A stretch of DNA of 64,000 nt from Octopus vulgaris. Taxonomy: Eukaryota. Shown here one piece after another: positions 1-64,000 of this stretch. The notes under the pieces are model-generated. The model saw only the letters and a list, made by a program, of their open reading frames with translations. It ran no database searches and was not told where the DNA came from. A program made the translations under genes and the position numbers. The stretch is from contig OX597818.1 in assembly GCA_951406725.2 (NCBI GenBank), positions 41,664,001 through 41,728,000 of the forward strand, in the 5' to 3' direction. Position 1 is the stretch's first letter. Each line of letters opens with the position of its first letter.

Positions 1-788
1 CTAAATATTTTAGTGCAAAATATATTTGTGTGCCATTTTATTTTCTTTGCTATATTTTCTGTGTGTATCATGAATACTGCTGAAGTGTTGGTCTTACTTG
101 ATGTTCTTTAGTATTGCTGGTAAGAAATGAAACAGTGGATTTAGTAGAGACTACTTCAAGTCTGTTGCTGTGGAGCCAAGTTTTTGGGTAACTTATGTAA
201 GATTTGTTAGAGTAGTTGTACAGCAGTGTCTGGAGAATAGTGAGATGTGAGTATGATGTCATCTACACATGAAACAGTATGTAAGTTTGGTGAAGGTGTG
301 GGAAGGTTGTGTAGCTAGCTGTAGGCCGAAAAGAATGGATAAGAAAGACAGACAGACTACTATGGTGCTTCACTGAAGAAATTCCAAGCTCTGAAAGTAT
401 TGTTCCTGTACACAATATTAATTTGTTGACACGCAGAAACTGTCATGAGTAGTGAAAAGTATGACAGTGAGCATACTTATTTAACCAGAAAGACAGTGCC
501 AATGCTGACTGCAATATGTACAATAAATAATATATATTAATGTGAAGGCATGTCACAGGTTCAATTCCGGAACAGGGCTGCATGTTGTATCTTTGAGCAA
601 GACACAACATATCATGTTGCTCCAGCCTACTCAGTAGAAAATTGAGTGCCAGCCTTATCCTGGAGCAGCCTTCTCTTCCTCTAACAGTTAGATCCTGAGA
701 GAGTGCCTATGTCTGTTGAACTATATAAGTACCTAAAACACTAAACAAAACTATGTTATATACTAACAAATCATACTAATATATAACC

Positions 789-1850
789 TCATCCTCATCG
801 TTTAGCATCTGCTTTCCATGCTAGCATGGGTTGGACGGTTCAACTGGGGTCTGGGAAGCCAGAGGGCTGCACCAGGCCCGGTCTGATCTGGCAATGTTTC
901 TACAGCTGGATGGCCTTCCTAACGCCAACCACTCCATGAGTGTAATGGGTGCTTTTTACATGCCACCGGCACAGGTGCCAGACGAGACTGGCAAGCGGCC
1001 ACGATCGGATGGTGCTTTTTACATGCCACCGGCATGGAGGCCAGTCGGGGCGGTGCTGGCAACAGCCACGTTCAGATGGTTCTCTTATGTGCCACTGGTA
1101 CTGGCATCACAGCTACAATTTCCATTGATGTTGATTGATTTTGATTTTTACTTGCCTCAACAGGTTGTCACAAGTAGAGTTTTGTGTCCCAAGAAGGAAA
1201 GGTATGCATAAGTGGACTGGCTTCATCCCAGGTAGAGGCCACGGGTTATGGTCTCACTTGTCCTGCCGGGTCTTCTCACGCACAGCATACTTCCAAAGGT
1301 CTCGGTCTCTAGTCATTTCTTCGGTGAGACCTAAAGTTTGAAGGTCGTGCTTCACCACCTCGTCCCAGGTTTTCCTGGGTCTACCTCTTCCACAGGTTCC
1401 CTCAACTGCTAGGGTGTGGCACTTTTTCACACAACTATCTTCATCCATTCTCGCCACATGACCATACCAGCGCAAACATCTCTCTTGCACACCACAACTG
1501 ATGCTTCTTAGGTCCAACTTTTCTCTCAAGGTACTTACACGCCGTCGAGTATGAACACTGACATTACACATCCATCGGAGCATACTGGCTTCATTTCTTG
1601 CGAGCTTACGCATATCCTCAGCAGTCACGGCCCATGTACCATGGCTGTTCGTACACATGCGTCATACAGTCTGCCTTTTACTCTGAGCGAGAGGCCTTTT
1701 GTCACCAGCTCTCTGAACTTTGCCCAAGCTATTCTTACTCTAGCAGTTACACTTTCAGCACACCCGCCCCCGCTACTGACTTGGTCACCTAGGTAATGGA
1801 AGCTATCAACTATTTCTAGTTTTTCTCCCTGGAATGTGGCGGAAGTTGGT
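789..1850 (-). mobile_element. RTE-clade LINE, 5'-truncated 3' fragment
   Basis: ORF 1254..1658 encodes the RTE C-terminus (LRWYGHVARMDEDSCVKKC...GRGRPRKTW). The 3' UTR has GTGCCGGTGGCAC units and an (ATG)n-like tail near 790. Confidence 0.9.
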
Positions 1851-2627
1851 CAACTGCTATCTGTCTGTGAACATCTTAGCTGTATAATAATAGCTAGATT
1901 ACAACACAGGAAACACATCTATTTTCCTCCATCTGAATTGCTTAAATGAGAAATGACCACAAGCAATAAACAAACAATCATGGCTGGCTCTACAAGACAG
2001 ACAACACATTTGCATACTGAGACTCATCAAGAAATATTGAAAATTTAACAAATTTATAATAAATAATACAGTATTAACATGGACTAACAAGTAATAAAGC
2101 ACAAAATATATCCAGCTTTCCTAAGCTAACACTGAAAATAGAAAAGAAAATTACTCTGATGACTTATGACCACAATGATGACTACATTGCAGATATTCAG
2201 ATCATAAATCATATCATTATGAAGATGAATAATTCTTGATTTGATTATTTGAGTTTGTTGTATATCACTTTCTAAATCTTATCCAAGATGACTTATTTGC
2301 TAAGGTCAATGTCCTCCTTGAGCTCAAAAACATGAATAAATAAACCAAAACAAAGAACTTCCAACTATCTTAATGTTATTGCAACCAAACATTTGATTGG
2401 TAATACATTTCAATGACTTTTAATGATGAAAAAGAGAATAGTTTGTTGACAGGAAGCTGGACCCCAGCCACAAATGAAGTATTTATTTTATATTTTTTCT
2501 AACAGATCATTTATTTATTTTTAATATCCATTCAACTATTTTGATTGACAAATCAATATCAAATCATTCTCAAATTTAACGTGAATCTTTCATTCAACCT
2601 CAGCACGTAAGGTGCTTTATCAATGAA

Positions 2628-3022
2628 CTAGCAGTATCGCCCAGCGTTGCTCGGGTTTGTTTCGACCCTTTAGAATTGGAATTTTTGAAAAGTAAAAATT
2701 TTGCATTATGTAGTTTGTTATTCTCTTTAAGTGAACATTTTTCTGGTTGAAATACACCGAAAAATGGCGACACAGCAGTCAAAAAATCGTAAAAAATTGA
2801 GATTTTCAAAGAAAAAAAAGCACCTTTTTGATGTAAATAATTTTTGGTGTTAACATGGTCCGATTTGAATTTTTTCTTCTACGGAAGGAAGAGCAAGCCT
2901 TCTTCTATCATACTCTCAATTTTGGTCAACTTGCGCCACAGGGTCTCAGAGGAGATAGTGTTAGTTGAAGGCTACCAAACCTGCCATACACACAGACAAC
3001 TTCAGCTTTATATATAGAGAGA
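2628..3022 (-). mobile_element. Non-autonomous Helitron
   Basis: Minus strand starts TC, ends CTAG preceded by the hairpin CCCGAGCAACGCTGGG, and is inserted between A and T. A second copy lies at 58113-58557. Confidence 0.8.
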
Positions 3023-4567
3023 TAATGCACGAGTACAATTGTTTGTCATATTATTACTTTAGCTTAGTGGGGAGATGAATGCATTCAAAGATATAATGCA
3101 TTTGTCTTTCAGAGGAAAAATTGAATGAGTTGTTTAAATGTTTAGAACAGAGTAAATTAATAGTATGCAAGCCAACAGACCAAAAGGTTGGCAATTTATA
3201 TTTCATCATCAGCTCTTATAAGGTGTATTCCACACATCTGTTAAGTTATTCAGAATTTAAGATTTAAGCCAGTGTTAACATATGCAGAGTACATTAAAAA
3301 AATTACTATAAATAGTTATGCAGTGAGGAAAACAAATATTAATCAATGATAATATCTTATTTTGGAAAACATAGGGCTGAGTGGAGCCATGATGTTTTAG
3401 CCTTGTCTTGCCAAAAACATGACAAGCACTCTAGTGTTGGTGCCATAAAATGCACCCAGTACACACAAAAGTGGATGTCACTGGAAGGAAATCCACTCAT
3501 AGAATTCAAGCCAAAAATGAAGTGTACAAGCAAGACACCTACAAAAGCTGTAGATCTTAATAAGAACTGACTATGATGACCCACTTAACTCATAACAACA
3601 TGGACAGCTAGCATAAAATGATGACAGCTGAAGAGAACACCATATATGTTGATGTCTTATTGAAAGTTCAATAGGGAAACAATCTTTACTGTACTTGCCA
3701 GGGTATTGATGAGAGAATCACTACATAAACAGATGCAGACAAATAGAATTGCATAGAGATTAAAACTCAGTTTACCTAGACGCAAAAGTTACCGTAAGGA
3801 GATATAGTTTGCTATTGAAAACATTAATAGTACAGTATGATGAAAACCAGTATTTTCTTTTAGAGTTAATAAGCATCTACTTAAATAGGTTTGGCAACAA
3901 GGAATCTACAGTTTATCTTCCATTGAATCATCACTGCATGCAAATTAAGTCTTCAGATGTACTCTGCTGACCCCAAAAAGTTACAGGGTATACTCATTTA
4001 TTTAGATGCATTGAATGTAAGTTTGATTATACAAGGAAGTGAGCTGGCTAAATATTTGAACTTCTTGAAAAAAGCAATTTATTCAACATGAGATGCGCAA
4101 GTTGGAAAAAAGCACTTCTTGATAAAAACTTGGCAATAAGGTGAAAATATCAGCGCTAATAATATACATTATTTACGTCCAAGTTTGCATTACCTTCCAA
4201 TCTAATCAATTCTATTTATAATTTGTGCAGGTTTGGATGTGGATTTTTTTCTCTATGTAAAATATTTTTCTCATTTATTTTTTTAAATGTAATTGTATAT
4301 TGATATATTCATTAAAACATTTATTAGCATCTCACATTAAAACATTGCCTCCATGTCTGCAACAGGACTGCTGCCACACAAATACACACACACACACACA
4401 GTGAAAGGATCAGCAAAGGTCATTGAAGCTGCCCTCACCAAATGATTTTACAAAAAGTGGTCTCTAATTATGCAAGTAAAACAGTGTATTAATGACAATT
4501 AATTACCTTAATCCATCTGAAACTAAGTAACAACATAGACATTTAATCCCTTACTTGATCACCTTAA

Positions 4568-5467
4568 CCCTATGAGCCCATAACACCGGTTTACCAATGG
4601 ATGGCTTATTTTACTCGTTACTGTAGCACCGCTCTACCGGTGGAGTGCATCTGCATTAAAGTACGATTCATTTTTATCCAATCAGAATGCTCACTCACCC
4701 CAGGACTACAGAATGATAGAACAACCTGTCTGCTGCCTTTCTGAGTTGAATGTGGCTTATTTTGATGTTGAAATTTGAGTTCTTTCACCATGAAACAAAG
4801 TCAACCTGAACCCAGAATTTTTGAATCAAAACAATAACATAAGCAGCTGTTCACAGCTGCTGATGTGATCACTCAAATAGAGGTCGAAAATGATGAAGAA
4901 TATCCTGCAAGTGATCTTGATTCAGTTTCTGACAGTGACATTGAGTCGGACTCAAGTGTGAGTAATGAGGAATCAAATTCTAGAGCGAGAGGGGGAAGGG
5001 GGCATGGTCCTGGCCCATCAGGTGATAGGAGACCTGCTCAAACTAACACTGTACCTGTAAATTGGAATAAGAGTTATACTCCAGTTGATTTATCTTTTGA
5101 TGACTCTAATTGTGGGCCTAGAAACATTTCAGCAAACATAAATGAAAACTCAACCCCACAGGGTTTTGCAGACCTATTCCTTAATGAAGCATTTTCATAG
5201 AATCTGCAAGCCACTCAGGCTAAAGAGGAGACACCTAACAAGTCAAAAGAGGATCAACATGTTGGACCAATTGGCATACCAAGGTAGAATATTGGCACTA
5301 GGAGCCAGGTAGGCATCTCTGTCGTATGTTTGTGTTGTCAGATTGTTAGTGACATTGATATTTTTGCTTTGAGAGCTATAATTGATGCTAACCCAATTTT
5401 CAGCTTATTTTGCTCAGGAAGCCAGGTATATGGTTAAATAAAGTTCAGTAGGTCAGGGCTCAAAGAG
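4568..5467 (+). mobile_element. Internally deleted piggyBac transposon
   Basis: TTAA at 4564-67 and 5468-71; imperfect TIRs CCCTATGAGCCC / GGGCTCAAAGAG. ORF 4865..5200 resembles the acidic N-terminus of piggyBac transposases (SDSDIESDS...GP...STPQGFADLFL). Confidence 0.75.
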
Positions 5468-5811
5468 TTAATACGCAGGTGAAAAAAATAAATTCTATGA
5501 ATCAATATAGCTATACTTGTAGAAAAGATTCTGAGGTAATATAATGTAAGAATTTAAATTCCGTTACCACGACAAACTACTTTGATTCAAATCAGAATCT
5601 TATTTGCTGCAACTAAACTCAAATCCCATGATCCTTCATTTTTGTGTGTAGTGACCCATATCAGCTTTTATATCAAATGCTAGTGCAAAGTTTGCAAAAT
5701 ATTTTTGTTAATGTTTCTAAACCAAATGTGTATTAATAATCAAATATAAAAAAGCACAAAACGTTTTTTATCTACACAATATAAAACAATTATTAAAAAA
5801 AACAAAACAAA

Positions 5812-6215
5812 TACAGCAGGTATGAATGTGCAGTAAGAAATTTGCTTCCTAACCACATGGTTCTGGGTTCAGTCCCACTGTGCGGCACCTTAGGCAAGTG
5901 TCTTTTACTATAGCCTCAGGCTGACCAAAACATTTTGAGTGGATTTGGTAGATGGAAACTGAAAGACGCCTGCCTGTCGTGTGTGTGTCTTTGTGTTTGC
6001 CTCTTACCAGCACTTGACAACCAGTGTTGGTATGTTTATATCTCCATAACTCAGCGGTTCAGCAAAAGAAACTGATAGAAGTACCAGACTTTAAAAAAGC
6101 TTCTTTTTTTTTTTAAATAAATCCTGGGGTCAATTTATTCAATTAAAAACCCTTCGAGGTGTTGCCCCAGCATGGCCGCAGCCAAATGATTGAAACAAGT
6201 AAAAGATAGAAAAGA
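5812..6215 (+). mobile_element. tRNA-derived SINE family A
   Basis: Head ..AACCACATGGTTCTGGGTTCAGTCCCAC..CCTTAGGCAAGTGTC, a (TG)n linker and tail CAGCATGGCCGCAG..GAAACAAGTAAAAGA. Many copies in the window. Confidence 0.8.
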
Positions 6216-6608
6216 TAAAAAAATAAGAGAATTCGACCAGAAGAAAGATAAAGATATCCAAAATCAAATCCCACGATGTAGATTAGAAAGTTATTCACAG
6301 AAGGTGTGTCATGGAAGCTGCCCCTTGTTAAATGTTCAAATGAACGAAAATAAAAGTTATGAACAGAAAAAAATAATTCCAAATACAATAATCAAAATGA
6401 AAAAAAAAAAAATGTCAAAAAACTAGGAATAATATTCCAAAAGGCAGCTTAGGATTAATAGCAAAGAACTGAGACACAGAACCATACAAAGTATCTATTT
6501 CAAGCAGAAATTTCTCATGACAAAAAATATGACACTTAAAACATGTTTACTCTAAGAAAAATAGTAATATATTATTCACATACACATATATATACACACA
6601 TAAACACA

Positions 6609-6647
<39 letters not shown>

Positions 6648-6955
6648 ACATACACATGTATGAACACACAAACATATATATACATACGTATATGTACACA
6701 CATTATATATCTATATCATATACACAAACATATATATACATACATGTATACACATTATCTAACTATATTATATACACACACAAACACACACACACACATA
6801 TATATATACATATACACACACATACACGTATGTACACACATTATCTAACTACGTTATATACACAAACATTATATGTATATATATAAATACATACACACAC
6901 GTATGTATGTATATATGATTACTTCTTTTTTTTTTTTTCTAATGAATTTTGTTAC

Positions 6956-7115
6956 CTGCAACTTCTAGGAGGGCTTCAAGGCGAGCATGTGTTTCGGGAT
7001 CAACAGTCTGCAAGTTTGCTCCTTCGATATTTTCTGCTGGTAATAGGAACTTCGCAGCCTCCAGCATGGGGGCTTCTGTGTCTTCTATTTCCTGACCCAA
7101 GAAAAAGGATTCCAC
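6956..7115 (-). CDS. ANKHD1: ANKHD1/ANKRD17 (mask) orthologue, second coding exon (160 bp)
   Basis: Acceptor TTTTATTTCAG|GTG and donor GCAG|GTAAC. Encodes VESFFLGQEIEDTEAPMLEAAKFLLPAENIEGANLQTVDPETHARLEALLEVA(G), closely resembling the conserved ANKHD1/ANKRD17 segment EGADLRTVDPETQARLEALLEAAG. Confidence 0.92.
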
Positions 7116-9249
7116 CTGAAATAAAACAGAACAATGAAAAGAACCCATTTACTAGAAGCCAAATTGGATATTCAAAAGCAGAAAAATCTACATTTGAGCT
7201 GAATCTGAAAGCTAATAGAAAATATCATTTCATATGCATTTTACATCATCATCGTACAAAGTTTGTTTTCTATGATGGCATGGGTGGGATGGTTTGACAG
7301 GAGCTGGCCAGCTGAAGATCTGCCCAGGCTCCATGTCTGTTTTGGCATGGTTTCTATGGTTGGATGCCCTTCCTAACACCAACCAATTTGCAGAGTGCCT
7401 TTTACGTGACACCAGCACCCAAGAGCTTGCAAGATTAGGATCGCTCAGCAGGGGACACACCAGTATATAAGGAAAACTGCGATTTTACTTAGCTTGATGT
7501 ATTTTCTCAAGTACATCAAACTTCCAGGAGTCTTGGTTTCCTGCCATCCTCTCTGTGAGGCCCAACAACTGAAAATCCTTTCTCACTAAAGAATTTGACT
7601 TTTAGTTAAATATACATAAAGTTCAATAATTTTTCCCTTCCTTGTAATATCACAAATGTTTTTTTTAATAATATTTCTTTATACCATACCATACATAAAC
7701 CCTTTAAACAACATTGATTTGCTTTTGTAATTAAAAGTTTTTAATTAATAGTAAAACACAGGATTATTTTACCTGCCACAGAAATTAACAATTTGTTATT
7801 AAAACAGTTAATTTAAAAACTGAAAATCTTATTTATTTCATCTTATTTCATGCATAGACACAAAGTAAAATCTGTAGTGGGTAGGGTGCAATCAAGTGAA
7901 TCTATCCTCCAGCTTATTTTATCAACCCCTATCAAAAATACTCCTGAATATAAAGGTACAGAACTAAATACTGGTTACTTGAGCCCCGTTACTCCATTTT
8001 CATTAATAATAGAAATATAAATGATTTTTAACTGAGGCACAGGGCTACAAAAAAATGTGAGGGGGAGATATCAATTAAATCAACCCTAAAACTAGACTTG
8101 TAATTTGATCCAAAATTAATGGTATGCAGAATATAGAAATCATCATCATCATTATTATCATTTGAGGTCCATGTCCCATTGGATAATTTAACTAGGACCC
8201 GATGAGTCTAAAGACTGCATCATGCTCCTGTGTCTGTTTTGGCATGGCTTCTACAGCTGGATGCCCTTACTAATGTCAACCACTTTACAGTGTGTACTAG
8301 GTGCTTTTTACATGCCACCGGCACTACTGAGGTCGCCATGCAGCTCATAAGACAACAAACCCAGGAAGGAAGAATGCAATGCCCATACGTTAGATGAGGA
8401 TTAAGGTATGAGGTTGGAAGGAGAAGCTACATGACTACTCACATTTAAGAGAGAGAGAGAATGGATTAGAGGTATCTCCAAGGAGACAGACAGTGGTGAT
8501 GTCCAAGTGGCACCTCAGGTAGTAGGGGTAGAAGTTGGTGGGGAGAGTGGAGGCTTTCAAGAGTGAATGAGGATGTGAGAGAAGGAAATAAGCAACAACA
8601 TCTATAAAGATAAGAGAAGATGAGGGAACAGGGATGCACAATTTGGGGAGGGTGCAGGGAGTAATAATAAAGATTTCTCAGGCACAAGGCCACAAGTATG
8701 TGGGGTGGGGAAAAAGTCAATTGCACCAATTCTGATATTTAACTGGTACTTATTTTTATCAACTCCAAACAACTGAAACACAAAGCAGATCTTGATATGA
8801 TTGGAATTCATAACATAAAGGCACACAACTAAAAACCATAGAATATTTTATTCAATGTTCTACCAATTCACTTCAAGGCTAGTTTTTATCTTTGCAAAAC
8901 TTCTCAATCTTCTCTATCCAATCTCAGGAAACATCTTAAAGAGACTCACGAAGAGGAAATCATCTTTGTCCCTACCAGCTACTGACTTACTGCCCTTTCT
9001 TCCAAAAACTTAACTTCCATGTAAACAATATTGTCTTCACTGCAATGCTTCTGCCATAACCTCCTAAGTAACCTATCTATGGACTTCATCTGTCTTGCAT
9101 CTTGGATCTAGAGTTTTCTGTCAGATTATTCCACTTCAGTGTGAGCCAACAAGGCTTTCTCTGACCCATACTAATAAATCTGGTCCGTTTTTCCCCCTTT
9201 AATTAGTTTCAGTCACTGGACTTAGTATTGTATTGAATACTTAATGTGG

Positions 9250-9680
9250 TGAAATGTGTGACTGTGTGAATAAGAAGACTGCCACAGTTTCAGGTTCAGT
9301 CTTACTACATGGTACCTTGGATAAATGTCTTCTACAATAGCCCCAGATCAACCAAAACTTTGTGAATGAATCTGGTAAACGAAAACTGAAAGAAGCTCAT
9401 CATACATATACATGTTTATGTACATGTGTATGTATGTATCTGAGAGAGAGAGAGAGAGAGAGAGTGCATTTGTGTGTCTGTCATGATATTGTATGATTGT
9501 AATAATCATTAATATCTTGTGAAAACATGTCTGGCCATGGAGAAATATTTCCTTGCTTGAAAGTAAGTATGGGTTGATGACAGGGAGAGCATCAGGCAAT
9601 TAGAAAATCTGCATCAATAAACTCCATCCAATCCTTACACGCATGGGAACAAAATGTCATTAAAATGTGATGATTATGAT
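9250..9680 (+). mobile_element. SINE family A head with RTE-like tail
   Basis: Family A head, microsatellite linker and tail CCATCCAATCC..GCATGG..(ATG)n-like. Confidence 0.6.
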
Positions 9681-9779
9681 GTAGCATTTTTTTTTTATAA
9701 AACAATGCAACTTGAATTTTCCCTTCAATATACACAGATATAACACATAGATGTAAGACCTTTTTTCCAGCCCAGGCAA

Positions 9780-10603
9780 TGTGTGCGCACACGACAGAGT
9801 GTAAGCACCCTGAGAGAAATGCTGGACATAAGAAGCATCAGATGTGGTGTGCAAGAGTGATGCTTGCGATGGTATGGTCATGTACTGCGGATGGATGAGG
9901 AGAGATGTGTGAAGAAGTGCCACTCCCAAACAGTTGAAGGTATCAGGGGGAGAGGTAGACCCAGGAAGACATGGGATGAGGTAGTCAAGCATGACCTCAG
10001 AGCGTTGGGCCTCACAGAGGCAATGACGAAAGACCAAGATCTCTGGAGATATGCTGTGACTGCAAAGACCCGGGCTGCTTCCTGCACCAGTTCCGCATAG
10101 CCCCTGCCCATTCAAAGTACCTTGGATTTCAGAACAACCCGCTGTGCTTGAGGAGACCTATTGAGTCAAGTACATGAACATCGAAATAAATATCAATGGA
10201 AATAGTAGTTGTGATACCTGTGCCGGTGGCACATAAAAAGCACCATCCGAACGTGGCCAATGCCAGCGCCACCTCGACTGGCTTCTGTACCAGTGGCACG
10301 TAAAAAGCACCATCCGAACATGGCCAATGCCAGCGCCGCCTTGACTGGCTTCCGTGCCGGTGGCACGTTAAAAGCACCAACCGATCGTGGCCGCTGCCAG
10401 ACTCCCCTGGCACCTGTGCCGGTGGCACGTAAAAAGCACCCACTACACTCGCGGAGTGGTTGGCGTTAAGAAGGGCATCCAGCTGTAGAAACACTGCCAG
10501 ATCAGACTGGAGCCTGGTGCAGCCTCCTGGCTTCCCAGACCCCGGTCGAACCGTCCAACCCATGCTAGCGCGGAAAACGGACGTTAAGCTATGATGATGA
10601 TGA
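9780..10603 (+). mobile_element. RTE LINE 3' fragment
   Basis: ORF 9864..10100 (RWYGHVLRMDEERCVKKC...GRGRPRKTW), four GTGGCAC..AAAAGCACC units and an (ATG)n tail. Confidence 0.9.
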
Positions 10604-11493
10604 TAGCTTATTAGACTGCACCTAATGTGTGTATGTATGTGTGTACAATGTGCTTTTGTAGTTTATGTGTAACAAATTTTACTTTCACCTTCAGGCTACT
10701 GTAGAAAACATGTTCAAAGTATCAAAGAATGGGACTGAACCCAAAACTAAAAGGTTGCAAAATGAAATTCTCACCCACACAACCTCAAGATTCCGTTAGT
10801 CTCCTACATTTTACTTACTTTTTGTTACTTCAAGCTAGACACACACACACACACTTATGTAGTTGATACCACTCTTTACTACTTTTAACCATCTGCACAC
10901 AAGCTGTCATCCACATGCAGCCTAGACACCTCACACTAGACTTCATGAATATCTGACCTCAAAAACATGACAATCTAGTCTCCTTCAACAACACAAAGAC
11001 AAAATCACTGAGTGTCCCACTCCCAAGAACAGTCTTAAACCACAACCCCTTTACAACACACAAACATCATTACAAATGCCGGACCTCACAATTTCTGACA
11101 ATCTTTCATGACAACATATAAATCCTTGATTAAAAATGTATTCCATGAATTTTCTTCCCTCAACACAGCCAGAAAATACTTCGGCCTTGATTAGTTACCA
11201 AGACAATGCTGTTGCTACACACACAAATATTCAAGAATAAATCAAAAAAAAAATAGGCCTTCAGCCAATTGACTCACTAACATGCCAAAACCACAAGCTC
11301 GCAGACTTGTCATCTCTTTTTCTGAAAAGCCTCAGCTCCTCTGAATTACTCTGCTGCATACTCCCTCTATCCAGTCACACCGATCTCACTTCTTGTCACT
11401 TTTACCATGTCTTTATTTTTCTCTCAGGGTCTACAGTGAACACTTTCCCAATCCTTTCTCAACAGAAAAGGAGCTCAAAAAAATGTCTCCACA

Positions 11494-11862
11494 CAGGCAT
11501 GGCTTTGTGATAAGAAGCTTGCTTCCCAACCACATGGTTTCAGGTTCAGTCCCACTGCATGGCATCTTGAGTGTTTTCTACTGTAGCCTCGGGCTGCCAA
11601 AGCCTTGAGTGGATTTGGTAGATGGAAACTGAAAGAAGCCTGTCGTGTATGTATTTTATATATATATATATATATATATATTTGTGTGTGTCTTTTTGTC
11701 TGTGTCCCCATAACTTAGCAGTTTGGCAAAAGAGGCCAATAGAATAAGTACTAGGCTTACAAAGAACAAGTCCTGAGGTCAATTTCTTCAGCTAAAACCC
11801 TTTCAGGTGGTGCTACAGCATGGCCGCAGTCAAATGACTGAAATATGTAAAAGAATAAAAGA
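11494..11862 (+). mobile_element. SINE family A
   Basis: Same head and tail as 5812-6215 with an internal (TA)n. Confidence 0.8.
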
Positions 11863-13427
11863 ACACCTACATTTTCCTTCTAAATATCAATTGGGGTTCT
11901 TCATAAGCAGTCAATTATAATAGAAATTTTAAAATCTGTTATATCCGAAAGTATATTCATTTGCTGGATTAAGTTATTGCACAACAGTTATTACAGGATA
12001 TCGCACTTAAAAAGTTTGGGTCAATTATATCAACCCTAATACTCATTACATAAATCTCAACCTGTCAAATCATTCAGCTATACTATGCTTTCGTATAATG
12101 AGATACAACACCAATTTACACCAATAAAAGGATGCACACACATGTACATAGGCGTGTATGTACAAACATATGTACATGTGTACATACATGTGCATGTATA
12201 AATGAGACATGTTTTGCAGCTTCAATCTACCAAATTCCAGTCATCAGTCTACCCAAGGCTTTAGTAGAAAACACCTGCCCAAGGTGCTACTCAGTGACAT
12301 GCAACATAGAACTATGTAGCTACAAAGTGAACTTCTTAACCATACAACTATGCCAGCTACTAAGCATATAACATTATGAATAGCTAAGCTTCTATATTAG
12401 AAACTTGCAAATGATTGTTTTAAACTTCATATCATACACTACCAAGTAATATCTGGTAAAACCATGTAAAAAGTGGGTAACTTCAAGATAGAAATCATAG
12501 TTATACAAAACGGCATCCCAATTGAAAACATTTAAAGAAAATATGCATAAAAGTAAATTTGTCAAGCCATACAGCTCATTCTACAGAAACAGTTAACATT
12601 TGGCTCAGCACAATCAAACTGACCAAAGCATAGAAGGGTAATATGGAGTGTATCTATGAATGGAAAGCATTTAAGAATAGAGATTTGATAGAGAAAAGTT
12701 AAGTGCAAGGTTGGAAATGTTCTCCAGAAGAATGGATTGTTAAGGTTTTATAATCCCAAAAACAATATTTAAAGAACAGAAAAATAGTGTTCAGCAGTTG
12801 CAAAGAGGCAGAAATTGGTGCAGGATGTATCTAAAGAACTCAATTATGTTACCTGTCTATACATGAAAAAAAAAACATACAATGCTTTGTCACAAAAGTT
12901 ATCCTCAAAAGTTATTTGCATTTTTGTAATCTACGCACACAGATGGGGGGGTAGGTAGTTATTTTTATAGCAATCATACATTCTGAATACCATGACACAT
13001 TCAGGTGGCTTCGTGCTGCTTTACAATGACAGTGGCAGCAATACTTATTAGAAGGCACTAAAATCATCAATACTATTAATGCTTCTCTTGGACAGGTACA
13101 AGTTGACAGCAGCAGGAAAAAAAAAAAAATTAGCACACAGAAGGAATTCCATGGAGTTAATGATTTAGCAAGAATGTATAAGGCATAGTGGTTAGTGCAG
13201 AGCCTGGGTTGAGTGGACACAATATGGATGATGAAAGAGAGTTGTTTGAAGGGGAATGGCACAAGATCACCCAGCACCATGGAGCAGGGGCTACTACAGT
13301 AATATTAGAAAAGTTAGAGAAAGGAAATAGCACTTCTGTGGGGTGTGTAGATGAGTGGCTTCATATCAATCAGTTAAGTAGTTTTGGATGCAATCTCAAA
13401 GACATCTACATGTATAGTAGCAGTACC

Positions 13428-13661
13428 TATTTCTTTACTACCCACAAGGGGCTAAACACAGAGAGGACAAACAAGGACAGACAAACGGATTAAGTCGATT
13501 ATATCGACCCCAGTGCGTAACTGGTACTTATTTATTCGACCCCGAAAGGATGAAAGACAAAGTTGACCTCAGCGGAATTTGAACTCACAACATAACGGCA
13601 GACAAAATACCGCTAAGCATTTCACCCGGCGAGCTAATGTTTCTGCCAGCTCACCGCCTTA
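13428..13661 (-). mobile_element. tRNA-derived SINE with Nin/Deu-like central domain and 16-bp TSD
   Basis: Head GGCGGTGAGCTGGCAGAA...GAGTTCAAATTCC (A/B boxes) and domain TTTCATCCTTTCGGGGTCGA..TAAGTACCAG. TSD GTATAGTAGCAGTACC (13412-27) / GTATAGTAACAGTACC (13662-77). Confidence 0.85.
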
Positions 13662-16600
13662 GTATAGTAACAGTACCATCCTAGATATGGAAGCAATACT
13701 GTACAAAAACATTAGGAGTTAGGAGTCTTTGTGACACAGTCCTGGCTATGTTGAGATTGTGTCATGAAGGAGACATCATCAGTGATGGTGAGGCTTATTT
13801 AACATATATATTAACAATATAAATTTGTTGTTTATATTGGGAGAAAGGGAGCGATGATAATGTTTTCTTCATATGTGCAGTGATTATGTCTTTGAGATCT
13901 CTGTTCATGTAACCAGTGTGAAGACAAACTAGAACCTTGAAAGTGTACATCAGAGAGAACACCATCAGCAGACCATAACAATGAGATCTGATCAGAAGCT
14001 AATAATCCAAGAGAAGAATGAATGGTAGACAGTTTTGTCAAGTGATTGTTTCAGACAAGGTTGAAACTTAGCTAATTTGGGGGCAACAAAATGTTTGTAC
14101 CAAATTTCTGAAACACGGAAGCCCACTGGTGAATGACGTAACAGAGTAAACCTTCAGTAGATCTGGCTTTATGAAAGCTATTCTGGTGGTCATTGATTAA
14201 GAATTGTTACTATCACCTTTGAGATGATGGAACTGTGATAGGAAAATAGGTGTCAGAATCAGAGGAGTTTTCCTACATGGGAAATGGGAATGAGAGACTG
14301 AAGAGTTTGGTAAGGATAAGGATAGGTTCAGGAAGCATTGTTTGAGTGTAAAGAAAGAAACATTGTTAGGGTTGGTTGCCTTGTTGGTTTTAAACAAGAA
14401 GATACTAATGCACCTGAAGTGCTGAGTAAAAACAGTCCAGTATGTAAGGGTGGATGACTTTCATCAAATATTGTCATAGAGAAAAAGTAAGAATCCACCA
14501 AAAGAGTGTTAATTTATTTTGTCATTAAAAGTGTCCATGAAGTTAATAATAGACAGACAGAAATGTACTGTTTTTAGTGGCTAGCTGTTGCTGAGGAATG
14601 ATAATGGACTGATTAGTGATATATATATATAAAACAAATCATTCCATATTTATGGAAGACCCGTGGCTTCCATAAAATATGTAGAAGCACTGCACTTGTC
14701 AGCTATTTAACAGAAACCACTAGCTCCACATCTTAGAATGTGCTTCTCCTCCGGATTTATGTATTTCTACAAATGATTATATATATATATATATTAGTGT
14801 ATAGCTAGTAATGCCACTGGCTTTTGAATTCTAACAGTAAGCCCAACACAATATAGGTTGTTTGTGAGGTTGTTCAACCCTTAAGAAACAGCACCCAACT
14901 GTTCCTTACTTTATATTTGTATCGTCTTTAAAAAGGAGATGTTGGTTTATGAAGTCCAAAATAGGACATGTTTGAAAACAAAATAATTCTAGTTGAAATG
15001 CTTTTCATCATAGGTCTGGAGAATAATAACATAAACATATACATGCACGTTTGTCTGGACCTGTTTGCATGTACAGATTGGTTTTTACATTAGTTTAGAT
15101 GATGTATAATTTTACATTGTCTTTTTAATTTTGATTATTTAAATTTTGTCAAATTTTTCAAGTGGTTTTATATATCATAACCAAAGTCATGTTGGAACAC
15201 TGCCTTCGGTTAAATATTTCATCTTTTTCAGTGTCTGTGTGCAGCTGAATTGGCAGTTGTTAGAAGCTAGAATAAATACTGCCAGAGAGGCCAGTGGCCT
15301 GCACTGGAATAACAAAAATGAAAGAAAGATATACTAGATTCTTGATTTATTGAAATTATCTTAGCTTCAAGAGATTAAGCCGGTATCTAGCAGCAATTGC
15401 AAATGTCACTACATGAAAAAGAATGATAATCTTAAGCAAATAAACAATTGTCAGGAACATGTAGTTATGTGGTTGAGAGGTTTGCTTCCTCAGCCACATG
15501 GTTTTGGCTCTAGGCCCACTGCATGGCACCTTGGGCAAGTGTCTTCTACTATACCCCTGGGCCAACCAAAGCCCTTAACAGTGAATTTGGGAAACAAAAA
15601 CCGAATGAATGAATACACTAGATGCAAAGAATGGGCAAATGCTAGAAAGAAATGAAGAGAGCACATTCTGCTGAATGTGTAATGTTAGTATGCATAAAAT
15701 GGTAGAACACAAATGAGCGAAGAAAAAATAAGATGAGCAACTGAAAAATCAGTTATGGTGGACACAAAAGGGATTGTGCTAGTACAAATATGTGAAGTAT
15801 ATGAAGGATGACAGTCAGGCAAAGAAGTGCCAAGCAATCCAAATAGAAGGAATGTGTAGAAGCAGAAGTAATGAATGATAATCTCAAAACACTAAGCCTT
15901 ACGAAGTAGATGACAAGAGCCCTTAAGTAGTGGCAAGTTTTTATGCTAAAAAATATGATGATGATGGTGGTGGTGATGACAATAGAGGCAGATATATATC
16001 ATAATCATTTATTATTTTAGGAAGGTTTATCATCAACCTTCCAAAAATTACATGTAAATATGAGATTTCAGTACAATCATATGCAAAATTAAGTTCAAAA
16101 ATTTAATTTTTCTGTCTCGGAAAACGTAACTGGATTATCATAACATTATGAAAACTTAAAGAAATACAACTACATGAATTCAGATGAAGGATTTAAGAAT
16201 GACCCACTTACTAACAATCCTACTGAAAAGAATGGTCTAAAATTCAAAAACTGAAGTCCACTATAATATTATCAGAGATTGACCTATCTTATACAATAAA
16301 TATCATGTTCAGTTAGGATAGTTATGTATATGATAAACCAGATCAGCCTGAGTTAACATCTACCAAATCTGTGAAATAGCCAATGAAAATATTATCAACT
16401 ATTTTTTAAAAACTGTCTTCGATTCATTATTAAAGAAATAATCCATAACCCTTAATTGGTCTTTATATTTCTTCTGAACATTCTTAATAAAGTCCTATTC
16501 TATTTTAATCTATTCTGACCATCCATTTTTGTCTTAACTAACAATACACTAGCAACATCTCTCCATACAGAGGTTTGTGTTTATATGTATTTTCCCTCCA

Positions 16601-16733
16601 GCACATAACTATGAGCAGTTTAAAATAGGTTTTAAACAAATAAGGCTAGTAGCATAGTGTAACTAACTGTGTACTGCTAGTCTTGGAGAGTAAATGAGAA
16701 AACTTAGTTAAAAATAACTTCTTTATATTAATC

Positions 16734-16766
<33 letters not shown>

Positions 16767-17689
16767 CTCTAAACATATTTCACTGTCAAATAATCTTAAA
16801 TTATTCAAATGAAAATATGAAATAAGTTTAAAATTTAACTCCATTTACCTACTTGTTACTTACTGCTAATGATATACAACCAAAAATGTGCACTTTCACA
16901 GCAATTTTCCAGCTGTCTTCTGGAATTAGATACAAAGAGGCAATCTATGGGAAATTTTATAATAAATAAATTACCTCAGAAGTATTTTCTTCTCTTTTTG
17001 AAATAAATAAATTACTAAGGATAAAATTTCCCAATTCACTTTTAAATCAAGTTTGTAAAATGAATTCTTTACAGTTTATCAGAATATTGCAAGGGTCAAA
17101 TCAAAGAGCAGATAAGAAAAAGGAAAAGAGGGAAAAATGAAAGAATTTCAACATAGTAGTGTTTATGAAAACAATATGATGTGTATGTATTACTAATCCA
17201 GAAGAAAGTCAATTCTATTGGACAGAATATTTCAAGATAAAAAATCCCCAAAGAAAATATTGATAATATTAGAATAAATTATTTTTTGTAAAAAATAAGT
17301 TTTGTCCTAGTGTTTCCAGTAGAATATATGAAAGGACTGAATGATAAGTTTTTTGAGGTTTTTTTTATGGTTAAATGTTTGGCAATTTAAGGCTTGTTGT
17401 ATCATACTAATTTAGGTATTTCTTTATTTTTTAATACAAAGACTCAGATAAAAATTCAAAATATTTTAAATACATTATATTAAAAAAAGAGCGCAATTCT
17501 AAGAAGTTCCATTTTTATATTCATGTCAGTTAAATGAGAGTAAATGCAAATTCTTATCATAAACAAAAGTTTATAGAATATAATAGATTTTAGGTCATAA
17601 TTTGAAGAATAAAAAAAAAAAATGAGGTAAAGGAATTTACATTAAAAATCGTTAAATTAACAAGAAAAAAAAATTTAAGGAACTTTGGC

Positions 17690-18105
17690 TGGAGTCAAAA
17701 GAAAGAGGGGGTAGAAGGAAGGAAAGGAAAGTGAAAAGAAGAAAAAGGGAAAATAAAGAGGCAGAAAAAGGATGAAGAAATAACAGAAGAGAGAAGACAA
17801 GGAAAGGAGAATAAAAAAAAAGGAATAAAGAGAAGAATAGGGAGAAGACAGATGAAGAGACAAGAGAAGGAAGACAAAAGGAGAAAGGAAAAGAGAGAAA
17901 AATAGGCAGAAGGAAGGAAGAAAATGGAAGAATAAAGGAAGGAAGGAGAAAAAAAAAGAAAAAAAAAAAGATAAAAGAGGTAGAGATAAGAAAGGAGGAA
18001 AAACATGGAAGAGAGAAAAAAAATAAGGAATGTAGAAGAGAACAAAGAGAAGGAAATGCAGGAGACAGAAGAAGGAAAAAACGAAAACAAAATGGAAAAC
18101 AAGCA
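17690..18105. repeat. Purine-rich (GA) low-complexity tract
   Basis: About 400 bp almost entirely A/G on the plus strand. Confidence 0.85.
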
Positions 18106-18929
18106 ATATAGTTTAATAGAAAAGCTGCACCAAAGGAAAATCAATGCAGCTGTTTTACAATTTACTCAATATACAAACATCTATTAACTCCTATATTAGA
18201 ATATCTAACCACGGAATGAGAGAGGAGAGAAGTTTGGTACAGCATAAAGCAAATAACAATGAAGAAGCAACAGTTTATTTAGAAAATGGTTTCACTGTCA
18301 AATATTTAAATACTTGCTTTATAAATGTAAGTGTATATATAATGCTTTAACTGAAGTCACTATATCACAAAGTGGTATTTAACAAACAAAACCAAAAGCC
18401 TACACATCTGCCTTATTTCTTTTTTTTTTTTTTTTTCCAAGCTTAGGAGAATGTGGAAGAATTAGAATACTGCTGAGATATGTGACAAAAGTCTACAAGA
18501 AAATTTACTAGGTTAGTAGAACAAAAAAAATAAACAAATATGCAAAACTGTCACAGAAAAAAAAGAGAGAAATTCCTCCTTCCAGATTTATTTACACAGC
18601 ATTTCATAATTAGCCCCAAATTTCAGGTACAGATACTAAGAAGGCTCAACTTTCAATTATATTACTTGTATTTGAATGATGAAATATATGCATGGGTGTG
18701 CATTTTTACATTCATTTCACATTTATCAATTTTACATTTCTGAACAAAAATATATTCCTTCTTTATCATTATTCAAGCAAAATCCATGCTGATGATAATT
18801 TAGGAGGCAGTGAAGCAGAGTTATTTACAGGGAGAATAGTTTGTCAACTGTGAAGGAATCTGGCATGTAAATAATGGTGGAGTTCAGTCACTGTCTTGGG
18901 TTGGCAAATAAAATATTACTTCAGAACAA

Positions 18930-20096
18930 AAGTCTGTAGTGCTTTTTATGTGCAATTCAAAGAAAATATTTAGATATTTGTACTTAGATTTATTCAGTTA
19001 TACATGTGCCATTTTATTCCACTACTTTTCAACATCTTTGCAACATCATTATTTCATCCTCCCACAACTTGACATATTTCTGGGTAATTTACTGTTGTGT
19101 TTTTTGGGGTTTTTTTTACAGGCTGCCTGTAAATTGAAGCCCTTCTCATTAAGAGAATTGTGTAGGGATTGAAATAAGTAGTAACTGAAAGTTGCAAGGT
19201 CAGATGAATATATGTACGGTAGGACATGGTAGCCAAGCTATAACAATTTCTGCTGGGTCTGCAGAGAGAAGCAAGATCTGGTATTATCCTGATGGAAAAT
19301 GATACCCTTTGGAATGGTCAATCTTGGCTGCTTTTCATCAATTGCTACATTCAATCAGTCAAATTAAGCAATACCTGTCTGAATTCAACATCTAATTTTG
19401 CAGAAGGAACTTCTGCAAGCCCCACCAGATATACAACATCACATTCTTCAGATACAACCAACTTTTGAACTGGTTAACTGTACTCATTTTATTTTCCTCA
19501 GTATCTTTTTCACACACACTGTGGTGAACAATTCATTTTCCAATATCTGTTATCATTCCTTTCAAATATAGGTTGTTTTTATTGTTTTAACAGAAAATTT
19601 TTCTTGTTAACTCATGAGATACCCAAACATTGTAGTGCTTCACATATCCAAGTGTTTTCAAATTCCTTACAATGCTCATATGAGATATATATAGAGTATC
19701 TTTGCAATGTCCCATACAGTGTGACCTAGATAATCTGTCATTATCAATAGTTGCAGGCTTGCTGGAACATTCTCAATCTTCCAGGTCGTAATTTCCACTA
19801 CTGAACCTAGCAAACCACTTTCAAACAGTACTCTCAGGTATGGCACCATCTCCATAAATGGCACATCTTTTTTACTGTTTGTTCAGTGTTTTTCCTTTCT
19901 AGAAATAAAAGAGCATCAAATGATGAAAATGCATTTCATTTTCCTCAATTTTCACTTTTAATGTAAAAATATTTAAAATTCACAATCCACACATGAATTC
20001 TATTGAAAGACATGAAATGTTACCTTTCAGAGTATGTATACATGTCATATATTTGAGTCACATGTGAAACAAAATTATATGTTTACACACCACCTA
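18930..20096 (-). mobile_element. Highly decayed mariner remnant
   Basis: Minus strand reads KGIIFHQDN near 19285-19310 and a mariner-like N-terminus (HFHHLMLFYF.KGK) near 19890-19945. Boundaries are approximate. Confidence 0.55.
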
Positions 20097-21291
20097 TTAA
20101 AAAACACTACAAATTTTTGTTCCAACCCAATAAAAAGTAGAGCTGAAAAGGTAGGAGAGATGTTAGAACACAAGTCAATATTTGCAAATAAGATAAAACG
20201 TATAGTAAGATTAGTCAGATTAGTCAGGCTGGTCACAGGAGAGAAGCATAAATGGAAATACTATTGGGTAGCTAAGTTTGGTAACAGAGCTGGATATATC
20301 CTCACTGGAATAATAATTTTACATAGTTGAGATAGTTGGGGTGAATGATAGAACTATGATTAGGATAGTAATAAGGACAGCAACTGTAATCTCTAGATAT
20401 AGTAAGATTAACAGATAAGCAGACCAATCAGTTTTATTGGTGGTGGTGATGATATACAAACAGGATATGAGATATATGAAATAGTTAAATGATCTTAAAA
20501 TGGCATTAATATTATACACAGCTTAGGTACTAAGCAACATACTCAAGTATTAATCTATTCATTTATTTTTTAACTCCATTTACGAATAAAATATAGCTAC
20601 ATGGAAACCTTTACAATGCATGATTGATAATTATTATTGATCCCATAATAAAACCTAGCCAGGAAATTATAGTTTCAGCCATGATCATTCTTATTTAGAA
20701 AAGTTTCAAGTAGTTCACAATTACATAAAAACTGGAAAATTGAAAGACATAATTTGATAAAAATAACATATGGAAGAACTTATTGCTCAGCAGTTTTGGG
20801 ATTAAAGACAAAGTTTACCAAAATAAAGTAATGAAGTGACCAGCTAAAAAAATACATATTTATAAAAAGTGTTCTGAACAAAAAGACTTCTTTAATTGTA
20901 GAAGATTTCAAATATACTGAACTGAGTATCAAAGATTATATTGGTCCAGCATCCTTTCTCTCTTTCTTGCTGGGGCACCTATGTGTCTCCTCAACAATAA
21001 GACACCTGTCCCTGTCCTTCCTTCTTTCTTACTTTCACCTCTCTACACCTGGCACAATGCCACCTCCCTCAATATAGCACCCCACACTGTGTAACGGGTT
21101 ATGTTTTGGATGTTACTTGGTGATCCCAGTAGTGTTGGTGCCATGATAAAAGCAATGAGTACACTCTGTAAAAGTGATAGCTGTTAGGAAAGGCATCAAA
21201 CCATAGAAATCGTGCCAAAGTAGACAAAGACCAACACAGCCGTCAGACTAGTTGGATCCAGTCACACCATTCAACCCATGCCAGAATAGAA

Positions 21292-21530
21292 TCATCATCA
21301 TCATTTAATGTCTGCTTTCCATGCTAGCATGGGTTGGACGATTTGACTGAGGTCTGGCGAACAAGATGGCTGCACCAGACTCCAATCTGATCTGGCAGAG
21401 TTTCTACAGCTAGTTGCCCTTCCTAACGCCAACCACTCTGAGAGTGTAATGGGTGCTTTTACGTGCCACCGGCACAAGGGCCAGTCAGACGGTACTGGCA
21501 ACACGCACGCTCAAATGGTGCTTTTTATAT
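21292..21530 (-). mobile_element. RTE 3'-tail element
   Basis: (ATC)n then TTTCCATGCTAGCATGGGTTGGACG. Related minus-strand copies near 7245, 8140, 40300, 51440, 53184 and 55210. Confidence 0.8.
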
Positions 21531-21773
21531 GGATATCAAACAGTGTTGAAGATGATCTTTATATTGAACTAAGTTTATTATTTAAATCCAAATAAAATCT
21601 GTGGTACTATTTTCAATGGATATATTTTGTTTCAAGCTTTTTTTTCTTTTCTCTTTTTCAAAAAAATCCTAGCTATCAGAATGTATTCTAGTCACATTGG
21701 AAGTCTGTAGTTATGTTCACAATTTCATTAAGTTATGGATTAATAAGATGAGATAATTTTTTTTCAAACTAAA

Positions 21774-21935
21774 GCGCAGGAGTGGCTGTGTGGTAAGAAG
21801 CTTTTGCTTCCCAACCACGATTCCAGATTCAGTCCCATTGCATGGCACCTTGGGCAAGTGTCTTCTACTAAAGCCTCAGGCCGACCAAAGCCTTGTGAGT
21901 GGATTTGGTAGATGGAAACTGAAAAGAAGCCCATC

Positions 21936-21984
<49 letters not shown>

Positions 21985-22200
21985 TATATGTATGTATTTA
22001 TGCATCTGTGTTAGTCCCCCCACCATCGCCTGACAACCAATTTTGATGTGTTTACGTCTCTGTAACATAGTAGTTTGGCAAAAGAGACCAATAGCATAAG
22101 TACTAGGCTTACAAAGAATAAGTCCTGGGTATGATTTGTTCGACTAAATGCAGTGCTCCAACATGGCTGCAGTCAAAATGACTGAAACCAAATAAAAAAA
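21774..22200 (+). mobile_element. SINE family A, well preserved
   Basis: GCAGGAGTGGCTGTGTGGTAAGAAGC head, internal (TG)n(TA)n and tail ending AATGACTGAAAC. Confidence 0.85.
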
Positions 22201-22914
22201 ATAATATAATTTTGATATTCTTGGTGAATCTGATAATTTTATAGAATATTTTTAACTTACAAGAAAAAAGTAAAAGTTACAAAAGCTTTAAGAGAAAAAC
22301 AGGTTTTACTTTAATGTTAATTAACTTCTAAAGTGGTAAAAAATAAATAAACTATTGGACAAACAATAGCTACTGTAATTCCATATAAACAAATCTTCAT
22401 ATCTGGTGTGATTTTACAAAAGCCAAAAGCAGCTTTTTGAAGAAAATCTTTATCAAAAATCATTTCACTACTTACACCATAGAAATATTTTAGGTAAAAA
22501 TATGTAACAAAATACAGAATAGTACATGACGATATATTTGAAAAGTTTGCGTCCCAGCCACATGGTTTCAGGTTCAGTCTGCAAGGCACCTTGAGCAAGT
22601 GCTGTTGTAGCCTTGAGCCAACTAAAGCTTTGTGAGTGAATTTGGTAGTAAGAAACTGAAAGGAGTGTTTGTGTGTGCGTGCGTATATCTGCAATCACTT
22701 GTACAAGAGTAGAGTTAAGCAGTGTTCTTTAGTTTTTCCTGTCAAAAAATCATCTGAGCATTTCTTTCTTTTGAAACCTCATGGAATAAATAACCCCTTA
22801 CTTGAAAAATAGAGCCATTTTGAAGTCTTTTTATACTGGATAATAGGTTATAGATAACATTAAAACGGCTACTATAAAGACTGTATTCTTTATCTAAACA
22901 TCAATTTAAATTAG

Positions 22915-23550
22915 CATGGTAGATGTAGGAAAATGAAGGTGACCCCAAGACTGGCAAGAGAGTTTGTTTGTGGATGATGTGAGAAAGGAGCTGGAGGGCT
23001 GGCAGAACCAGTGGAAACACTATGTGACAAGGTGGAAACAGTGAGATGTTTTGTTATTTGGGAGATAGGGTGGATGTGAAGCAGCTGTGACAGCAAGAGC
23101 GAGACTTGGCTGGGTGAAGTTCAGGGAATGTGGAGCATTGTTATATGAGAAAAGGTTCTCATTAAAGATGAAAGGAAGGGTCTATAAGATTTGTGTGAGA
23201 GCTGCAATGCTGTATGGCAGTGAGAAAGAGATGGTAATTTTGAGGACTGAGAGAGCAATGGTGAGAGAAATGTGTGAGGTGAAGCTGCTGGATAAGAGGA
23301 GGACTGGGGATTTGATGGGAATGCTGGAATGGTTGGCATGGGCATGTTCTGAGGAGGGTGATTGCATTTGAGGTAAATGGAGTGTGAAAGCAAGGTGACT
23401 GAGGAAAAGGTGGAGGGGACAGGTGGAGGAGGAGATTGGAAGGGTTGGTTTGAAAAAGGAGGATGCCAATTGTTATGGCAATGAGGTAGATCCAGCCACC
23501 CCCATTAATGGGGACAAAACTCAGATTTAAAACACTGGATGATGATGATT
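22915..23550 (+). mobile_element. Older RTE LINE fragment
   Basis: ARARLGWVKFREC...LKMKGRVYKICVRAAMLYGSE; (ATG)n tail. Confidence 0.75.
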
Positions 23551-24504
23551 GTTACCATATTTAATATATTCATAACGCTGAACCCTATAAATAAGGTTAA
23601 TGTCTTTACTGTACAAACTATATCAGTCATATGGATCAACAGTCAGCAATTTAAAGCCTCTAGCCCTGGTCTAGCCTTCCAGGAAAAATTATTCAGCCCT
23701 CAGTCCCCTAACAAAATTTGATATCTACCAAGCTTGTGATGTCTAGAAAAAAATGCCGTTTGATTTCTGATGCAATATTTTGCTAACCTAAAATAATGAT
23801 TAAACCACTACACTAATACCTAAATATATTTACTACAATTTTCTACATACTCTTCCAATGCAATATCCTGACAAAGGTTTGTTGCTTATAATGTTGTATA
23901 TGGAAATAAAAACAGTTAAAAACTAATATGTATTTTGATCTATTAAATGGGTTTTTTTTTTTTTAAAATTTCAATATTGTTTTATCTTTTAACTAATTCT
24001 TTGTTGAATATATACTTATATTTCATTGATACATGTCATGCACAAATATTTACATAATTCACCATTAAATTTGACCACTGTTTCAATAATATATACAAGA
24101 TCAATTCATATCAGTCTAGATTTACGTTGCTATCTGTCAGTTGTGATATGTAGCAAAATAGCTCTAAACATGTGACATATATATCTAATTACATAGGTTA
24201 GTTTTGAAAAGTTTGTTTTTGTTTTGAAGATATTGAGTTATAAATAGTTTCCTGTAAAGTTTCAAAGTTATGTATTTATTAAATTTAAAAATAGAAAGAA
24301 TATCTTCACAATTAAACCACTTTATCAATTTTACATTATTTTCGCAAACAAACAGGAACAGAGTGGAGGGCTTTTATGGCTTTATAGTTAGGAAGCCCAC
24401 TTTATAACCAAGTGGTGTCAAGCTAATCACAATGCATGACACCTTGGGCAAGTGTTTTCTACTAGCATCCCAAATTTATAACCAAAAACTGTACAAAGCC
24501 CAAA

Positions 24505-25325
24505 TCACTGGAAAAGAATTTGCTTGTGGCAGAATGCATGGGAGCAATAAACACTAACAACACACAGGAAATAAATTTTCTTGAACATTCAGGAGGATCC
24601 TTAAAGGTAGACAGTTTTTGTTACCTAGGTAACCTCATTAACTATAAAGGAAGATTTTCTGAAAGTAAAGTAGCTAGAATATGAAGTGGCTAAAGAAAGT
24701 TCAGAGAGCTATTACCCCTATTGGTAATGAAAAACTCTCTCTTAGAGTAAAAGACAGATTGTATGATACTTGTGTACGAACAACAATGTTACAAGTGAAA
24801 TGTGTACTGTAAACGCAGAGGGTATGTGAAGACTACAAAGAAATGAAGCTAGTATGCTCCACTACTGGATGTGCAATGTCAGTGTGTATGTATGACTAAG
24901 TGCAAATGAGATGAGAGAAAAATTAGGCTTAAGAAGCATCAGATGTAGTGCACAAAAGAGATGAATATGCTGGTATGGTCGCATGATAAATATGGATGAG
25001 GGCAGCTGCACAAAGAAGTGCTAATCGTTAAATGTGGATGGAACTTGTGGGAGAGGGAAACCCACCAAGAACTGACATGAAATGGCATCCATTTCAGCAA
25101 ACACAAAACAAGGTCCTTAAAATATATCATTAACAACTTTGCACACACACACCCAATCTGTACTTGTCAAACCACAAAAAAAAAAATGCATCCAATATAC
25201 ACTGTGAAAGAAGAGCCAAAGTGCCAAAGTACACACTGGAACCCAACACAGTCCTCTGGTTAGTTGGATCTTGTCAAACAGTTCAACCTATACCAATATG
25301 GAATACAGATGTTAAATGATAAGGA
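24505..25325 (+). mobile_element. Decayed RTE LINE fragment
   Basis: Nucleotide similarity to the reverse complement of 1400-1850 (GAAATGAAGCTAGTATGCTCC..GGATGTGCAATGTCAGTGT). Confidence 0.7.
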
Positions 25326-25327
25326 TA

Positions 25328-25371
<44 letters not shown>

Positions 25372-25400
25372 CACATGCATACATATACATGTGTGAGAGA

Positions 25401-25441
<41 letters not shown>

Positions 25442-27929
25442 TGTGTTTAGATTGTGCACTGAGCTGAACTACGGACAATGATATTTGCTCAAAGACAAAC
25501 AGAAGAAAACTCCTTTACTTGGAAACAGGTAACAACCACAAGATCCATTCCTTGTTGTGGCATAATGCCTTAATGACCCTTTAGAAGTTAATGACCAGTG
25601 GTAGGGCTATGCCAATCTCCTGGTAGGGCTTCCAGAGCTGGACAAGTTAAAGGATAGAGGCCAGGCAATTATGGACTACCTCTTTGCAGAGGTAAAAATG
25701 AGTTTACATTGAGCCAACAGCCCTACCTAGAAAAAAAGCAAAGTTACAGAAGAAACGATGTTAATCAAAACCAACAAGACCTGAGATAGGAAGGCCTTCC
25801 CTCAGGGAAATATATGAACCTGCATAGGAGGTATAATAGATGACACCCTATACTACAGAGGAGCTCAAAAAGCAGGGATCCAACTAGAGAGATGCAGAAA
25901 AGACATCCCAGAGATGAGTACAGTTGAGAAAACTGGTTTATGTTCCATAGAGAATGAAGATCTTCAGGCTTAGTGATAGGAAGAGCATCTACATGTAAAA
26001 TAATACCATATTATGTATTTGTCTAACTCATGCTGGCATGGAAAAACAGACATAAGACAAATGAACATAATTTTCTACATTTTTATAAGATTTGGAAATA
26101 TTTAACAATGGCTTATGTTGTTAATGTATTTGTAATTACACATCGTTAATATATTTAAAAAAAGACTTTTAATATTCTATAAGATTAGAGAACATTCTGA
26201 GAGAGTGTATCATCACAAACCTAGAGATAAGGAAAGGTTTGGTATTGTAATCATGATACAAAACTGTTCTCCAACTAAGGCAGCATTAAATTAAATAGCC
26301 ATCTATGTATCATACTTAATAAATATACACCATAGGTAGTCAATTATTGCGATATTTGTCCTGAAAGAATATCTTTTATGAAAATGCTATTAAAAATGCA
26401 ATAAATATCAGAGAGATGAAAATTCGTACCAGCTAGCAAAAACGCTGGATTTATTGCAGCCTTTTTGGACCCTTTCAATGACATGTACTCAAAGCCAACA
26501 TCATGCTCAGATGAGAATTTGTTGCCTCCAATATAGGAACAGTGAATAAAACATTTGCTGAGGTCATGAACAGTCACCCAGTTGAATAAAAATCTTGTAT
26601 GCTCAATTAAAGAAGTACTAAATCAAAATAACCATCTAGGTATCATAATGTATATATGTTGCTGATAGGCCAGTTACTGCAGTATTTGTCCTGAAATACA
26701 TCCAACTATATAGCTGGCTTTGAATCATTACCATTGAAAATGGCATAAAAAGGCCAAAATGCACCTATTCTTGCTGCAGCTGCTAGGATGAAATTTCATC
26801 TCCCTCTGATAGTTGTCTTTTTAACACAGCACATAAGAGATGTTATCTCAGAACAAATGCTGCAGTAAATGATATATTAAAAGTGTATATACATTAAGTA
26901 TAAGACATAGATAGCTATTAGAATTATTATGTTATGTACTAATATTTACAATAGTAAATATTTAAAATATGTTAAAGCTAAACAAATGCATTTGTTTGTT
27001 ACCATTTGAATGAGTAAAAGTAAAATAATAATTATAATTAAAGCTAGAGGGATTTATGAATTTCTGTTTTGGTAGCAAAACCTATTATCATCATCATTTA
27101 ACGTCCATTTTCCATGCTGGCATGGGTTGGATTATGTCAAAAAAATACAGTAAGATTGATGCTGAATACTTTCCAAGATATACAGACAGAAAAGTACTTT
27201 GTATGTTAACAACTTTGGTTAATCCATATGCTTAATTTTACATGAAGTGCTGTTGTAAATAAGGAATTCAACAAGAAGCAGCGCTTTGAGATAAATCATT
27301 TGAAATGCACTAAATTTAGAGGGCAAACAAGGCAGGGTATTCATCACTATCATCATCATTTTAACATCCACTTTTCCATACTTGCCTAGATTGGACAGTG
27401 TTTATTGAGGTAGATTTATCTATGGCCACATGCTCTTTGTATCACCAACCCTCACTTGTTTCCAAGCAAGCCAATAAACACTAACATAGACACACACACA
27501 AAATAGACTTCTTTCAGTTCCCATCCACCCAACTTACTCATAATATTTTGGTCGACCCAGGGCTAAAGAAGACAAATGCCCATGGTGCCACACAGTAGAA
27601 ATGAATCCAAAATCATGTGGTTTGGAAGCAAGCTTCTTAACTACACAGCTACATCTGAGCTTAAAAAAAAATAATAAAGTTTGTTGTTCCCAAAATAAAA
27701 ACATATAGCCAGGTATTATACCAAAAAGAGTACATACGCTGCAGGAAGAAATAACTACATATCTTAGAAATAAAGTGTGACTACCACAGAATTTTGCAAT
27801 CTCAAATGGCTTTGGAGCTGCCATTTCTATTGGATTTAATAACTAATTTAAACAAGCTGAAATTGCAACTTCAGTAGGTAAAAAAATTCAGCCAATACAT
27901 GACATGTGGAGACACATACTCACCTTTAA

Positions 27930-28151
27930 CCCTTTTGTTACCATATTTCTGTGGAGATGCTCTCAGTTTCTTTCAATTAATTTTAAATATAACAATGAAT
28001 TTAGTAAAATAACATAGTTATCATTAAGCTAGTGTTAGGGACATAAATTGTGACTAAGGTTTGCTGGAAAATTTTAATTCAGAACTTTTGAAAACAAGAC
28101 ATTACTACTACAAAACCAGAGGTGGTTTCAGGCGGATTGGTAACAAAAGGG
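27930..28151. mobile_element. piggyBac-type MITE
   Basis: TTAA flanks at 27926-29 and 28152-55; perfect TIR CCCTTTTGTTACCA / TGGTAACAAAAGGG. Confidence 0.85.
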
Positions 28152-28804
28152 TTAAAACATAGCTATGATGCAGGAATGCCAGCAGAAGAAATCAAACAAT
28201 TTTCATTTCCTTACTCTCAGAGAGCTCATACAACAGACAGTAACATACTTCAATGTAATACTTGACTGAAGATTGGATTTTTTCCCCCCCTGCTTCACTG
28301 ACATTCATTCACATTCAGACAATATCAGGTTATTTAGTACTTCGATGTGAAAGAGAACACTGGGCTATAAAATTTTCATATAGAACTTAAGATACAATGC
28401 AAGGAAGTATTAAAATCCAAATTTCAATAACTACCTGCTTGAATCTGAGCTTCATTCCAAGCAGACAGCATGCAGAAAACTGACACTGATGTTCAACAGC
28501 CCACATAGGAATGAGCAACAGTTTTCAAAAAGCAACTTAAATGACTGAAGACCATTTAGAAAACATACTCCTAGCTTCACGCAACATGTCATCTGGTGCT
28601 GGTTCAAAAACTTTTGTCTTCTGAACAACTTCAAGTAGCATACTAATTTGTGTTCATTATAACATGAATATCAACTTAAATAAAATATATTTAATCCATA
28701 GTTCTCTCTATTATTATTCATTACCATGAGCAGAAGGCTACAGGCCCCTGATACAGATACTAATTCAGTTCCATTTCAAACAATATCCTCTGGCCATATT
28801 ATAA

Positions 28805-29273
28805 CTAGCTGACCCTGCGCCACCAAAAATGACAACTAGTTGAAGTATTTTATATATAAATAAGGTATAAAATAAGGTGCATAATAATCAGATACAAACA
28901 TTTACATACTTCTCTTGTACATACACACGTATACTCAGAGTTGAAATGCTGTTTGATTTTTCTTTTCAGCGTTAAATGTTCACCATCCCATTTCCATTGA
29001 ACACACAAACATTCACATACCTCCCTTTTACATACACGCACACACACACACACAGAAGTGAAACACTGATTTTTTTTACCCCTTTTTTTCTCATTCACAT
29101 GTTATGACAGTAAAAAATAGTAGATACTTGACGGGTTCTTTGCCACTTCCTTTCTCTCATTCTCTCTCAGCCAGGACTATTACTCTCACAACTTTTCCTT
29201 CACTGAATTGCTATATTCTCTCCTCTCCCTTCACTTATACTACTCTTTCTCCTACTCTGTGATTTTGAACAAA

Positions 29274-29313
<40 letters not shown>

Positions 29314-29363
29314 CACACACACAAATATATAAAAACACTACTCTCATTATTATATTAGGAGAT
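28805..29363 (-). mobile_element. Putative decayed non-autonomous Helitron
   Basis: ACTAG at the left end and ATTATATTAGGAGAT at the right end. Shares CAGAGTTGAAATG..TTTGATTT..CATCCCA with 38358-38762; 36089-36568 has similar termini. Confidence 0.45.
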
Positions 29364-30056
29364 GATTCCAAATCTGACAATGTACCCCTCAATCACTTAA
29401 TGTTTTAAATGAGAGAATTCAAATATGGATTAGTAGAGAACTGAGTAGACACAAACTTGTAATAGAAGATGCTTCTATATACTGAAGGTGTAATTGTTGG
29501 TGGATTTATGAGCATTTTATCAAAACAAACAAAAAATAAAAAGCAATTCTTCTCTGACATTAAAAACAAAAGAAATCACAAGCATTCTGGAGCAATAGGC
29601 AAAATCCAAACTCAGTTGAAGTCAATATCTCAAAAGGCAAATTTGAAACAATAGAAACGAACTTATGGTTGAAAAATCCATGGAATTGGTAAAATTTTAA
29701 AAGAAATGGTCTGGCATGTTGAAACATAGTCGACAGTAACAAAGTGATTGTAACAAGTCACATAATCTGAAGTCACCAACACTGTTTCTCGAAAAAGGGT
29801 TCTTCTAAATCACAATTCAAAATTTTTCAATGATGTAAGACATTTTATTAAGTAGGTAAACAACATAATGTTAGCAGTACCCACAAAATATTACTGTAGG
29901 CCCTCTACAACTTATATTCAATACAAATGGGTTTCTTGATTGCAGTGTTTCGAAACTTTAAATATTTTGTAATGGATTCTGTGTCTTTGGAAACATCGGG
30001 TCTGATATTGACTCAGTTCTAGAAAAGATACTTAGTTCTCTAAAGAATATTTGCAT

Positions 30057-30420
30057 AGGTGCAGGCATGACTGTGTGGTAGGAAGTCTACTTGTCAATCA
30101 TAAGATTTGGGGTTCAGTCCCACTGCATGGCACCTTGGGCAAGTGTCTTTTACTATAGCCTCAGGCCAACCGAAGCCTTGAGTGGATTTAGTATACAAAA
30201 ACCGAAAGAAGTGTCTATGTGTGTGTGGTGTTTGTATCCTTAATAGCAGTGAATGTTACTGTCATATCCCTAAGATTTATCCCTAATCTTCTAGTCATGG
30301 GGAAATATTACCTTACTTAGAAACATGTGACAAGAGCACCAGGCCATAGGAAATCCACCTCAACAAATTTCATCCAACCCATGTGAGCATAGAAAAGTGG
30401 ACGTAATGATGATGATAATG
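30057..30420 (+). mobile_element. SINE family A head with RTE-like (ATG)n tail
   Basis: Family A head joined to CATCCAACCCATG...GGACGTAATGATGATG. Confidence 0.7.
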
Positions 30421-31002
30421 AAAACAGCCAGGAATAATAAAAAAAAAAAGTATGTCACTAGTAAAGCAAAATATAAAACCAGAAAATATGTCAACTGGCA
30501 CACTAAAAAAGTGTTCATCAAATGAGGAGCTTCTGTTGAAAAATCTCAGGATCTCTACTAAACACAGCCGACTGCAGTGTAATAGAATATTTATTAGTTA
30601 CCTGGTCAAACAGTCACCTGCAGTATAGGAACCAGTTGTAAATAGTGATATTCACATAACTAAGGGAACATTTTCTCTCCCACAATATTTAGGTGTTCAG
30701 AAATATTCTTTCGTCAATAAGCACAAAAATGGAAAGTTAATATGCATATTTTCTATTTCTTTTACTTGCTTCAGCCATCATTGGACTGTGGACATGCTAG
30801 AGGACCGCCTTCAAGGGGTTGTTTTTTAGTCAAATGAATCGATCCCGGTACTTTTTTATTTTTTTTAAAGTCTGGTACTTATACTATCAGTTTTCAGTTT
30901 CCTTTGCCAAACCGCTTAGTTATGGGGACACAAAGAAACCAACAGTAGTTGTTATGTGCAGGGGGACATACACACACAGACACAAACATACATATTTATT
31001 TA

Positions 31003-31353
31003 TGTCATGGCACTCCATCAGTTATGATGATGAAGGTTCTAGTTGATCCAATCAACAGAACAGCCTGCTTGTGAAATTAACGTGCAAGTGGCTCAGCACT
31101 CCACAGACACATGTACCCTTAACGTAGTTCTCAGGGAGATTCAGCATGACACATGTGCAACAGAAACTGGAAGAAAGAGCGAGAGAAAGTTGTGATGAAA
31201 AAGTACAGCAGGGTCTGCCACCACCCCCTGCCACAGCCTTGTGGAGCTTTAGGTATTTACGTCAGTAAACACTCACAACGCTCGGTCTGGCAATCGAAAA
31301 CATGATCCTACGACCACATGTCCACTGCCACAACCACTGGGCCACTGTACCTC

Positions 31354-31355
<2 letters not shown>
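31003..31355 (-). mobile_element. tRNA-derived SINE (third family)
   Basis: Minus-strand head TGGCCCAGTGGTT (A box) ...GTTTTCGATTGCC (B-box-like), next to (TA)n. Confidence 0.6.
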
Positions 31356-31415
<60 letters not shown>

Positions 31416-34071
31416 TACATACACACACAAACAGGCTTCAACATAGTTTTCTTTTATCAAATCTGCTAATGGCATTGATCAGTCTGGGGCTATAGTAGAA
31501 GGCATTACCCAAGGTGCTACACAGAGGGATTGAACCCAAAACCACATGATGCTGAACTAATATGCACAAAACGAATAAATTAACAAAGAACTGAGATATC
31601 TGACACCTTGCTGTACTCAAGAAGACCCATCCTCCACAGCAGAATTGCTAATACTGCTCCCCCTGCCAAAGAGGATTGGCCTACAAGAGCCTTATGCTGG
31701 TGCCACATAATAGCACCCAGCACATTGTAAAATGGTTGGCATTAGGAAGGGCATCCAGCCATAGAAACCCAAACCAAATCAGACTGAAATCTGGTGCAGC
31801 TCTCTTGCTTGCCAGCTCGGGTCAAACCGTCCAATCCATGCCAGCATGGAAAACGTGTTACATGATGATGATTATTATTATGCATGGATTTCTGTTGGCT
31901 TCAAAAATGAATATCACAACTGTTTGATTAAGAGAACAAACTATTCATTGAATTAATGTATCTATAGCACAGTATTATCCCGCATGCATTCATAACATAA
32001 TTCTTGAGCAGAATCAGCATGACAGCATGTAATTTACAGGTATAATCCACCCAGGAAGCTGCCAAACAGTTTTCATTGCCCAATTTTTCTCAAAACAATA
32101 TAAGATTAGATATTGCCCAAGATGCCATGCAGTGGAATTGAAACCAGGACCTCATGATTGCAAAAGTATACTCCTAAACCATTCACCTGTACTTACATTC
32201 ATTACAGATCATTTGTACAAACTTATAATGCTACTACCAATATAATTTCTTTTATCATCATGACAGGAGTTGTAAGGCACAGAGCATAGAGTGTTAAGCA
32301 TATTCCTTTTAATTCTTGAATGCTCATTTGTTTTTTTTTTAATATCACAAGTTCAATACCTACAACAACCATTGTTTTGTGTTGTCTAATGTTCCAAGAG
32401 AACACATTTTGTCAAGTGAAAAATCTATATCAGTATGAATATCTTAATGATTTGTGACAGAAACAACATCCATTGTCAAACACTTGCTTCAATCCATGTT
32501 TCTATTAGATGCATATAAAGAAAGAACCATTTGATCTTTTCTTGACATTGACTGCCAATAGAGCTTAATTTACAAGTGATATGGCATGTCTAACATGAGC
32601 TAATCCTAATACAACCTGGGGGGGTCTTTCAACAAATCAAAGTAGGATAAAAAAAGAAATAACTTACAAAATGTGAAATCAACACTTACAATAACAGGCT
32701 ATCTAAGTAAACATACCCATTGATTATCAACAATGATAAAACAAAGTACTTTAAAAATCAAAGACTAGACTGTAATATCTAAACCAACACAAATACAGTA
32801 AACAACTCAATCAACTACTTAAGCACATTAGAATCACTCTAAAACACAACACATCATATATTCACTAACAGATCCAGTGTATATCTGCCAATATAGCTGA
32901 AGGCAACTAATTCTAATCATATCATCTCTATGAAATTAGACATTATTTTGCACTAACTTCAATCAAAATCTCCAATCATACGAATCTAATTCAACAACAA
33001 ACATGATTCCTCCATACTTTAACTGTTACCCTGTATCCCATCTCAAGTCAAACTACAAGGCAGGGCACAATCAATGTGCTATATTTAAAAAAGATTGTAA
33101 TTTCATTCAGCAAATCACAGACTACACACTTTGATCTTTCTACCCTAGAACAGCAATTGTCTAAAATAACTTCCTTGCCTACATTTTTCATCCAACAAGC
33201 ATTACTTTACTTAAGTTCAAACTGAAATCCAACAGCATAAACCTCACCAGACTGGGTGGTTTGCAAGAACTGTAAACTGCCCATTTACTCATAAATAAAC
33301 AAATTAGTAATACTCTGCTTTACTCACTCCATAAATCAGTGGTTCATTACCTTTTAATGATCATCTAGCTTCTGCAGAGGTTTGAAAAATTGCCTGAGAC
33401 CCTAAATAATATAATAATTTATTATGTGGTGGTGACAGTCATTATTCCTGAAACTCAATAGATCACTTGAGCATCAATGACGTTCTGTTAAAGATTAAAG
33501 TGATTTCCTATTGCCCAAGTCCAAGAAAGCAGGAAATAAAACTAAACCCATTATGCAATGCCTACATGAAGCTAGGTGGACTCATTTGTCCAGAGTGGAT
33601 ATAATATGGTAGCTATGACGGTACACACTACCAACCATGTTGCTCACAACACACACACACACAAAACTGATTAAACCCAAACCTCTTTCAAAATTCATCA
33701 TTTTAAACATCACACTTGAAAACATATTAATGAATTATTTCCCTAGAAAAAAAAACCTTTTTTAAAAAAAAATTGAAATTAAATGGTTTAAAAAATATAA
33801 ATATCTTTTCACAATTGCATACTTCTAAAACTCTTTATTTTTTGTTTACTTTGTTTCAGTCGTTGGACTGCAGCCGTACTAAGCATCGCCTTCAAGAGTT
33901 TCGTCAAGTAAATTGGCCTCAGTACTTATTTTTTTTAAGTTTGGTACTTATTCTATCAGTCTCTTTTGCTAAACCATTATGACATAGGGACATAAACAAA
34001 CCAACACCAGCTGTCAAGTGGAGGTGGCAGAGAAATACAAAGACACACACATGCTGGGCTTCCTCACAGTT

Positions 34072-34185
34072 TCCATTCACAGAGAATTGGTTGGCTTGGA
34101 GTCATAGCCTCCATTCACAGAGAATTGGTTGGCTTGGAGTCATAGCCTCCATTCACAAGGAACTGGTTGGCTTGGAGTAATAGCC
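34072..34185. repeat. Tandem repeat, 3 x 38 bp
   Basis: Unit TCCATTCACAGAGAATTGGTTGGCTTGGAGTCATAGCC at 34072, 34110 and 34148, inside a SINE. Confidence 0.9.
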
Positions 34186-35454
34186 AAAGACATTGCCAAG
34201 ATTCAACACAGTGAGACTGAACCCAAAATCAGGTGCACCCTTTCTCATAAGATTCATATTTTAATGTCTTGAGAAAAATCAGTCACAGAAATTTATCTGA
34301 AAAACAATTTATGCTTGTTTGAAAGTTAACAATATATGTCTTATATTTTTCTTAGTACCAACAAATGAATATACCTTCAATTTTACATATTATTTCAAGA
34401 AATATATTTTTCATATTAATTTTCTTTATAAATATATCTTAACTTTGGAAATATTTTCCATTTTGTTTTTGCTGAAATCACATGTGTAAATATTTATAGC
34501 TGCTATACAGACACCTGCTACATTAGTTTTCAATTTATGTTTACACCTACACCAACTTTACTGAGATTAAATTTTCCCAAGACTACAATCATTCATGTGT
34601 TCTCATTTCACACCTCAGAAGCCTTAATACAACTCCATGGTGGCATACCATCCAGTTTAAATACCATTACTTTAAACTCTAAAAATATATCAGATAAAAA
34701 TAGGTTTCTTTGTAAGTTACTGGTTCAAATTCTGGGACTAATATTTTGTGAGGTAATTCAACAAAGAACATTACTTCAGTTAATTTAACTGAAACATAAG
34801 TTATAATTACTTCTTCAGGAGTTATTGTAATTATAGCATTTAACCATTAATGCTAAGACCTATACCCAATCAGCATGATAAGTGTACAGTGCAATCATTA
34901 CTTGAAACAAATTGTTCCTATCCCATAATACATATTTACTGTTTAGGTGAACTGGGCCTTTGGAGAATTGTCTCAGCCACAAAGACAATGCTGGTGACAG
35001 GATCTGAACTACAAACCCATTTGGCTAGTTGTTCAGTATACTAGGGACAATGAAACTAAACTCTATTCCAATATTGTTATCATTTTAATGTTTACTTTTC
35101 CATGCTTGGAGTTTGCTGAGGCAGACTTTTTACAGACAGACACCCTTCCTGTTGCCAACCCATACCAGTTTCTAAGCAAGGCAATATTTCCCCATGGTTA
35201 GACGTCTTTGTAGAATATTGGAAATGAACAACATACATTTACAACAATCACACGATGACAAGACAAGGGGACACACACACATTATACACATACATACACA
35301 AGACTAGTTTTAATTTCCATCTACCAAATGCACTCACAAGGCTCTGGTTACCTAGGAATACAGTAGTGGACAATTGTCCAGGGTGCCATGCAGTAGAACA
35401 AAAATCCTAAACCATATAGCTGGGAAAACAGAACTCATTATTTCCTAATGTAAG

Positions 35455-35665
35455 GAGACAACCTGGCAGAATTGTTAGAACAGCAGACAAAATGCTTAAC
35501 ACCAATTCTTCCCACTCTCTACATTCTGAGTTCAAATCCTTCAAGAATCTAGTGTCTTTCATTCTAGTAGAGTTGATAAGTCAAGTACTGGGATCAATGT
35601 AATTGACCACCTGTCTCCCACTAACATCCCTAGCCTTGTACCAAAATTTAAAACCATTATTTCCT
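35455..35665 (+). mobile_element. Decayed copy of the Nin-like SINE family
   Basis: CTGGCAGAATTGTTAG...GAGTTCAAATCC...TAAGTCAAGTACTGGGATCAAT resembles the reverse complement of 13428-13661. Confidence 0.55.
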
Positions 35666-35904
35666 AACATGGACCTGTTACAGTGAATAATATTTTAGAA
35701 ACAAAAAATTACAAAAAATACTTTGAACAAAATTTAAAACCATTATTTCCTAACATGGACCTGTTACAATGAATAATATTTTAGAAAACAAAATTACAAA
35801 AAAATACTTTGAGCAAAATTTAAAACCATTATTTCCTAACGTGGACCTGTTACGATGACTAATATTTTAGAAACAAAAAAATTGCAAAAAATACTTTGAA
35901 CAAA
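35642..35904. repeat. Tandem repeat, 3 x about 86 bp
   Basis: Unit CAAAATTTAAAACCATTATTTCCTAACATGGACCTG...ATACTTTGAA. Confidence 0.9.
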
Positions 35905-37254
35905 TTTGCAGCACTTGAAATATGAAGAACAATTAAGAAATAGAATTTAATTGATATATAAAAGTAGGAGCAAATGAAGCATAAATAGACAATCTGTAAT
36001 CTCTGTAGAAGTCAGACAATCAGTGAACTGGAAATACAATGTGAACTAGATTGTACAGTAGAAAGAAAGTTAACAGCATAATTAAGAACTAGCGGGACCT
36101 GTGAATATTTCACGGAATTAATGGTAAATTTATTGAGTTATTTTTGAAAACTTTATCCAAAAGACCTGAAAGAATAGCCTGTATTGTGTCAGTATCAAAA
36201 GATAGTTGCTCATCTGCTTATCATTGGAAAGTGAAGGAAATTGGAACACTATGATTACTTAATGCACTTTATATATACACTTTATATATGCACAATTTTA
36301 TAGACTTAATACACCACACTCTCCCACTTTGCCTTACCCTTTTTCTTTCGCTCTTCACCTTCCCTTCAACTAATTACCTGGAAAGCATTATAGATGGGCT
36401 AAGTAACAGAGGAAAAAAATTAATTCAAAAACAAAAAAAAAATTACATATTACACTTACCACCACCTCCACCACTCTCTGCTCCACCCCTTCCTCTTCCT
36501 TCAGCTAATCACGCGGAAGCATTATGGACAAACTAAGTAACAGAGTGACAAGCAGAATTATTATAAGATGGATGAAAGTCAAAGCTTCATAGTGCAACAG
36601 CTCAGCTCACTTCCATCTAGCAAAAGAGAAATATCCAGTGATGTAAGGTGTCAGCTGATGACAGAAATGAATCTTTGTAAAGCTACTGGTAACGTATAAA
36701 CCCAATACCACCTGTTGCATGATTGGGTTGCCAGCAACTAAACTAGCAAGCCCACCAAGCTTGTTTGGTGAGGAGGGTGATTTGGACACCAGGTGGGATG
36801 AAAAACAAAAGCCATCAAAGGACGGATGAACTCATATGAGTCAACAGCCATCCAACTGAGTATATATAGTTAACCTCCTTGATGAATAATCCCCAAACCA
36901 GGGAACAGCATGGTGGATGTAAAGTTTGGCATATTAATCTTCATTCAACAAAACTACATGACAGTCTGGACAGAAAAGTTTCTTCAGCCAACAGTCGGTC
37001 TAAGATCAACCTATCCAGTTAGCAGATTACTGCCAGTTGACAGAACTTGCAATTTATCGACTCACTTTAGCTATATGAAAATACTATGGAGTTCTGAAAC
37101 CTCACAGTATACCAGTTGGAGTTGGATGACAAGTGGTAGTAGAGGGGGGAATAAAAGGCTCAACCACTCAGTCCCTGACATCACCTAGAACTAATTATGA
37201 GTTTGTGTAGACTGAGTAAGTATTAAATGCCTGCTCTGGAAATATTACTAATAA

Positions 37255-37546
37255 TGAATAAAAAAACATTTGAGCAAGGTCATTTCCAGTGCCGTTGGAC
37301 TGGCTTCTGTGCAGGTGGCACGTAAAAAACACCATTTGAGCATGGCCGTTGCCAGTACCGCCTGAGTGGCACGTAAAAGCACCCACTACACTCTCGGAGT
37401 GGTTGGCGTTAGGAAGGGCATCCAGTTGTAGAAACTCTACCAGATCAAGATTGGAGCCTGATGCAGCCATCTGGTTCGCCAGTCCTCAGTCAAATCGTCC
37501 AACCCATGCTAGCAAGGAAAGCGGACGTTAAACGATGATGATGATG
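37255..37546 (+). mobile_element. RTE 3'-tail element
   Basis: GTGGCACGTAAAAGCACC units, GGAAGGGCATCCAG, CCAACCCATGCTAGC and (GAT)n. Confidence 0.8.
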
Positions 37547-38915
37547 AATGAAATTTTTAAAATTCAGTAGAGCAATATACATAACTAAACAGATTACTAA
37601 TGTTTATTGAGGGAAAAATGAATTAAGCTAAGTGAATAACACAATTTTGGTTTGAATATTAATTGTTTACATAAAATATAGATAAAATACATATTAAGAT
37701 AGAAATTCACACCTGCTTTTGACAATATTATACTCTGAAACCTATGCAATAGAAATTGTTTTTTATAAGGGAAAAATGAAATAAATTCATTACTATAGCG
37801 AGTGTTGTCATAGCTGTAGTTATAGTCAGCCCTGACTGAGCAGCTAATGTAGCCTACAGATCCAGTACTTCAGATATAACATGCCTTCACTCAGCTAAGA
37901 ACCAAATTTGCTCTCTGAGCTGCAGAGTTTCAGTTCTGAGCACAGTATCACATTTGTGTATGTTGGAATTTCTCCATGGTCCATTCTATATGTTTGTCAG
38001 TTCTAGTAGTCACCACAGTGGGTTTGAACAAGGTTGCTTCAGATAGAGCACAAGAGTCAATGTTCTCTGTGCTTACTTCCAATGGTATGCAGTCTAGCAG
38101 TCTGGAGGACTTATATTTTTATCTTTTACTTGTTTCAGTTAGACTGTGACCATACTGGGGCACAGCCTTGAAGAGTTTTTATTCGAATGGATTAACCCCA
38201 GAACTTTTTTAAATCTAATACTTATTCTATTGAGATTTTCTTTTTTTTTTTTGCCAAACTACTTACAGGGATGTAAACATATGAACACCGGTTGTCAATC
38301 AGTGATAAGAGACAAACACAGATACAAACGCACACACACACATATATATGTATATATATTAGCAGCTAAGCCCAGGTTCACCTGGTCCATCTGGATGATG
38401 TGGCTGTAAAACCTGCTGTGTGTAAGCATTCAACTTGTTTGGGCACGCTTACGTTAAACAATTTTAGAATGACTTTTTCTGTCAAAACACTAAAAATAAC
38501 TGACCAACAAAAAAAAAAACAACCAAGATTCAACCAAATTAAAAAATAAACTCAAATACTAAGCAAAGATGAACCATCCCACTTCCATTGCACATGCACA
38601 CATTCACATACCCACCCTTTTACATACACACACATATATTCACAGAGTTGAAATGTTGTTTGATTTATTTTTTTTCAGCATACAATTTCATCATCCCACG
38701 ACCAAGTATGACATCACCCCTTCCATTCTCATTCATAAACACAAGAGTATTATTATAGTAGATTATCTCAGTAACCATGGGAGCTATGAAAGAAATACAA
38801 AGCCCAGGATCACCACCAGATCATTCTATACATCTGTGTAAATTTTGCGCAATTCCACCCAGCTGTTTGACATTGAATCCCAAGACAAGAAAGAATCGCC
38901 CATGTCAAATTTATA

Positions 38916-38954
<39 letters not shown>

Positions 38955-38958
<4 letters not shown>

Positions 38959-39130
38959 TCATCATCGTTTAACGTCTGTTTTTCATGCTAGCATGGGTTG
39001 GACGGTTCGACCGGGGTCTGGGAAGCCAGGAGCCTGATGCAGCCTCCTGGCTTCCCAGACCCCGGTCCAACCATCCAACCCATGCTAGCATGGAAAACGG
39101 ACATTAAACGATGATGATGATGATGATGAT
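38955..39130. repeat. Foldback palindrome made of two RTE 3' tails
   Basis: (ATC)n-arm-arm'-(GAT)n; arms about 80 bp with a few mismatches, centre near 39037. Confidence 0.9.
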
Positions 39131-39270
39131 GGTCTACCAAATCCACTCAAGGCTTTGGTTGGCCCAAGGCTATAGTAGAAGACTCTTGCCTAAGGTGCCA
39201 TGCAGTGGAGCTGAACCCAAAACCATGTGGCTAGCAAGCAAACTTCTTACCACACATCCATGCCTGCACC
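39131..39270 (-). mobile_element. SINE family A head
   Basis: Reverse complement of the family A head. Further partial copies near 12200, 15455, 22545, 27340-27655, 31430, 33830-34230, 35075-35430, 39514 and 58953. Confidence 0.7.
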
Positions 39271-42200
39271 TAAGCTATTTTTGTGTGTATCTGTTTTACA
39301 TTAATATGGACTGAATGTAAGGTACAGAGTTGTAATGCTCTGGGATATTTCAAGGTGATTGAACATGTAGTGGCATAAATAATGTGGGATGTCAATGGGT
39401 ATAGCAACATGTTGGGCTCTTCACATGCTTGCAGTCTTTTATTTTGAATATTTTTCTTTCATTGTGCAGTGGTGTGAAACAAGCCATGTTCTTTATAAAT
39501 TTCCTGTAAAAGAACAGGCGTGGCTGTGTGGTTAAGAAGCTTGCTTCCAGCTATATGGACCTAGATTAGGCACCTTGGGAAAGTGTCTTCTACTGTAGTT
39601 CTAAACTAACCAAAGCTTTCAGAGTGAATTTAGTGTATGGAAACCCCCAAAAGCCCATCATATATGTGTGTGTACCCTTGTCTCGACATATAATGATTGT
39701 AAATAAACATTACTGTCATACAAGTAAGATAGCGAGTTTCCAATCTTTGATAAAAACAAGTCTGACTGTTGGATGGGGGAGAGAATATTACTTTGCTTGG
39801 AAACAGATGTTGGTATCAGAAAGGGCATCTGGCCATAGAAAATCCATTTCAACAATGTTGATGGTGACACAACTAAGAGCCCTGAGAAAATATGAGAGAA
39901 CTATAAAAGCATAAAAGATTTAATGCATTATTAGCTAAATGTGATGTATAGGAATGCTTTGTGACTACAGTTCCTCGTTTGCACACAGAGCTCCTTAGCT
40001 CATTATTGAGTACAACAGATAGGAGTTTGCTAAAAGCACCCACGAACTCAAGTGATGGCCAATGGATTAAGACTACCAGCCAAGTAGGCCATAGTAGGAA
40101 TTGAACTCGGAATACAGAGAACCAGAACAAATACAACAAACCATCCTGTCTGACATTTCAACAGTTCTCCTAATCCACTGCCCTGGATTGGTACTTCTTA
40201 TTAACCCTGAAAGGGTGAATGGAAAAGAGACCACAACATGATTTAAACTGAGAACTGAGTGAGAATGAATACTATGCAATGCTCTAATCATTATCATGAC
40301 CATTTAATATTCATATTCCATGCTGGCATAGTTAGATAGTTTGACAAGTGCTGGCAAGCTAGAGGCCTGCACTAAGCTATATTGTCTGTGTTAGCATGGT
40401 TTCTACAGCTGGATGCCCTTCCTAACACTAACCATTTTACAGTGTGTACTGGGTGCTTTTTACATAGCACCAGCAAGGTCACCAAATAACTTACAAGACA
40501 AGACCCCTCAACTAAGAGGAGAGCAGTATTCAGAGAGGTGACTTTGTGCAGATAACAAGATATTCAAGAATGATAGAGGGTCAACCCGATCAGAAGCGAG
40601 TTGGTGGATTTGGCAGATGCTACTAATTTTAGTCAAAACATTTGGAACTAAGTTTCTTGATAGCTGATGTAAAGCTGAAGCAGTTGTACTGTTATGGCAA
40701 CGAGAGGTGTGATGTCACCTGCATGCGAAACTGTATATTTGGTGGAGATGTAGTGGTATAAGTTAAAAAGAAAGAGGAAGGATCCTTGTAATGCTTAATA
40801 ATAGAGATAATGGATTCTAAATGTGTTGTAATTGAATTCTAAATAAGCTGGGCAAGCCGATAGATAGTGTGTCTTTTGTATCGTTTCTTAAGGCAGTATT
40901 ATGAATTTTCTAATCTGAGTAGCAGGGGTCAAAAGCGTAAGTATTAATGGTAAACAGGCTGAAGCAAGAGGCTTATTTATTTGTGTTATTAAAGCATTAA
41001 TGTATCGCTTATGTGAGATTTCTGAGTAAGGTGGTAGCTGAGAGCAGTAGTCTATACCCAGGTTATGAATTGAAAAAGAAATGAATGGATTGACATTATC
41101 AAGGATGAATCTTTCTGGATTTTCTGAGGATGTGGCATGATGGAAGCAGTGAGGTCTTGTGAACGTGCACGACATTGCTTTGTGGAGAGTTGTTGTTAGG
41201 TTTTAGAAGCATATTTTCCCCCCATTTAACGAGATGTTGAGGATTTGTCGGGTACGGTATGGACAGATGTTGGTGAGGGTAGTAATGTATGATGGAGCTT
41301 TTGTAGAGTACTAAGCTTGGGGGAGGGGGTCCATATTGCTTTTCTGGATCTAAGGAAAGAAAGGAGTCAAAATCAAGTTTCGTTGAGCTAAATATAAATT
41401 ATAGCTACTATTTTAATCAGTGGTAGTGATAATACCAACGGGAAAAAAAAAATTCTGGACGTGTTTAATTCATCAGCCATACTGTTTCGAGATAAACATT
41501 ACAAGTAACACTTTTGTTTTTAATACACAAGAACTAAAAAACAATATCTAATAGAATATATCTTTTGTGAGTGAAGAAACAGTCTGTGAGAGTAGAAAGC
41601 ACAATAAACCAAATCAATTCGTCTCCTTTACTGTTTGTAAATAAAAATGTGGACAGTTGAGCATCACGTGAATTGTTCTATGGTAAGAAGTATCAGTTAC
41701 CTTAATAGTCTAGTTTTATCGATAGCTACGAGTCCTACAAGATTATAAAACGATTTGGGTTAATTAGAATTCAAAATCAATGCATGAAAAAAAGCACACA
41801 TTACAATTTTTACAAGACATCAAGACATTTAATTCCTACATTTCTAACCTACATCAACACCCGATCTGGAATACGTAACACTCTTCTAGAACTCTGAATG
41901 GCAAACTTCATTAGAACCACCACATTTACGAGTCTGTTTAGCTCTTAGATCTCTTTACATTTTTCTAATCAGATTCCAATTACCAAATTTAAAAGTACTA
42001 AAAGCACATAGGTATTATGAATTTTTTTTTCTTCTCTCACCACATTACGTATGATAGCACTAAACTGACGTATTTCAAGAAGAACCACAAGTATTTCTAA
42101 TTCGTTCCAGCTAAGCTGCAAAAATGAAAGTGGAGAGGTGGTATTCTGCAGACAAATTTTAAACTCTATCAAATCAAATATTTTATTATTCGAAAAAATC

Positions 42201-44006
42201 CGAATGACAACTAAACCCTAAAGAAGCATTTATTGAAAGAGTTCAACCTAAATCATACATCAGAAGGACTACAAATTTTATTTGATCAACCAAATGGAGA
42301 AACCATCATGACGTGAGATTTTTCTAAATAATTCTCGAAGTCAAAGATTTTATGAATGGATGTTTGAAAAAAATAATGGACAAATACACAAAATATGAAA
42401 CAACATCTTTCTAAATAAATTTATAGGTAAAAAAAAAAGAAGTTTCTATGAAACATAGTCTTTAAGTAAGGAGTGGATATTGGCAATTTGTTTACAAATC
42501 TCAGGTCAGAAAAGCGAACAGAACAAAGATATAGTCATATATGTGCATGTGTGTGTGTGGTAAATTTTAAACAATAAAAAAAAAAATGAAATTTAGTGAA
42601 ACTAAAATGATGTATTCGGTGAATTGAACAATCTAGGATCAATAAAATAAGCAGTTGTCCATGTGACTTAAATTCCAGAAGCTCAAATTGCTTCAGAGGT
42701 TGGGGAAGTATGGCGGTTGCTGCAACAAGGGACATCATTGAGAAAATAACGGGTGTTACTGTCAGAAAATATACAGAAAGCAGTGGTTAATATATGGGTG
42801 ACAGTTTACTCGCATGACAATAGAAGCAGCTAACAAAGCTGGTCTTCATGACAACACGAAAAAAAAAAAAAAACCCTCCAAAATGGTTACCAGCATTTCA
42901 AATATATAAATATATATATATAGGGGTAGCGTTTGAAATGAAGGTGACTAGTTGAAGGAGGATGACACGGTACCCACGTGCAGAACTTTGATGATACCTC
43001 GAAATACCCGAAACTGTAGATAGAAATGGCATTCATAAACATCCTCTCTTGTAAAGCCACCAACCAGACCCAGTTAACTAAATAAAATGAGACTAGTTAT
43101 TTGCAATTAGCACAAATCAAACAAACAATTTTCTGACAATTCGGAACTCGACGAAATTACACGAGAAGTATAACAATGCAGCTTAGTCAGCGTACAGATA
43201 CCTTGTTTGGAAATGCATTTTATTATCAGTTAATTAGAAGCGGGTAGCAGATTTTTATGGAGCAGAAATCCATCGCTAAACAGAATGGTACACACAAAAA
43301 CAGTATATCGACAAGAAACACAATCTAATGATGTCCTATATTAAAGTGAAAACGCTATAGATAAATGACTATTTCCTAAGGATTGCAGGAGTCAAGGTTA
43401 ATTTTAGCTTATGTTATCTAATAAATTGCTAGGTTCGGATTTTAGTAGAAATTATTATTAATATCAAGAAGGTGACCAAAACATTTTATATTTTCTTTTT
43501 TAATATAGTTGAGGGAGAAACTAAATGTAAAGGAGAAAATTTAGTACGCAATGGGATAAAGATTAGAGGATTAAAAGGGATTTTCCCCCCTACCGTAAAT
43601 GTGCAAAGAGGAATTTGTTTTCGGAAGGGAATAGATAAAGATAAAAGTGTAAGCAGATGGGTGTGAGATCACACACGTCAATGAATATTCCCACGTAAAT
43701 TAAACACGTAATTATATTAACACACTTGGTCATTCAAATATTTAATTATTTGTCAATTGTATTTAACATACAGAAAGGATTTGGAGTACAAGAAAAATTT
43801 TCTACACCACACAAAAGTTTGACAACTATTCACAAATATTTTGATCGGATTCACAAATAAATCGGTTGTAAAATGAGGAAATTATTATAGGTTATATCAT
43901 GACCCTTTTTTTTTAATATCCAACTCGTCCATTTGTCTGAGACAAACAGCTACAGCAACCACGGCAGTACCAGCCGATGTTGATGTTATCATTATGTGTT
44001 CCTTAC

Positions 44007-44735
44007 CTCTGATATTTCATCATCATCGCTGGTTGATATGTCAGCAGGTCCGAAGATAGGAGTCGAATGTGTACTGTGTCCACCACCACCGACAACAACA
44101 GAAGATGGGAAAGGCGGTGATGATGGAGATGTCCGTTTAGTCCTTGCTACTGTCGCAGAGCCCCCAAGTCGTAAGATGGGGGTACTCTTCATTGTTTTTT
44201 GTGATTTCACAGATGGGATATCACTGCTGTTGTTATCACTGCAATTACTAAGGAGGTGGTTGCTTATGTTGCTATTCCCGGGAACTCCTGAAATGGCTGT
44301 GCTGCTTTTTTTGCAGGTCGTCGTCGAAGTCGCCCCAGAAATAACTGTAGTGGACGTAATATTGTTTGTGACAACTGGGTAAGTACATGTGTGACTCGAA
44401 GACGCACACGAAGTAGTCTGTGTAGCAGTAGAATTGGTCACAGATGATTGCACCACTGCTTCTCTGTTGCACTTTTTTCTGTTACCGTTTCTCCTAGTTC
44501 CTTCCATTTCAGTATGAAAACCACCAGTATCGCTATCGTTACCAGTATTAACACTAGAACAAGCTAAAGTACTGTGTTCAGTTTTATTACTCTTACTTTT
44601 ATCACAGGTAGTGCTGTTCTCACTTGCTTTGATTGGTGTTGAAACCAAAGCTGCTAGTGTTGCAGATGCATTTGTTGAAATTGTAGTGTTAAATGTGTGT
44701 TTGCTGGTACCGGACTTGGCCGAATTCTGTTCCAT
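44007..44735 (-). CDS. ANKHD1: ANKHD1/ANKRD17 (mask) orthologue, first coding exon (243 codons, Ser/Thr-rich N-terminus)
   Basis: ATG at 44735 inside ORF 43992..44978 (MEQNSAKSG...STSDDDEISE). Ends at a canonical donor GAG|GTAAGG (phase 0). The acidic end DDDEISE joins in frame to VESFFLGQE of the next exon, matching the ANKHD1/ANKRD17 motif EDEVSEVESFILDQ. The start codon choice is inferred. ANKHD1 versus ANKRD17 cannot be resolved, as invertebrates usually have a single co-orthologue. Confidence 0.85.
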
Positions 44736-44979
44736 TTCAATACTGTCTATACACAAATACCCAATATATGTGGATTTGTGTATAAGGTTACAACTGGTGT
44801 GTTTAGATATTAAAATACATTCATATATGTGTCTTAGTAAATCAACTGACACATATGTATATTGAAAGAAAATTATAACTATATATATATAAATACACGT
44901 AAGAGTGTTTAGTATCTTGAATAAAGAATATTTTACGTTAGTATGAGTTTTTTTGGGTTTTTTTTTAGCAAAGTTCAAA

Positions 44980-46560
44980 AAGCAATATTAGGTTATGTGC
45001 AATAATAATAATAGCAAGTGGGCAAAGAAAGGAATAAGTGAGCATTTATCTAACTTTCGTGACCCTTCCTTTTTCAGATATTGAACAACATACACTATAG
45101 TTGGCGTTGGTAATATTATGAAATTTTGAAATAGCTGTAAAATTAAATTTCATAGTCTTTTGTTACTCGGTAATGTTACATAAATTTTTTCCTTGACCGC
45201 CATCATCACCGAAGTGCTATAATACAAATACCCCGGATGATTATCGCTGCGCAAGTTCACGAAAGTACTATACACATACACACACACACATATATATATA
45301 TACATACATACATACATATAAATACATACATACACATACACAATTAGATTTACATTTAATTATCAGTTATTTTCCCTGTTTTTTGGGTGTTTTTATTATA
45401 GGTTTTTTATCTGTACTCTCTTTTTCTGAATTTACCAGAGTATTTTTTATTATTGATAAAGTAAATACTTTCTCAACCTAAGCGAATAAAAAGGCTAACT
45501 TTAGATATTGCTTTCGTATTTCCATAGCAGTTATAATTGCCAAAAACAAGGTCGTTTCCTGTTATCTGCCAAAATTTGCAAATAATCTTTTTATTCGTTA
45601 ATAAATCTATAAATTTCACGGGATAGTCATCTCACATATGAAGATGTTTAGATACACACACAAAAAAAAAAATGAAGTATAATTCAATTGAATTTTATTT
45701 TATTTTTTAATAACATCAGAACCAGTGACGTAACGCAATCATTACAAAGTAATATGTTCAGCATCTCTTCACAGATTTTGAGCTGAAGGAGTCATTGCAA
45801 TCAATAAGAAACTCCAATAGGATGAAAATTCATTTATATTTACGATAACTCACGAGACACTTAACTCTTTTATTTTAGAGTTTAATATGTTCGGAGTAAA
45901 ACACGATTACTTCCCCTGTTAGTCAAACTCTTACTTCGATCATTTCTTACAGCATTTACACGTACACACACGCACACATATCTATTGTAGCTTGTCACTA
46001 CGTGAGATGATCACGGGGTGGGGGGTACCTCGTATATGTGTAGTCACTTTCAGTTTGATGTTCTCTTCTTTTCATACGTTTCATAATTTATTGAAAAGCG
46101 AATGAATCCAGAACTAGAGAGTACTGAGTCATGACATTGCATTGCCACGTTTGTATTGTCGAAAACTAGGTCTTTGGGATTTGGTCGTGCAGTGGCGTAG
46201 TGTGGGGTGTGCGGAACGCCCTGGGCTGCTATTGAGTTGGTGAGTGAGGGGAGAAAACATTTTGAAGATATGCTGTGCCACTATTCGTGTCATATTCCTG
46301 GCTGTACTCTCTTGTTAATTTAACCACTTCGTTTTTCTTTGCGGCTTAGTCTTCGGAGGTAGTGCCAGCTGCCTAAGCCTACAAATTAAAAGAACGAGCC
46401 CATTTGCTAGTCGTTCGACTTCCTTGAAGTAGCAACCAAATCTTCCTCGTATAAGGAGAAAAGACACTTGATAATGTAATCATACACAAAAGCCAGGGTG
46501 GTCGTGGCCGTTTGCCTTTCTTCATAGGTCTGCTCGTCAGGAATTATTTGGTACTAATCA
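44980..46560. promoter_or_regulatory. Likely promoter/5' region of the ANKHD1-like gene
   Basis: Upstream of the first coding exon and visibly CpG-retaining. YY1-like CCGCCATC at 45197-45204 and CRE-like TGACGTAA near 45726. The TSS cannot be determined. Confidence 0.4.
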
Positions 46561-46899
46561 ATTATTACAAGTACTTAGACATTTATGTGAATTTGATAGA
46601 ATAATAATACTTTAAAATCTCTGTCCTGAACACTAATTTCTAACTTTCACGCAAGGCCACAGTTTGAAATATTTGATTTAAATAATTTTAACAGATAGTG
46701 ACTGCCTATTTCTTAAAATGTCCAAGTTACAAAAGAAGAATATTTTGCCAATATTTCTCTTCTCACATGCCATTATCTCTTAACATTTATGTTTCCCCTA
46801 TTATTTACATAGTAAATGTAATATAGATATTTTTTTTTTTTTTAATTCCACTTTTCACTGATCTTTTTTTGTATTAGAGATTTTCTTTCCCAAATACAG

Positions 46900-47578
46900 T
46901 CATCGTCATTTAACGTCCGCTTTCCATGCTAGCATGGGTTGGACGATTTGACTGAGGGCTGGCAAACCAGATGGCTGCACCAGGCTTCCATCTTGATCTG
47001 GCAGAGTTTCTACAGCTGGATGCCCTTCCTAACGCCAACCACTCCGAGAGTGTAGTGGGTGCTTTTACGTGCCACTGGCACAGGACCAGTCAGGCGGTAC
47101 TGGCAACGACCTTGCTCGAATCTTTTACACATGCCACCGGCACAGGTGCCAGTTAGGCGATGCTGGTAACGATCACGCTCGGATGGTGTCTTTTATGTGC
47201 CACCAGCACAGAGGCCAGATAGCCGCTCTGACAACAATCACGCTCGGATGGTGCTCTTAATACCCTACTAGCACAGAGCTCGAGTGCCAGTAAGGCGACA
47301 CTGATAACGATCACGCTCGAATGGTGCCTTTTAAGTGTCACTGGCATGGAAGCCGGTTAGCCGCTCTGTCAATGATCACACTCTTGGCTTGGTATTTCTC
47401 CTGCAGCTGTCTTACCAGAAATATGGCATCAGTGGTGCTTTTCCCTGGCACGAAACCAAACTGCATCTCATCCAAGCTGACTCTCTCCCTAATCAGTTGG
47501 GCTATGACCCTCTCCGTAACCTTCGTTACCTGATCCAACAGCTTGATACCTCTGTAATTATTTGTATCTAAAGTGTCT
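46900..47578 (-). mobile_element. Internally deleted RTE LINE (RT fragment fused to 3' UTR)
   Basis: The RT segment KVTERVIAQLIRERVSLDEMQFGFVPGKSTTDAIFLVRQLQEKY directly abuts the tandem 3' UTR units and tail. Confidence 0.85.
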
Positions 47579-47629
47579 TGTTGGAAATATTTTTATAGTA
47601 TATTCATTATTCCAACTTATTAAATTCTA

Positions 47630-48820
47630 AGCAATTTTTAAATTACAGATTCAGGAAACTAGATATAGAGGAATGGAATGGCTTATGTGCTGTACAAGAT
47701 ATGTACAAAAATACAGTAAAATTAGTCGACGATTTCAGTGATGAATTTACCATGAGTGTAGGGGTCTATAAAAGCTCAGTCCTCCGTCTTCTATTAATCA
47801 CAGTACTACTGGCCACCACAGAGGTTTACTGACTGGGCTATGATGGGAACTTTTGTATGCCAAAGATCTAGTTCTCATAGCTGAATCTATAGGGGAAATT
47901 CTGAGCTTGGAAGTTAAACCTTGAATTGAGCTGTCTTAAGGTAAACATAGCAAAGACAAAGATTTTAGTAAGTAGGAAAGATAACAGCAGGGCTAGCTCA
48001 AGGTACTGCCCGGGGCAGTAAGGAGGGTGTGACAAAGACAAGGAAATTTCCATGACTGTCAGCTTGTACAAGCCGAATTTCAGCTTGCCCGGGGCACCAG
48101 CAACCCTGGGGATGGCCCCAGATGACAGGACCCTATATCTTCAATGAAATGGCTTTGTTCAATAAATAGAAAAAAGAGTAGGTATAAACCTCCTGTGTTG
48201 TAAGCTATGGACATAATAGAGATCTCTGACAGACTAACAGAGAACATAAACTTCATGTGATATATTCACTAGAGCAGTACATACTATGAGCACAACAGAA
48301 ATAGATACTCTTAAATGCCCAAAGGAGTAGTTGATAGCATTTCTTTTACCTAAGGTATTAGCAAGGGAGGTAGTTACTGTGATAGTATAGCAGCCAAAGA
48401 ACAAGTTAAGGAAAGTTCAAGGAGCTACTACCCTGTTACCAACAAAGGTCTTTTCTGTCAAAATGAAGTGCAGATTATATGATATTTGAGTTAGAACTGT
48501 GATACTGCCTAATAGTGAGACACAGGCCTCAGATGCAAAGGACATGAGAAGACTGGAAAGAAATGAAGTAAGCATTCTCCATTGGATGTGCACTATAAGT
48601 GTGTATAGATATACTCAGAGGAAAACTCTGCATCAGATGTGCTGGTATGGACAAGGGATGTGTATGGATGAGGATAGCTGTATAAAGAAGTGTTGATCAC
48701 ATAATGTTGATGGAACTTGCAGAAGACAGAGACTCGGTAAGACCTGGGATAAAGTAGTAATCTCAGGACCTTAAACCTTACAAAGGACTAGATGGCAATA
48801 TACAATTCTTAAGAAGATTG
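47630..48820 (+). mobile_element. Old decayed RTE LINE
   Basis: DMRRLERNEVSILHWMC...WYGQGMCMDEDSCIKKC with many stop codons. Confidence 0.7.
47988..48120. mobile_element. Short GC-rich MITE with 8-bp target duplication (hAT-type), nested in an RTE remnant
   Basis: Flanks GATAACAG (47980-87) and GATGACAG (48121-28); degenerate termini CAGGGCTAGC...GATGGCCCCA. Confidence 0.55.
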
Positions 48821-48985
48821 ACCTATCTCAGTGAAACTGAGTTCTGGAAGCATTGTGTATATATATTAATTGAAGTGTACAATAATATATATCCATTACG
48901 ACCGATTAAGGTTTGCACCAGGGATTCAACAGTGTTAGGTAACAGTCTGATTATGTTACTCTGTGCTCATGAGTGGTAGCTGTTA

Positions 48986-49598
48986 TGCCACACCCTAGCG
49001 GTTGAGGGAACCCGTGGAAGAGGCAGACCCAGGAAAACCTGGGACGAGGTGGTGAAGCACAACCTTTGAACTTTAGGTCTCACTGAGGAAATGACTAGAG
49101 ACCGAGACCTTTGGAGGTATGCTGTGCATGAGAAGACCCGGCAGGACAAGTGAGACCATAACCCATGGCCTCTACATGGGATGTAGCCAGTCCACTTATG
49201 CATACCTTTCCTTCTTGGGACACAAAACTCTACTTGTGAAAGTCGAAATCGATCAACATCAAGGGAAATTGCAGCTGTGATACCAGTGCCGGTGGTACGT
49301 AAAAGAACCATCCGAACATGGCCGTTGCCAGCGCCGCCCCGACTGGCCTTGTGCCGGTGGCACGTAAAAAGCACCATCCGATCGTGGCTGTTTGCCAGCC
49401 TCGTCTGGCACCTGTGCCGGTGGAACGTAAAAAGTACCCACTACACTCACGGAGTGGTTGGCATTAGGAAGGGCATCCAGCCGTAGAAACATTGCCAGAT
49501 CAGACTGGGCCTGGTGCAGCCTTCTGGCTTCCCAGACCCCAGTTGAACCGTCCAACCCATGCTAGCATGGAAAGCGGACTCTAAATGAAGATGATGAT
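48986..49598 (+). mobile_element. RTE LINE 3' fragment, same subfamily as 789-1850
   Basis: Highly similar to the reverse complement of 790-1420. Confidence 0.9.
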
Positions 49599-50622
49599 AT
49601 ATATATGCACAACTGGGCCCTTCACCTAATTTCTTTCTCAAGAAACCATCACCACCCATCATCTCTTTAACTTCTCCTCTCCCCTCATACCACTTCACCA
49701 CCACTTTTTTTAATCTCTTTCCAGCTCCACCTCAATCACTCCTACTCTGTCTTCTAAATTGTGAGTTGTCATGTAGCACCTTGACTGCAAGAAACCTGTT
49801 CAACTTTCATACTTTAATCCTTCATCTCCTAGCATAATGCCACCTACTCAGGGTTTTGTGAACTACTCCAGCAACTACAGTATTGCTGGTGGTAGGAAAA
49901 AGAGTACCTAGTACATGCTTTGAAGTGGTTGGCATTAGGAAGGACATCCAGCCCTAGAAACCATGGTCTTCAATTTGAGGATAATTTCCTCCCTACTTCC
50001 CATCAGACTCAGAGACCTTATAAAGAGTTATCAGCACAGTCTTTCCTCACCTCATATATTTCTATTACTCATCTGTCTATTGCTCATACCACTGTAACTC
50101 ATGTCCATTTTGTCAATACCATTATCTTTTTATCTTGCTTTTGCAATTAAACATAAAAGAAAAAGAGCAATTTAAAAAACAAAAGTTGTATCAATGATCA
50201 GAAAGTCAATAAATGTTCAGGTCTAACTGTACAGGCAATAACTTAATGATGAACCACAAGACTGCACTGAGTAATTGATACACAGTTTAATAGACTACTT
50301 CTATATATTTCTGAGTTAAGTTAACTTCAATAATATTTACTTCTGAAGCTATTCTGTCTTAGCTGTGACCAGAACAACAGGGCACAAATGAGCTGAGAGA
50401 AAACAGAATATAGGAGGAATCAGATGGAGTGTGCAAGAGAGAAGATTGTGTTGATATAGGCATGTAATGTGTATGAAGGAGAGCAACTTTATAAAGATGT
50501 GCCATGCACTCAAAGAAAATGGGACCTATGGAAGACTTGGAATGAAGTGATAGAGACAGATGTGAAACTCTTACACCTCACTGAAGAGATGTCAAAGGAT
50601 TGCAGTGACTGACAGTATGCTG

Positions 50623-51245
50623 TCATCATCATCATTGTTTAACGTTCGTTTTCCATGCTAGCATGGGTTGGACGGTTTGACCGGGGTCTGGGAAGCTAGG
50701 AGGCTATGCCAGGCTCCAGTTTGATCTGGCAGTGTTTCTACAGCTGGATGCCCTTCCTAACAGCAACCACTCCGAGAGTGTAGTGGGTACTTTTTACATA
50801 CCACCAGCACAGAGGAGGCTGGCAAACAGCCACGATCGGTTGGTGCTTTTACATGTCACTGACACGGATGCCAGTCAGGCAGCGCTGGCATCTGCCACGT
50901 TCGGACGGTGCTTTTTACATGTCACCAGCACAGGTATCTTAACTACAATTTCCATTTGATTTTCATTTTGATGTTGGTGTTGACATACTTGACTCAGTAG
51001 GTCTCCTCAAGCACAGCTGGTTGCCCTACAATCCAAGGTTAGCACAGCAGGCCGTCCTGCGAGCCATGAACTCACTTCATTTGTCGGGTCTTCACAGTCA
51101 CAGCATATCTCTGAGGTCTCGGTCTTCGTCATTTCCTCCGTGAGGCCCTAAGTGCCACCGGCACGGGTGTCACAACTACAATATCTATACGATTTTTATT
51201 TTGATGTTGATGAACTTGACAAAATAGGTCTCCTCAAGCGCAGCA
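50623..51245 (-). mobile_element. RTE LINE 3' fragment with partial duplication
   Basis: (ATC)n tail and 3' UTR units; 51152-51245 repeats a 3' UTR segment. Confidence 0.8.
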
Positions 51246-51953
51246 GGCTGTATGGAAGAAAACCTCCTTGCCTGCTCAGGAATGACAAAGTGGACTTTAA
51301 AATTTATGTTGCGTATGTTTGTACATATGCAAGCATGCATCATTCGGCATAAGTATGTATTGATGCATATATGTATACATGCATGCCTGATTATTGTCTA
51401 GTATACATCACTAACCTCTTTGATAGCCTCTCACCCCACATCATCATCATCATCATCATTTAATGTCTGTTTTCCATGAAAATATAGGTGGCCCTTAAAA
51501 GGACCGTTTTTTGGAGAAAGGCAAGATTTCTGCCCACGCTCCATGTCTGTTTTGGCATGGTTTCTAAGGCCGGATGCCCTTCCTAACACCAACTCCTTTA
51601 CCGAGTGTACTGGGTGCTTTTATGCAGCACTGGCATGCGCGCTTTTACATAGCACCGGCATTGGTGTTTTTTACATGGCACCACCACCCACAAACCTGCA
51701 AGATTAGGAACACTCAGCTGAAGCAGGATGCAGGGGACATCCCTGTATGCAAGGACAACCATGTATTAACTTAGCTTAACATGTCTTCTCAAGCACAGCA
51801 AACTGTCAGAAGTCTCAGTCCCCTATCATCCCTTCTGTGAAGCCCAAAATCTGAAAATCCTTTCTCACCATTTCATATTACTTTATATATATATATTATC
51901 TTTGGCATAAATATTGTGCCTTATAATTCATTAATCAGTTGTATAATCAATAA

Positions 51954-52477
51954 TCATCATTATCGTTTAACGCCCGTTTTCCAAGCTGGCATGGATTGGA
52001 TGGTTCGACCTGGGTCTGGGAAGCCAGGAGGCTGCGCCAAGCTCCAGTCTGATATGGCAGTGTTTCTACAGATGGATGCCCTTCCTAACGCCAACCACTC
52101 CATGAGTGTGGTAGGTACTTTTTATGTGCCACCGGCACAGGGGCCAGAGGAGGCTGGCAAACGACCATGATCAGTTGGTGCTTTTTACGTGTCACTGACA
52201 TGGATGCCAGTCAGGCAGCGCTAGCATCAGCCACGTTCGGATGGTGCTTTTTACATGCCATCAGCACGGGTATCATAACTACAATTCCCATTTGATTTTT
52301 ATTTTGATGTTGATGTTGATGTACTTGACTCAATAGGTCTCCTCAAGCACAGCAGGTCACCTTACAATCCAAAGTTAGCACAGCAGGCAATCCTGCAAGC
52401 CATGAACTCACTTCATTTGTCAGGTCTTTGCAGTCACAGCATATCTCAGAGGTTTTGGTCTTTCGTCATTGCCTGTG
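51954..52477 (-). mobile_element. RTE LINE 3' fragment
   Basis: Closely similar to 50623-51145. Confidence 0.85.
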
Positions 52478-52599
52478 ATAGATATTTGAAAAACTCGCAA
52501 TCATAACAAAGTGTAACCTCCACAATAAATAATCACACTCCACTTCTATAGTGAATAATAATTTCCCTCTTATTTGTAAACTCAGGCATATGTTATTTA

Positions 52600-54260
52600 T
52601 GTGATAATACATCAACTGTGAAATTTGACAACTAATGACTGCAAATAAAATTAAAACAAAACAAATAAACAGGAGATTACTCATATGTAGACTCTGCTGT
52701 GAGCAGGAAGATCTATTATGGCAGAGAAGTATTTAGCTCGGACCACCCACTGGTGTTCATTTACATAAGAATTGCTAGGGCATGATTTACAAGCTTCCTT
52801 TTTGGCTTCTTCTATACAAATTTGTAAGGATTCAAATGCCTTCAAGCACTTAGTTCTAGCTTCCTTCAATGTAGACTTGTCTTGATTAAGAAGATCCCAA
52901 GAATTTGCGTGGATCTTGCTGTCTTTTAACCTTTTAACATCCAGATTACTGTTGTTTTGAATTAATCTTGCATTATTTCATAGATTTGAGATTTTGCTGA
53001 TCTGATTGTTTATTTTTAGAATGATATATTATAGAGTAGATGTGAGAAGCTGGGTAAGTTTAAACATTAAATGAACATAAATAGAATGTTTTTGCCAGAT
53101 ATGACCTGTTTAAATACTAGAATGTTAAAGTTGCTTTCAATGAATCTTTGTATCTTTTATGAAGTGCACCTACACTGCACACATCATCATCATCATCGTT
53201 TAACGTCCGATTTCCATGCTAGCATGGGTTGGACGGTTTGACTGAGGGCTGGCGAACCAGATGGCTGCACCAGGCTCCAGTCTTGATCTGGCAGAGTTTC
53301 TACAGCTGGATGCTCTTCCTAACGCCAACCACTCCGAGAGTGTAGTGGGTGCTTTTACATGCCACCGGCATGGAGGCCAATCAGGCGGTACTGGTAACGA
53401 CCTCACTCGAATCTTTTTACACATGCCAACGGCACAGGTGCCAGTAAGGCGATGCTGGTACCCCCACAGAAAAGATGATTACTTTTGGTAGTCTAAAATC
53501 TGGCATTCTGACAACAAATCCCAGACCAATACAGTAGTTTTGCTTCAGTTTAGAAAACTGGGTACAATAGAACCCCTGTGTAATAATAAATCAACTGTAA
53601 AATTTAACAACTTAGTGACTGCAATTAAAATTAAACAAATAAAACAGAAGTTTACTCATATATAGACTCTGCTGTGAGCAGGAAGATCTATTATGGCAGA
53701 ATTTTATCCTGCCACTTTATCCTTTGAATCTTCTAAGTCAAGGTGTGTGGAAATGATTAAGCTTTTTAGCATGGAATTGGTACTCTGTTCAAGTTTCAGT
53801 ATCATATAGGAGAATTAGAAGTATAATTGCATTGTAAACTTTCAATTTAGTACCAATACAAATGTATGATCTGTCCCTCAATTTATGCTGCAGTTTTCCA
53901 AAAGCTGCACTAGTCTTGCCTATTCATGACAACACCTCAATGTCAATACAAACATTTGAGGACACTGTACTTTCAAAATATTCAATGTTGTCCCACTTGC
54001 TTTATTCTAAAAAACACACACAGTGAATATCATGGGACAGGGTGATGCAATACTTACGTTTTTGTAATACTGATAGTAAGGTCAAAATTATTGCAAGTCT
54101 TTGAAAATTGATTGACATATATGTTTGCATGCTGGACTCATTTTACACAAGCAATCCACGATCATCCACAAACAGAAGTTCACAGACACATATTTAACAT
54201 TGGCTGTGAAGATTAAACACCTGTTAATTCTCAATAAAGGTGTTCTGAAGGCCACCTGCA
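52600..54260 (-). mobile_element. Ancient RTE-like LINE of a different family, interrupted by a MITE-like insert and an RTE tail
   Basis: Removing the insert at about 52926-53127 restores HKRYKDSLKATLKDSKIHANSWDLLNQD, a typical RTE C-terminus. KKLNHFHT...IKWQDKI is seen near 53700-53770. Confidence 0.65.
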
Positions 54261-54462
54261 AGATATAATATTTTCTTCTTTAAATTATAGATATAGTTGT
54301 GGGTGTAGCTGTGTGGTAAAAAGCTTGCCTCCCAAATATATATATATATATATATATACCGGAGTAAACACATAAATGTGAAACAAGGTGGAAAAAAGAG
54401 TACTCAAATACCAGTGGTAGAGTAATATGCTTTATTTTAAGCAGCAGAAAATTCAACAAAAT

Positions 54463-54500
54463 CTGTTACTCTGAGTTTCTCGTTGCCGTTCATCAGACAG
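54463..54500 (-). ncRNA. Minimal type I hammerhead ribozyme motif (mirror copy)
   Basis: Exact reverse complement of 54517-54554 in the other arm of the palindrome. Confidence 0.75.
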
Positions 54501-54516
54501 TTTTTTCTAGCAAAAA

Positions 54517-54554
54517 CTGTCTGATGAACGGCAACGAGAAACTCAGAGTAACAG
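54517..54554 (+). ncRNA. Minimal type I hammerhead ribozyme motif
   Basis: Stem I CTGT/ACAG; core CTGATGA (54521-27); stem II ACG-GCAA-CGA with an A.A mismatch at the first pair; GAAA (54538-41); quasi-palindromic stem III ACTCAGAGT; predicted GUA cleavage after 54550. Confidence 0.75.
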
Positions 54555-54637
54555 ATTTTGTTGAATTTTCTGCTGCTTAAAATAAAGTATATATATATAT
54601 ATATACATATATGTCACTGTGTGTGTGTGTTGATATA

Positions 54638-55660
54638 CAGGTTGCAATGGGTAAATTGTTGCCATCTTATATTTTTAATTTTGCACATGCACATTCTTTT
54701 TGATTTTGTTGACTATACAGTATAGTAGGGTCAGTTGAGCACCATCTGTGATAAAAACAGCACCATGACACAATTCACTCTGCCAGAAATTTGGAAACAA
54801 CATGCTGTACTGCTTGGCATTCATGCCAGAAGCTCCTTTACAAACATTTCAGAGTGTTTGGGTGTCAGTCTTAAGACATGTATCGAGAGTGATAAAAATC
54901 AAACATCCAGTCAACATGGTGTTTGGAGTGATCATGAGTAATGACAATGTTATGCTGCCATTCAGCTTCCCACATGGTCTCAGATTCAACATGGAGGCTT
55001 ACATCAAGTGCCTGGAAGAGGTAACACCAAAGATGAGCTGAAGGCAAGGATTATAGCAACAGTCACCAACTAGGTGACATTCCAGAAGAGTTGCGGTGAT
55101 TCCAAAGTCATCTGGAGGCTGTGGTTGAAGCCAATGGCCATTTTATTGAATAAATTTACTCTTTAGTATTTCATGATATTTTTATGTAATTTTGTTAAAT
55201 ATTATCTTCTTCATCATCATCGTTTAACATCTGTTTTTCATGCTGGCATGGGTTGGACAGTTTGACTGAGGTCTGGAGAGCCAGCGACTGCACCAGGCTC
55301 CAATATGATCTGGCAATGTTTCTACAGCGGGATGCCCTTCCTAACACCAACTACTCTCAGAGTATAGTCAGTGCTTTTTATGTGCCACCTGCACAGGAGC
55401 CAGTCAGGTGGGCCTGGCATCAATCACATTTGGATAGTGCTTTTTATGTGCTACCAGCATGGGAGCCAGTCAGGGGACACTGGCATTGACCATGTTCAGA
55501 TGATGCATTTTACGTGCCATAGGAATGGGAGCCAGTCAGGGGCCACTAGCCACAGTTACGATTTTGGTCTTACTTGACTCAACAGATCTTGTTAAAATGA
55601 GATGTCAGTGTTATTTTTGTTTTTGCATAATTTAGATGACAGTTTATTCACCATACCCTG
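54638..55660 (+). mobile_element. Tc1/mariner-superfamily (maT/DD37D-like) deleted element with a nested retroposon
   Basis: TA-flanked imperfect TIRs CAGG...CCTG. The peptide KHPVNMVFGVIMS...MLPFSFPHGLRFNMEAYIKCLEEV resembles this transposase region. Interrupted by an RTE-tail element at about 55210-55590. Confidence 0.65.
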
Positions 55661-55762
55661 TATGTGTGTGTGCATGTGTGTGATATTTTATTAAAGCTGG
55701 AAAAAGTTGTGTGTGTGTTCCATGCTATTTTTTATAACTTTATGTGATTTGCTTTAATAAGC

Positions 55763-56368
55763 CCAGACCCAGGAAGACATGGGATGAGGTGGTCAAGCAT
55801 GACCTTCAAACGTTGGGTCTCACAGCAGCAATGACGAAAGACCGAGACCTCTGGAGATATGCTGTGACTGCGAAAACCTGGCAAATAAAGTGAGTTTACA
55901 GCTGTATCCTACATCAGTTTCACATAACCAGCCCCAGCCCATTCAAAAGTACCTTGGATCGTAGGGCGACCTGTTGTGCTTGAGGAGACCTATTGAGTCA
56001 AGTACATCAACATCAAAATGAAAATCAAATGCAAATTGTAGTTGTGATACCCATGCCGGTGGCACATAAAAAGCACCATCTGAATGTGGCCGATGCCAGT
56101 GCCGCCTTGACTGGCTTCTGTGCCGGTGGCATGTAAAAAGCACCAACCGATTGTGGCCGTTGCCAGCCTCCTCTGGCCCCTGTGCCAGTGGCACATAAAT
56201 AGCACCCAATACACTCACAGAGTGGTTGGCATTAGGAAGGGCATCCAGCTGTAGAAACACTGCCAGATCAGACTGGAGCCTGGTGCAGCCTCCTGGCTTG
56301 CCAAAACCCCGGTCAAACCGTCCAACCGATACTAGCATGGAAATTGGAAAAACAGATGTTAAACAATG
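55763..56368 (+). mobile_element. RTE LINE 3' fragment
   Basis: AGACCCAGGAAGACATGGGATGAGG (RPRKTWDE) followed by the 3' UTR units. Confidence 0.85.
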
Positions 56369-58112
56369 AATATATATATTTCCCTCCTTTTCCTTTTCTT
56401 TTGTTTTTTGACAGTGGGGGTCTCCTTGATTATGCATAGTAAATGTTTGCATAATCAAGGAGCCAATCTTGAGTTTCTAATGTAACTTATTTACAGCTAA
56501 CAAAACTTCAACTAAAACTTTGTAAATAATAAAGAAAATAAAAAGAAACAATTATGAAACCAATGTCTTGTTGCTTTCTCAAGTATTAATATCACAACCT
56601 ATAAGAGAATGAAACCATCCACAAAAACAATGACAGCCTGGATAATCTTTTTGTATTGAGAACAATGCAGCTTCTGCATCATTTCAGCACTTTTTTTTTT
56701 ATATGTTCACTGTGGTAGGTAGAAATATATTGTCTCCTCAGAAGTAGTATTTGGGAGGGAAGAAAGATGTATCTATTTCAAAATTGCTATGTCTAATAAC
56801 AACAACAAAATTAAAATGGTTTGTTTTGCATAACAACAGGAGAAACTTGCTGTAGTTTTAGTGCAGAATGAACGAAAGTATCTTTATCAACCTCAATACA
56901 AGCAGGTGAAGTTTCACTCATTCACAATGTTCACCAGTTTATTGGGCCAATGAGAGAGCAGTACCTTCAGCCTGTCATTGGCTATATAAACAAGAATTCA
57001 AAGCTCTCTCTCCTTCTTTTCCTTTGGCAACTCTGCTAGAGCAAGCTGTCTATTTACTCTTTTCCTTAGCAACTTAGCCAGAGCAAGCTGTCAGCATTCT
57101 CTTTTTCACTCTCAGCCAAAGCAATAAACAAGCAAAATTAGTTATTATATACTCTCACTTCAGCTAGTCTTAAGAAAACACATTTCAATTGAACAAGACA
57201 TTGATTTGCCATATTAAGATTTCACCAGGTTGTAAATCTTGTATGTTGGCTTCCCTTCATTTTATCTCAGCAACATTTTCTATTTACTCTAAACATGAAC
57301 CCAAAAGAAATTTATTTCAAGAATGTATGCATTACACTCCTACAACACTTTTAACTCAACCTTGTTTTTATGAATATTACAAGTGAAAGTTATTACTTTT
57401 TTTCTGTATGAGGTTATTCAGAACTGTACTTTAAGGAAGTTTTGGAAGTAAAACGTGCTGCTTAACCACACTGAAGACCAGTACAAGCTTATTTTTCTGA
57501 TAGTATATAGAAAATAAAAGAGTAAATATAATTTACTAGTGGTGTTTCTCACATCATGTTTTCTTTAAACCAAAACACTGGCCTGCAGCTTCAGTAATAA
57601 TATAGGACATATCATAATGGGAGAGTGTGTATATCTGCTTAAAAAAAATTGATAGATTTGGTATTTATTTTGAGCTGAAAGACTATATCTAGTCTATAAT
57701 GTATTTGATTAGTGTCTAGCCTGTAAATTAAAACAAAATTTGTTTTTGGTTTGAGAAGGTATTTTAATTATAAAAATATTCTGTATTTTACATACTCAGC
57801 AGCTTTATTCAAGCTAAAATTCTTTTTTATTGACCTGAAGTTGAATTTCTTACTCTGAGTCATCAGCAAAAATAATTATTATTTTCTGTTTTTGCAAGAT
57901 ATTTTCTTTTTGTTTTGTGTATGTATTAAACAATTTTGATTTTTTTTTTTTAATTCTAGTTAAAATTATGCTGCTTCTTTTTGTTCATTTGCAATAAAAT
58001 TTTTTGAAAATATTTTTGGTGTTATCATGACAAACAGCCCTCTGAACTTAAACAATTTCTGCTGATTTCCATTTAGCTGTTTCCTTCATTATAATTTAAC
58101 TTTATTTATATA

Positions 58113-58557
58113 CTAGCAGTATTGCATGGCATTGCTCGGGTTTGGTTTTTAGTTGCGCATAGAACGGCAGACTTTGATGTCGCGTTAACAAAGTTTTGAC
58201 ATAGTTTCAATCTTTCTTGAAAAGTAAAAATTTTGCATTATGTAGCTTGTTATTCTCTTTAAGTGAACATTTTTCTAGTTGAAATACACCGAAAAATGGT
58301 GACACAACAGTAAAAAAATCGTTAAAAAGAATAGGGATTTTCATAGAAAGAAGTACCTTTTTGATGTAAATAATTTTTGGTCTTAACATGGTTGGATTTG
58401 AATATTTTCTTCTACAGAATGAAAAGTAAGCCTTCTTCTATAATACTCTCAATTTTGGTCAACTTGCGCCACAGGGTCTCGGAGGGGACAGTGTTAGTTG
58501 AAGGCTACCAAACCTGCCACACACACACACAGACAACTTCAGCTTTATATGTATAGA
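58113..58557 (-). mobile_element. Non-autonomous Helitron, same family as 2628-3022
   Basis: Same termini and highly similar internal sequence, with an extra internal segment near 58145-58215. Confidence 0.8.
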
Positions 58558-59105
58558 TTAAGCTTATGTAATCTTGGCAAATATTTTAAAACTACGTAGC
58601 AAGCAAAGTTTTTAATAATAAATTATTTCATGAAATTTAACTCATTAGAATTCATTTTACTCAATCAAACGTAATAATTAAATATTCACATTGTTTTGAA
58701 TTAATCATGCATTATGTGATAGGTTTGAGATTTCAATGATGTGATTGTTTATTTTTAGACTGACATTGGAGGGTCAGTGTAAGAGGCTGGATCTGTCCAG
58801 TTTGAACATAAAACAGGTAAAATATTTGAGCCAGAGTTTTTTTAGTTCAGGTGTACCCTGCTCCTTCTACTATAAGAAACGACTTAGACTGCATGGTCAC
58901 CTATCCAACTCATGCCAACATGGAAAGCAGATGTAAAATATTGATGATAATATAGGTGCAGGTGTGACTGTGAGATAAGAAGTTTGATTTCCAACCACAT
59001 GGTTCTGGGTTCTGACCTACTGTGAAGCACCTTGGGCAAGTGTCTTCTACAGCAGCCTCTGACTGACCAATGCCTTGTTAGTGGATTTGGTGTGTGTCTG
59101 ATCAC

Positions 59106-59145
<40 letters not shown>

Positions 59146-59394
59146 TTCATCTTCATCATCATTTACCATCTACTTTTTCATGCTTGCATGGATCAAACAG
59201 AATTTGTGGAAGCAGATTTTTCTACGGCCCGATGCCCTTCTTGTCACCATCACTCACCTGTTTTCAAGCAAGCTAATATTTTCCCTTAGCTAGACAGGTT
59301 TGTTACAGAAGACTGGAAATGAATGACTTCACTTGCATGATGATGATGATGCTCATGTACAACCCTCATGTGATGTCTAAACAAAGTGGACATA

Positions 59395-59462
59395 AACACA
59401 CACACACACATACAAACATATAAATACACACATATATAAAATGTGTGTGTGTATATATATTC

Positions 59463-59508
<46 letters not shown>

Positions 59509-59613
59509 GTATGCATATGTATATATGTGTATATACATATATACATACATATATATAAATATATATATATACATATATATATATGCATATGTATATATTT
59601 GTATGCATATGTG

Positions 59614-59651
<38 letters not shown>

Positions 59652-59706
59652 TAGATACATTTATAGATACATACATAGCTATCAATCTTTCCCTGTAGCT
59701 AGCAGG

Positions 59707-59744
<38 letters not shown>
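59395..59744. repeat. Compound (TA)n/(TG)n/(CA)n microsatellite
   Basis: Directly visible. Similar tracts at 6580-6915, 25330-25440, 31356-31430, 62570-62670 and 63105-63162. Confidence 0.9.
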
Positions 59745-59746
<2 letters not shown>

Positions 59747-59803
59747 CATTATTGGTGAATTGAAGAAATGGAGCTGAACGCAGATTGAACAGAAATCGTT
59801 TTA

Positions 59804-59893
59804 TTTCATTCTACACGTGTTTCGAAAGGCACAAATTACCAAAATCCGATGGAATAATGGGACCATATTGTGTCTTTCTCTTCAGGAAGAAAA
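59804..59893 (-). ncRNA. Type I hammerhead ribozyme motif (mirror copy)
   Basis: Reverse complement of 60060-60149 in the left arm of the palindrome. Confidence 0.8.
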
Positions 59894-60059
59894 TAGGAAA
59901 TCCGTTGGAAAAACAAAAACAGAACAGAGGCGGAGCAAAAACAAATCGAACTATGCTCCTAAGAGCCCATGGCGGAGTTTCGCCATGGGCTCTTAGGAGC
60001 ATAGTTCGATTTGTTTTGCTCCGCCTCTGTTCTGTTTTTGTTTTTCCAAAGGATTTCTA

Positions 60060-60149
60060 TTTTCTTCCTGAAGAGAAAGACACAATATGGTCCCATTATT
60101 CCATCGGATTTTGGTAATTTGTGCCTTTCGAAACACGTGTAGAATGAAA
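60060..60149 (+). ncRNA. Type I hammerhead ribozyme motif with long stem II
   Basis: Core CTGAAGA (60068-74); stem II GAAAGACACAA/TTGTGCCTTTC (10 of 11 pairs); GAAA (60130-33); palindromic stem III ACACGTGT; predicted GUA cleavage after 60141; stem I TTTCTTC/GAATGAAA with one bulge; AATAAA just downstream. Confidence 0.8.
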
Positions 60150-60358
60150 TAAAACGATTTCTGTTCAATCTGCGTTCAGCTCCATTTCTTCAATTCACCA
60201 ATAATGTTCTAATTTCAATTATCCGCACCAACGCACGGTTGCAACACCATATGGTTGTACCTCCAACCGTGCTGTTTTACTGCTGTGATTTTTGCTACTA
60301 AGGTATCGGTTAAACTTTTGATTAATCTACTACAAGATTATTCATCTTTCTATTTCAC

Positions 60359-60396
<38 letters not shown>

Positions 60397-61246
60397 CACA
60401 CATGTGTGCATTTCTATGCAACTATGTATACTGATATATCAACATATAGATGTATATACACATTTATAAATCATTTTCTCATAATCATCTAATTTCTTCT
60501 GGCTTAAAGCTTTTAACTTCAAGCATTCTTTGAGCTTTCTTTTTCTCTGTCTCTAAATTACCCACCTTCGTTTTAATTTACATTTCTTAAATCTGCTTTC
60601 TTCCTTTATTCAATCATTTTTCACTCTATTCTGCTGTATTTTATCATTCCATCTTTTATTTGTTTGTTTATTTACTTAAATCCCACCTGCTTCATGTTTC
60701 AAATATTGATCTTATAGCACTATAATTTATCTTACTGTTAGCTCCATCCGTTTGCCCTAAATAACATCTTTTAATCAATGAAATGCATTCTGGGAATTAG
60801 CAGGCTTGGAAGACATTTACATGTCTCTTAAGTACTTGAACATTAATTATATTATAACTGCTGGAAAAGCTCTTCTAACCTGTCAGGAAATCAATTTATT
60901 TACCAACTTTAAATTTATTACAATGCTGTAACTTTTAAGCAATGGTATTCTTGTTTGTTTTTATTTACTGAAATCACATTTGTCTCTAATCTTTTTGGAC
61001 ATTTATTGGAAAACAAATGAGTAAATAGAATTTTGATTGTCATTTTTGACTTTCTTACAAAATTTGATTGGCTAAAAATTAGTGTATATCGATATATATC
61101 TTTTACATAAAGGAATTGATTTAAAATAGGGTAATGTAGTGACATAATGACGTTGGTAGTTTGTTAATTTTTAAAGATTACACACACAGACACAGATGCT
61201 CACACACACGCACATGCACACACACACACACACACATGCATGCACA

Positions 61247-62498
61247 CAAAGGCCAGCTGAAAAGTTCATAGGTAGACTAAGATACTGTTATGGAATGTTA
61301 CCAAATGAGGTTTATTTTTCAACATAGACTCCCTTGCAGTTCACACACTTCTTCCATTGGTGAAGAAGTTTTCATTCTGTTGGCCAAAAAAAGTTATCAA
61401 CAACAGACATGATGTTCTCATCACTGTGATACTGGTTCCTAGCCAAATGTTTTTTCGTGTTGGAGAACAGATAATACTCAGATGGGGCCAAATCAAGTGA
61501 ATATGGAGGTTGATGAACCAGCTCAAAGCCATCTATGGAAGCTATTGAAAGTAAGGACTTGTGAGCTGGAACATTGTCCTGATGAAACAAGACCCCTTTC
61601 ATCAGTTTTCCTGGGCACTTATTCTTTTTAGCCTTTTATAACTTTCTCAGCAAGTTGGCATAGTACTCTCCATTGATGGTGTGGCCTTTTTGAAGATAGT
61701 CAATAAACACAATGCCTTTTGCATCCCCCAAAACTGAGGCTATTATCTTCCCTTCAGATGAAATAACATTGGCTTTCTTTAGGATAGGTGAGGAGGGGTG
61801 TTTCTACTGCATGGATTGTCTCTTTGTCACTGGCTCAAAGTGATGAAGCCAAAACTCATCCTTGGTTAGGAAACATTCAAGGGAACCAACTGGATCTGCC
61901 TCAAACAATGTAAAATTTTCCTGTGATGTGATCAGCCTGATGCACTTTTGGTCAAGTGTCAAAAGACATGGCACCAACCAAGCAGAAACCATTGTCATAC
62001 TAAATTCATTGTGCAGAATATTGTCAACTCTCTCATGGAGTATGCTAATAGCATTGGCTATTTGCCTGTTATCCATCGCCATGAACATAATCCTTGTTTT
62101 CCTTGGTGGTGGCAGTTGAAGGACATCCAAATTCTGGACCATCTTCAAGACTCTCCCTTCCTTCCTAAATTCAGTTGCCCACTTTTTTTTTGGCATTGTT
62201 GATAAAGCTGGAGTGTCACCCCTAATGTAGCAACCATATTAGCATAGATGTTGATAGGGGTTAAACTCTTTTTTTCCTACAGATATTTAATAACACCACA
62301 ATGCCAAATTTTTTTGATTTTCAAGAATCGTCAATGCAGTTTACTTTTGAAGTCTTCTTTAAACAGTGAGATGTCAGTTTACCTGGAAAGAAACAATGCA
62401 GCTATTAATAACAAAGGTCAAAATTAATGCATACAAGATTTCACAGTGCTAGTCTCACTCCTTCATAGTCAGCTTATGAACTTTTCAGCCCACCCTCA
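61247..62498 (-). mobile_element. Full-length decayed mariner transposon (transposase pseudogene)
   Basis: TIRs containing GCTGAAAAGTTCATA; about 1.25 kb. Fragments with WLVPCLL (WVPxxL), TKDEFW, FHQDNVPAH and PPYSLDLAPSEYYLF (YSPDLAPSD motif), with frameshifts. Confidence 0.92.
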
Positions 62499-62639
62499 TA
62501 TATATATCATGTGCATGTCCTCTTGTTGTTTTTATTATTATTTTTAATGTGTGTTGTTTTTGATTTGACTATATGTGTGTGTGTGTGTAAGTATATATAT
62601 ATGTATGTATATATGTTAGTATGTATATATATATATATT

Positions 62640-62673
<34 letters not shown>

Positions 62674-63101
62674 CATGGAAATGGGCGTGTGGCATTCAAT
62701 TAAATAATAATATAAATAAAGATGGTCACATGAGGAAAAGAAAGATGGACGATGGTCACATGTGAGCAGCGAGAGAGAGAAAAAGCGAAAGAGGTGGGGA
62801 GAGAGAAACAGATAGAAAATGGTGAAATGGAGAAAAAAAGAATTAGAGAAGGAAGTGGGAGAGAAAACAGTATAGAGTAGAGTTGCATCAAAAAGGTTAA
62901 GATAGTCTTACTTGGAAATGGATGTATGGCGTTCAATTAAATAATAATATAAAAAACATATCTATCTATCTATCTATCTGAGGAAAGAAAACTCTGAATG
63001 ACCCATCCTTTTTTTCTTTGTATTGGCTATCTTGATGTTTTGTGTCCCCTTTTTTGTATCACCTACCAGGATGCTTTGCGTTCTTGTCCCATTTTGTATT
63101 T

Positions 63102-63139
<38 letters not shown>

Positions 63140-64000
63140 TATATAATATATATATATATATAGCAGTGTATGCACACTTTAGTCTCTTATATGTAAGTAT
63201 ATATTTATCTAAATCTTGTATGACTCTATTCTTTTATTTTTTCCTTCTTTCAATCAGCCTTTTCATGCTTACTTCATTCATTCCACTCTTCATTCTTTTG
63301 TCCGCCCCTCTCACATTTCCTTGCCTTCTCTTCATGCTCACTTTCCCTCCTCTTTTCACTTCACCATGACCCTGTCATTTTTTCTCACCCCTCCTTATTT
63401 CTTCTGCCCCTCTGCCTCTACCCCTCTTTCTTCTCTCCCCACATGATCAGTGTTCGGCCAAGCCTGACCTTTCTTTCTTGGTTTGGTTGTCCTCCATGCA
63501 ACATCTATATTCCTCCCTGTGTCTGTGAAATCTTGTATCCCTGCTGTAAGGCTTTACTTCCACACATGCAAGCTTAATTTAAATCGTCCTTAGTTGTTGA
63601 AAGACACCTGTTGTTATATCCTGTTATTTGTATTTGTGTAACATTCTCCGTTTTTTTCTGTCCTTGTTTTTGTATACATTCGCTGCTTTCTTCCAAGGAA
63701 TCTAATGCTCTTAGCTTAGTTTTTCCTTGGGGGTGGCCAGATTGGAGCAATCTTGAGTATAACCAACCGAAATTGCAAAGATAATCTACAACTCGACTGA
63801 GGAAAGAAAAGCCATCCTTGTTTACTTTGTATTGTCTATCTGGATGTTTTGTTGTCCCATTTTTTTGTATCACCTAACTGTCTGGATGTTTACTTAGTAA
63901 ACTCTGTAAGGTGGTTGGCATTAAGAAGAGCATCCAGCTGTAAAAACCATACCAAAGCAGACATTGGAGGTTGGTGCATTCCTCTGGCTTTCCAGCCTCT

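Follow-up and report, generated by a model that had tools for sequence, protein, structure and literature searches.

A head-to-head palindrome with two hammerhead motifs in Octopus vulgaris is the terminal repeat of a Penelope-like element, probably primed at two fixed sites

Inverted termini, hammerhead motifs on opposite strands and targeting of (TA)n tracts have all been published for Penelope-like elements (PLEs). In metazoan PLEs, the available part of Cervera and De la Pena (2014; PMC4209133) describes pairs of hammerhead motifs lying 100-700 bp apart on opposite strands. Head-to-head PLE junctions have been read as products of self-priming, with an antisense template suggested (Arkhipova et al. 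2013, PMC3846280, in its accessible portion), and the tails of these elements have been attributed to resolution mediated by the endonuclease, EN (Craig et al. 2021, PMC8557442). Excerpts of Frangieh et al. (PMC11167929), on a Poseidon PLE, describe no strand difference in the start site in vitro and no RNA-seq ends at the hammerhead site. The promoter of the D. virilis Penelope element is internal, according to the accessible text of PMC2377424, and recently active Penelope families have been described in an octopus by a report whose available text leaves ribozymes unmentioned (PMC13282606). Outside subscription papers, Repbase and Dfam, we found no report on the family described here, or of twin priming in PLEs.

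In this report, we analyzed a window of 64,000 nucleotides from Octopus vulgaris (contig OX597818.1, positions 41,664,001 to 41,728,000), which contains a foldback palindrome of 464 bp (59745-60208) between (TA)n tracts (Table 1). Its left arm (59745-59974) pairs with 59981-60208 across a spacer of 6 nt (59975-59980), and the right arm extends 153 nt past the palindrome, ending at 60361. A preliminary description had reported such a palindrome with a hammerhead motif on each strand, and both the palindrome and the opposite-strand cores were recovered here. The two 1-nt indels that it had counted between the arms were also present, but its 'few substitutions' amount to one inside the arms (59904/60050), a second mismatch (59744/60209) lying at the (TA)n border. 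The AATAAA at 60148-60153 was considered as the end of the element and rejected. Matches to miRNA precursors (MIR8562, MIR847 and others) in an Rfam scan were all far below their gathering scores, and a miRNA-precursor reading was rejected, since these matches reflect the long hairpin and the (TA)n.

Table 1. Features of the palindrome and its flanks (positions in the window)
Feature	Position	Strand	Basis or remark
(TA)n target tract, left	59708..59744	.	sequence; within TRF array 59452-59745
Short (S) arm	59745..59974	-	element 3243-3472; outer end at the S site; 99.6% identical to ORF-bearing unit in L032
Type I hammerhead, S arm	59809..59888	-	CUGAAGA from 59885, GAAA from 59823; predicted cut after 59812
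Untemplated junction G	59975	+	likely copied from RNA cap; G in 45/61 genome matches
Long (L) arm = pLTR / 5' UTR	59976..60361	+	element 3238-3625, from putative transcription start A59976 to L site; 99.2% identical to unit
Type I hammerhead, L arm	60065..60144	+	stem I 60065-60067/60142-60144, CUGAAGA, long stem II, GAAA, palindromic stem III
S site, AU-rich patch, short-arm ends	60199..60211	+	putative second priming site; same place in sister family
Tail of about 150 nt, one arm only	60209..60361	+	predicted conserved hairpins between two unpaired AU-rich end sites
L site, element end	60352..60364	+	putative first priming site; in tandem copies 47 nt upstream of ORF start
(TA)n target tract, right	60362..60396	.	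tandem-repeat scan

The + strand hammerhead comprises CUGAAGA at 60068-60074, GAAA at 60130-60133 and a palindromic stem III at 60133-60140. Its stem II (60075-60085 with 60119-60129) closes a loop of 33 nt and consists of 10 pairs and one A-C mismatch, not of the 11 pairs first described. The type I core (CUGANGA, GAAA, NUH and three stems) is present, in agreement with the earlier prediction of a type I hammerhead with palindromic stem III and a cut after 60141. Within the window, only the core matches of the two arms open stem II with at least 5 pairs; a third core match, at 23349 (4 pairs, with an insert of 96 nt), lacks the 3' part of a hammerhead. The two motifs lie on opposite strands, so that any single transcript carries just one in sense. 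In a search with the Rfam model Hammerhead_1 (RF00163), a check suggested in the preliminary description, the model does align at the motif (60062-60147), with a weak score of 14.8 bits (E 0.61) that falls short of the gathering score of 34 because of the 33-nt loop II, and Hammerhead_1 was absent from a wider Rfam scan of the window. Conservation of the core among genomic copies, on which the earlier reading had been staked, was found: both halves are intact in 206 of 219 matches (duplicates included, the sample being partly chosen on the 3' half). A sister family described below has an identical core. Relative to the present family, both partners are altered in two pairs of stem II and in the central pair of stem III, and two further stem II pairs no longer form in the sister family; the comparison covers two lineages and not many events. 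The stem III palindromes are predicted to pair as dimers (-10.3 and -7.0 kcal/mol), and the hammerhead is predicted to need a dimer for cleavage. The conserved core, short stem I, long stem II and dimer-suited palindromic stem III are those of the type I hammerheads of metazoan PLEs and non-LTR retrozymes in the available part of PMC4209133, whereas the 33-nt loop II, the lack of short tandem repeats and the genomic ends at the predicted cut set the present motif apart.

The window's own genome (G000, 2.8 Gb) was searched with 59978-60361, and the 40 that were scored, out of 2,058 candidates, were all full-length matches about 99% identical or better. Most of them continue upstream into common sequence. 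On contig C1, four copies stand in tandem about 3,625 bases apart, and the right arm is the 3' end of that unit; on the numbering of the natural 3625-nt unit, used hereafter, 59976 is 3238, 60141 is 3405, 60208 is 3472 and 60361 is 3625. One tandem unit, in locus L032, holds an intact ORF of 895 aa, and such an ORF is also intact in L064. A 26-nt hammerhead core motif has 1,823 exact matches in the genome, and 27 matches run through the element end toward the start of the ORF. As judged by sequence comparison, the palindrome represents the terminal repeat of a 3.6-kb, protein-coding PLE that is both young and abundant. The preliminary description had suspected a relative of PLEs and proposed a search for copies joined to an ORF with RT and GIY-YIG domains; the 3.6-kb unit with its intact ORF answers to this, and the identity of both arms to an ORF-bearing copy (Table 1) agrees with its claim of youth. 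Its notion of a non-coding element in its own right has to be given up: the palindrome arose by 5' truncation from a PLE that codes for a protein, and the length of the arms differs freely from copy to copy. A fragment of a second, unrelated PLE (L032:6917-8863; Pfam GIY-YIG, E 0.0007), immediately upstream of the tandem array, also forms a head-to-head palindrome.

Pfam gave no RT and no GIY-YIG match at threshold for the 895-aa ORF. With a structural model of the ORF (pLDDT 74.9), the top six Foldseek matches were all TERTs (E 3e-8 to 2e-7). A C-terminal GIY-YIG motif (VY..YVG..R..H, with later E and N) aligns with homologs, and there is weak BLAST similarity (E 0.003) to a Pfam-positive GIY-YIG fragment. 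The features of C-terminal EN+ PLEs were all found, namely a single ORF with an RT of telomerase type, GIY-YIG, tandem (whole or partial) and inverted pLTRs, and a tail. The ORF carries RWL and DKT (among 106 homologs, 93 have DKT/S and 67 have RWK/R), has no CCHH and ends in CNLC..E..N..CPH around conserved E and N. An RW motif, DKT in place of DKG, absence of CCHH, a CxxC..E..N..CxH C end, a canonical pLTR hammerhead and (TA)n insertion are shared with the Hydra clade of C-terminal EN+ PLEs (Craig et al. 2021, PMC8557442), and the RT motifs match those of published Hydra proteins, compared by eye. The differences from that clade are a unit of 3.6 kb instead of under 3 kb, two disordered inserts, and the lack of the CxCX5C linker, here as in the sister family. 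This linker is present in 74 of 76 homologs. It was absent from all three frames of the unit, and from each of 12 stretches taken at 11 loci in the two families (one stretch of the sister family being short). Because the defining linker is missing, the element is filed, on its motifs, as a Hydra-like PLE and not as a plain Hydra member. The two inserts are in frame (residues about 485-559 and about 632-764 of the ORF at L032:2286-4973, - strand); the second is S/N-rich and replaces the Cys linker, and both recall the N-rich inserts of Adineta Penelope elements in the accessible part of PMC3846280. In alignment, a homolog from Argonauta hians (P0010) is a Hydra-like PLE RT, although its source labels it 'GATA zinc finger domain-containing protein 14-like'. 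Hydra-1_Obim is a separate family, of 2507 bp and with a different hammerhead.

The outer ends of the family were surveyed in a census of the first 100 matches to the 26-nt motif, taken in coordinate order on C1; these gave 70 loci, of which 69 were fetched, the tandem array being omitted. The ends fall into two classes about 150 nt apart, long (L, about 3609-3625) and short (S, about 3455-3479), L being the tighter. (TA)n targeting, already proposed in the preliminary description together with a check of the flanks, is evident from the 119 of 123 outer ends that adjoin (TA)n. Two (TA)-abutting ends were found at 47 of the 69 loci, and 46 of these are L+S, the other being S+S (L074, a nested three-arm case); under this strict rule, L only was seen at 13 loci and S only at 9, and solo copies of either class sit between two (TA)n tracts. 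There are 92 palindromes whose junction lies near the ribozyme; the first 50 of them served as a second sample, which was L+S at 49 loci, the remaining one being S with an odd end. The sister family (about 72% DNA identity; 2,375 search candidates), whose hammerhead has a GUC cut triplet, shows the same long/short architecture, with both end classes at homologous places, and its 10 distinct two-armed loci (28 distinct loci were fetched) are all L+S. Over the three samples, 105 of 107 two-armed loci thus pair L with S; about 230 loci were examined overall. One sister copy (L009:1939-2579; G000:C10, about 56106200-56106840) lies in a (TA)n tract beside a copy of the first family. The choice of site is not mere TA-likeness, because a 12-nt (AT)n patch at 2921-2932 was never an end across the 69 loci. 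Between the two sites, the tail has 30 predicted pairs, 3 of them changed on both sides, and is flanked by the AU-rich S and L sites, which are unpaired in the prediction; this fold draws on two lineages, in an alignment of eight rows of which three started slightly further upstream. At about 150 nt, the tail compares with 30-40 nt given for PLEs (PMC8557442); neither such a tail nor counted L+S pairing was found reported for PLEs in the literature outside subscription papers, Repbase and Dfam.

Several readings of this pairing can be weighed at this point. Two independent insertions into one tract were rejected, as no (TA)n lies between the arms and the pairing is non-random. Strict L+S pairing is also predicted if the S end is a cut site, both arms starting at L and the endonuclease trimming the tail of one of them during resolution; the S site is AT-rich, and the scatter of S ends, against the tighter L ends, would suit trimming. 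We nevertheless consider this quite improbable, for exactly one arm would have to be trimmed every time and solo S copies would have been trimmed without a partner, and in the available part of Frangieh et al. (PMC11167929) the borders of the Poseidon tail were mapped to two RT start sites in vitro. The structure might, finally, be an artefact of assembly or of fold-back reads. The junction of the window locus itself is unbridged by the contigs listed from four runs, and the two 1-nt deletions in its right arm are found again, at identical homopolymers, in two other tight palindromes, where one arm has them; among 122 arms (duplicates included), these deletions were seen only in tight palindromes, and the two 1-nt indels may be consensus errors. 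An artefact is hardly credible for the palindrome as such, given that its flanks differ in sequence and that each arm ends at its own fixed site beside (TA)n. Head-to-head joints occur in contigs of runs X1, X2 and X14, and S ends entering (TA)n in all four runs, so the architecture does not stem from the window's assembly.

The inner ends of the arms accumulate at one A. A non-native base precedes A3238 (59976 in the window) in 61 matches, most often G (Table 1), and 29 of 30 fetched A3238 matches are true boundaries; at two control positions there were 9 and 2 matches, with a single G in each case. Where the bases are untemplated by the partner arm, they are G in 13 of 13 cases (one, L104, within a short duplication), and locus L201 has the extra G on both arms. 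Reverse transcriptases can copy the RNA cap as an extra G. A literature search for this cap-G copying found nothing to the point. A59976 lies within CAGTT, which we take to be initiator-like. These footprints make it likely that A59976 is a transcription start, that the extra G is a cap signature and that the template is sense and capped. The window's form is common, junctions within about 30 nt of the A59976 point being found at 107 loci.

A second accumulation of ends coincides with the predicted ribozyme cut, where 17 matches have a non-native base and 12 are true boundaries, at 11 loci; two control positions had 2 matches each (12 versus 2 and 2, p about 0.001). In 7 loci both arms end at 3404-3408, and G occurs at only 1 of the 12 cut-site boundaries, which is what an uncapped end should give. 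The cut-site peak is modest: at the 21 junctions that lack microhomology, the top position is 3406, with 7 of 42 arm ends, the four positions 3412-3415 together holding 10 of 42. Pausing of the RT at the ribozyme helices could mimic this peak. In the 50-locus sample, which overlaps the 17 matches, 9 of 50 junctions are centred on the palindrome TTTCGAAA, a cluster larger than the cut-site peak, and 11 of 50 are perfect 8-nt palindromes. Junctions at L104, L113, L117, L118, L163, L166 and L206 contain short repeated pieces of the element, as if the RT had slipped or re-primed several times. In the literature outside subscription papers, Repbase and Dfam, we found no PLE cap signature, ribozyme-cut genomic ends or linker-less Hydra-like element.

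How the two arms relate to each other bears on self-priming, in which the 3' end of a single primed cDNA would fold into a hairpin and copy itself, the second strand stopping at S. In 12 of 46 pairs, the type of the window locus included, no more than 30 nt separates the ends of the two arms, and the arms share alleles in 458 of 463 comparisons (56 pairs); in young pairs (n = 48), alleles agree in 193 of 195 comparisons, the discordance under permutation being 37%. Near-symmetric junctions, junctions centred on perfect 8-nt palindromes and the allele identity of the arms are all consistent with self-priming, which explains the first two equally well and may hold for the symmetric subset. Allele sharing, for its part, would be compatible alike with one RNA molecule, one source locus or later gene conversion. 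As a general account self-priming seems unlikely to us, since an S arm copied from the L cDNA cannot exceed it, yet in 23 of 46 pairs it is the S arm that extends further 5', by more than 30 nt (in 11 pairs it is the L arm), without any overlap of the arms in 11 of these 23, and solo S copies exist. The same observations argue for two independent cDNAs. A sense template is indicated by the extra G, which stands in sense at one particular A. The junction in the window contains a G that is untemplated, and it lacks hairpin microhomology.

We therefore favor, as the probable origin of the palindrome, a head-to-head insertion of PLE terminal repeats from two cDNAs, on both strands of the (TA)n and from two fixed sites, the template probably being a capped sense RNA. 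This reading builds on the parent element, the end classes and their pairing, the inner-end hotspots and the allele sharing. Judging from such genomic footprints, a capped transcript would begin at A59976 inside the pLTR, and the element's GIY-YIG domain would nick both (TA)n strands. One nick would prime reverse transcription at the L site (60361) and the other at the S site (about 60208), these sites being the AU-rich flanks of a structured RNA domain of 150 nt. Each cDNA would extend a variable distance 5'-ward, either along one shared RNA, by strand displacement, or along separate sister RNAs from a single source copy, and the cDNA 3' ends would join, either blunt or via short complementarity. 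In the window copy, both cDNAs would have reached, or nearly reached, the RNA 5' end (+1 and +6), to give a loop-less palindrome with one hammerhead per strand; its template would have been uncut, a minority of insertions likely coming from a template cleaved by the hammerhead. L-arm stops inside the tail (11/46) are not in excess over those in the next 150 nt (about 13/46, counted by eye), so no block by an S-primed complex is seen.

In LINE-1 twin priming, two primers from opposite target strands use one RNA, and an inverted 5' part results. The mechanism proposed here would resemble it in the two primers and in the inverted 5' part, and would differ in the fixed site of the second primer, in the absence of poly(A) and in the arms, which usually overlap (35 of 46 pairs), so that strand displacement or a second RNA is needed. 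Penelope and Poseidon PLEs, in the accessible parts of the sources (PMC8557442, PMC3846280, PMC11167929), likewise have an inverted 5'-truncated copy at the 5' end, a tail at one end and tandem arrays, and in Poseidon two RT start sites border the tail (PMC11167929, excerpts). What differs here is that the pairing was counted and is nearly strict, that inner ends carry a likely cap G or lie at the ribozyme cut, and that both sites are TA-like, whereas the start sites in the available part of Frangieh et al. are not homologous to the target. The lack of a strand difference in start site and the absence of RNA-seq ends at the hammerhead that the same excerpts give for Poseidon (PMC11167929) count against the explanation favored here. 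The fuller proposition, in which priming of a capped sense RNA takes place at two fixed sites (one for each strand of the target), the pLTR hammerhead cleaves this template in vivo and the Cys linker is dispensable for (TA)n targeting, is put forward as tentative, with slightly less than an even chance of being right.

The preliminary description had gone further, and saw in the palindrome a non-coding, retrozyme-like element with a possible built-in switch, formation of dsRNA competing with the ribozyme. That the short form recurs, with the 107 loci mentioned above, and that a read-through transcript folds into a very stable hairpin (-409.5 kcal/mol) speak in its favor. The listed junctions, however, vary from locus to locus, so short forms arise anew each time rather than by copying of a unit. 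Unlike non-LTR retrozymes (bioRxiv 10.64898/2026.07.22.740005, available part), they do not form tandem arrays, and the parent element is coding. Non-LTR retrozymes are short non-coding tandem repeats with a hammerhead in each unit, whereas here the arms are head to head and the tandem unit, of 3.6 kb, codes for a protein. An independent element of this kind is largely refuted, and we regard this view as a whole as very improbable. In a host read-through transcript the palindrome is predicted to form a long hairpin in which the ribozyme is buried, and competition between dsRNA and self-cleavage could apply to such transcripts only. If the promoter is internal here too, by analogy with D. virilis Penelope, transcripts would leave the centre outwards and contain no antisense copy. 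Contigs of four runs that we guess to be RNA cover much of the 3625-nt unit, and are silent on transcription, strand and ends. These data give no support to the foldback as a selected silencing device; as an object, the palindrome is an ordinary PLE by-product, marked by variable arm lengths.

Elsewhere in the window, an exon-like S/T-rich ORF (43992-44987, - strand) ends near a GTAAG donor at about 44005, 15 kb from the palindrome; it possibly belongs to a host gene, an upstream intron of which could hold the palindrome. Two further ORF fragments on the - strand resemble a mariner transposase (61804-62238) and the C end of an RTE-type LINE (1254-1661). Related tandem repeats of 63-67 nt at 10218-10440, 49282-49438 and 55370-55547 are probably part of one abundant SINE-like repeat.

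For PLEs in general, the origin of complex tandem and inverted structures is an open question (PMC8557442), as are, in the accessible parts of the respective sources, the sense or antisense nature of the template (PMC3846280) and the activity of the hammerhead in vivo (PMC4209133, PMC11167929). For each of these points, a family as young and numerous as the present one, with its ORFs intact, allows a base-exact prediction: a start at A59976, a cut after 60141, and priming at about 60208 and at 60361. If the proposed mechanism is true, two-site priming would give inverted pLTRs and a one-sided tail in one step, and (TA)n targeting would be independent of the Cys linker that has been proposed as its guide; the linker-less family is a natural test of Cys-linker guidance in microsatellite targeting.
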